In this document: positions 1 to 36,459 of the stretch, in pieces
Layout: every line of letters begins with the position of its first letter
Position numbering within the stretch: position 1 is the stretch's first letter
DNA from: Spirochaetales bacterium
GTDB lineage: Bacteria; Spirochaetota; Spirochaetia; DSM-27196; PWMO01
Assembly: GCA_007123465.1 (NCBI GenBank)
Contig: SKLB01000329.1
Coordinates: 1 to 36,459 of the forward strand
Reading direction: 5' to 3'
Length of the DNA: 36,459 bases
The notes under the pieces: generated by a model
Databases searched by the model: none
What the model saw: the letters and a program-made list of their open reading frames with translations, nothing else
What the model was told of the DNA's origin: nothing
Program-made: the position numbers and the translations under genes

Positions 1-971
1 ATGTGGAAGACGCTGCCGAAGTACGCAACCTCCGTACCGGCGTTGAGGCCCATCATGATCAGGCCGATCTGCGAAACCGTGGAGAAGGCCAGGATCAGCT
101 TCACGTCGCGGTGCACCAGAGCAATTGTGAAGCCGGCAACCGCGGTCAGCAGCGCGACAACGAAAAAGAAACCGGTTGTCTCAAAGACGCCCGAAAAGAT
201 CCACTGCACGCGCAGAAAGAGAAAGATACCGACTTTGACCTGCAGGCCAGACAGTACCGCGGATACCGCCGATGGCGCGGTCAACGCTCCGTGCGCGCTC
301 GGCAGCCAGCTGAACAGCGGCAGGATAGCGGCCTTCAGGCCGATGGCCGAAAGCAGCAGCGCGTACGGCAACGCCAGGCCGCGGGTGTCATCGAGCAGCT
401 GGATTCGCTCGGCTATCAGCGCCATGTCGAGTACACCGAAGGTCTTGTAAATGAAACCTACTCCCAGCAGAAAGAACGCCATTCCGAAGAGGTTCAGCAG
501 GATGTAGAGCAGGCCGTCGTACAGCGCCTGTTTGTCGCGTTTGTACATTATCAGGATACTGATGGTAATTGTTGCCAGCTCGATCAGTACGTAGACGTGG
601 AAGAGGTCGCCGGCCAGGAAGACACCGACGCTGACGCCCTGCAGCAGGACGAACAGGAACTGAAAGATATTGTCCATATAACGCTTGCCGTAGTTGAACA
701 GAAAGAGCAACAGGAACAGCAGCGAGGCGAGCAGCACCATGGTTATTGAAAGCGTATCGGCTACCAGGGCGATGCCGATGCCGTCGCTCCAACCGCCGAC
801 GTAGTGGCGTATCACACCGCCGGTTCTTACCTCGATGAAGACCAGCACAACCATGAGCAGGTGTAACAGTTGGACCAGAATCAGCACGTGCTTATAGATC
901 GAGCGCGGCAGGAAGTACCCAACAGTCGCGGCCAGGACCGGCAGAATAACCAGAGCGTAGAGCGGTATCAT
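1..971 (-). CDS. mrpD: Mrp/Mnh Na+/H+ antiporter subunit D (MbhH-like proton-conducting membrane subunit), 3' end truncated by the window edge
   Basis: Not in the ORF track; translated by hand from ATG at 971 (ATGA overlap with the mrpC stop): MIPLYALVILP...GGWSDGIGIALVAD...GDLFHVYVLIEL...GLKAAILPLFSWLPSAHG...VSAVLSGLQVKVG...KLILAFSTVSQIG. The frame stays open to the window start. Confidence 0.9.
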   Translation of the reverse strand, partial: MIPLYALVILPVLAATVGYFLPRSIYKHVLILVQLLHLLMVVLVFIEVRTGGVIRHYVGGWSDGIGIALVADTLSITMVLLASLLFLLLFLFNYGKRYMDNIFQFLFVLLQGVSVGVFLAGDLFHVYVLIELATITISILIMYKRDKQALYDGLLYILLNLFGMAFFLLGVGFIYKTFGVLDMALIAERIQLLDDTRGLALPYALLLSAIGLKAAILPLFSWLPSAHGALTAPSAVSAVLSGLQVKVGIFLFLRVQWIFSGVFETTGFFFVVALLTAVAGFTIALVHRDVKLILAFSTVSQIGLIMMGLNAGTEVAYFGSVFH

Positions 972-1315
972 CGTTTCTGTATCCGCTTGATGACGTTTTC
1001 CCAGTCAGCGGTTCCGTGCTTGCGGAAGAGACTGATGAAGATAGTCAAACTGACGGCGGTGACCGAAATACCGATCACAATCGCTGTGATCATCAGCGCC
1101 TGCGGCAATGGATCTGCCATGCGCTCAATGTCGGTGCTGCCAATCGGCGGGATGCTTCCCGGCTGGTAGTTTACGGTAATCAGGAACAGGATTGCACCGA
1201 AGTCCATGATATTGACCGAAACAATCGTCTTGATGATGTTACGCTTGACCAGCACGCCGTAAAGTCCAATGAAGAACAGTACCAGGCTGACGTTCTGTGC
1301 GGTTACGTACTGCAC
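968..1315 (-). CDS. mrpC: Mrp/Mnh antiporter subunit C
   Basis: IGLYGVLVKRNIIK and ADPLPQALMITAIVIG are MrpC signatures. Start moved to GTG 1315, which has GAGGA upstream. Confidence 0.92.
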   Translation of the reverse strand: MQYVTAQNVSLVLFFIGLYGVLVKRNIIKTIVSVNIMDFGAILFLITVNYQPGSIPPIGSTDIERMADPLPQALMITAIVIGISVTAVSLTIFISLFRKHGTADWENVIKRIQKR

Positions 1316-1316
1316 G

Positions 1317-1703
1317 TCATCGATCCTCGTAGAATGCGTAGCGAAACACGACAACCGTCAGTCCCAGAGCCACCTTGAAGCCGATGAGAAGGTTCATGAA
1401 CACCAGATAGACCTGGTTGTACTGTGGGAACCGGCGGCTGAGCGATCCGAAGACAAAGACAACCGGTACCAGGATGAGCACGGCCAGCAGCGCCTTCTCG
1501 ACATTGTGAGCACGTCCGATATTGAAGTCATCGGCATGGGCTACGATGTAGCGTCCGATAAACAGTACCGCCAGGATTGCACCGCCCTGAAAGCCGCCGC
1601 CGGGTGTGTCGTGACCGTTGAGGATAACGTAGATTCCGAACACGATGATGAACGGATAGAGCAGACCGGTGATGCTCGAGACAATCGATGCTTCCTGCTT
1701 CAC
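1317..1703 (-). CDS. mrpB: Mrp/Mnh antiporter subunit B (MnhB domain)
   Basis: NGHDTPGGGFQGG motif; hydrophobic, 128 aa; GTG start overlaps the upstream stop. Confidence 0.92.
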   Translation of the reverse strand: MKQEASIVSSITGLLYPFIIVFGIYVILNGHDTPGGGFQGGAILAVLFIGRYIVAHADDFNIGRAHNVEKALLAVLILVPVVFVFGSLSRRFPQYNQVYLVFMNLLIGFKVALGLTVVVFRYAFYEDR

Positions 1704-1960
1704 TTGTTGCCTCCTGCTCTGAAGAAGTGCAGCATGCCGATGATGCTGGTGATCAGGATCAGCGCCTCAAAGATGGTGTCGTACATGCGGTAGTTCAGAT
1801 AGATGGCCGCTACTGCGTTTCCGGCACCGGTATCGCTGGTGAAGTTCTGCAGGTAGTATGCCGATACTTCGTTGTCCAGTATCTCGCGGTGGCCGTTGGC
1901 GATGAAGAGTACCGATCCCATCAGGAGAACTACAAAAATGGTGAGCGCTACCTGCCGCAT
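1700..1960 (-). CDS. MbhE-like small Mrp subunit (split MrpA C-terminal / MrpB N-terminal module)
   Basis: GAGNAVAAIYLNYRMYDTIFEALIL matches the N-V-V-x-x-I-x-x-x-x-R-x-x-D-T-x-x-E motif of MbhE and the MrpA C-terminus. Confidence 0.82.
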   Translation of the reverse strand: MRQVALTIFVVLLMGSVLFIANGHREILDNEVSAYYLQNFTSDTGAGNAVAAIYLNYRMYDTIFEALILITSIIGMLHFFRAGGNK

Positions 1961-2524
1961 TCAGGACTCCTCCACAAAGCTGCCGTCTTCAGCGTAGCGC
2001 ATGAATCTGGTATTGAGGTCCTGGTAACGCAGAATCAACAGCATCTCGAGTTCATCGACAAAGTAGTTTTCCTGGCTGCCGTAGATTGTCAGCTGATCGC
2101 CTTCCTGGCGGATGATGAGGTCATACTTGCGCGTTTCCATCAGTGTCTCGAGGTCTTCGGGTGTGAAGACAACCTGCGGTTCCAGTTCCTTGGAGATGCA
2201 GAACTGTTCGACTTCGTGCAGCAGCTGCCCGCGACGCGTACCCTCTACGATGTAGCGGTCATCGACCTCGCGAAACATCTGGTTGGTGAAACAGATGTTG
2301 TAGACCCGGTAGCGTTTGAGCGCCGTAAGGTAGAGCAGCGTCACCAGGCCGCTGGCCATAACCGCTTCGGCGATCGCAACGTCCGGCGCACCGTAATAGA
2401 GGTAGAGAAACGAGAGCAACAGCGAAAAAATACCGAGGAATACCACCGCCATGCGCAGGATCTGAGTCTCAACGGCAACGATTGCCAGCAGAATCAACAG
2501 CAGCAGAAGAATCGCCTCAATCAA
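1961..2524 (-). CDS. DUF4040/MbhD-type Mrp subunit with a soluble C-terminal extension of about 115 aa
   Basis: Three hydrophobic helices with GAPDVAIAEA (DUF4040 APDVAxxE motif), then a hydrophilic acidic tail. Start moved to TTG 2524, downstream of AAAGGA and overlapping the mrpG end. Confidence 0.8.
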   Translation of the reverse strand: MIEAILLLLLILLAIVAVETQILRMAVVFLGIFSLLLSFLYLYYGAPDVAIAEAVMASGLVTLLYLTALKRYRVYNICFTNQMFREVDDRYIVEGTRRGQLLHEVEQFCISKELEPQVVFTPEDLETLMETRKYDLIIRQEGDQLTIYGSQENYFVDELEMLLILRYQDLNTRFMRYAEDGSFVEES

Positions 2525-2831
2525 CTCGAACGTCCTTTCTGATCCTGTAGCCGCTGGCGTAGGCCGAGTGCGCAATCGAGTGAGTGGAGATCGGGCTGGT
2601 CAGCAGCTCGAAGACCACAATCAGTGCAAGCTTCAGCGTGAAGAAGCTGAACCCCTCAATCAGCATGGCACCGAAGATCAGTGTCAGAAAGCCAACGGTA
2701 TCGACCTTGGCCGTGATCACCACGCGCGAGTAGAAGTCTCTGAATCGCAGCACGCTGTAGATGCCGAATGCCATGAATACCAGGCCGATTCCGATCAGGA
2801 TCTGACCGATCAGGTGTGCTATCTGAGCCAT
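2517..2831 (-). CDS. mrpG: Mrp/Mnh antiporter subunit G
   Basis: RFRDFYSR...AKVDTVG...LLTSPISTHSIA fits the MnhG pattern. Confidence 0.9.
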   Translation of the reverse strand: MAQIAHLIGQILIGIGLVFMAFGIYSVLRFRDFYSRVVITAKVDTVGFLTLIFGAMLIEGFSFFTLKLALIVVFELLTSPISTHSIAHSAYASGYRIRKDVRVD

Positions 2832-3088
2832 TATTCGCCCTTCCGTTCTATGAATCGCGCTATCAGCACACTACCGATGAAACCGAGCAGCGCGTAGACT
2901 ATAGCGATATCGAGCAGGAACGTGCGCTGAATCATCAGCGCAAAGACAATGATCGCCATGATGATCTTGGAGGAAATGAGATTGAGCCCCAGCAGGCGAT
3001 CCCAGATAGTCGGGCCAATCACTACGCGGATGATCCCGCCAATGGTAAGCAGTGCCAGCGTCAGCAGCACTGCGTCGTAGAAGCTCAC
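2831..3088 (-). CDS. mrpF: Mrp/Mnh antiporter subunit F
   Basis: RVVIGPTIWDRLLGLN and LDIAIVYALLGFIGS fit the MnhF pattern. Confidence 0.92.
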   Translation of the reverse strand: MSFYDAVLLTLALLTIGGIIRVVIGPTIWDRLLGLNLISSKIIMAIIVFALMIQRTFLLDIAIVYALLGFIGSVLIARFIERKGE

Positions 3089-3576
3089 GATTTGCCTCCC
3101 GATATCATGCGCTCAAAGTTCTGCTTGATCATAGGCCCCGCTACTTCGGGGTCAGTGGTCACACAATCGATCCAGATGACCCTGAGGTTGTTACCGTAGC
3201 GCTCGAGTGTTACCGTGCCGGGAGTGAGGGTGATCGAGTTGGCCAACAGCGCAATGTGAAAGTCACTCTCGAGGGTGGTGTGAACGTCTACGATGCCCAC
3301 ATGAACCTGGCCGCGCAGCACCTTGATCAGCGCCTGAATGCCGGCGACGTAGATCTGGATAATCAGCGAGGCCACGTACCTGACGCCAACCCACAGTCCG
3401 AGCCGATAGTCGGACTCGTAGTCGGCCCGCAGAACGTAGCGGTTGGTCACAATCATTGTCAGCAGCCCGATCAGCGAGCCAACTGCTACCGTTGTCAGTG
3501 AGAATTGCTCTTCCAGGATGATCCAGACAACCGCGAATACGGCCATCATGCTGATATGATGCAACAGACGTCTCAT
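3085..3576 (-). CDS. mrpE: Mrp/Mnh antiporter subunit E
   Basis: LLANSITLTPGTVTL is the MnhE signature. Start moved to ATG 3576 to avoid overlap with the GDPD gene. Confidence 0.92.
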   Translation of the reverse strand: MRRLLHHISMMAVFAVVWIILEEQFSLTTVAVGSLIGLLTMIVTNRYVLRADYESDYRLGLWVGVRYVASLIIQIYVAGIQALIKVLRGQVHVGIVDVHTTLESDFHIALLANSITLTPGTVTLERYGNNLRVIWIDCVTTDPEVAGPMIKQNFERMISGGKS

Positions 3577-3587
3577 AAGCCTGCGCA

Positions 3588-3596
3588 AATATAGCA
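3588..3596 (-). promoter_or_regulatory. Possible extended -10 element (TGcTATATT) upstream of mrpE
   Basis: Minus strand reads TGC-TATATT, then 11 nt, then the mrpE ATG, within the 44-nt GDPD-mrpE gap. Confidence 0.35.
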
Positions 3597-3620
3597 GGTA
3601 TTGAAGGCTGTAGGAACTGG

Positions 3621-4649
3621 TCAGCGAGGTGTTGCCGGGATGATCACATCGCGAACCGGCGCTGAATTCGGTTGCTGCGGGAGCCGCTGCAGGAAGTCCA
3701 GCACGAGCTCGGGGCGGTCGGTTATAAAACCGCTTGCCTGAAACTGTGCCAGGACTCTGATCTGCCACAGGTAATTGATGGTATACGGCAGGACGAACAT
3801 CTGTTTTTCGTGTGCCGCCGCGATGTGCCACGGCCACGCCATGAAACCCTTGAGGCCCAAGCCGTGCGCTATCGGTTCAGCAACCTCCAGCCAGCTTCTC
3901 CAGCGCAGGTGCGTTATCATGGTGTCGCTTATCAGCAGTAACCGTGGTATTTCCGCTGCCACATCCTGGAAGCGGAGCAGGCTCGCTGGAGAGAAAGAGA
4001 AGAAGATGGTACGCGTGTGTTCGGCTTTGCCGGCCGAGGCTTTATCGATTACCCGGCCGCTCTCGGTCTGCTTCAGCCAGCCTTCGGCCAGCAGCGTGTC
4101 GATGATCTGCTGCTCGATGCCGGGGTATCGCTCGGGGTGCTTGCTCTCGAGTATGAGTCCTGTGGTATGCTCGCCGGATTCGGCTATAGCGATCAGCTCG
4201 CTCAGCGTCAGGATCTCGAGCCCCTCGTATTCCGGTCGTGCCCGCAGCGGAAACGCCTGATTGAACCAGCTGCCGTAGTCCAGCATTCTCAGCTCTGCCA
4301 GCGCAAAGCTTCCGACCGGGTCGTGCTGTCGCCGCGGGAAGAGCTCGCTAACGTTTGAGGTGCGCCTGAGATCGGAGTCGTGAAAGATGATCAGCTCTCC
4401 GTCGGCGCTGCGCTGTACGTCGGCTTCGAGATAGTCCGAACCGAGCCGCGCTGCAATCTCGTACGCCGGCGTGGTGGACTCCGGTGCCACAACTGAAGCG
4501 CCGCGGTGAGCTATTACCGCAGGGTGTGGAATTGAAAGCTGATCCAGAATCCGGGGTGCGCGCACGTCCGGATTGATGACGTAATACGCTCCATAGAAGA
4601 ACATCAAAAGAGCGCTGAGAACTGCTGTTATTGTGATTATCAGCTTCAT
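3621..4649 (-). CDS. Glycerophosphodiester phosphodiesterase family protein with N-terminal membrane anchor
   Basis: IAHRGAS...APEST, YLEADV, IFHDSDLRRT, LESK and GFITDRP are GDPD motifs; the N-terminus is hydrophobic. Confidence 0.92.
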   Translation of the reverse strand: MKLIITITAVLSALLMFFYGAYYVINPDVRAPRILDQLSIPHPAVIAHRGASVVAPESTTPAYEIAARLGSDYLEADVQRSADGELIIFHDSDLRRTSNVSELFPRRQHDPVGSFALAELRMLDYGSWFNQAFPLRARPEYEGLEILTLSELIAIAESGEHTTGLILESKHPERYPGIEQQIIDTLLAEGWLKQTESGRVIDKASAGKAEHTRTIFFSFSPASLLRFQDVAAEIPRLLLISDTMITHLRWRSWLEVAEPIAHGLGLKGFMAWPWHIAAAHEKQMFVLPYTINYLWQIRVLAQFQASGFITDRPELVLDFLQRLPQQPNSAPVRDVIIPATPR

Positions 4650-4666
4650 TGATTGGTGGTACCCGA

Positions 4667-6544
4667 TCAGCCGCCGTTGCGCCGCGTTACCAGCATCAAC
4701 TCCCGTAGATAGCGGATAGTGTCCAGCGCCCGCCGCTGCTTGTCGGGCGGGATCTCGATGGCAGCCTGCCTGCCTTCAACATAGCCAACTTCTTCCAGTT
4801 CTCCAAGTTCGGCCACGTACAACTGATCACGGTAGAGGATCTGGGGCAGCTCGTGGATGAAGAGTACCGGTTTGTAGCCGGGTTGCAGCAGCGAGCTGCC
4901 CGAGAAACTCTCGGGTACTTCGGCAAAGCCCAGAATATCCAGAATAGTCGGGGCCAGATCGGTAATGCTACCGGCCTTTTCGATGATTCCCGGCTCTATA
5001 TCCGGATGCGAGATGAGAAGAGGAATGTGTTCGGGCTGCTTCAGGTTGCGGTCAATTGTGAAGCCGATACTCGATGAATACTCCGCGGTATCGATAGCCG
5101 CTTCGTGGTCGGAGTAGATCACAAGCAGGGTGTTCTCTGCCAGTCCACGCTGCTCCAGCTCGCCAAAGAACATCTGCAGCGCCTGGTCGACAAAATAGAT
5201 CGAGTTGAAGAAGTCGCGCACCAACGCGCTGTTGAGTTGCTCGAATTGCGGCTGCGCGAATTGCGGCGGGTAGAAGGAGAACGGGGTGTGACTGGTGACC
5301 GTGATAAGGTAGGCAAAGAATGGCTGCTCCGCCTGTTCGATATAATCGAGTGACTGATAGAGAAAATCCCAGTCGTTGATCCCCAGATACGCATCTTCGA
5401 CATGGAAGCGCTTGCGCGACTGCGAGAAGTCCGGTCTGGCATAGAAGCGGTCAAAACCGAGTTCGGGATAGGCGCGGTGACGGTAGAAGAACTCGGCATC
5501 GTTGCCGTGCAGCGCAATGGTACGGTATCCGGCGTCATTGAGGATTGCCACAAGCGAGTCGAAGCGGGTCATGTCGTTCTCGCGGAATGAGTAGTGACGG
5601 TTGACCGGGTAGAGTCCGGTCAACAGCGAGAAATCGGCATCAAAACTTCCATTGACGTGCTGTGCGTAGAAGTTGTCAGCGTAGAGGCTGTCCTGCTTGA
5701 GCGAGTTCACAAATGGCGTCACCTCGCGACCGAGGTAACGGTAGTCGATGAGCTTCTTGTCCAGCGATTCCACCTGGATGACAACCACGTTTGTGTCTGC
5801 TGCAACCAGCGCCTCTCCGTCAAGCGCGCGTGTAGCGGGCATTGGTGGCGGTTGCGACTGCTCACGCACCAGCGTTTCGGGCTGCGGATCGGCGCGGTGA
5901 TCGATAAAGAACTCGGCTGCGTAGAGTGGTGCCAGCCCATACACCGCCACAAATCCGGCACTGCTTTCGCGGTAGAGTTCCGCCGGTGTCAATCCGCCAC
6001 GACGCAGGTTGCCGACAAAAATCTGCGTAACTACAATCAGCGCCACGCTGAGCAGCGCTGTAACACGGGTGCTGGTGCGCGTCAGCCGACGGAACTCGCG
6101 GTAACGGTGCGGGCGAATAGCGGGGTTCTTCCGGCGCCCAACGGTGAGCCCCATGATCAACAGGTCCATCAGAAAGAGCAGATCGGTGGGTCGCATGATG
6201 TGGCGCAGCACCACAGCGGTCGGATCGTAGCCTTCTCCGGTGGTCATCTCGCTGATGCTGAGGAAGTTGCCAAAATAGCGGTTGTACCACAGGTTGGCCA
6301 TGAACGCCACGCTGATCAGCAGCGAAGTCAGCAACAAGGCCAGACGAGCCGGGCGCAGTCTGAGCAGCGGAAGAATGAAGCAGATTGCCACGACGACAAT
6401 GACGATATTCCGCGATGCTATAATCGGCCAGGTACGCGCGCTGAAGATGTGGACCAGCATGATGTTGTACTTGACCAGCACTCCAGCCAGGAATGAGGCG
6501 AAGAACAGCATCGTTCGGTTTGTGGTACTCTGATTTCTGCTCAT
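4667..6544 (-). CDS. LTA synthase family / phosphoglycerol transferase (alkaline phosphatase-sulfatase superfamily) membrane protein
   Basis: Multi-TM N-terminus, then QVESLD, EVTPFVNSL, NGSFDADF, LITVTSHTPF, YSDH and DLAPTIL. Start set to ATG 6544. Confidence 0.88.
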   Translation of the reverse strand: MSRNQSTTNRTMLFFASFLAGVLVKYNIMLVHIFSARTWPIIASRNIVIVVVAICFILPLLRLRPARLALLLTSLLISVAFMANLWYNRYFGNFLSISEMTTGEGYDPTAVVLRHIMRPTDLLFLMDLLIMGLTVGRRKNPAIRPHRYREFRRLTRTSTRVTALLSVALIVVTQIFVGNLRRGGLTPAELYRESSAGFVAVYGLAPLYAAEFFIDHRADPQPETLVREQSQPPPMPATRALDGEALVAADTNVVVIQVESLDKKLIDYRYLGREVTPFVNSLKQDSLYADNFYAQHVNGSFDADFSLLTGLYPVNRHYSFRENDMTRFDSLVAILNDAGYRTIALHGNDAEFFYRHRAYPELGFDRFYARPDFSQSRKRFHVEDAYLGINDWDFLYQSLDYIEQAEQPFFAYLITVTSHTPFSFYPPQFAQPQFEQLNSALVRDFFNSIYFVDQALQMFFGELEQRGLAENTLLVIYSDHEAAIDTAEYSSSIGFTIDRNLKQPEHIPLLISHPDIEPGIIEKAGSITDLAPTILDILGFAEVPESFSGSSLLQPGYKPVLFIHELPQILYRDQLYVAELGELEEVGYVEGRQAAIEIPPDKQRRALDTIRYLRELMLVTRRNGG

Positions 6545-6628
6545 GATAAACCACCGATCGCATACGCGTGGCAGCAATCAGAATATCATATCCAGCCAGA
6601 ACTCGGCCAGCGCGAATGAAGTCTCCGG

Positions 6629-6657
6629 TTGACAACCGCGCACTTCGGTCCTATCCT
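6629..6657 (+). promoter_or_regulatory. Sigma70-type promoter for the PTS IIA gene
   Basis: TTGACA-17 nt-TATCCT; the ATG follows 9 nt after the -10 with no SD. Confidence 0.6.
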
Positions 6658-6666
6658 CCTTTCATT

Positions 6667-7110
6667 ATGTTGAAAGAAGCGTTAAGCCAGGATCTGGTGA
6701 CGGTCGGACTCAGCGTGCGCAACAAGCAGGAAGTCATTAATGCGCTGCTTGATATGCTGTGCAGTACGGGTAAGGTCAAGGATCGCCAGCAGGCGTTGCA
6801 AGACATCCTGGCCAACGAGGAACGCATGTCAACCGGACTTGAACAGGGTATCGCGATTCCGCACGCCAAGACCGATGCCGTTGATGAGATGATTGCGTGT
6901 GTGGCGGTCAGCGACCACAAGATCGATTTTGAGAGCATCGATCATAAGCCGGCGCACATTTTTATCATGACGTTATCGCCCAAAGGTCAGACCGGACCGC
7001 ATATGAAGTTTCTGGCCGAGGTCAGTCGTCTGCTCAAGGACAAGAAAGCGCGTGAGAAGGTCTTAGCAGCCAGGGATTCGGCAGAGCTTTTCGAGTTGCT
7101 GACCGGATGA
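6667..7110 (+). CDS. PTS IIA domain protein (fructose/mannitol/Ntr family), stand-alone
   Basis: ERMSTGLEQGIAIPHAK with the phospho-His; IDFESIDHKPAHIF. Start moved to ATG 6667. Confidence 0.9.
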   Translation: MLKEALSQDLVTVGLSVRNKQEVINALLDMLCSTGKVKDRQQALQDILANEERMSTGLEQGIAIPHAKTDAVDEMIACVAVSDHKIDFESIDHKPAHIFIMTLSPKGQTGPHMKFLAEVSRLLKDKKAREKVLAARDSAELFELLTG

Positions 7111-7272
7111 CCTGCTCTGACCCAGCGCAAAGCGGCCGCGACGGTTCTGCTGCTTCAAAATGCCCCCGGAAAAAAACAATTTTGGCAACAGTCAGTATTG
7201 GTTGAGCAATCGACTATAGTGTGGTATCAATACCCGACACTCTTAAACCTACGCAGTGACAAGGAGCAAGAC

Positions 7273-7434
7273 ATGCAGAAGTACGTATGCGACGTGTGCG
7301 GCTACATCTACGATCCCGAAGAGGGTGATCCGGATAACGGTATCGAAGCCGGTACCAGCTTTGAAGCGCTTCCCGAGGACTGGGTATGTCCGATGTGCGG
7401 TGCGGGGAAAGAAGACTTCTCGCTCGAGGACTGA
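7273..7434 (+). CDS. Rubredoxin
   Basis: [12 protein letters not shown]...WVCPMCG; AAGGAG SD upstream of ATG 7273; 53 aa. Confidence 0.97.
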
Positions 7435-7442
7435 GCCTGCTG

Positions 7443-8498
7443 CTACGCCAGTAATGCCGCCTGCCTCTTGTAGTGGTCTTCGAGCACGAGGCAGGCCATT
7501 GCTTCCACAACCGGTACGATCCGCGGGCATATGCACGCGTCGTGACGGCCTTCAGTACTGATCACCGTCTCTTCACCGCTTACGCTCACCGTGCGCTGTG
7601 GCTTGGCGATCGACGAGGTAGGTTTCACCGCCACACGGAATACAATCTCCTCACCGGTTGAGATGCCGCCGATAATACCGCCGGCGTTGTTGGTCAGGAA
7701 CCCCGCGCTTCCCATCTGGTCATTGTGCTGGCTGCCGGTCATGTCGGCGACCTTGAAACCGGCGCCGAATTCGATACCTTTCACCGACCCGACCGAAAGC
7801 ATTGCGTGGGCTATTTCGGCGTCCAGCTTATCGAAGACAGGCTCTCCCAGGCCGGCTTCGAGGCCGCTGATGCGGCATTCAACAACTCCGCCGACGCTGT
7901 CGTTGTCTTCCTTGAGACGCGTGATGTACTCAAGCATCTGCTGCGCCGCCAGCGGGTCGCAGGCGCGCAACGGGTTGTGCTCGATAACACTGGGATCAAA
8001 TTGCCGACACTCAATACCGCCTGCCTTGACGGTATACGCCAGTACCGATACACCGCGGCGCTGCAGCAGCTTGCGTGCCACCGCGCCGGCGGCAACACGC
8101 CCGGAGGTCTCGCGGCCCGAAGCGCGGCCGCTGCCGCGCCAGTCGCGGATGCCGTACTTGCGCAGGTAGGTGTAGTCTGCGTGACCGGGGCGGAAGAGGT
8201 CTTTTATGGCGTTGTAGGCCGACGGTTCGGCATCTGAATTGTACAGGATCAACATCATCGGGGTGCCGGTTGCCTTACCCTCAAAGATCCCCGACAGAAT
8301 GCTTACCGTGTCGGGCTCGCTTCGCGGCGTGGTTATGAAAGACTGTCCCGGTTTGCGGCGATCGAGCTGCAACTGGATTTCTTCGCTCGAGATCTCAAGG
8401 CCGGGCGTGACACCGTCAACTACCACCCCCACGGCACCTCCGTGCGACTCTCCGAAGGTGGTTATGCGGAAGGAGTGTCCAAAGCTGCTGCCTGGCAT
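7443..8498 (-). CDS. aroC: Chorismate synthase
   Basis: TFGESHG, RPGHADY, GRASGRET, VKPTSSI and GRHDAC. Start at ATG 8498 (MPGSSFG). Confidence 0.97.
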   Translation of the reverse strand: MPGSSFGHSFRITTFGESHGGAVGVVVDGVTPGLEISSEEIQLQLDRRKPGQSFITTPRSEPDTVSILSGIFEGKATGTPMMLILYNSDAEPSAYNAIKDLFRPGHADYTYLRKYGIRDWRGSGRASGRETSGRVAAGAVARKLLQRRGVSVLAYTVKAGGIECRQFDPSVIEHNPLRACDPLAAQQMLEYITRLKEDNDSVGGVVECRISGLEAGLGEPVFDKLDAEIAHAMLSVGSVKGIEFGAGFKVADMTGSQHNDQMGSAGFLTNNAGGIIGGISTGEEIVFRVAVKPTSSIAKPQRTVSVSGEETVISTEGRHDACICPRIVPVVEAMACLVLEDHYKRQAALLA

Positions 8499-8502
8499 GG
8501 TG

Positions 8503-9057
8503 CTACCTCTCCAATGACTGAATGACGGCCGTAAGGCTCTCGGCCAGATTCTTGTTAGTGATATCCACAACACAATCGGCACGCTGCCGATAGAGCGCGT
8601 CGCGGCGCAGGAAAAGCTCATGGAACGACGCCTCCGGATCGGCGGAGTCCAGAAAAGGCGGTACGCCGCCTTGGATAATGCGCCGATAGAGGACCTGCTC
8701 CTGCTGCACAAGATACAGAAAAACGCCGCTTGCGTCCAAGCAGCTCATTGCGCGCTGGTTTTCAATGGTGCCGCCGCCGAGAGCTACAATCTGTACGCCT
8801 TTGTGTGGTACCGCATTGGCGCTGACTTCCCGTGCGGCCTCGGCTTCGATCTGTGCAAAGCCCTGCGGGCCCAGCGTGCGGTAGACTTCGCGTACGCTGG
8901 TAAGAAGCCCGCGCCGGCTGCGTGAGAAGCGCTGCAGGATGACGTCATCGAGATCAATGAACGTGCCACCCACGTGACGCGCCAGCATTGCACCGAGCGT
9001 ACTCTTGCCGCTGTGCTTGATACCCATAATATAGACCCTCGGTGCCTCGATGTTCAC
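8503..9057 (-). CDS. aroK: Shikimate kinase
   Basis: GIKHSGKST Walker A, FIDLD and ALGGG; directly upstream of aroC. Confidence 0.9.
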   Translation of the reverse strand: MNIEAPRVYIMGIKHSGKSTLGAMLARHVGGTFIDLDDVILQRFSRSRRGLLTSVREVYRTLGPQGFAQIEAEAAREVSANAVPHKGVQIVALGGGTIENQRAMSCLDASGVFLYLVQQEQVLYRRIIQGGVPPFLDSADPEASFHELFLRRDALYRQRADCVVDITNKNLAESLTAVIQSLER

Positions 9058-9776
9058 CGCTTGATTTCTCCTGTCGGTTGATCGCCGCTACTGGTGTGGT
9101 CAAGGAACAGCAACGTAATCTCAATCCGGCGTTTGATGAACAGAAATCCACCCTCGGCGTTAATCGATGCTCGACTGGTGTGCCAGCCGATCGAGTTGTG
9201 CGCAAAGTGCTGTTCGACCTGTAGCTCATGCACAAAACGCGGCAGCGGTCTGATGGTTGCCGTCAGTCGCAGCGGGGTGCCGTCCTGGGGGTCCAGCCAC
9301 GCGGTTCCGGTCACGCTGCGCTGATCGAGTTCAAGGGTGTAGTGGTACTTCGGTTCGGTTCCCGCGCGGGTAACGCTGATCGCGGGTTGCAGATCGGGAT
9401 CAAAGGGGCTGTTTTGCAGCACGGCCATGGCCGCAGCACGGCCCTCGTTGGAGGGATCGGCGGAATCTGGTGTTGCCGCGTCACTGGCCGAGGTGATCGC
9501 GTCGTTGGGCGGCAACTCGCGGCCGTCTTCGCGTAGCCAGACCAGACGCGATTGTGCTATTCCGCGAGCATCGGATGTCACCTGTATTTCGGTCTGCCTG
9601 CTGAAGCGGCGATTGCCGCGAGCGTCGTACTCCGCGCTGTTGGTCTGGATCCGCGTGGCGTAGACATTGCGGTTCTGAGCATAGAGTTCCACCGCAGCCT
9701 GCCACAGCGCATCGGCGGTCAGATCGGAAACAAATAGACAAGTAAGCAGTACCGAGGTAATCAGAAAGCGCTTCAC
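9054..9776 (-). CDS. Hypothetical exported protein (signal peptide, beta-rich)
   Basis: GTG 9776 after GGAG gives a signal-like N-terminus MKRFLITSVLLTCLFVSDLTA; the stop overlaps the aroK start. Confidence 0.7.
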   Translation of the reverse strand: MKRFLITSVLLTCLFVSDLTADALWQAAVELYAQNRNVYATRIQTNSAEYDARGNRRFSRQTEIQVTSDARGIAQSRLVWLREDGRELPPNDAITSASDAATPDSADPSNEGRAAAMAVLQNSPFDPDLQPAISVTRAGTEPKYHYTLELDQRSVTGTAWLDPQDGTPLRLTATIRPLPRFVHELQVEQHFAHNSIGWHTSRASINAEGGFLFIKRRIEITLLFLDHTSSGDQPTGEIKR

Positions 9777-9822
9777 TGATGAATTCTCCGCCCAAAGCCG
9801 ATTCGGGTCACTGCGATCCGGG

Positions 9823-11910
9823 TTATTGCGCTGCAAACAATGCGATCTGTTCCAGCGGGGCCGGGCGGGCGATCTCGTAGCCTTGAACATAATCCACGCC
9901 GATCTCGGCCAGCTGCTGTCTGACCGAATTAGAGGTCACAAATTCGGCAATTGTCTTCATACCCATGACGTGCCCGATGTTGTTGATTGCCTCCACCATC
10001 GCGAGGCTTATGGGGTCGGTATCAACGTCGCGTACAAAGGAACCATCGATCTTGAGATAGTCTACCGGCAGGTTCTTCAGGTAGGCAAACGATGTAAACC
10101 CGTTGCCAAAGTCATCGAGGGCAAACGAGACACCAATCTTGCGCAGACGGTTCATGAAGCCGACCGCGCGCGAAAGACTCTCGATGGCGGTGGTCTCGGT
10201 AACCTCAAAGCAGAACAGAGCGGGATCGACATCGGCGTCGCGGAATGCTCGCGTCACAAAATCCAGAAACGCTTCGTCTTTGACCGACGCGCCCGATATG
10301 TTGATGGCCAGCAGTGCCGAGTCGTGTTGCAGCGGCAGCGGACCCGCGGAGCGCAGATGGCGCAGCACGGAGTTGATCACCCAACGGTCAACAGACGGCA
10401 TCAGGTTGTAGCGCTCGGCAGCCGGTATGAAATCACCCGGGCTCACCATCGAGCCGTCGTCATCGATCAGGCGGATCAGGATCTCCTGTTTCAGTCCCAG
10501 GTTGCTCGCCAGCGGATGGATCGGCTGGGCGTAGAGCACAAAGCGGTCTTCTTCCAGTGCGCGGGTCAGACGGCTGATCCACTGCATTTCGCCGCGGCGC
10601 TTGAGAAACGTGTAATCGGCGGTTTCGTAGACCTTGACTGCGTTGCCGCCCTCTTCTTTGGCCAGGTAGCAGGCGTCGTCAGCGGCAGCAAGTACGGTAT
10701 AGATATCACTGTTGTGCGATGAAACCGGCACAACACCGATACTGGCGGTGATCTGGAACGTATTGTGCTGCCAGATGAACTTACGGTTGAGCACCTCACG
10801 CAGCTGGTAGGCAATCTGTTGTGCCTGTTGCAGGTCGGTGTCAACCAGCACCACTCCGTACTCATCACCGCCGAGGCGCCCTATGTAGTGGTCGCGGTGC
10901 ACGTTCTCCAGCAGAGCCCCCCCAATCTGGCGCAAAAGCTCGTCCCCGGCCAGGTGCCCACAGACGTCGTTGACCACCTTGAACTGATCCAGGTCAACGT
11001 AAATGAACACGTGATGGCGACCATCGTCGCGGCTGGTGCGGATTGTCTCTTCCAGGTGAGCAAAAAACTCGTCGCGATTGATAAGGCCGGTCAGAATATC
11101 GTGGCTCGCCTGATAGACAATGATGTCGGACATCTTCTTCAGATCGGTGACATCACGGAAAGCTATCGTACGGCCGTCAAAGTGATGCCGCGGGTGATTT
11201 CCGGGGCCGCGGATTGACGCGATAGTGCCGTCTACCTGGATACGCGCGCCCTGCTTGTTGTGCAGGTAGGCATCATCAAGGAAGACGGCGTTGTCGCTGT
11301 CATGGCTGCCGGTCGAAGAGGGCAGCTGAATCCGCAGTCCCGAATGCAGGTCAAAAATTTGAAAGATGTCGGCCAGCGCCAGGCCCTTGGCGTCCTTCTC
11401 GGTCCAGCCGGTGAGGCTTTCAGCAACTGGATTCATGAACTGGATGGTATCTTCACTGTCGCTGGCGATGATGGCGTCGGCAACGCTATTCAGGATCGAG
11501 GAGAGCCAACGCTCGTGGCGCCGAACTTCCATGTGCAGACGGCTCTTGTGCAGCGCCATGTCGATTGTGGTGTAGAGCTCGCGCTCCTTAAACGGCTTGA
11601 GCAAATAACCGAAGGGCTCAGCGGCTTTGGCGCGTTCGAGGGTGCGTTCATCGGCGTAGGCGGTCAGGAAAATCACCGGTATCCCCGACGAGTCGCGAAT
11701 AGTCTGGGCTGCGTCTATGCCATCCCCGTCTCCGGACAGCATGATATCCATCAGGATGATGTCGGGGTGCAATTCACCGGCGCGCTCGATGGCTTCAGCC
11801 GCGGTCAACGCAATAGCCGCCACGCGATAGCCGTAGTTCTCGAGCCGTCGCTGCAGGTCGATGGCGATTATGCGCTCATCCTCGACAATCAGTATCCGTT
11901 CGCCGCTCAT
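9823..11910 (-). CDS. Response-regulated diguanylate cyclase/phosphodiesterase (REC-PAS-GGDEF-EAL)
   Basis: REC (ILIVEDE, ILMDI, KPF); PAS (MNPVAESLTGW); GGDEF domain (DLDQFKVVND, GRLGGDEY); EAL domain (EILIRL, FEVTE, ALDDFG, KIDGSF, VQGY). Confidence 0.95.
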   Translation of the reverse strand: MSGERILIVEDERIIAIDLQRRLENYGYRVAAIALTAAEAIERAGELHPDIILMDIMLSGDGDGIDAAQTIRDSSGIPVIFLTAYADERTLERAKAAEPFGYLLKPFKERELYTTIDMALHKSRLHMEVRRHERWLSSILNSVADAIIASDSEDTIQFMNPVAESLTGWTEKDAKGLALADIFQIFDLHSGLRIQLPSSTGSHDSDNAVFLDDAYLHNKQGARIQVDGTIASIRGPGNHPRHHFDGRTIAFRDVTDLKKMSDIIVYQASHDILTGLINRDEFFAHLEETIRTSRDDGRHHVFIYVDLDQFKVVNDVCGHLAGDELLRQIGGALLENVHRDHYIGRLGGDEYGVVLVDTDLQQAQQIAYQLREVLNRKFIWQHNTFQITASIGVVPVSSHNSDIYTVLAAADDACYLAKEEGGNAVKVYETADYTFLKRRGEMQWISRLTRALEEDRFVLYAQPIHPLASNLGLKQEILIRLIDDDGSMVSPGDFIPAAERYNLMPSVDRWVINSVLRHLRSAGPLPLQHDSALLAINISGASVKDEAFLDFVTRAFRDADVDPALFCFEVTETTAIESLSRAVGFMNRLRKIGVSFALDDFGNGFTSFAYLKNLPVDYLKIDGSFVRDVDTDPISLAMVEAINNIGHVMGMKTIAEFVTSNSVRQQLAEIGVDYVQGYEIARPAPLEQIALFAAQ

Positions 11911-11979
11911 TCTCCCACCGAAAGACTGGATCGTATGTAAGATACCGAGAGACTAACGTTTCAATAGGAGAAAGTAAAG

Positions 11980-12444
11980 CTACAGTTTGAGAACTCTCTT
12001 CAATTGTAGCGGCTCGATGCGAAACGGTGCTCCCTTACCCTGCATGAAGTGGTACTTCTCGAACAGGTGCAGGCCGAGCTCGGAGTAGAGAATCTTCTCG
12101 CCGCTGGGCTCTGCGCCGGAAGTCAGCTGCACCTCGGCGTTGACTTTGCGGAATATCCCGTCTTCGAACGGGGACGGCAGAAAGCCGCGCGCCTCGCTGA
12201 CACGTACAATCCACTGGTTGTCCACGGTGACAGGTTCCTCCAACCCCTTGCGGCCCTCGGCCATCAGGTGCCGCATGCGCGCTGCCGCCTGTTCAAAACC
12301 AACACCAATGGCCTCCATTTCGGCTTCATCGTCGGCAATGATGTCAACGATCGGGCGCGTATCGTCGCCGAGGAACCCGTCCGCGGTGATCTCGCCGGGC
12401 TGCATATTGGCCTGCGCTTTGGTGAATTCCGGGGACATCTTCAT
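11980..12444 (-). CDS. Soluble hypothetical protein, last gene of the nqr-like operon
   Basis: ATG 12444 with GAGG SD, 13 nt after the nqrF-like stop; 154 aa; no family motif I can name. Confidence 0.75.
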   Translation of the reverse strand: MKMSPEFTKAQANMQPGEITADGFLGDDTRPIVDIIADDEAEMEAIGVGFEQAAARMRHLMAEGRKGLEEPVTVDNQWIVRVSEARGFLPSPFEDGIFRKVNAEVQLTSGAEPSGEKILYSELGLHLFEKYHFMQGKGAPFRIEPLQLKRVLKL

Positions 12445-12457
12445 AACGGCACCTCGT

Positions 12458-13582
12458 TTAGGCAAACTTGTCGAAATAGATCTTATCGTCACTCATATCG
12501 TTTGAGCGCATTACATCCATACACGCATCCAACATACCCGGACTGCCGCACAGGTAGCCCTCTTTTGGTGCGTCGGCGGAAATCTTGCTCTTGAGGTACT
12601 TGTCCAGCACATCGGTGATCAGACCAGTTTCTCCTTGCCAATCGTCCTCGGGTTGGGGCTCGGAAAGTGCTGCTACAAAGTGAAAGCGTTCGTGTTCGTC
12701 CTGAAATTTCTGCATTTCTTCCAGGTAGAACAGGTCCTTCTTGGTACGCGCGCCAAAGAAATACCAGATATCACGCTCTTCCATCTTGTCCTTCTCGACA
12801 AAGTCGTAGAAGATCGACTTGAACGGCGCCATGCCCGATCCGCCGGCCACACAGATCATTGTAGCATCGGTGTCGCGAACGTAGAACTCGCCGAACGGCG
12901 CGATGATCTTCATCTTCTCGCCCTCTTTGAGGTGCTCGTGGACGTAGGTGGTAACGATGCCGCCGGGTACCAGACGGACCAGAAATTCAACATGGTTGTT
13001 GTCACTGGGTTTGGATGACATGGAGTAGGCGCGCTGCGTGCGTTCTTTGACCTTGGCGTACGGCGGAGTCTCAATCTGGCCGTACTGGCCGGCACGGAAG
13101 TCCACCGTCTGTCCCTCATCGAGCTTGAAGTAAACTTCCTTGATATCATGGGTGACATCGCGGATTCTCTCGACGGTTCCGGTGTACTGCTTGATCTTGA
13201 ACAGGTATTCGGGGATCTGGATATCAACGTCGCCCTTGATCTTCACCTGGCACGAGAGGCGTACGTTGTCATCAATCTGTTCTCTGGTGAGGTAGGGAAT
13301 TTCGGTCGGCAGATGCGGACCAATGTCGGACTCTACCTTGACCTTGCATTCACCGCAGCTGCCGCGGCCGCCGCACGCCGAGGGAATGAAGATCTGGTTC
13401 TCCGCCAGGGTTACCAGCATGTTGGCGCCGCCGGTAACGTCCAGTTTCTTGGAGCCGTCATTGACGTTGATCACGGCTTCGCCGTAGTTGTTGACAATCT
13501 TGTCGGTGACCGAGACCAGCGCGGCGAACGCTGCACTGAGGCTTGCAATTGCCATTGGGGCGATCAGAAACGCTAAGTCCAA
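12458..13582 (-). CDS. nqrF: NqrF-like membrane-anchored 2Fe-2S / FAD / NAD(H) oxidoreductase
   Basis: N-terminal TM, SACGGRGSCGECK...RLSCQV, RAYSMSS, AGGSGMAPF and YLCGSPGM; TTG start after AAAGGAG. Confidence 0.85.
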   Translation of the reverse strand: MDLAFLIAPMAIASLSAAFAALVSVTDKIVNNYGEAVINVNDGSKKLDVTGGANMLVTLAENQIFIPSACGGRGSCGECKVKVESDIGPHLPTEIPYLTREQIDDNVRLSCQVKIKGDVDIQIPEYLFKIKQYTGTVERIRDVTHDIKEVYFKLDEGQTVDFRAGQYGQIETPPYAKVKERTQRAYSMSSKPSDNNHVEFLVRLVPGGIVTTYVHEHLKEGEKMKIIAPFGEFYVRDTDATMICVAGGSGMAPFKSIFYDFVEKDKMEERDIWYFFGARTKKDLFYLEEMQKFQDEHERFHFVAALSEPQPEDDWQGETGLITDVLDKYLKSKISADAPKEGYLCGSPGMLDACMDVMRSNDMSDDKIYFDKFA

Positions 13583-13609
13583 TGTATTACTCCTTTCCTG
13601 TACGTCTGC

Positions 13610-14203
13610 TTATTGGACCTGAAGCAGGCCGGTGAAGCCGATAAACGCCATTGCCATAAACCCGATGGTGATAAAGGTCAGCCCGGCGCCCTGCAGACCG
13701 GCGGACACCTTGGACTTCTCGGTCTTCTTGCGGATAGCCGCCAGAGCCATGATCGCCAGCCACCACCCGAGCCCGGAACCCAAGCCGAAGACGGCAGACT
13801 GCAGGAAGCTGTACTGCCGGATCTCCATGAACAGTGAAACACCGAGAATGGCGCAGTTGACGGTGATCAACGGCAGGAAGATTCCCAGGTTCAGATAGAG
13901 GGTCTGCGAAACGCGGTCGATGATCATCTCCAGCATCTGCACCACCGAGGCGATCACGATGATAAAAATGATGAATCGCAGATAGACCAGATCCAGTGGA
14001 ATCAGAACGTAGTTCAGTACAACCCAGTTGATCGACGCCGTGAAGGTGAGTACCACCACCACTGCCATGCCGAGTCCGTTGGAAGAATTGATATCTTTGG
14101 AAATCGCAATAAAGGAACACATCCCCAGAAAGTTAGCCAGCAGGATGTTACTGGTGAAGATCGACGCAAAAAAGAGCGAAAACATCGGGATATCGGGTGC
14201 CAT
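13610..14203 (-). CDS. nqrE: NqrE/RnfA family membrane subunit
   Basis: FLGMCSFIAIS and LGIFLPLITVNCAILG, with both Cys ligands present. Confidence 0.9.
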   Translation of the reverse strand: MAPDIPMFSLFFASIFTSNILLANFLGMCSFIAISKDINSSNGLGMAVVVVLTFTASINWVVLNYVLIPLDLVYLRFIIFIIVIASVVQMLEMIIDRVSQTLYLNLGIFLPLITVNCAILGVSLFMEIRQYSFLQSAVFGLGSGLGWWLAIMALAAIRKKTEKSKVSAGLQGAGLTFITIGFMAMAFIGFTGLLQVQ

Positions 14204-14206
14204 ATC

Positions 14207-14836
14207 TTACTCTCCTTCCAGGACGGGCTCGCCTTGACGATGCATCAGGTACTTGCCGCCCCAGGTGATGACACCGATCAGGAAGAACGCGCTCGGGGGC
14301 ATCACCATGATGATCCAGGGCTCAAATCCTGCCGGCAGGACCTGGAAGCCGAACAGCGCGCCAAAGCCGAGCAGTTCGCGTACGAGCGCGATTGACAGCA
14401 GCACTCCCATGTATCCCATGCCCGAAGTGATACCGTCCCACAGTGACAGCAGCGGCGGATTACTCTGGGCAAACGCCTCGGCGCGGCCCATGATGATGCA
14501 GTTGGTGATGATCAGTCCAACGTAGGGACCGAGGTTGCGGCTGATCTCGGGCAGATAGGCGCGCAACACGATGTCAACAATAATCACGTAGAACGCGATG
14601 ATCAGAGTTTGCACCACCATGCGCACCTTACGCGGGATCAGGCTCTTGATTATGGCAACGGTGAGATTGGACATCCCGGTTACAAAAACAACCCCGAGCG
14701 TCATGATCATGGTGTTGGAGAGCAGATTGGTGACTGCAAGCGCCGAGCAGATACCGAGAATCTGCATGAAGATCGGATTTGCGGTCCACATGTTCTGCTT
14801 GAGAATCTGTCCGGGTTGTTTTGCGCTATCGCTCAT
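14207..14836 (-). CDS. nqrD: NqrD/RnfE family membrane subunit
   Basis: NPIFMQILGICSALAVT and YVGLIITNCIIMGRAEAFA. Confidence 0.9.
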   Translation of the reverse strand: MSDSAKQPGQILKQNMWTANPIFMQILGICSALAVTNLLSNTMIMTLGVVFVTGMSNLTVAIIKSLIPRKVRMVVQTLIIAFYVIIVDIVLRAYLPEISRNLGPYVGLIITNCIIMGRAEAFAQSNPPLLSLWDGITSGMGYMGVLLSIALVRELLGFGALFGFQVLPAGFEPWIIMVMPPSAFFLIGVITWGGKYLMHRQGEPVLEGE

Positions 14837-15432
14837 GCCTCACCTCTCAGCGCGTCTCGCAGACGTTCAAACTCACGGTTCAGAATTGTCTCTATGGCAT
14901 TGGATGTACCGGTTGCCCCGGTAATTGCGTTGATGCGGCCGTCGACCCCTTCGGTGTCTCCCTCACGGATGACATCGATCTTTCCGTCGTCAAGCGGTTT
15001 GTCACGGAACTGCCGCTTGAACTCCGGCTCATCCACGCGGCCTCCCAGTCCCGGAGTTTCGTTGTGATCGATGATTTCCAGTGCGACGGTACGGCTTACG
15101 TCCTCGTTTACGCCTACCACGCCGTTGATGGTGCCCCATAAACCGCTGCCGGCAAAAATTCTGGCGTAGAGCACCTCGTCGTCTCGGTCTATGCGGTAGA
15201 GCGTCATGCCGTTGCGCTCAACGGTTTCGATGTCATCGAACAGTTGCAGCACTTCCTGGTCGTCCTGGTAGTCAATGGCCAGCGCACTCAGTACCGACCG
15301 TTGCAGGCGCAACTGCTGGTTAAGCTGTACCTGTTCGCGGGTAGCCTGATGGGTCAGCGAGAGCAGGAAGACAAACGCAAAACAGACGATGAAAGAAAAA
15401 ACAACGGTATAGGGCAGACTCTGTTTGTTCAC
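14833..15432 (-). CDS. nqrC: NqrC/RnfG family FMN-binding subunit
   Basis: N-terminal TM, GSGLWG (NqrC-type), ETPGLG and ITGATGTS flavinylation motif. Confidence 0.88.
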   Translation of the reverse strand: MNKQSLPYTVVFSFIVCFAFVFLLSLTHQATREQVQLNQQLRLQRSVLSALAIDYQDDQEVLQLFDDIETVERNGMTLYRIDRDDEVLYARIFAGSGLWGTINGVVGVNEDVSRTVALEIIDHNETPGLGGRVDEPEFKRQFRDKPLDDGKIDVIREGDTEGVDGRINAITGATGTSNAIETILNREFERLRDALRGEA

Positions 15433-16403
15433 GCCGTTCCCCCCTTGGCGCCGGGTTGTTTCCCGGCCGGTGCATTCGGGTTGGCACTCTTTTTCTTGGT
15501 GGGCTTGGGGATTATCTCGTCCAGCAGCGAGGCAAAGACGTTACCCATCAGGATACCGAAGCTGGTGCCTTCGGGAAATTGGCCGAGGTTGCGGATGGTA
15601 ATGCTGATTGTGCCGATCAGCAGGCCGTAGACCCACTGGGCGCGCGGGTTGTTGGGCGCGCTGACCGGATCGGTGGACATGAAGACTGCCACAAACAGAA
15701 TGCTCCCCGAGAGCATGCCGTATTCTGGCGGATAGTTGGGCGTCAAGCCGCTGTAGTAGAACGCGATCATCAGAGCTCCGGCGCCCAGCAGGGTAGAGAC
15801 AATCAGACGCCACTGCGCGGTCTTGGTAGCCACCAGATATATTCCGGCCAGGATAATCAGCACCGCCGAGGTTTCACCCATCGAGCCGCCGGTGAAACCC
15901 AGCAGTATGTCGAGCAACTCCGGCCTGCTGCCGTTGGCCAGCATCGCCAGCGGGCTTGCCGCCGACAGCGCGTCTACGCCGGCCTCGCCGGCAGTACCAA
16001 ACGCTCCGGGAACCATGAATCCGTAGGCAAAAAGCGACGGGAAGCTGATCCATACAAAGATTCTGCCCGATATCGCGGGGTTGAAGATGTTGCGGCCAAA
16101 ACCGCCATAGACCTCTTTGCCGAAGAAAACACCAAAGACGATCCCGATTGCGGCTATCCACAGCGGAATTGCCGGCGGGACAATCAGAACAAAGAGCATA
16201 CAGGTAACCAGCACCGCTTCGCTGACCTTCTTGCCGCGCGATTTTTCCATCACATACTCGGTGAGTATGCCCAGGGTAAAAACCACCGCCGACAGGGCAA
16301 TCACTCTCCATCCGTACCTATAGAGGGAGAACAGATAAATCGGGATCAGCGAATAGACCACTCTGCGCATGATCGGCTGTTTAATAAACACGTCTTTTAA
16401 CAC
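15429..16403 (-). CDS. nqrB: NqrB/RnfD family membrane subunit (short form)
   Basis: KEVYGGFGRNIFNPA, GSMGETS, FMSTDPVSAP and FPEG; GTG start after GAGGGAGG. Confidence 0.88.
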   Translation of the reverse strand: MLKDVFIKQPIMRRVVYSLIPIYLFSLYRYGWRVIALSAVVFTLGILTEYVMEKSRGKKVSEAVLVTCMLFVLIVPPAIPLWIAAIGIVFGVFFGKEVYGGFGRNIFNPAISGRIFVWISFPSLFAYGFMVPGAFGTAGEAGVDALSAASPLAMLANGSRPELLDILLGFTGGSMGETSAVLIILAGIYLVATKTAQWRLIVSTLLGAGALMIAFYYSGLTPNYPPEYGMLSGSILFVAVFMSTDPVSAPNNPRAQWVYGLLIGTISITIRNLGQFPEGTSFGILMGNVFASLLDEIIPKPTKKKSANPNAPAGKQPGAKGGTA

Positions 16404-16423
16404 GGCGCCTCCCTCAAGACGAC

Positions 16424-16530
16424 TAAGTTTTATCTATATATAGTTACTTTATTATCCTATGCGGCATTATACTAAGTTGGCGTTCAAAAGTACAGTCTAA
16501 ACAGCGGTATCCGCGATTAATTCTTATAAT
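16424..16530. promoter_or_regulatory. AT-rich divergent control region between the nqr-like operon and the SDR gene
   Basis: Sharp drop in GC. Perfect TATAAT on the minus strand (16466-16471) and on the plus strand (16525-16530); palindrome CTATATATAG at 16434-16443. Confidence 0.55.
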
Positions 16531-16635
16531 AGAGGTCAGCTTTGCGCGCCCCGCGGGCGCTCCGCGCAACCTGACTGCCGGCGGCTTGAAAAATGGCGCC
16601 GAATCGGTACAGTAGAGCGCAGGAGTACAGCAGAT

Positions 16636-17370
16636 ATGATGCGGCGTACGATGCAGGGACGAGTGGTATTGGTCAGCGGCGCCAGCGGAGGAATCGGAGC
16701 TGCGATAGCTGCGGCGTTTGCCGCCAGAGGCGCATCGCTGATGCTCACCGGACGCTCACAGGAGCGCCTGGACGAGGTTGCAGAAGACCTGCGCCAGCGT
16801 TTTGCCTTGATGGTCAACACCGTGCGTGCCGATCTTGCCGACCCCGCTGCGCCGGCGCGGGTCATCGATGCGCTGCGTGCCGCGTACAACCGGCTCGACG
16901 TTCTGGTCAACAACGCCGGGGTGGCGTTGCCAGGGCCGTTGTGCCGGACCAGCGTCGAGCAGTGGGATCTTCATATGGCGGTCAACGCCCGCGCGCCGAT
17001 GCTGCTCAGCTCGCAGGCACTCGAGCTGCTGCAACACTCTGATGACGCTGTCATCGTCAATATCGGCTCGGTTGTGGCCCACAAGGGCTACGCAGGCCAG
17101 GGCGCCTACAGCGCTTCAAAACACGCGCTGCTCGGCCTGACCCGGGTGCTGGCCAAAGAGCTGCAGCAGCTCGGCGTGCGCGTCCACCTGGTCTCTCCTG
17201 GCGGCGTTGCGACCCCGATGATCAGCGAGATGCGCCCGGATATCGATGTTTCAGAACTCATGCAACCCGAAGACGTTGCCGAGGCGGTTGTATTTGTGGC
17301 GCTGGCGCGCGGTAACGCACTCGTAGACGAGATCGAACTGCGACGCCGCTCCAGTGAGCCGTGGAAATAA
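16636..17370 (+). CDS. Short-chain dehydrogenase/reductase (SDR)
   Basis: SGASGGIG, NNAG and YSASK; AGGAG upstream. Confidence 0.93.
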   Translation: MMRRTMQGRVVLVSGASGGIGAAIAAAFAARGASLMLTGRSQERLDEVAEDLRQRFALMVNTVRADLADPAAPARVIDALRAAYNRLDVLVNNAGVALPGPLCRTSVEQWDLHMAVNARAPMLLSSQALELLQHSDDAVIVNIGSVVAHKGYAGQGAYSASKHALLGLTRVLAKELQQLGVRVHLVSPGGVATPMISEMRPDIDVSELMQPEDVAEAVVFVALARGNALVDEIELRRRSSEPWK

Positions 17371-17420
17371 TGCCTGAGCCCCGGCGTTGTTCGCCAGGGT
17401 TCCCCAGCCCGGTACTATTC

Positions 17421-17429
17421 TGATAGAGT
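17421..17429 (+). promoter_or_regulatory. Possible extended -10 (TGaTAGAGT) for the AI-2E gene
   Basis: Lies 9 nt before ATG 17439; no SD. Confidence 0.35.
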
Positions 17430-17438
17430 CTACTTCAG

Positions 17439-18542
17439 ATGGATAACCAGCGGGTAAACTCAGCACTGTTGGCTGTATTAGTAGTGGTGGCAGTGGCAAG
17501 CGTTCTGCGGTTGACCGGCAGCATCTTTCTGCCGCTGGTGCTCGCGCTGCTGCTTTCTTTTGTGTTCTCTCCGGTGGTTACGTTTCTCACCCGGCACAAG
17601 GTTCCACGCCTGCTGGGGATTCTCTCGGTATTGGCTATCTTCCTGACCTTCGGCTTTCTGATTGGCTTTGTTGTCTACAGCAGTACGCAGTCGCTGCTGC
17701 GCGAGTTTCCCCTCTACCAGCGTCGGCTGACCGGTCTGATTCAAGATCTGATTGAACGCTTCAACCTGCCGGACTACATGCTGACCGAGTTCAATATAGG
17801 CCGAACCGTTGGCAGCCTGGTGGTCTCGATATCCGGCAGCTTCATGGCCTTTGCCAGTGGACTGCTGCTGGTGCTGGTGTTTCTGCTGTTTCTGCTTATG
17901 GAGAAGCCCTACCTGCACTTCAAGATGCTGCAGGCTTTCCAGGGTCACACCACGCGCAAGATTGTGATCATCTTCGCCCACATCAATGCCCAGATCGGGC
18001 GCTACCTGAGCGTCAAGCTCCTGGTAAGCAGTTTAACCGGGGCGATCATTTTTATTTCGTTCTCCATCATCGGTGTTGATTTCCCGGTTATCTGGGCGAT
18101 TCTGACGTTCCTGTTCAACTTCATTCCCAGCATCGGTTCGATTCTGATAACGCTGCTCAGCGGGGTATTCGCGCTGGTTCAGTTTGCACCGGAATGGAAC
18201 AACGTAATTGTCACCGTGGCAGCGATGTCGATTACGCAGCTCATCATCGGCAATATCATCGATCCCAAACTGCTCGGTGACAGCCTCAATCTGAGTCCGG
18301 TGGTAATACTGTTGTCTCTGCTGGTCTGGGGCTGGCTGTGGGGCATCATGGGCATGTTCCTGGCCGTACCGATGACCGTCGCAATCAAGATAGCGTTTGA
18401 AAACATTCCGGGTATGGAGGCCTTCGGTATCATGATGGGCACCGGCAGCTATCGTAAACGCAGGAAGAAGCAGTCCAGAAGTACCCCCGCTACAGGAGCG
18501 CACGCACAGCATGCAGCATCAACAACGTCTACTGACCGGTGA
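17439..18542 (+). CDS. AI-2E (PerM/TqsA) family transporter
   Basis: Multi-TM protein with FNFIPSIGS, GNIIDPKLLGDSLNLSP and WGWLWGIMGMFLAVP. Confidence 0.92.
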   Translation: MDNQRVNSALLAVLVVVAVASVLRLTGSIFLPLVLALLLSFVFSPVVTFLTRHKVPRLLGILSVLAIFLTFGFLIGFVVYSSTQSLLREFPLYQRRLTGLIQDLIERFNLPDYMLTEFNIGRTVGSLVVSISGSFMAFASGLLLVLVFLLFLLMEKPYLHFKMLQAFQGHTTRKIVIIFAHINAQIGRYLSVKLLVSSLTGAIIFISFSIIGVDFPVIWAILTFLFNFIPSIGSILITLLSGVFALVQFAPEWNNVIVTVAAMSITQLIIGNIIDPKLLGDSLNLSPVVILLSLLVWGWLWGIMGMFLAVPMTVAIKIAFENIPGMEAFGIMMGTGSYRKRRKKQSRSTPATGAHAQHAASTTSTDR

Positions 18543-19578
18543 TCGTCCGACGGGAAGGCTTCACCTCGGGCACTACGCAGGGTCGATTGCCAACCGGCTC
18601 AAACTGCAGCACAAGTACCAGTGCTACTTCCTGATAGCCGACCTGCACATGCTCACTACCAGGCCCGGCAAGTCCGACATAGAGGCGATTTCGGAAAACG
18701 CGCGCCAAATGGTGCTCGACTACCTGGCGTGCGGTATCGATCCGCAACGTTCTGTGATCTTTCTGCAGTCAGCGGTGCACGAAACCTACGAACTCAACCT
18801 GTTCTTCGAGATGCTGGTCACGGTTCCGCGGTTGCAGCGCTTGCCGAGTCTCAAAGATATGAAGGACAGCGCCAACCTTGCCGAGATGCCGTTTGGGTTG
18901 CTCGGCTATCCGGTGCTGCAGTCAGCCGATATTCTTCTGCCACGGGCGCACATAGTACCTGTGGGCAAGGATAACGAAGCCCACGTTGAACTGACCCGCG
19001 AGATCGCGCGGCGCTTCAACAACCTCTACGGCGAGGTGTTCCCGATTCCCGACGTTCTGGTGGGTGACGTGCCGACGCTGGTTGGCACCGACGGTAACGC
19101 CAAGATGTCCAAGTCATTGAACAATACTATTCTGCTCTCGGATGACCAGACAAGCGTGCAGAAACAGGTAATGAGCATGTATACCGACCCCAACCGCATC
19201 CGCGCCGACATACCGGGCACTGTGGAGGGCAATCCGGTATTCGTCTATCATGATGTGTTCAATCCCGATCGAGAGCAGGTGGCCGAACTGAAAGAACGCT
19301 ACCGCCGTGGTACGGTGGGCGATGTTGAGGTCAAGCAGAAACTTGCTGCAGCGCTCAACGCCTTTCTCGACCCGATCCGCGAACAGCGTTCCCGCTTTGA
19401 AGCGCAGCGTGGCTTTGTGGACGAAGTGATCTACCAAGGAACGCTCAAGATGCGCGAGCAGGCGCGTCAGACTTTGCTGGAAGCGCGCAAGGCGATGGGC
19501 CTGACCGGCGTCTGGAATCGAATCAGCCGCAAGGCCGAGGATGCGCGCAAGAAGCGGGAGAAAGCAGTAGCCCAGTGA
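18511..19578 (+). CDS. trpS: Tryptophan--tRNA ligase
   Basis: TGDRPTGRLHLGH, YPVLQSADI, VPVGKDN and KMSKS. Confidence 0.96.
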   Translation: MQHQQRLLTGDRPTGRLHLGHYAGSIANRLKLQHKYQCYFLIADLHMLTTRPGKSDIEAISENARQMVLDYLACGIDPQRSVIFLQSAVHETYELNLFFEMLVTVPRLQRLPSLKDMKDSANLAEMPFGLLGYPVLQSADILLPRAHIVPVGKDNEAHVELTREIARRFNNLYGEVFPIPDVLVGDVPTLVGTDGNAKMSKSLNNTILLSDDQTSVQKQVMSMYTDPNRIRADIPGTVEGNPVFVYHDVFNPDREQVAELKERYRRGTVGDVEVKQKLAAALNAFLDPIREQRSRFEAQRGFVDEVIYQGTLKMREQARQTLLEARKAMGLTGVWNRISRKAEDARKKREKAVAQ

Positions 19579-20402
19579 CACCCCGGCTAACCGCTGTGCA
19601 GCTGGAAGAGTTCCGCAGCAGCATCTGGGACTACTATCAGCACCACCGCCGTTCAATGCCGTGGCGCGAGACCGCTGATCCGTACCATATCTTTGTCTCA
19701 GAGGTAATGCTGCAGCAGACACAGGTCGCGCGGGTACGCCAGAAGTACGCAGACTTTCTGCAGCGCTTTCCGTCGTGGCACGAGCTGGCTGTGGCGCGTT
19801 TAGCCGATGTGGTGCAGCAGTGGCAGGGGCTCGGCTACAACCGTCGCGCGCGCTTTCTGCATCAGGCCGCAGGTGAGGTAGTCTCGCGGTTTGCCTGCGG
19901 CCTGCCGGCTGACCAGCAACTGCTTGCAACGTTACCGGGAATCGGCCACAACACCGCCGGTGCAATCTGCGCCTTTGCATTCGGCATGCCGGTAGTCTTC
20001 ATCGAGACAAACATTCGCCGTGTGTACATCCATTTCTTCTTTGACGGGCGCTACAAAGTGTCCGATACCCAGCTTCTGCCGCTGATTGAACAGACCCTCG
20101 ACCGCAGTGACCCGCGTCAATGGTACTTTGCGCTGATGGACTACGGCGCGACGCTGAAGGCCCACGGGTCCAACCCCAATCGCCGCAGCGCGCACTACAG
20201 CCGCCAACCGGGTTTTGAAGGCTCGCGGCGCCAGTTGCGCGGAGCTGTCCTGCGCCTGCTGGTCAGCGGCCAGCGCCTGGCGCTGGCCGATATCGCGGCT
20301 GCGGTGGGTGAGCAGCACGCCGGCAGTCTTGAGTCGGTGCTTTCTGATCTCGAAAACGAGGGGTTTCTGGCCGCCGAGCAGGCGCACTACTACCTGCGTT
20401 GA
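19575..20402 (+). CDS. mutY: A/G-specific adenine glycosylase, short form lacking the 4Fe-4S cysteines
   Basis: PWR, VSEVMLQQTQV, WQGLGYNRRA, HhH LPGIG and ETNIRRV; GTGA overlap with trpS. Confidence 0.85.
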   Translation: MTPRLTAVQLEEFRSSIWDYYQHHRRSMPWRETADPYHIFVSEVMLQQTQVARVRQKYADFLQRFPSWHELAVARLADVVQQWQGLGYNRRARFLHQAAGEVVSRFACGLPADQQLLATLPGIGHNTAGAICAFAFGMPVVFIETNIRRVYIHFFFDGRYKVSDTQLLPLIEQTLDRSDPRQWYFALMDYGATLKAHGSNPNRRSAHYSRQPGFEGSRRQLRGAVLRLLVSGQRLALADIAAAVGEQHAGSLESVLSDLENEGFLAAEQAHYYLR

Positions 20403-20406
20403 GATA

Positions 20407-20438
20407 GCCGCGCGGCCGGTCTCAGCCCGGCCGGCGGT
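20407..20438. terminator. GC-rich hairpin at the convergent mutY / PGM junction
   Basis: CGGCCGG (20413-20419) pairs with CCGGCCG (20427-20433), extended by GCCGC/GCGGT; no U-tract. Confidence 0.3.
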
Positions 20439-22326
20439 CGGCAGTCTCGATAATCGAGCGGTGCCAGTTCAGCAACCAGAGCTGATCGGCGGGGTCGGTC
20501 GAGCGAATGTCGGCCAGTACGCGAAAAACCGGCTCGGTGCCCGAGCCGCGCATCCACACAAAGCCCACCGCCTGCTGATCACGGTCTCGGAACAGCATCT
20601 TGAGTCCGCCGCGTTGTGTCCCGGTTCGAAAATCGGGGCCGAACCCGTGACGCGCCTCGATCCCTTCGTAGTTGATCTGCTCGGCGGTAACTATGCCGAA
20701 GCGCGCCTGCAGCTCACTACGCACCTTCTGCCACTGCTTCTGAAACTCCTGCTCGTAGTTGCGCTTCAACAGCGCGTGATCGATAGTGTGGATTCTCATC
20801 ACGGCGTGGACGTCGGTAGTTGCGGTGGTCTGGTATGGCGGCAGGGTGCCGACTACATCTTCGATTGTGTAATCGGGGCGATAGGCGTTGCGGCAGTCGG
20901 CAGCGCTGCACCAGAACGAAAAAAGGTCCTCCGCGGATTCGAAGTTGCGTGCGTACAGCAGCTTGGCCAGTGATCCCAGCGCGGTCAGCGGGTCACGTAC
21001 CGTGGACGGATGAATGATCGTCCCGCCGTTGGAACCTTCACCCAGTATTGGGACTACGTACCCCTGGGTTCGTACCAGCTGTGCCAGGCTGACAACGTTG
21101 GCCTCCCCGACCTCGGCGCGGAACACACGCGCGCCAAATGCCGCGGCGATTTCCTCCAGCCGCAGCGAGGTTGCATCGTTGGCCACCACGGCCAGCGGCT
21201 CGGCAGTCGCGGCGCTGTCGGTAAGAAGCAGTCGGCGCCAGGCCAGTTCGGCAACTACCGCCAGCGCAAATCCCTGCTGGGCCGGCAACGGAATCACACG
21301 TTTGCGTCGCGGAAAGTATACCACCAGACTGCCGCGGTCACCGTCGTTATCGGGCACGTAACCGGCCTGGTAGCCGGGATCCTGGGCGCGCCTGTCTTCG
21401 AGCAGCTCTATGCACGGCAGCAGCGCATCGCCCTCGGGAATGATCGTGTGAGCAATTCTTCCGGCGGTGTCGTTGATAGAAAAGAATTTGAATCCCAGCT
21501 CGCGCAGCATCAGCCGGTCGATCGAGCAACTGCGCGCACTTCCGTTGAAGTCGACCACCACCCCGGCACCGGCCGACTGTACCGCGCCGCTGAGGTGCCG
21601 CAGCAATTCCGATGTGCGCTCGCTGCTGCCGCTGACCACGGTGCGAACAAACGCGGCGTACGTCTGCAGCGACTGTTGTTTCCAGCGCGCGAACGACAGG
21701 TGATTGTGGTGGATCCGCCCGGCAGCCAGCGCGCGCGTGGCGTCGACGGTCTCGCGGACGTAAGCGGCGTCTGCAGCGTTGCTCCTGAAGCGATCGATCA
21801 ACGCCAGAGCACGGTCGCCTTCGAGTACCGCTCCATTGCCCAGGCCGATCTTGAGACCGTTATGGCCGATCGGATTATGGCTCGCGGTCACGTAGACAAA
21901 CCCTTCAATCTCGGCGGTCATCTTGGTATAGGCCATGATCTCCGGTGCCGCAGCCACGTAGAGATAGCGTACAACTATGTCGTACGCCAGGAGTGAACGC
22001 ATCAGAATATCGCCGATTGCCGGTCCGGTCGGGCGGCTGTCGAGCCCGAGGGCAATGCACGGCGGAAAGCGCGTCGAGCGCTCGCGCAGCAATTCTGCAA
22101 CAGTGCGGCCGGCCACCGCCATCAGTACGGCGTCTGCATCACCAATATGGCGCGTGTCGGCGTCTTCATTGTCAGCGAACACGCTGCGCCAGCCGGAAAC
22201 AGACAGAATATAGCTATCCAGGACGCGCTCGAGGGCATCTGGATTAGCGGTGGTTGCCGCGGGAGGTTGCGGCTGATCGGGGTCTCCCAGCGAGCGTCCG
22301 GATACCGGCTCGTATATGGCTGCCAT
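20422..22326 (-). CDS. Alpha-D-phosphohexomutase (phosphoglucomutase/phosphomannomutase) family protein
   Basis: DSRPTG, TASHNP (phospho-Ser), DNDGDR (metal loop), GEGSNGG and RGSGTEP. Start moved to ATG 22326 because the longer ORF overlaps the divergent regulator. Confidence 0.88.
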   Translation of the reverse strand: MAAIYEPVSGRSLGDPDQPQPPAATTANPDALERVLDSYILSVSGWRSVFADNEDADTRHIGDADAVLMAVAGRTVAELLRERSTRFPPCIALGLDSRPTGPAIGDILMRSLLAYDIVVRYLYVAAAPEIMAYTKMTAEIEGFVYVTASHNPIGHNGLKIGLGNGAVLEGDRALALIDRFRSNAADAAYVRETVDATRALAAGRIHHNHLSFARWKQQSLQTYAAFVRTVVSGSSERTSELLRHLSGAVQSAGAGVVVDFNGSARSCSIDRLMLRELGFKFFSINDTAGRIAHTIIPEGDALLPCIELLEDRRAQDPGYQAGYVPDNDGDRGSLVVYFPRRKRVIPLPAQQGFALAVVAELAWRRLLLTDSAATAEPLAVVANDATSLRLEEIAAAFGARVFRAEVGEANVVSLAQLVRTQGYVVPILGEGSNGGTIIHPSTVRDPLTALGSLAKLLYARNFESAEDLFSFWCSAADCRNAYRPDYTIEDVVGTLPPYQTTATTDVHAVMRIHTIDHALLKRNYEQEFQKQWQKVRSELQARFGIVTAEQINYEGIEARHGFGPDFRTGTQRGGLKMLFRDRDQQAVGFVWMRGSGTEPVFRVLADIRSTDPADQLWLLNWHRSIIETADRRPG

Positions 22327-22334
22327 TGCCGGCA

Positions 22335-22364
22335 ATACTATCCGCCGCCCTTTGCACGTGTCAA
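22335..22364 (-). promoter_or_regulatory. Sigma70-type promoter for the phosphohexomutase gene
   Basis: TTGACA-18 nt-TAGTAT; the ATG follows 8 nt later with no SD. Confidence 0.55.
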
Positions 22365-22375
22365 CGCGCGCTTGC

Positions 22376-22404
22376 TTGCAAAATCGAACGATTACCCTTA
22401 TAAC
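22376..22404 (+). promoter_or_regulatory. Possible sigma70-type promoter for the regulator-kinase pair
   Basis: TTGCAA-17 nt-TATAAC, followed by a GGAGGAG SD. Confidence 0.4.
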
Positions 22405-22428
22405 GTCAAAGGGAGGAGCAACAGGCCA

Positions 22429-23682
22429 ATGAAAAAGATTCTCGTTGTTGATGAGTCCGCGCTCTTCCGTGATTTTCTCTCCAAGAAGCTGATCGAGTAC
22501 GGGTTTGAGGTCTCTGTTGCGGTCAACGGGCTGGATGCGTCGGTCAAGATTCGCCAGTTGATGCCCGAGTTGGTCATCATGGACTACTACCTGTCCAGAA
22601 GCAGCTCGCTCGAGGTGCTCGAGAAGCTGCGCCAGGACCCCAATACCGCAGGCATAGCGGTAATCATGGCTTCGGCCAAGGTTGACCGCGAGAAGCTGCT
22701 GCAGGTGGCGCGCTTCGGTGTCAAGAAGTTCTTCACTAAGCCGGTGCGCGTGGATGCACTGCTCAGGGCCGTCTCCGAGAGCCTGGGGGTCCAGGTGGAT
22801 ATGGACAACACCCCATGTATTGTAGAGGCGCACGTAAACGATGACATAGTATTTGTCGAAGTGGCCCAGGGACTGAACAAAGAGAAGATCGAACTGCTGC
22901 GCTACAAGATCAAGGAGCTGCTGGATCTCTACGACCTGTCGCTGGTCAAAGTGCTGGTGATGATGTCAAGCGTCGACATCACCTCGGCAGACTCCATCAA
23001 GCTGGGCGTGTTGCTCAACACGATCCTTCAGTACGCCAAACCGCGCAACGTCAGGATTCTGACCAATTCGGAGTTTGTTGCCCAGTACGTCGCCGGGCGT
23101 GAAGAGATGGCAGAAATCGGAGTCAGCAACAACCTGGAGCAGGCGATGAGCGGACTGCTCGGCAGAAAGACCGGCAATTACATCGATCCGTCGCAGAAAA
23201 CCGCGCAACAGGAATTTCTGCAGGTACAGGCTCCCAAGAAGGACCGCGGCGAGTCGATCGATATGAAGTTCGAGTCCGAGAAGGCACAGCAGTTTGACCT
23301 GCACGAACTCGATGAAAACCTCACCATAGCCGTGGTTGACGATGACCTTGTGATTCAGGAGCTGATCAAGACTGCCTTTTCCGATACGCAGTTTTCGATC
23401 AGGCCGTTTGGCAACGGACGCGAGTTTGTCAGCGATCCTGTCGCGGAAACCGCCGATCTCATCTTTCTGGACCTGATGATGCCCGAGATGGACGGTTTCC
23501 AGGTTCTCAGCGATTTGAAGAAGCGGCGCAAGGACCTGCCGGTGATCGTACTGTCAGCGCTGTCGCAGCAGGAGACCGTGGTGCGCGCGCTCAAGCTGGG
23601 CGTCAAGAGCTACATGATCAAGCCGTTGAAACCGCAGGCGGTCCGTAAGAAGGCCACCGAAATACTCAAAATGAACTTCTGA
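22429..23682 (+). CDS. Response regulator with two receiver domains and a central uncharacterised domain
   Basis: REC1 (KKILVVDES, LVIMDY, FTKP); REC2 (IAVVDDD, LIFLDLMMPEMDG, IKP); ATG 22429 after GGAGGAG. Confidence 0.9.
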   Translation: MKKILVVDESALFRDFLSKKLIEYGFEVSVAVNGLDASVKIRQLMPELVIMDYYLSRSSSLEVLEKLRQDPNTAGIAVIMASAKVDREKLLQVARFGVKKFFTKPVRVDALLRAVSESLGVQVDMDNTPCIVEAHVNDDIVFVEVAQGLNKEKIELLRYKIKELLDLYDLSLVKVLVMMSSVDITSADSIKLGVLLNTILQYAKPRNVRILTNSEFVAQYVAGREEMAEIGVSNNLEQAMSGLLGRKTGNYIDPSQKTAQQEFLQVQAPKKDRGESIDMKFESEKAQQFDLHELDENLTIAVVDDDLVIQELIKTAFSDTQFSIRPFGNGREFVSDPVAETADLIFLDLMMPEMDGFQVLSDLKKRRKDLPVIVLSALSQQETVVRALKLGVKSYMIKPLKPQAVRKKATEILKMNF

Positions 23683-26087
23683 TGCAGGCGGCGCCCGTGT
23701 CGTTATCTCCGCTTGGCCGGCAGTTTCAGGTAATCTTCGATCACTCACCGGTCGGCATGCTGGTGCTCGATACTACCGTGCGGATTATTCACACCAACCG
23801 GTTAGTCGAAACGATGTTTGGTCGTTCCGAGAACGAACTCAAAGGCGAACGGCTGCAGTCGTTTGTGGTTGCCGAGGATGCGGACCGCTTTCAACGTCTG
23901 CTCGACAGTCTGTCTACCGATGGCGACAACCATTTTCGGGCCAACCTGCGCTACCATAGTGCCGGCGGCGGCGAGGCGTGGTGCCGCATGGACGTGACCT
24001 ACGTAGTTTCACAGCAGCACTCGCCATTTGTATTCGCCGTACTCGAGGATATCACCGAACAGAAGAGCGGTGAGGACAGGCTCAAGCAAGAAAAGGAGCT
24101 GGCCGAACGCGCCACAAGAACCAAGTCAGCCTTCCTTGCCAACATGAGTCACGAGATCAGAACTCCGCTGCACACTATTACCGGTATGACCGAGCTCATA
24201 CTGGACACCGGCCTTGATGAAGAGCAGCGCGAATATGCGCAGCAGATCCGTTTCTCGGCGGAAGTATTGCTCAATCTGATCAACGATATACTGGACTTCT
24301 CCAAGATCGAAGCTGGAAAACTGTCGCTGGAAGTGATTGAGTTTGAGCTGTCCGAGATGACCGAAGAAGCGGTGGACCTCGTGAGCCTCGAGGCTCACAA
24401 GAAAGGACTCGAAGCTCTGCTCTATCTCGACCCGCGGCTGCCGCGAGTCATCAAGGGGGATCCTGCCAGGCTGCGCCAGATCATCGTCAATCTGTTTAAC
24501 AACGCCGTCAAGTTCACCACCAAGGGCCACGTTTATCTGCGGGTTACGCCGCTACGCCAGGATAACGACAGCGTGGCGATTATGTTTGAAGTGATAGACT
24601 CCGGCATCGGAATACCCGAGGCCAAACTATCGGCTCTCTTCACTGCGTTTTCGCAGGTGGACTCATCGACTACGCGTCGCTTCGGCGGGACCGGGCTTGG
24701 CCTTTCGATATCGCGCAACCTGGTGCAACTGATGGACGGCAAGATCGGTGTAAAGAGCCAGCAGAACAAGGGCTCAACCTTCTGGTTTACTATTCCGTTT
24801 CCGTTGCAGCAGCCGGTCGACCGGGCGCATCCGCAGAAACTGTCGGTTTCCATCAGCGTTCTGATTGTTGATGACAACGATCTGTCACGAACGGTGTTGC
24901 GAAGCTATCTTGAGTCGTGGGGTGCAGAGGTGCACGAGGCCCGCAACGGCAAGCAGGGCCTGGAAATGCTGCAGCGCGCTGCCGTTCAGGAAACACCGTT
25001 TGATGTTGCGCTGATCGATCTGCTGATGCACGGGATGGACGGTTGGCAGCTCGCCAGCGAAATCAACGCCGACAAGAGCATAAACTCGACCAGACTGGTG
25101 TTGCTCAGTCCGGCCGGGCGTATGGCCGGCGAAGCGAAAATGAAACTGCTCAAGTGGTTCAACGCCTATGTGACCAAGCCGATACGCCGGCAGGAACTCT
25201 TCGATGCGCTGCAGAGCGTTACGGCCAGCGACATTGACCTTGGTTCTCCCGAAGAAGAGGGGGCGGCGCATGCGGCTGATGTCCAGGCGCCGAGCAGCCG
25301 GCATCACGCCGGGGCCACTACAATTCTGGTGGCCGAGGATCACTTCGTCAATCAGCAGCTGTTCAAGGCGATTCTGGAGAAACGAGGTTACAAGACCATA
25401 GTGGCCGCCAACGGTCGTGAAGCGGTGGACCAGGCCCGGACAGAGCCGATTGACCTGATCTTCATGGATGTTCAGATGCCGGAAATGAACGGCTACGAAG
25501 CGACGCAGCAAATCCGGGAGCTTGGTATCAACGTACCGATCATCGCGGTAACCGCCAGCGCACTCAAAGGAGAGGCCGAGAAATGCCTGGCGAACGGGAT
25601 GAACGACTTTCTGCCCAAGCCGTTCAAGGCCAGGGATGTCTTTCCGGTACTCGACAAATGGATACAGACCGGCAACGCCGACAACGATGAGCCGGCTGAA
25701 CTGATGCCGCTGGATGAGCCGCCGGACACTGAGTCAGTGCCGGCTGCGCCGATCTTTGATATCGACTCTGCTGTTGACTCATTCATGGGTAAGCGAGACG
25801 TGGTAGCGCGAGTGGTCAAAGCGTTTATTGCCAAGGTCGAGGACCGCCTGCCGGTCATGGACCGGGCCGCCGAGCAGCCCGACTACGAGACCCTGCGCTT
25901 TGAGGCTCACGCAATCAAGGGCGGAGCGTGGAATTTGAGTGTTATGGCGCTAGGCAATGCTGCGTCAGCCGTTGAAGAGGCGGCGCGAGAGCAGCAGCCT
26001 CGAGCCGCCCGGGAACTCTACCCCGAGCTGCGACGCACTTTTGAAAAGTTTGTGGCGTTCTGCACCGACAATCCCGAGCTGGAGTGA
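23682..26087 (+). CDS. Hybrid sensor histidine kinase (PAS-HisKA-HATPase-REC-REC-HPt), cytoplasmic
   Basis: FLANMSHEIRTPL, NLFNNAVKFT, DSGIG, GGTGLGL, two REC domains and HPt AHAIKGGA; no TM segment. Confidence 0.95.
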   Translation: MQAAPVSLSPLGRQFQVIFDHSPVGMLVLDTTVRIIHTNRLVETMFGRSENELKGERLQSFVVAEDADRFQRLLDSLSTDGDNHFRANLRYHSAGGGEAWCRMDVTYVVSQQHSPFVFAVLEDITEQKSGEDRLKQEKELAERATRTKSAFLANMSHEIRTPLHTITGMTELILDTGLDEEQREYAQQIRFSAEVLLNLINDILDFSKIEAGKLSLEVIEFELSEMTEEAVDLVSLEAHKKGLEALLYLDPRLPRVIKGDPARLRQIIVNLFNNAVKFTTKGHVYLRVTPLRQDNDSVAIMFEVIDSGIGIPEAKLSALFTAFSQVDSSTTRRFGGTGLGLSISRNLVQLMDGKIGVKSQQNKGSTFWFTIPFPLQQPVDRAHPQKLSVSISVLIVDDNDLSRTVLRSYLESWGAEVHEARNGKQGLEMLQRAAVQETPFDVALIDLLMHGMDGWQLASEINADKSINSTRLVLLSPAGRMAGEAKMKLLKWFNAYVTKPIRRQELFDALQSVTASDIDLGSPEEEGAAHAADVQAPSSRHHAGATTILVAEDHFVNQQLFKAILEKRGYKTIVAANGREAVDQARTEPIDLIFMDVQMPEMNGYEATQQIRELGINVPIIAVTASALKGEAEKCLANGMNDFLPKPFKARDVFPVLDKWIQTGNADNDEPAELMPLDEPPDTESVPAAPIFDIDSAVDSFMGKRDVVARVVKAFIAKVEDRLPVMDRAAEQPDYETLRFEAHAIKGGAWNLSVMALGNAASAVEEAAREQQPRAARELYPELRRTFEKFVAFCTDNPELE

Positions 26088-26815
26088 ATTCGGGCGTAGA
26101 CGTCACCCGATAGCGTGCCGGGGGCAAGCGAGCTCAGGTGACGCCGAAGCGTTTGCGCGTTGAGCCAGTTGTCAAGCTGCAGCCGCATCGATTCACCGGC
26201 CGACAGATTGTAGCGATACTCGGCCAGCGATTCCAGATGATCGATGCACGCCAGCGCAACCGTCAGATCGGCCGGCAGGTACTCGAACGACAGCGCACGG
26301 ACCGGCTTGGACAGTGACGCAACTACCCGGTCCTCGTGGCCTTCTACGTCAACCTTGATAAACGCCGGTTGTCCGTGGCGTTCGATCAGCTGATCGAGAG
26401 TCACCGACGGAACCTGAACAGTAGAATCCCAGTCAACGTGGCTGAACCCCGCTGTATCGGCGGCTCGTTGGACCCAGCGCGCCGAGACGGTTGCCAGGGT
26501 CGGGTGGCGGCGCGACACGTGCAGTACGCATTGCCCTCCGGAGTCCGAAACGGCAGCCTGCACCAGTGTGACGCGCGGATTGCGTCCGTAGAAAGCCCGC
26601 AGCAGCGCGGCGCACGACGGTTGCGGCTCAACCGCTACAACGCACGCGCCCAGCGAGAGCCAGGTGTGGATGCGATTGCCTACGTGAGAGCCGATATCGA
26701 AGCTCAGGTCGCCGCGGTTGATAAAGTGGCGGTAGAAGCGCCGCATGCGCGCCCAACGCCACGGGATCGCGTAGTACACCACCAACGACCGCAGCAGACC
26801 GACCAGCCCGCTCAT
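26018..26815 (-). CDS. FkbM family SAM-dependent methyltransferase
   Basis: FDIGSHVG, VAVEPQP, TLDQL and FIKVDVEGHE; ATG 26815 overlaps the upstream stop (ATGA). Confidence 0.88.
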   Translation of the reverse strand: MSGLVGLLRSLVVYYAIPWRWARMRRFYRHFINRGDLSFDIGSHVGNRIHTWLSLGACVVAVEPQPSCAALLRAFYGRNPRVTLVQAAVSDSGGQCVLHVSRRHPTLATVSARWVQRAADTAGFSHVDWDSTVQVPSVTLDQLIERHGQPAFIKVDVEGHEDRVVASLSKPVRALSFEYLPADLTVALACIDHLESLAEYRYNLSAGESMRLQLDNWLNAQTLRRHLSSLAPGTLSGDVYARIHSSSGLSVQNATNFSKVRRSSG

Positions 26816-27486
26816 GCCGTTGGCGGGAACTCCAACTCCCATACCAGATCCCGCCCGAGCTGCCGCGGTTGGCCGGGCGCCAGCCGAATTGCGTCCCCCA
26901 GAGCCTCGATTCCGAGCTCCCCGATAGCCGGTGTACCGGCGCCGATAAGCATCGGCGCAATGACCAGCAGCAGTCTGTCTACCAGGCGCTGTCTCACAAA
27001 CGAGGTAATCACGCGGCTGCCCCCTTCGACAAACAGCGATCGGATGCCTTGCTGCGCGAGCCACTGCAGCAGCTGCTGCAGGTCTACACCGCTTCCGCTC
27101 TGGTCTGCAGCAACGTCGACCACTGTGATATTATGATTGCTGAGACGGTTGCGCTGCTCGGGTGCGCTATCGCTCAGAGTTGCCACGACCGTGCGAAAAC
27201 GCGTTGCAGTCTGTACTATGCGCGATGCTTCGGGCAGCCGCAGCCGGGAATCGAGCACTATTCGCAGCGGTGAAGTGTGCTCTTGTGCCAGGCGGCACGT
27301 CAGTTCGGGATCGTCGCGCAAGACGGTACCGATACCTACCAGTATAGCATCGTTGTCGCGCCGGAGCTCGTGCGCCAGGGTCAGCGTCTCGCTGCCGGAA
27401 ATCCAGCGCGAGTCGCCGCTTCTGGTGGCGATCCGCCCGTCGAGACTCTGTGCAAAGCTCACAACCACAGTGGGACGGCCAATCAT
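26812..27486 (-). CDS. RibD C-terminal reductase-only protein (dihydrofolate reductase fold)
   Basis: FAQSLDGRIA, SRWIS, ILVGIGTVLRDDPELT and LFVEGG; no deaminase HAE/PCxxC domain. Confidence 0.88.
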   Translation of the reverse strand: MIGRPTVVVSFAQSLDGRIATRSGDSRWISGSETLTLAHELRRDNDAILVGIGTVLRDDPELTCRLAQEHTSPLRIVLDSRLRLPEASRIVQTATRFRTVVATLSDSAPEQRNRLSNHNITVVDVAADQSGSGVDLQQLLQWLAQQGIRSLFVEGGSRVITSFVRQRLVDRLLLVIAPMLIGAGTPAIGELGIEALGDAIRLAPGQPRQLGRDLVWELEFPPTA

Positions 27487-27497
27487 AACTGTGCTGC

Positions 27498-27527
27498 AGT
27501 CTACCGCATATGCGACCGACGATACAA
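27498..27527 (-). promoter_or_regulatory. Possible promoter for the reductase-methyltransferase pair
   Basis: TTGTAT-18 nt-TAGACT; ATG 11 nt downstream; no SD. Confidence 0.35.
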
Positions 27528-27551
27528 CGCGAATCGAGCCGGCGGAATGCG

Positions 27552-27580
27552 TTGACACCGCGGTCATTCCTTACTAAATT
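27552..27580 (+). promoter_or_regulatory. Sigma70-type promoter for ribA
   Basis: TTGACA-17 nt-TAAATT. Confidence 0.6.
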
Positions 27581-27624
27581 CGCAAGCATGCGCCTTGCGC
27601 ACGTTGTTTACTCTGGAGGACGCA

Positions 27625-28437
27625 ATGAATAAGGCTCGCGGCGATTCCCGCGGCGGTCACGCTGGTTTATCCACCACCACACCGCTGATCAAGGTCAACG
27701 GACTCGCCCCGCACAAACAGCCCCGGAAGCTCAACGGTCACTCGCTGATCGCACGGCAGAGACTGGAAAAGAAGCTTTCGGCTCTACCATCGTATGTCCC
27801 CGAGGAGGCATACTTCAAGGCTGCCGAAGATGGAACGCTGCCCGAGGACGGGCACTCGGTACAGCTGGTTGCCAGCGTAGATTTTCCGACACGCTACGGC
27901 CATTTTACGCTGTACGGCTTCCACGAAGCCGGCAGCGGAGCCGAACACACCGCGATTGTGCGCGGAGATGTTCGCGGCGCAATCGATTGTCCGGTGCGGC
28001 TGCATTCGGAGTGTCACACCGGCGACGTCTGGGGATCACTGCGCTGTGACTGTCGTGACCAACTCGAGGCTGCCGTACGCTACGTGGCCGACCAGCAATG
28101 TGGCGCGGTTGTATATCTGCGTCAGGAGGGCCGCGGCATTGGATTGCTGAACAAGATCAAGGCCTACCACCTTCAGGATCTCGGACTCGATACGGTAGAG
28201 GCCAACGAGTTCCTCGGCTATCCCGCAGAAGCGCGCGATTACGGTGTTGGTGCACAGATCCTGGAGCTGCTGGGGATAGATTCGGTTGCACTACTTACCA
28301 ACAATCCGGACAAGATCGAAAAGCTGACCGCCGCCGGATGTATCGTGACGCGCCGAATACCGTTAAAGGCTACCACCAATCCGCACAATGAATTCTACAT
28401 GCAGACCAAGAAGAGCAAGATGGGGCACCTGTTCTGA
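27625..28437 (+). CDS. ribA: GTP cyclohydrolase II with N-terminal extension
   Basis: VRLHSECHTGDVWGSLRCDC, YLRQEGRGIGLLNK, DTVEAN and LLTNNPDK; GGAGGA SD before ATG 27625. Confidence 0.93.
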   Translation: MNKARGDSRGGHAGLSTTTPLIKVNGLAPHKQPRKLNGHSLIARQRLEKKLSALPSYVPEEAYFKAAEDGTLPEDGHSVQLVASVDFPTRYGHFTLYGFHEAGSGAEHTAIVRGDVRGAIDCPVRLHSECHTGDVWGSLRCDCRDQLEAAVRYVADQQCGAVVYLRQEGRGIGLLNKIKAYHLQDLGLDTVEANEFLGYPAEARDYGVGAQILELLGIDSVALLTNNPDKIEKLTAAGCIVTRRIPLKATTNPHNEFYMQTKKSKMGHLF

Positions 28438-28464
28438 ATCTGTTGTGAATCCGGCGCTGCTGCT

Positions 28465-29691
28465 TCAGCGCAACGCCGCGGTGATCTTCTCCACCGCGCT
28501 CTCTACCTTCTCACGGTGATTGAAAGCGCTGATTCTGATAAACCCTTCTCCGCAGCGGCCAAACCCGCTGCCGGGCGTAGTTACTACACCGGCTTTATGC
28601 AACAGAAGTTCGAACAGATCCCAGGAACCGGCGCCTTTGGCGTCGACCCAGATATAGGGTGCGTCCTGACCGCCGCTGCAGGCGTAGCCTATCAGCCGCA
28701 TTGCCTCAAGAATAATGCGCGCGTTCTCCAGGTAGTAGTCCGAGAGCTGCCGGATTTCGTGTCTGCCCTGCCGGCTGCACGCCGCGGCGGCCGCGCGCTG
28801 TACCGGGTAGGATACCCCGTTGAACTTGGTACTCTGGCGGCGGCTCCAGAGGTCACGCACGCTGTGTGGTGAGCCATCGGCGCAGTAGGCGGTGCACTTC
28901 GCGGGCACAACGGTATAGGCGCAGCGGGTTCCGGTGAATCCGGCGGTCTTGGAAAAACTGCGGAACTCGATTGCCACCTCGTCGGCTCCCGGGATTTCGT
29001 AGATGGAATGCGGGATATTCGGGTTACGGATGAACTCTACGTAAGCCGCATCGAACAGAATCAGGGCTTTGTTGCTACGCGCGTATTCGACCCAGCGCGC
29101 GAGCTGATCGGTGGTTGCAACCACGCCGGTCGGGTTATTGGGAAAACAGAGATAGATCAGGTCAACCGGGCTGGCGGGAGGCGAGGGTACAAAGCCGTTG
29201 TGCGGCGTTGCTTCGAGATAGACGAGGCCCTGATACCGTCCCCGGTCCCACGCTCCGCTGCGCCCCGCCATGACGTTGGTATCAACGTAGACCGGGTAGA
29301 CCGGGTCGGGTACGGCAACAGTTATGGCGCTATCGAAGAGTTCCTGGATGTTGCCGGTATCGCATTTGGCACCGTCGGAGACAAAAATATCATCGGCGCC
29401 GATAGCAACACCGCGCGGTGCGTAATCGCTTGCAACTATCGCCTCGCGCAGAAAAGCGTATCCCTGTTCGGGGCCGTAGCCGCGGAAGCTCTGGTCGCTG
29501 GCCATCTCGTCGATTGCACTGTGAAATGCCTGAACAACCGACGGCGTCAACGCGCGCGTAACATCGCCAATACCGAGCTTGATAACCTCGCGGCCGGGAT
29601 TCTGCTGCTGAAACGCCTGGACTCTCTGCGCAATCTCCACAAACAGGTAGGAAGACTGCAGCTTGGTGTAGTGTTCATTTATCTGTATCAT
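28465..29691 (-). CDS. dapL: LL-diaminopimelate aminotransferase
   Basis: SYLF, LGIGDVT, GYGPEQGY, SDGAKCD, CFPNNPTG and SFSKTAGFTGTRC. Start at ATG 29691. Confidence 0.95.
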   Translation of the reverse strand: MIQINEHYTKLQSSYLFVEIAQRVQAFQQQNPGREVIKLGIGDVTRALTPSVVQAFHSAIDEMASDQSFRGYGPEQGYAFLREAIVASDYAPRGVAIGADDIFVSDGAKCDTGNIQELFDSAITVAVPDPVYPVYVDTNVMAGRSGAWDRGRYQGLVYLEATPHNGFVPSPPASPVDLIYLCFPNNPTGVVATTDQLARWVEYARSNKALILFDAAYVEFIRNPNIPHSIYEIPGADEVAIEFRSFSKTAGFTGTRCAYTVVPAKCTAYCADGSPHSVRDLWSRRQSTKFNGVSYPVQRAAAAACSRQGRHEIRQLSDYYLENARIILEAMRLIGYACSGGQDAPYIWVDAKGAGSWDLFELLLHKAGVVTTPGSGFGRCGEGFIRISAFNHREKVESAVEKITAALR

Positions 29692-29747
29692 AGGAGTGTT
29701 TCCTTGTGGAGGCATCTTAGAGACAAGGCAGGAGAACATCAAGAGCT

Positions 29748-30242
29748 ATGCTGGCAACTATGACCGAAGGGCAACGGCACACGCTCTATCAAGACGCGTG
29801 TGCGATTCTGCGCGAAAACGGCTCGGCGGGTGCCCGGCTGCACCGCATGTGCGATTATCTGCGGCAGCACGTAACCTCCTACGACTGGGTGGGGTTCTAC
29901 GTCGCTGTCCCCGGTGAACGAACGCTGGTGCTGGGACCGTTTGCGGGCGAACCGACCGAGCATCTGCGGATCGCGTTCGGGCAGGGCGTTTGCGGACAGG
30001 CCGCCGAGCAGGAGCGTACCGTGGTTGTTCAGGACGTGAGCGCCGAGACAAACTACCTGTCGTGCAGCGTCCACGTCAAATCCGAGATCGTGGTACCGGT
30101 CTTTGACCAGGGTCTGGTGATCGGCGAACTCGATATTGATTCACACCAGCGTGAGGCTTTCAGCGATCATGACCGGCCAATTCTGCAGCGGTTGGCAGCA
30201 GCGAGTGTCGAGCTGGTGCGCGAGATCGCGCCGGTCATTTAG
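29748..30242 (+). CDS. GAF domain protein, free methionine-R-sulfoxide reductase (MsrC/YebR)-like
   Basis: WVGFY, LGPF, GQGVCG, YLSCS, SEIVVP and ELDIDS. The start could alternatively be ATG 29760. Confidence 0.85.
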   Translation: MLATMTEGQRHTLYQDACAILRENGSAGARLHRMCDYLRQHVTSYDWVGFYVAVPGERTLVLGPFAGEPTEHLRIAFGQGVCGQAAEQERTVVVQDVSAETNYLSCSVHVKSEIVVPVFDQGLVIGELDIDSHQREAFSDHDRPILQRLAAASVELVREIAPVI

Positions 30243-30249
30243 GCTTGTC

Positions 30250-31482
30250 TCAGTCCTCCGGCCGATGTTTGGGACGTTGCCGTCTGGATTGACCGGCCTC
30301 CGGCAGCAGCCGCGCCCTGGTTACCGCTACCGAGCCGGGGCGTTTACGACGCAGCTCCAGCAGCGCCTGCTCCACTTTGCGCCGCTTGTCCTCGGTTTCA
30401 TCGGTGAACAGTTTCTCCTGCGTCTCACCGCTGCGGATGCGTTCGACACCGCTGACTCCCAATCCGATCAGCCGCAGCGGCTTGTGACCGTCCCAGCGCT
30501 TACTGAGCAGTGCGCACGCGACGCCGTAGAGTTCGTCGACCGATGACAGTTTGTGCTTGAGGCCGCGCTGGGCGCTGTGAGTCTGGAAATCGCTTTCGCG
30601 GACCTTGATGGTTACCGTTGCTGCGCTGCAGCCGGTCTCGTGCAGGCGAAACATTACGTGCTCGGCCAGCTCCAGCAACGTGCGTTCGACCAGCCGGCGG
30701 TCGCTGACGTCGATTTCAAAGGTAGTCTCGCTGCTGACCGAGTGCGAGCGCGCTTCAAAGCTGTAGATTCCAGGATCGATGCCACGGCTGACCCGGTGCA
30801 GGTAGTTACCGGTGGATTCGCCGAAGTGACCGCGCAGAAACGGCAGCTCGGCGTCGCGCAGAGCGGCAACCGAATCGATGCCCAGCGCTTCGAGGCGCAC
30901 CAGTGTCTTGTGCCCGATTCCCCACAGATCGCTGAGTTTGATTGTGAGGACAAACTGGTCTTCCTGGCCCGGTTCGACCACGTAGAGACCGTCCGGCTTA
31001 CTGCAGGCCGACGCCAGCTTGGCAATATAGCGGCTGGCCGCTACGCCCACCGTCACTGTCAATCCGGTCTGTATGCGCACCTGCTGCTTGAGCCGCACGG
31101 CCGTCTGGTGCGGCGAACCAAAGAGCCTGCGTGTGCCGCTAAGATCCAGAAACGCTTCGTCTACGCTGATCTGTTGCAGGTCGGGCGTGAAGTCGGCAAA
31201 AACCGCCATCACCTGCTGCGACAACTCACGGTAGCGCGCCATGCGCACCGGTACAAAGATAGCGTGTGGGCAGCGGCGATAGGCGTGCGCCGCAGGCATT
31301 GCAGAATGGACTCCGTAGCGCCGAGCCTCGTAGGAGCAGGCCGAGACAACACCACGTCGATCCGGATGCGCCCCGACAATAACCGGTTTGCCGCGGTACC
31401 CGGGGTTATCGAGTTGTTCAACCGAAGCGTAGAACGCGTCGAGATCAACGTGAAAGATCACCGAGTCAACCGCGTCGCTCAT
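30250..31482 (-). CDS. dinB: DNA polymerase IV
   Basis: HVDLDAFYASVE, CSYEARRYGV, SVDEAFLD, KPDG, LWGIG, RLIGL and clamp-like QEKLF. Confidence 0.95.
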   Translation of the reverse strand: MSDAVDSVIFHVDLDAFYASVEQLDNPGYRGKPVIVGAHPDRRGVVSACSYEARRYGVHSAMPAAHAYRRCPHAIFVPVRMARYRELSQQVMAVFADFTPDLQQISVDEAFLDLSGTRRLFGSPHQTAVRLKQQVRIQTGLTVTVGVAASRYIAKLASACSKPDGLYVVEPGQEDQFVLTIKLSDLWGIGHKTLVRLEALGIDSVAALRDAELPFLRGHFGESTGNYLHRVSRGIDPGIYSFEARSHSVSSETTFEIDVSDRRLVERTLLELAEHVMFRLHETGCSAATVTIKVRESDFQTHSAQRGLKHKLSSVDELYGVACALLSKRWDGHKPLRLIGLGVSGVERIRSGETQEKLFTDETEDKRRKVEQALLELRRKRPGSVAVTRARLLPEAGQSRRQRPKHRPED

Positions 31483-33704
31483 CGCTGCTCCTGCTGCAGA
31501 TTGGCCTGTACCCGTATGGTCAGCTCGGTTGCTTCGATGCGTACATCAGGGCGCGAAACCGTGACCGGCTGGCTGAGGCGCCGGCTGGTTGCGCGCAACA
31601 GCATTTCTCCGCGTGAGTTCTCGGGCAGCGTAATGTCTATTGTCAAGGGATCCGGCGGCAGCACACCCACAAGGAGCGTGGCGCGCTCGAGACCGCCGTC
31701 CAGCGAAACCGGAAAATTGGCATCGTACAGCAGGATCGGTCCGTCTGAGACAATCTGCGCTCTGATCGTGTAGAGATCAATCTGGCTGGACACGATAAAT
31801 TGCAATCGGGAACGCTCCAGGAATGAACTGCGCTGCTGGGTTACGTTCAGCGGCGCTTCCTGATGCAAGGGCAGCTGGACAGCTGAACCGTTCCAGATGA
31901 ACTGCTCGTTACCAACCGTCAGCGCCAGCGTCTCCAGTGGAGGGCCGATGCTGCGTACATCGATCGTACGGCTGTTGCTGACCAGGTCGATGCTCTCGTG
32001 CAGTGTCAGCGGCTGTGGCGAGCTTTCGGAGTAGGGCTGGTAGTGGTACAGTACAACCGCCAGGAGCGCAACAGTGAGGGCGGCCAATGATGCGCTCAGC
32101 TGGAGCACAAAACTGCGTCGGCCGACGCGCGGATGTCGGACCATAAAGTCGAGTCGCAGCAGCATCAGCAGGAACGGCAGTGAGATCAGTGCCAGCAGCA
32201 GGTTGCCGCTGATTGGCGAGAGCAGGAACGCCCGTGCGGCATTGAGCTCGCCGGTGGTATAGACTACGTATGCAGTGTGGACTAGTGGCAGCGGCGCGAG
32301 TATCAGGCAGATGCCCTTCAGTGGCCGGGTAGGCAGAACCGCAAATAGAAAAGCCCACAAGAATGCCCACAGGAAATAGTAGGTCAGCGAAATGTGAACT
32401 ACCGCGAGGGTAATTATGCCGATGAACAGAACCATAATTGCGGATGCAGAATAGAAACTGCTTGTTGATGCCAGCAGGCTGCGGCGCAGAGGCAGCATCA
32501 ACAGGGTGAAGAGGAAAAACGCGATTGAGATCTTGAGGACAAAGAAGAGCAGCGGCCGATGGTGCCACAATGCGGGGTAGCTGCGAAAGTCAAGAAAGCT
32601 CTCGATTACCGCGGTAGCAGCCAGCAAGAGTACAAAAAGCAGCGCGAAGATCGCCGGAATGCTCCACAGATTGCGCAGCACGGTTCGTGCGTAGCGCTCG
32701 AAACGACGGCGAAACGCTACCGTGTAGAACAGAGTCGTGGCAATCAGTGCCAGAAAGATCAGAAGGTAGTGCTGCTCACCGGCAATCAAAAGCGAGCTTC
32801 CGGCCTGAAAAAACACGTAGTGGCGATCCCATCCCAGCGGCAACCCGCCGGCGAAGCTGTCTATGAAGCCGGTCAGACCGTCGAGCAAGGATTCTGCCGG
32901 CTGCAGTGTGACCGCCTCGTGACGTCCGTTCTCTGCGGCACTGCTGCGGATGCCAACCGCCGGCACCCCGGCCTCCAGGTAAGGCGCAATCTGTGCTGGT
33001 TGCCGCGACAGTCCGATACGCTGAATCTGACTGCCGACAGGCTGCGCGTCGAAGGCAACCGTGGACTCCGCCAGCGCCGCACTGATCCCCTGCAGCAACC
33101 AGGAAGGGGCAACCACAGCGCCGGCAGCGCTGTCCAGGACGATCTTGTCGCCGGGCTGTTGCAGGTCGAGATAGACCAGTGCTGTCGGGCGGTCGGCCAC
33201 CCAATCGGCTAGAAAGTGACGGCTTCCCAGTGGATAGTTCTGAAGCGGCTCGCGCTCGGCCCCCAGGAACAGCAGCGTCACCGTCAACGGGGGAGGGCTA
33301 TCCGTCAGTTGTGCGGCCAGTTCCAGCGCCAGCGCCAGGCCGATCGAGCCGTCGGCTGCACGGGCGGCGCCGTAGCGGTGGTTCAGCGGTAGCGCGATAA
33401 TCAGATGATCGCGGCGTTGGCCCGTGATTGTGGCCTCTATGATGCGTGAAAACGAGTGTGCGTTGTCGAGATTTGCGAAGGTACGTTCGTTGAAGGAGAT
33501 GCCAAGCCGTTGAAGCCGATCGATGATCAGCTCGCGCGTTGCCGCTTCACCCGCGCTTGCTTCATGACGAGGGTAGAGCGCCTGGATCTGGTGCCAGGTC
33601 TCGACCAGATCGGTCGGCTGATCAGAGTGACGCGGTTCGAGGGACTGTGCGAAAACTATGTTACTTGATATGATAATCAGGATTGCGGCGGTCAGCAGTT
33701 TCAT
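31479..33704 (-). CDS. Exported M28 peptidase-like domain fused to a multi-pass membrane region and C-terminal soluble domain
   Basis: Signal peptide MKLLTAAILIII; YPRHEASAGE, DGSIGLALALEL and LLFLGAE resemble the M28 fold; about 9 hydrophobic segments follow. Start moved to ATG 33704. Confidence 0.65.
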   Translation of the reverse strand: MKLLTAAILIIISSNIVFAQSLEPRHSDQPTDLVETWHQIQALYPRHEASAGEAATRELIIDRLQRLGISFNERTFANLDNAHSFSRIIEATITGQRRDHLIIALPLNHRYGAARAADGSIGLALALELAAQLTDSPPPLTVTLLFLGAEREPLQNYPLGSRHFLADWVADRPTALVYLDLQQPGDKIVLDSAAGAVVAPSWLLQGISAALAESTVAFDAQPVGSQIQRIGLSRQPAQIAPYLEAGVPAVGIRSSAAENGRHEAVTLQPAESLLDGLTGFIDSFAGGLPLGWDRHYVFFQAGSSLLIAGEQHYLLIFLALIATTLFYTVAFRRRFERYARTVLRNLWSIPAIFALLFVLLLAATAVIESFLDFRSYPALWHHRPLLFFVLKISIAFFLFTLLMLPLRRSLLASTSSFYSASAIMVLFIGIITLAVVHISLTYYFLWAFLWAFLFAVLPTRPLKGICLILAPLPLVHTAYVVYTTGELNAARAFLLSPISGNLLLALISLPFLLMLLRLDFMVRHPRVGRRSFVLQLSASLAALTVALLAVVLYHYQPYSESSPQPLTLHESIDLVSNSRTIDVRSIGPPLETLALTVGNEQFIWNGSAVQLPLHQEAPLNVTQQRSSFLERSRLQFIVSSQIDLYTIRAQIVSDGPILLYDANFPVSLDGGLERATLLVGVLPPDPLTIDITLPENSRGEMLLRATSRRLSQPVTVSRPDVRIEATELTIRVQANLQQEQR

Positions 33705-33713
33705 GCGTGGCTC

Positions 33714-33743
33714 AGGATAGGGAAAAGGCTTCGTATTAGTCAA
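33714..33743 (-). promoter_or_regulatory. Sigma70-type promoter for the M28-like / dinB pair
   Basis: TTGACT-18 nt-TATCCT; ATG 9 nt downstream; no clear SD. Confidence 0.5.
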
Positions 33744-33768
33744 TATGACACCGCAGAAGGAGGTTCCG

Positions 33769-34278
33769 GTGGATATTCTTCCCGAAATTGAGAAACGGGT
33801 AAGCGTACGCGCGTACACCGACCAACCTCTCGAGAAGCAGCAGATAGACCGGATTCTCGAAGCCGCCCGTCTGGCCCCGTCTGCCAAGAACCGGCAGGCG
33901 TGGCGCTTTATCGTGGTACGCAATCCTGATCTGCGGGCACGCTTGCAGGTCGCCTGTTTCAATCAGGAATACGTCGGGCAGGCACCGGTTATCATTGCAC
34001 TGTGCACAACCAACGTGGACTACAAGATGCCCAACGGGCAGTTATCCTATCCGGTTGATCTGGGAATTGCGGCGTCGTTCATGATGCTGCAGGCTACCCA
34101 CGAAGGCCTTGCAAGCTGCGCGGTTACCACGTTTGACGAGGCCGAGGTACGGGTGCTGCTGAGCGTGCCCTATTCGATGCGCGTGGTGATGCTGTTGACC
34201 ATCGGGTACCCCAACGAACAGCTCGAGCGTGCACGACGGTTTCCGCTCAGCCGCATGGTTTCGTACGACCACTGGTGA
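33769..34278 (+). CDS. Nitroreductase family protein
   Basis: KRVSVRAY, ARLAPSAKNRQAWRF, DLGIA and TIGYP; GTG 33769 after AAGGAGG. Confidence 0.92.
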   Translation: MDILPEIEKRVSVRAYTDQPLEKQQIDRILEAARLAPSAKNRQAWRFIVVRNPDLRARLQVACFNQEYVGQAPVIIALCTTNVDYKMPNGQLSYPVDLGIAASFMMLQATHEGLASCAVTTFDEAEVRVLLSVPYSMRVVMLLTIGYPNEQLERARRFPLSRMVSYDHW

Positions 34279-34295
34279 GTGGCGCTGAGTGCCTG

Positions 34296-35402
34296 TTACA
34301 TCACCGAGTAATCAAACGAAAGCGACTGTTCCTCGCGGTAGCGCAGCTCACCGAGTTCGATCAGTGTGTTCAGCAGAGCGGGGTACGCTACCCCGGCGGC
34401 CTCGCACATGCGCGGGAACATGCTGATCTGCGTGAACCCGGGTATCGTGTTGATCTCGTTGAGGTAGATCGTCCGCCCGGGATCGGAGACCAGAAAGTCA
34501 ACCCGTGACATGCCTTCAACGCCGATCGCCTGGTGCGCAGCCGCGGCGATGCGTCGGATCTCGGCCGACTCGTGGTCGCTGAGCCGTGCCGGTATCTGGA
34601 GGAGTGCGCCGTCGGGGTCGCGGTACTTTGCGTCGTAGTCGTAGAAGCGATGAGAAGGGATGATCTCACCGGGGGCGTAGGCGGTCAGCGATGCGTTACC
34701 CAGAACCGAGCATTCGATTTCCTGTCCGGTTATGGCTGGTTCCAGCAGCAGCTTGTTATCGAACTTCAGCGCCAGCCTGATTGCGTCGCCAAACTGCTGC
34801 TGATCTTCTACGCACGATACTCCCACCGAAGAACCTGCGCGCGCCGGTTTTACAAACAGCGGATAGCCAAAACGTTCCACGGCCTGCCGGTTCAACGCGG
34901 CAAGCGTCGGGTCCGACAGGTCTGCGAGGGTTGCTCGATGCGCGCTGATGTAGGGCGTTACCGGGAGCCCCGCTGCCTGCCAGACACGCTTGCTGATCTC
35001 CTTATCCATGCCCACCGCGCTGCCGAGCACCCCGGCCCCAACGTACGGCAGGTTGGCGATCTCGAGCAGTCCCTGGACGGTGCCGTCTTCGCCAAACGTG
35101 CCGTGAAGCACCGGGAAGACCAGATCCACCGGCAGGAATGCTCCGTTGACCGATAATCCGGCTGCCGGATGCACGGCGATCAGTCTGGACTGGTCGCTGA
35201 CTACCGATAGCGAGGCGTCCGACTGCCGTACCTTCTGGAAAAGATCATCGGGCTGCAGATACCAGCGACCGCGCTTGTCGATACCAATCAGGAGCGGCCG
35301 CAGGCGCGTGAGATCGAGGTAACGAATGACCGAGCGTACCGACTGCAGTGAGACTTCGTGTTCACCCGAGCGGCCGCCGTAGAGCAGCGCAATTGTCAGC
35401 AT
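34296..35402 (-). CDS. ddl: D-alanine--D-alanine ligase
   Basis: GGRSGEHEVS, HGTFGEDG, VKPARAGSSVG, FYDYDAKY and NEINTIPGFT. Confidence 0.96.
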   Translation of the reverse strand: MLTIALLYGGRSGEHEVSLQSVRSVIRYLDLTRLRPLLIGIDKRGRWYLQPDDLFQKVRQSDASLSVVSDQSRLIAVHPAAGLSVNGAFLPVDLVFPVLHGTFGEDGTVQGLLEIANLPYVGAGVLGSAVGMDKEISKRVWQAAGLPVTPYISAHRATLADLSDPTLAALNRQAVERFGYPLFVKPARAGSSVGVSCVEDQQQFGDAIRLALKFDNKLLLEPAITGQEIECSVLGNASLTAYAPGEIIPSHRFYDYDAKYRDPDGALLQIPARLSDHESAEIRRIAAAAHQAIGVEGMSRVDFLVSDPGRTIYLNEINTIPGFTQISMFPRMCEAAGVAYPALLNTLIELGELRYREEQSLSFDYSVM

Positions 35403-36459
35403 GGTGAGGTTTCCTTGGCGCCCACGGTGTAACCGAGTGACCTGAGCGCTTCTTCGGCCACGCGGCGTTCATCCCAATCGATGGCACCGTCGTGATAGAT
35501 GATGTTGCCTTCGTGGCCCTTGCCCAGCATGACCACGGTGTCTTCGGGGCCGGCCAGCTCCAGTGCGCTGTGAATCGCCTCGCGGCGGTCGGGGATCAGG
35601 AGCAGCGATTGGCCCTCGCGCAGGGCTGGGTTCTGCTTCAGGGCCCCGTCGGCAATCTGGCGCAGGATCGTAAGCGGATCTTCTCCGCGCGGATCTTCAT
35701 CAGCGAGTACCAGCGTGTCGCAGTAACGCGCCGCTATGGCGCCCTGCAGCGGGCGCTTCTGGACATCGCGTTCACCGGCCGAACCGAAGACGGCGATCAG
35801 CTTGCCCTTTGTGTGCGAGCGAAAGATCGGAAACACCTTTTCGAAGGAACCCGGGCTGTGTGCGTAGTCGACGATAACGCTGAACGGCTGCGTCCCGGCA
35901 ACCGGAGCCATGCGACCTGGCACCGGCTGCAAAGACCCGATAGCGCTCGCCAGCTCGGCTACCGGTAGCTGCAGCAGCCGTGAAACGCAGAGAACAGCCG
36001 CCAGGGCGTTCTCAATGTTGAAGCGCGCCGGGGCGGCAATCCTGACCGCCGTCGCTGTGCCTGCAACATGATCGGCAAACTCGCAGTCGCTGTGCTCGCT
36101 GCTGTAGCGGCAGGCGATTGCCTGCAGGTCTACATCAGATCGGTCGATAGCGTAGCGATAGACCGGCCGCGCGGTGGCGCGCTCAAACCAGTTGTGGTTG
36201 GCATCATCGGCATTGACCACGCCGAAACTGTCCCGGCTGTCTCTCAGTGCACCAAAGAGGTTGGTCTTGTCATCGCGGTAGCGCTCGAAACTGCCGTGGA
36301 ATTCCAGGTGTTCGTGCGAGATATTGGTGAACAGCGCCACATCAAAGCGCAGGCCCAACAGCCGTGCGGTGCGCCGCGAGAGTCCGTGCGAGGTGGCCTC
36401 GATAACCGCGAAGCGGTATCCGGCGTCGCGCATGGACGCCAGATTGCGCTGAATCTCGG
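35396..36459 (-). CDS. murE: UDP-N-acetylmuramoyl-dipeptide amino acid ligase MurE, 5' end outside the window
   Basis: EATSHGL, FTNISHEHLEFH, VPGRM, VDYAH, FGSAGERD, EDPR and GKGHE. The frame stays open to the window end (EIQRNLASMRD). Confidence 0.93.
   Translation of the reverse strand, partial: EIQRNLASMRDAGYRFAVIEATSHGLSRRTARLLGLRFDVALFTNISHEHLEFHGSFERYRDDKTNLFGALRDSRDSFGVVNADDANHNWFERATARPVYRYAIDRSDVDLQAIACRYSSEHSDCEFADHVAGTATAVRIAAPARFNIENALAAVLCVSRLLQLPVAELASAIGSLQPVPGRMAPVAGTQPFSVIVDYAHSPGSFEKVFPIFRSHTKGKLIAVFGSAGERDVQKRPLQGAIAARYCDTLVLADEDPRGEDPLTILRQIADGALKQNPALREGQSLLLIPDRREAIHSALELAGPEDTVVMLGKGHEGNIIYHDGAIDWDERRVAEEALRSLGYTVGAKETSPC

Follow-up and report, generated by a model that had tools for sequence, protein, structure and literature searches.

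The closest described relatives of the locus reported here are the Na+-NQR of Vibrio cholerae (NqrABCDEF), the RNF complex (RnfCDGEAB) and a small group of NqrBCDEF complexes that lack NqrA. In the current structures of Na+-NQR, ubiquinone lies at the rim of NqrB and is closed in by the N-terminal amphiphilic helices of NqrB itself (PMC10643135), and a 2025 review assigns NqrA neither a cofactor nor a direct function (PMC12174285). The idea that NqrA helps to shape the ubiquinone site, on which an earlier note on this DNA had relied, is therefore dated. Among the A-less complexes, the absence of NqrA, and hence the use of another acceptor, was argued for Thermotoga (Pseudothermotoga) thermarum and T. 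lettingae in 2014 (PMC4148951) and for Clostridium ultunense in 2018 (PMC5924567), and the acceptor was left unassigned in both papers. The A-less architecture itself is thus already known, and the part of our locus for which we found no description in the literature is a sixth gene, referred to here as X. RNF shares its membrane core and cofactors with these enzymes. In clostridia and archaea, electrons from NADH reach rubredoxin, and from there rubrerythrin or flavodiiron proteins, by way of NADH:rubredoxin oxidoreductase (NROR), a soluble single flavoprotein without ion coupling.

The window analyzed here, a stretch of 36,459 nucleotides, comes from a soda-lake spirochaete and carries an A-less NQR operon on its minus strand. 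The open reading frames and family matches give the order nqrB-like (15429-16403; 324 aa; PF03116, E 1.5e-80), nqrC-like (14833-15432; 199 aa; FMN_bind, E 4.2e-14), nqrD (14207-14836; 209 aa; Rnf-Nqr, E 9.5e-56), nqrE (13610-14203; 197 aa; nqrE profile match) and nqrF (12458-13582; 374 aa; Fer2, FAD_binding_6 and NAD_binding_1), followed by X (11980-12444; 154 aa). As the earlier note had it, the operon begins at nqrB, beside a divergent SDR gene on the plus strand (16636-17370; adh_short, E 2.3e-51), and contains neither nqrA nor the genes for the ferredoxin-side (rnfB) and NAD-side (rnfC) modules of RNF, in contrast to which NqrF is the input module here. The AT-rich 232 bp that separate nqrB from the SDR gene (16404-16635) hold a TATAAT box and, as ribosome-binding site, GGGAGG, both read directly, ahead of the GTG start codon of nqrB; we regard this promoter as putative, because a scan with the sigma-70 consensus called no minus-strand site in the spacer. 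Unlike in V. cholerae, neither apbE nor nqrM lies within the operon. When the subunits were scored against the NCBIfam equivalog cut-offs, NqrD (242.7 versus 235 bits) and NqrF (TIGR01941; 296.7 versus 295 bits) passed, whereas NqrE fell just below (227.6 versus 247.55 bits) and NqrB (224 versus 414 bits) and NqrC (76.5 versus 144 bits) were also under theirs.

Alignments to the V. cholerae proteins bear out the earlier proposal that the electron path from NqrF through NqrD/E and NqrC to NqrB is intact: subunits B to F are homologous, their gene order is the same and all of the cofactor-binding residues that we checked are conserved. NqrF has a transmembrane helix, a 2Fe-2S ferredoxin domain with four cysteines and an FNR-like FAD/NADH domain with a RAYS motif, and both the cysteines and RAYS align to V. 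cholerae NqrF, although a 26-residue insert (V. cholerae 176-201) is missing. All four cysteines of the intramembrane 2Fe-2S cluster are present, in NqrD (equivalents of C29 and C112) and NqrE (C26 and C120). NqrC consists of one N-terminal transmembrane helix and an FMN_bind domain, whose flavinylation motif TGAT aligns with V. cholerae SGAT (T225). The FMN attachment motif of NqrB reads DALSAAS, in which the acceptor residue is Ser; across the A-less clade it is Ser or Thr, and Ser is accepted by ApbE as a flavinylation residue. The riboflavin Asp of NqrB is Asp245, and the equivalents of NqrB D397, NqrD D133 and NqrE E95 are present, acidic residues that we take to have a role in Na+ transport. 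The equivalent of G141 in NqrB is Ile46, which is not diagnostic, since Leu occupies this position both in L120, the sole canonical NQR in our comparison set, and in L078.

At the N-terminus, NqrB is about 75-90 aa shorter than in V. cholerae and lacks the amphiphilic helices AH-I and AH-II, together with the quinone pocket that they form, as judged by alignment and length comparison. The earlier observation that NqrB is short thus held up: the protein is RnfD-sized, its match to the RnfD profile spans the full length (11-320 of 327), that to the NqrB profile only positions 122-395, and its alignment with V. cholerae NqrB begins only at residue 131 of the latter. NqrB measures 310-325 aa throughout the A-less clade, compared with 398 aa in L120 and 358-388 aa in operons with an NqrA-like gene.

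Trees of B, D and E rooted on RNF as the outgroup placed these subunits among NQR-type proteins, apart from RNF (100% support). An A-like gene was missing from 18 of the 80 related loci (11 from Spirochaetota and seven from Tissierellia), while in 61 of the other 62 B is preceded by an RnfC/NqrA-like gene, and the last of them begins within B. The A-less operons of both groups form one clade with 100% support, in which the spirochaete operons and that of C. ultunense (L036) are sisters (100% support), and this clade lies inside one that holds the canonical NQR and the NqrA-like six-gene operons (SH-aLRT 97 and 95 in two trees). Operons with RnfC-like first subunits, which are more RNF-like and bear an A gene, branch outside the latter clade, indicating that NqrA was lost. 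Judged from these trees, the A-less form is a derived loss of A within the NQR-type enzymes. The earlier description of the complex as an NQR/RNF intermediate was therefore rejected, the nesting being close to what its author had named as evidence against it.

Genome searches agree with such a loss. NqrA (TIGR01936) gave no match at E ≤ 0.001 in the genome of the window, which is 75.6% complete, and no member of the family above cut-off in any of the 41 genomes of the order, including the closed G026, G028 and G036. In these three and in the closed G075, all with B-C-D-E-F-X, the 6 kb upstream of B contain no A-like gene, and the C. ultunense genome matches the NqrA family only through an RnfC-type hit of 51.6 bits. 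The spirochaete operons resemble those of C. ultunense and the two Thermotoga species in their five genes, their order and the absence of a genomic nqrA (PMC4148951, PMC5924567), but differ from them in the presence of X; the Thermotogae operons lie outside our data set and are known from these papers alone. Three rnfC genes in the genome of the window raise the question of whether an RnfC from another locus might dock on NqrB in trans and serve as the exit. We consider this extremely unlikely, since each of these genes adjoins its own rnfD, the single rnfC of G026, which also carries B-C-D-E-F-X, lies within its rnf operon, and electrons entering from NADH at NqrF and leaving to NAD+ through RnfC would run in a futile loop. 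One of the rnf loci in the genome of the window is a canonical rnfCDGEA on contig C217, running to the contig end.

If NqrA carries no cofactor (PMC12174285) and NqrB binds the ubiquinone (PMC10643135), the complex could still be a quinone reductase with a remodelled NqrB site, using an alkylquinone of polyketide origin or a menaquinone built from salvaged precursors, with X as an accessory. The genome of the window encodes two MenA-like UbiA prenyltransferases, both under the cut-offs, one of which adjoins a Pyr_redox_2 flavoprotein and YceI, as well as a UbiE/COQ5-type methyltransferase above cut-off beside a type III PKS. The latter enzyme occurs in 22 of the 41 relatives and in all six genomes of the genus. 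Polyketide quinones have been described as respiratory carriers in actinobacteria; the original work was reportedly mycobacterial. Against a quinone, however, the closed G026, G028 and G036 carry B-C-D-E-F-X and have no type III PKS, and no UbiE-type match above cut-off was found in G026, G028 or G075. A cultured relative with the five-gene complex has no respiratory lipoquinones according to its chemotaxonomy, a further difference from V. cholerae. Quinone is unlikely to be the acceptor, because NqrB lacks the helices that close the high-affinity site over ubiquinone and because searches of five genomes each, closed ones included, found no MenB above cut-off, no MqnA or MqnD and no cytochrome bd. 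We therefore give the quinone reductase reading a low probability.

The X gene lies within an open reading frame (11980-12492) without a Pfam or NCBIfam match, and it probably begins at the ATG at 12444, a codon 13 nt past the nqrF stop and with a GAGGTG Shine-Dalgarno sequence 6 nt upstream. The product is predicted to be a soluble, acidic protein of 154 aa (pI 5.0) with no cysteine, no signal peptide, no transmembrane helix and no recognisable cofactor motif; it is thus probably cytoplasmic and could not relay electrons alone. It belongs to an orphan family, for which a confident fold model matches no solved structure, and is unrelated to NqrA and RnfC (hhalign probability 0.1%). X is carried by 52 of 401 Spirochaetota genomes, and Salinispira pacifica has a homologue. 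In 29 of 30 genome loci X comes directly after nqrF, as it does in 76 of 80 metagenome loci; the remaining four have less than 120 nt upstream of X. This conserved position suggests that X belongs to the complex as the constant sixth gene of the spirochaete operons. The A-less Tissierellia operons have neither X nor a rubredoxin gene in their flanks of about 5-8 kb, indicating that X is dispensable for the five-subunit core.

The cytoplasmic nature of X also bears on whether electrons might leave at the FMNs of NqrC or NqrB that face outward and pass to flavinylated proteins of the periplasm or to external acceptors, with the return path in NqrB idle. One-way export by partial NQR/RNF-like complexes has been proposed (PMC8238504), and the genome of the window encodes ApbE (contig C74) and a small, 128-aa FMN_bind protein (contig C372). 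Nonetheless, such export is very unlikely here: the A-less clade keeps both the riboflavin-binding Asp and the TDP motif, the constant partner X is cytoplasmic, with neither signal peptide nor transmembrane helix, and small FMN_bind proteins are not conserved among the carriers, with only weak ones in G028 and G075.

Relatives of X provide a genomic link to rubredoxin. X is fused to rubredoxin in P0191 (E 9.6e-21; a 90% cluster of three members on three contigs) and P0194, to rubrerythrin in P0179, to nitroreductase in P0162 and to a preceding peroxiredoxin in P0211. Four of these five types have a single member when clustered at 90% identity, and read-through in gene calling could account for them. 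Separately from the fusions, 14 of 50 spirochaete loci have a rubredoxin gene 34-346 nt downstream of X and on its strand, a rubrerythrin-like gene comes next in 13 loci of such operons, and a nitroreductase follows X in locus L128. In the extended X-rubredoxin operons, the 1.5 kb upstream of B hold no A-like gene. The adjacency is confined to two families (f27 and f40) and, since kin are not independent, may represent one or two events. In the window, rubredoxin (7273-7434, plus strand; 53 aa) is convergent with the operon, 4.5 kb downstream of X, and is a candidate electron acceptor. Rubredoxin is present in all 41 relatives and lies 3-8.4 kb from nqrF in 29 of the 39 NqrF-bearing genomes of the order (coordinates compared by hand), a proximity that may be inherited synteny within one order.

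These pairings have to be weighed against the possibility that X acts in assembly, stabilisation or regulation, and that the riboflavin of NqrB passes electrons to flavodoxin, a thiol system, free flavin or O2 directly. This would fit the lack of a cofactor motif in X, the BCDEF operons without X in Tissierellia and, by the literature, in Thermotogae, and the wide variety of genes downstream of X, which include GGDEF-EAL, SpoIIE, ferritin, MBL-fold and others. On the other hand, an assembly role leaves the repeated pairing of X with rubredoxin, rubrerythrin, peroxiredoxin and nitroreductase unexplained, and X resembles neither NqrA or RnfC nor any known fold, so we regard this possibility as improbable.

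With A lost and relatives of X either joined to rubredoxin or encoded next to it, the pump may supply enzymes that detoxify oxygen rather than quinone. The earlier suggestion of a soluble, non-quinone terminal partner is thus plausible, and the context of X points to rubredoxin in that role. Our best reading, to which we give slightly less than an even chance, is that the complex is a Na+-pumping NADH:rubredoxin oxidoreductase, descended from a six-subunit NQR-type enzyme that lost A and the quinone-gating N-terminus of NqrB. NADH would be oxidized at NqrF, by FAD and then 2Fe-2S; the NqrD/E cluster would take the electrons through the membrane to the covalently bound FMNs in NqrC and NqrB; and their return to the NqrB riboflavin near the cytoplasmic face would be coupled to Na+ export, as in NQR and RNF. 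Rubredoxin, a soluble iron protein, would then be reduced in place of quinone, with X as a cytoplasmic adaptor on NqrB substituting for NqrA. The proposed overall reaction would equal that of the soluble NROR pathway, but a membrane pump from an unrelated family would act as the reductase here. We propose more tentatively that NqrBCDEF-X is a new class of respiratory enzyme, in which X, a subunit of new fold, replaces NqrA and docks rubredoxin onto NqrB. If so, "fermentative" anaerobes without quinone or cytochrome could conserve energy as they reduce O2 or peroxide with rubredoxin-dependent flavodiiron proteins and rubrerythrin, and the missing rubredoxin reductase of aerotolerant spirochaetes would be supplied; the cultured relative with the five-gene complex has no known NADH:rubredoxin oxidoreductase. 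Against this reading, neither rubrerythrin nor superoxide reductase was found in any of the six genomes of the window's genus. The enzymes that rubredoxin would serve are proposed to be rubrerythrin-like proteins in other spirochaetes and a flavodiiron protein here, a flavodiiron-type protein being encoded on contig C356 of the genome of the window.

The window corresponds to contig C43 in a metagenome-assembled genome of 375 contigs with 75.6% completeness. Its minus strand carries six tightly packed genes: nqrB (15429-16403, 324 aa), nqrC (14833-15432, 199 aa), nqrD (14207-14836, 209 aa), nqrE (13610-14203, 197 aa), nqrF (12458-13582, 374 aa) and a small orphan gene, X (11980-12444, 154 aa), whose start was placed at the ATG at 12444 by its Shine-Dalgarno sequence. 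On the 5′ side of nqrB lies an AT-rich spacer of 232 bp that contains a TATAAT box and the ribosome-binding site GGGAGG, and beyond it a divergent SDR gene. DNA nearly identical to the window was found in soda-lake, salt-lake, alkaline-sediment and microbialite metagenomes. In the RNA library X17, contigs that are 90-100% alike cover parts of nqrB, nqrC, nqrE, nqrF and X, and none spans the nqrF-X junction; this coverage is a weak hint that parts of the operon are expressed, with DNA carry-over as a possible source. A gene for a response regulator-PAS-GGDEF-EAL protein (9823-11910, minus strand) starts 69 nt past X with no terminator called in between, and a member of this family likewise comes after X at 11 of the 60 metagenome loci. 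Within the window's own order, we found no conserved genes 5′ of nqrB or 3′ of X other than inherited synteny.

Against the NCBIfam equivalog cut-offs for NQR, NqrD and NqrF passed, NqrE was slightly under, and NqrB and NqrC were far under. Aligning the subunits with V. cholerae chains of known structure showed that both cysteines of NqrD and of NqrE, the flavinylation threonine of NqrC, the riboflavin-binding Asp of NqrB, and the four cysteines and RAYS motif of NqrF are all conserved, while the flavinylation site of NqrB reads DALSAAS, with Ser or Thr at this site across the clade. The electron wire from NqrF through NqrD/E and NqrC to NqrB, which the earlier note had described as intact, is borne out by these residues. 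Equivalents of NqrB D397, NqrD D133 and NqrE E95, which we take to have a role in Na+ transport, are also present, and an ApbE gene lies on contig C74 of the same genome.

The absence of nqrA, claimed from the window alone, extended to the genome and its relatives. The NqrA family gave zero matches in the 75.6% complete genome and none above cut-off among 41 genomes of the same order, 39 of which have an nqrF orthologue (62-96% identity, full-length matches) and three of which are closed; the weak matches within the order were RnfC genes. In four closed genomes (G026, G028, G036 and G075), the operon reads B-C-D-E-F-X, and the 6 kb 5′ of it contain neither an A-like nor an RnfC-like gene. An unlinked nqrA or a spare rnfC had been raised in the earlier note; in the window's genome, no nqrA was found and each of the three rnfC genes adjoins its own rnfD. 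The only rnfC of G026 lies within its rnf operon, indicating that carriers do not in general have an RnfC to spare. The exception is locus L019 of G003, a genome of the same genus, where a 3-kb contig (C313) carries an NqrA-like gene (175 bits) with 4Fe-4S motifs and 52% identity to a Planctomycetota gene; the gene belongs either to a second operon like those of G030 and G038 or to a contaminant of the bin.

We scanned species-representative genomes for NqrB and annotated the resulting 80 loci by BLAST. Eighteen were A-less, 11 from Spirochaetota and seven from Tissierellia, including Clostridium ultunense, while 61 of the remaining 62 have an RnfC- or NqrA-like gene ahead of nqrB and one begins within nqrB. 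Concatenated NqrB, NqrD and NqrE trees rooted on RNF operons (57 rows under LG+G4, and 35 rows under a PMSF mixture model with a quick search) agreed in placing the NqrF-linked complexes in a single clade (100). Clade I (SH-aLRT 97 and 95, respectively) contains a canonical NQR (L120, with an NqrA of 430 bits), NqrA-like six-gene operons from Planctomycetota and two relatives, and the A-less clade of Spirochaetota and Tissierellia (100); clade II (99) consists of operons with RnfC-like first subunits. Since an A or C subunit is present in both the outgroup and clade II, the A-less form represents a loss and not an intermediate stage. The description of the complex as an NQR/RNF intermediate could thus not be upheld, as the A-less operons nest with canonical NQR inside clade I and outside RNF.

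The shortest NqrB accompanies the loss of NqrA: its length is 310-325 aa in the A-less clade, 358-388 aa in the NqrA-like operons, 398 aa in the canonical L120 and about 340-367 aa in clade II, and RnfD of RNF is 333-344 aa long. The window's NqrB, already noted as short, spans the whole RnfD profile yet just the final two thirds of the NqrB profile, and is alignable to V. cholerae NqrB only from residue 131 on. Two RnfC-like CxxCxxCxxxC motifs are kept in the A-like subunits of all 12 aligned non-canonical six-gene operons, and the pair is not found in canonical NqrA in the alignment. A wide family of six-gene operons in other phyla and other spirochaetes (L042-L104) starts with an RnfC- or NqrA-like subunit with two 4Fe-4S motifs, continues with B-C-D-E, and closes with NqrF in full or with a short F (~150 aa) that has only the TM helix and 2Fe-2S domain; this short F frequently precedes a ~600-aa protein with weak RnfC-like similarity. 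The survey reveals that the NqrF-bearing complexes of anaerobes are highly modular, with a first subunit that is RnfC- or NqrA-like with 4Fe-4S motifs or missing, and an F that is full-length or truncated.

Among the 11 A-less Spirochaetota loci, gene X was present wherever the contig extends far enough; it was not found in the seven A-less Tissierellia loci. Of 401 Spirochaetota genomes sampled, 52 carry it, each in a single copy, and it lies directly 3′ of nqrF in 29 of 30 genome loci (the exception being a short contig of G104). Among 80 metagenome loci, it takes this position in 76, and the remaining four have almost no upstream DNA. Its 320 close homologues are all ~154 aa long and annotated 'hypothetical', and an exhaustive profile search extended the family to 1112 cluster representatives. 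The product is soluble and acidic, with no cysteine or cofactor motif in its sequence. The window's X had no Pfam or NCBIfam match, and a Pfam search of 33 homologues at E <= 1 turned up nothing beyond four isolated matches at chance level. An atlas search returned unnamed clusters, one of which carries DUF7919 on 13% of its members, and this domain was seen once more, under its cut-off, on the representative P0266. An AF2 model of X (pLDDT 95.6) had no match in the PDB by Foldseek (best E 0.29) or by VIA-align against 48,161 chains (best Z 2.7), which is not proof of a new fold. A remnant of NqrA or RnfC was considered and rejected (hhalign probability 0.1%). We conclude with high confidence that the complex belongs to the NQR lineage as a derived form without NqrA, that its wire from NADH to riboflavin is intact, and that X is a constant candidate for a sixth subunit.

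Where its electrons would leave was considered against the known quinone site. In current structures, ubiquinone sits at the NqrB rim, enclosed by the N-terminal helices AH-I and AH-II of that subunit (PMC10643135), which the window's NqrB does not have, and a 2025 review gives NqrA neither a cofactor nor an assigned function (PMC12174285). An Ile at the equivalent of G141 was dropped as a mark of lost quinone binding and carries no weight, since the canonical L120 has Leu there. In searches of five genomes each, closed ones included, MenB was not found above cut-off, nor were MqnA/D or cytochrome bd found. An unconventional quinone in the window's genus is nevertheless retained as a rival acceptor, because the genome encodes two MenA-like prenyltransferases, scoring under cut-offs, and a UbiE-type methyltransferase above cut-off, and a type III PKS is found in 22 of 41 relatives, although the closed genomes G026, G028 and G036, which carry the operon, have none. 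On contig C314 of the window's genome, locus L191 (1115-4964) combines an FAD_binding_3 monooxygenase, a UbiE/COQ5 methyltransferase, a type III polyketide synthase and a second methyltransferase, and resembles alkylresorcinol or polyketide-quinone clusters. On contig C188, one MenA-like UbiA prenyltransferase under cut-offs (L110, 1280-4180) is flanked by a YceI-like protein and a Pyr_redox_2 flavoprotein.

The acceptor that we favor is rubredoxin. A word-index search found no longer X fusions; the exhaustive profile search recovered them among the few long X-family proteins, and most are singletons. X is fused to a C-terminal rubredoxin in P0191 (three members on three contigs), to a partial rubredoxin in P0194, to rubrerythrin in P0179 and to nitroreductase in P0162, and follows a peroxiredoxin in P0211. 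Of the 50 spirochaete loci with X, 14 that belong to families f27 and f40 carry rubredoxin 3′ of X on the same strand at a gap of 34-346 nt, followed in 13 loci by a rubrerythrin-like gene, and in one locus nitroreductase comes after X; these extended operons have no A-like gene 5′ of nqrB. Few lineages contribute to this adjacency. Of the 39 NqrF-bearing genomes in the window's order, 29 have a rubredoxin gene on the nqrF contig, 3-8.4 kb past nqrF (7273-7434 in the window), which may be inherited synteny, and the A-less operons of Tissierellia have neither X nor a nearby rubredoxin. The report on Salinispira pacifica, a cultured relative with an X homologue, describes cultures that reduce O2 and a genome with rubredoxins and rubrerythrin, no terminal oxidase and no recognizable NADH:rubredoxin oxidoreductase. 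Six genomes of the window's genus yielded no rubrerythrin and no superoxide reductase. A search for a flavodiiron-type protein was positive in all 13 relatives that it covered, among them the window's own genome. From these gene fusions and neighborhoods, we consider it a realistic possibility, just short of an even chance, that rubredoxin is the exit of NqrBCDEF and X its adaptor, in which case the complex would act as a sodium-pumping NADH:rubredoxin oxidoreductase that supplies O2 or peroxide reduction.

An NqrA-less NQR was noted for C. ultunense (our locus L036) in 2018, and its acceptor was suggested to be more negative than a quinone (PMC5924567). Our literature search found nothing on an NqrA-less NQR in spirochaetes and nothing tying one to rubredoxin, the one Prevotella paper concerning canonical NqrABCDEF. 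The electron acceptor of NqrA-less complexes has been a standing question in print since 2014, and a second is the rubredoxin reductase of aerotolerant spirochaetes without a known NADH:rubredoxin oxidoreductase; the constant sixth gene, with its rubredoxin fusions and adjacencies, merges both into one bench experiment. If rubredoxin is indeed the exit, the O2 and peroxide detoxification of strict fermenters would be coupled to sodium-motive force, and the NQR/RNF family would have a third kind of exit module.

Other genes were also seen past X: ferritin is directly 3′ in five of 60 metagenome loci and MBL-fold proteins lie 3′ in others, two of which (L288 and L289) match the ODP di-iron family below threshold; examples of such genes are at L225 2670-3185, L232 7485-8174 and L288 2247-2966. 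Elsewhere in the window's genome, locus L111 on contig C220 (5193-8362) has rnfC ahead of a gene for a 619-aa RnfD-RnfG fusion that contains two FMN_bind domains; there is no rnfA, rnfE or rnfB in the vicinity, and the locus looks like a half-RNF module. Finally, contig C372 (2777-2995) encodes a 128-aa FMN_bind protein, present in two copies in G002, which could be a periplasmic flavinylated carrier.
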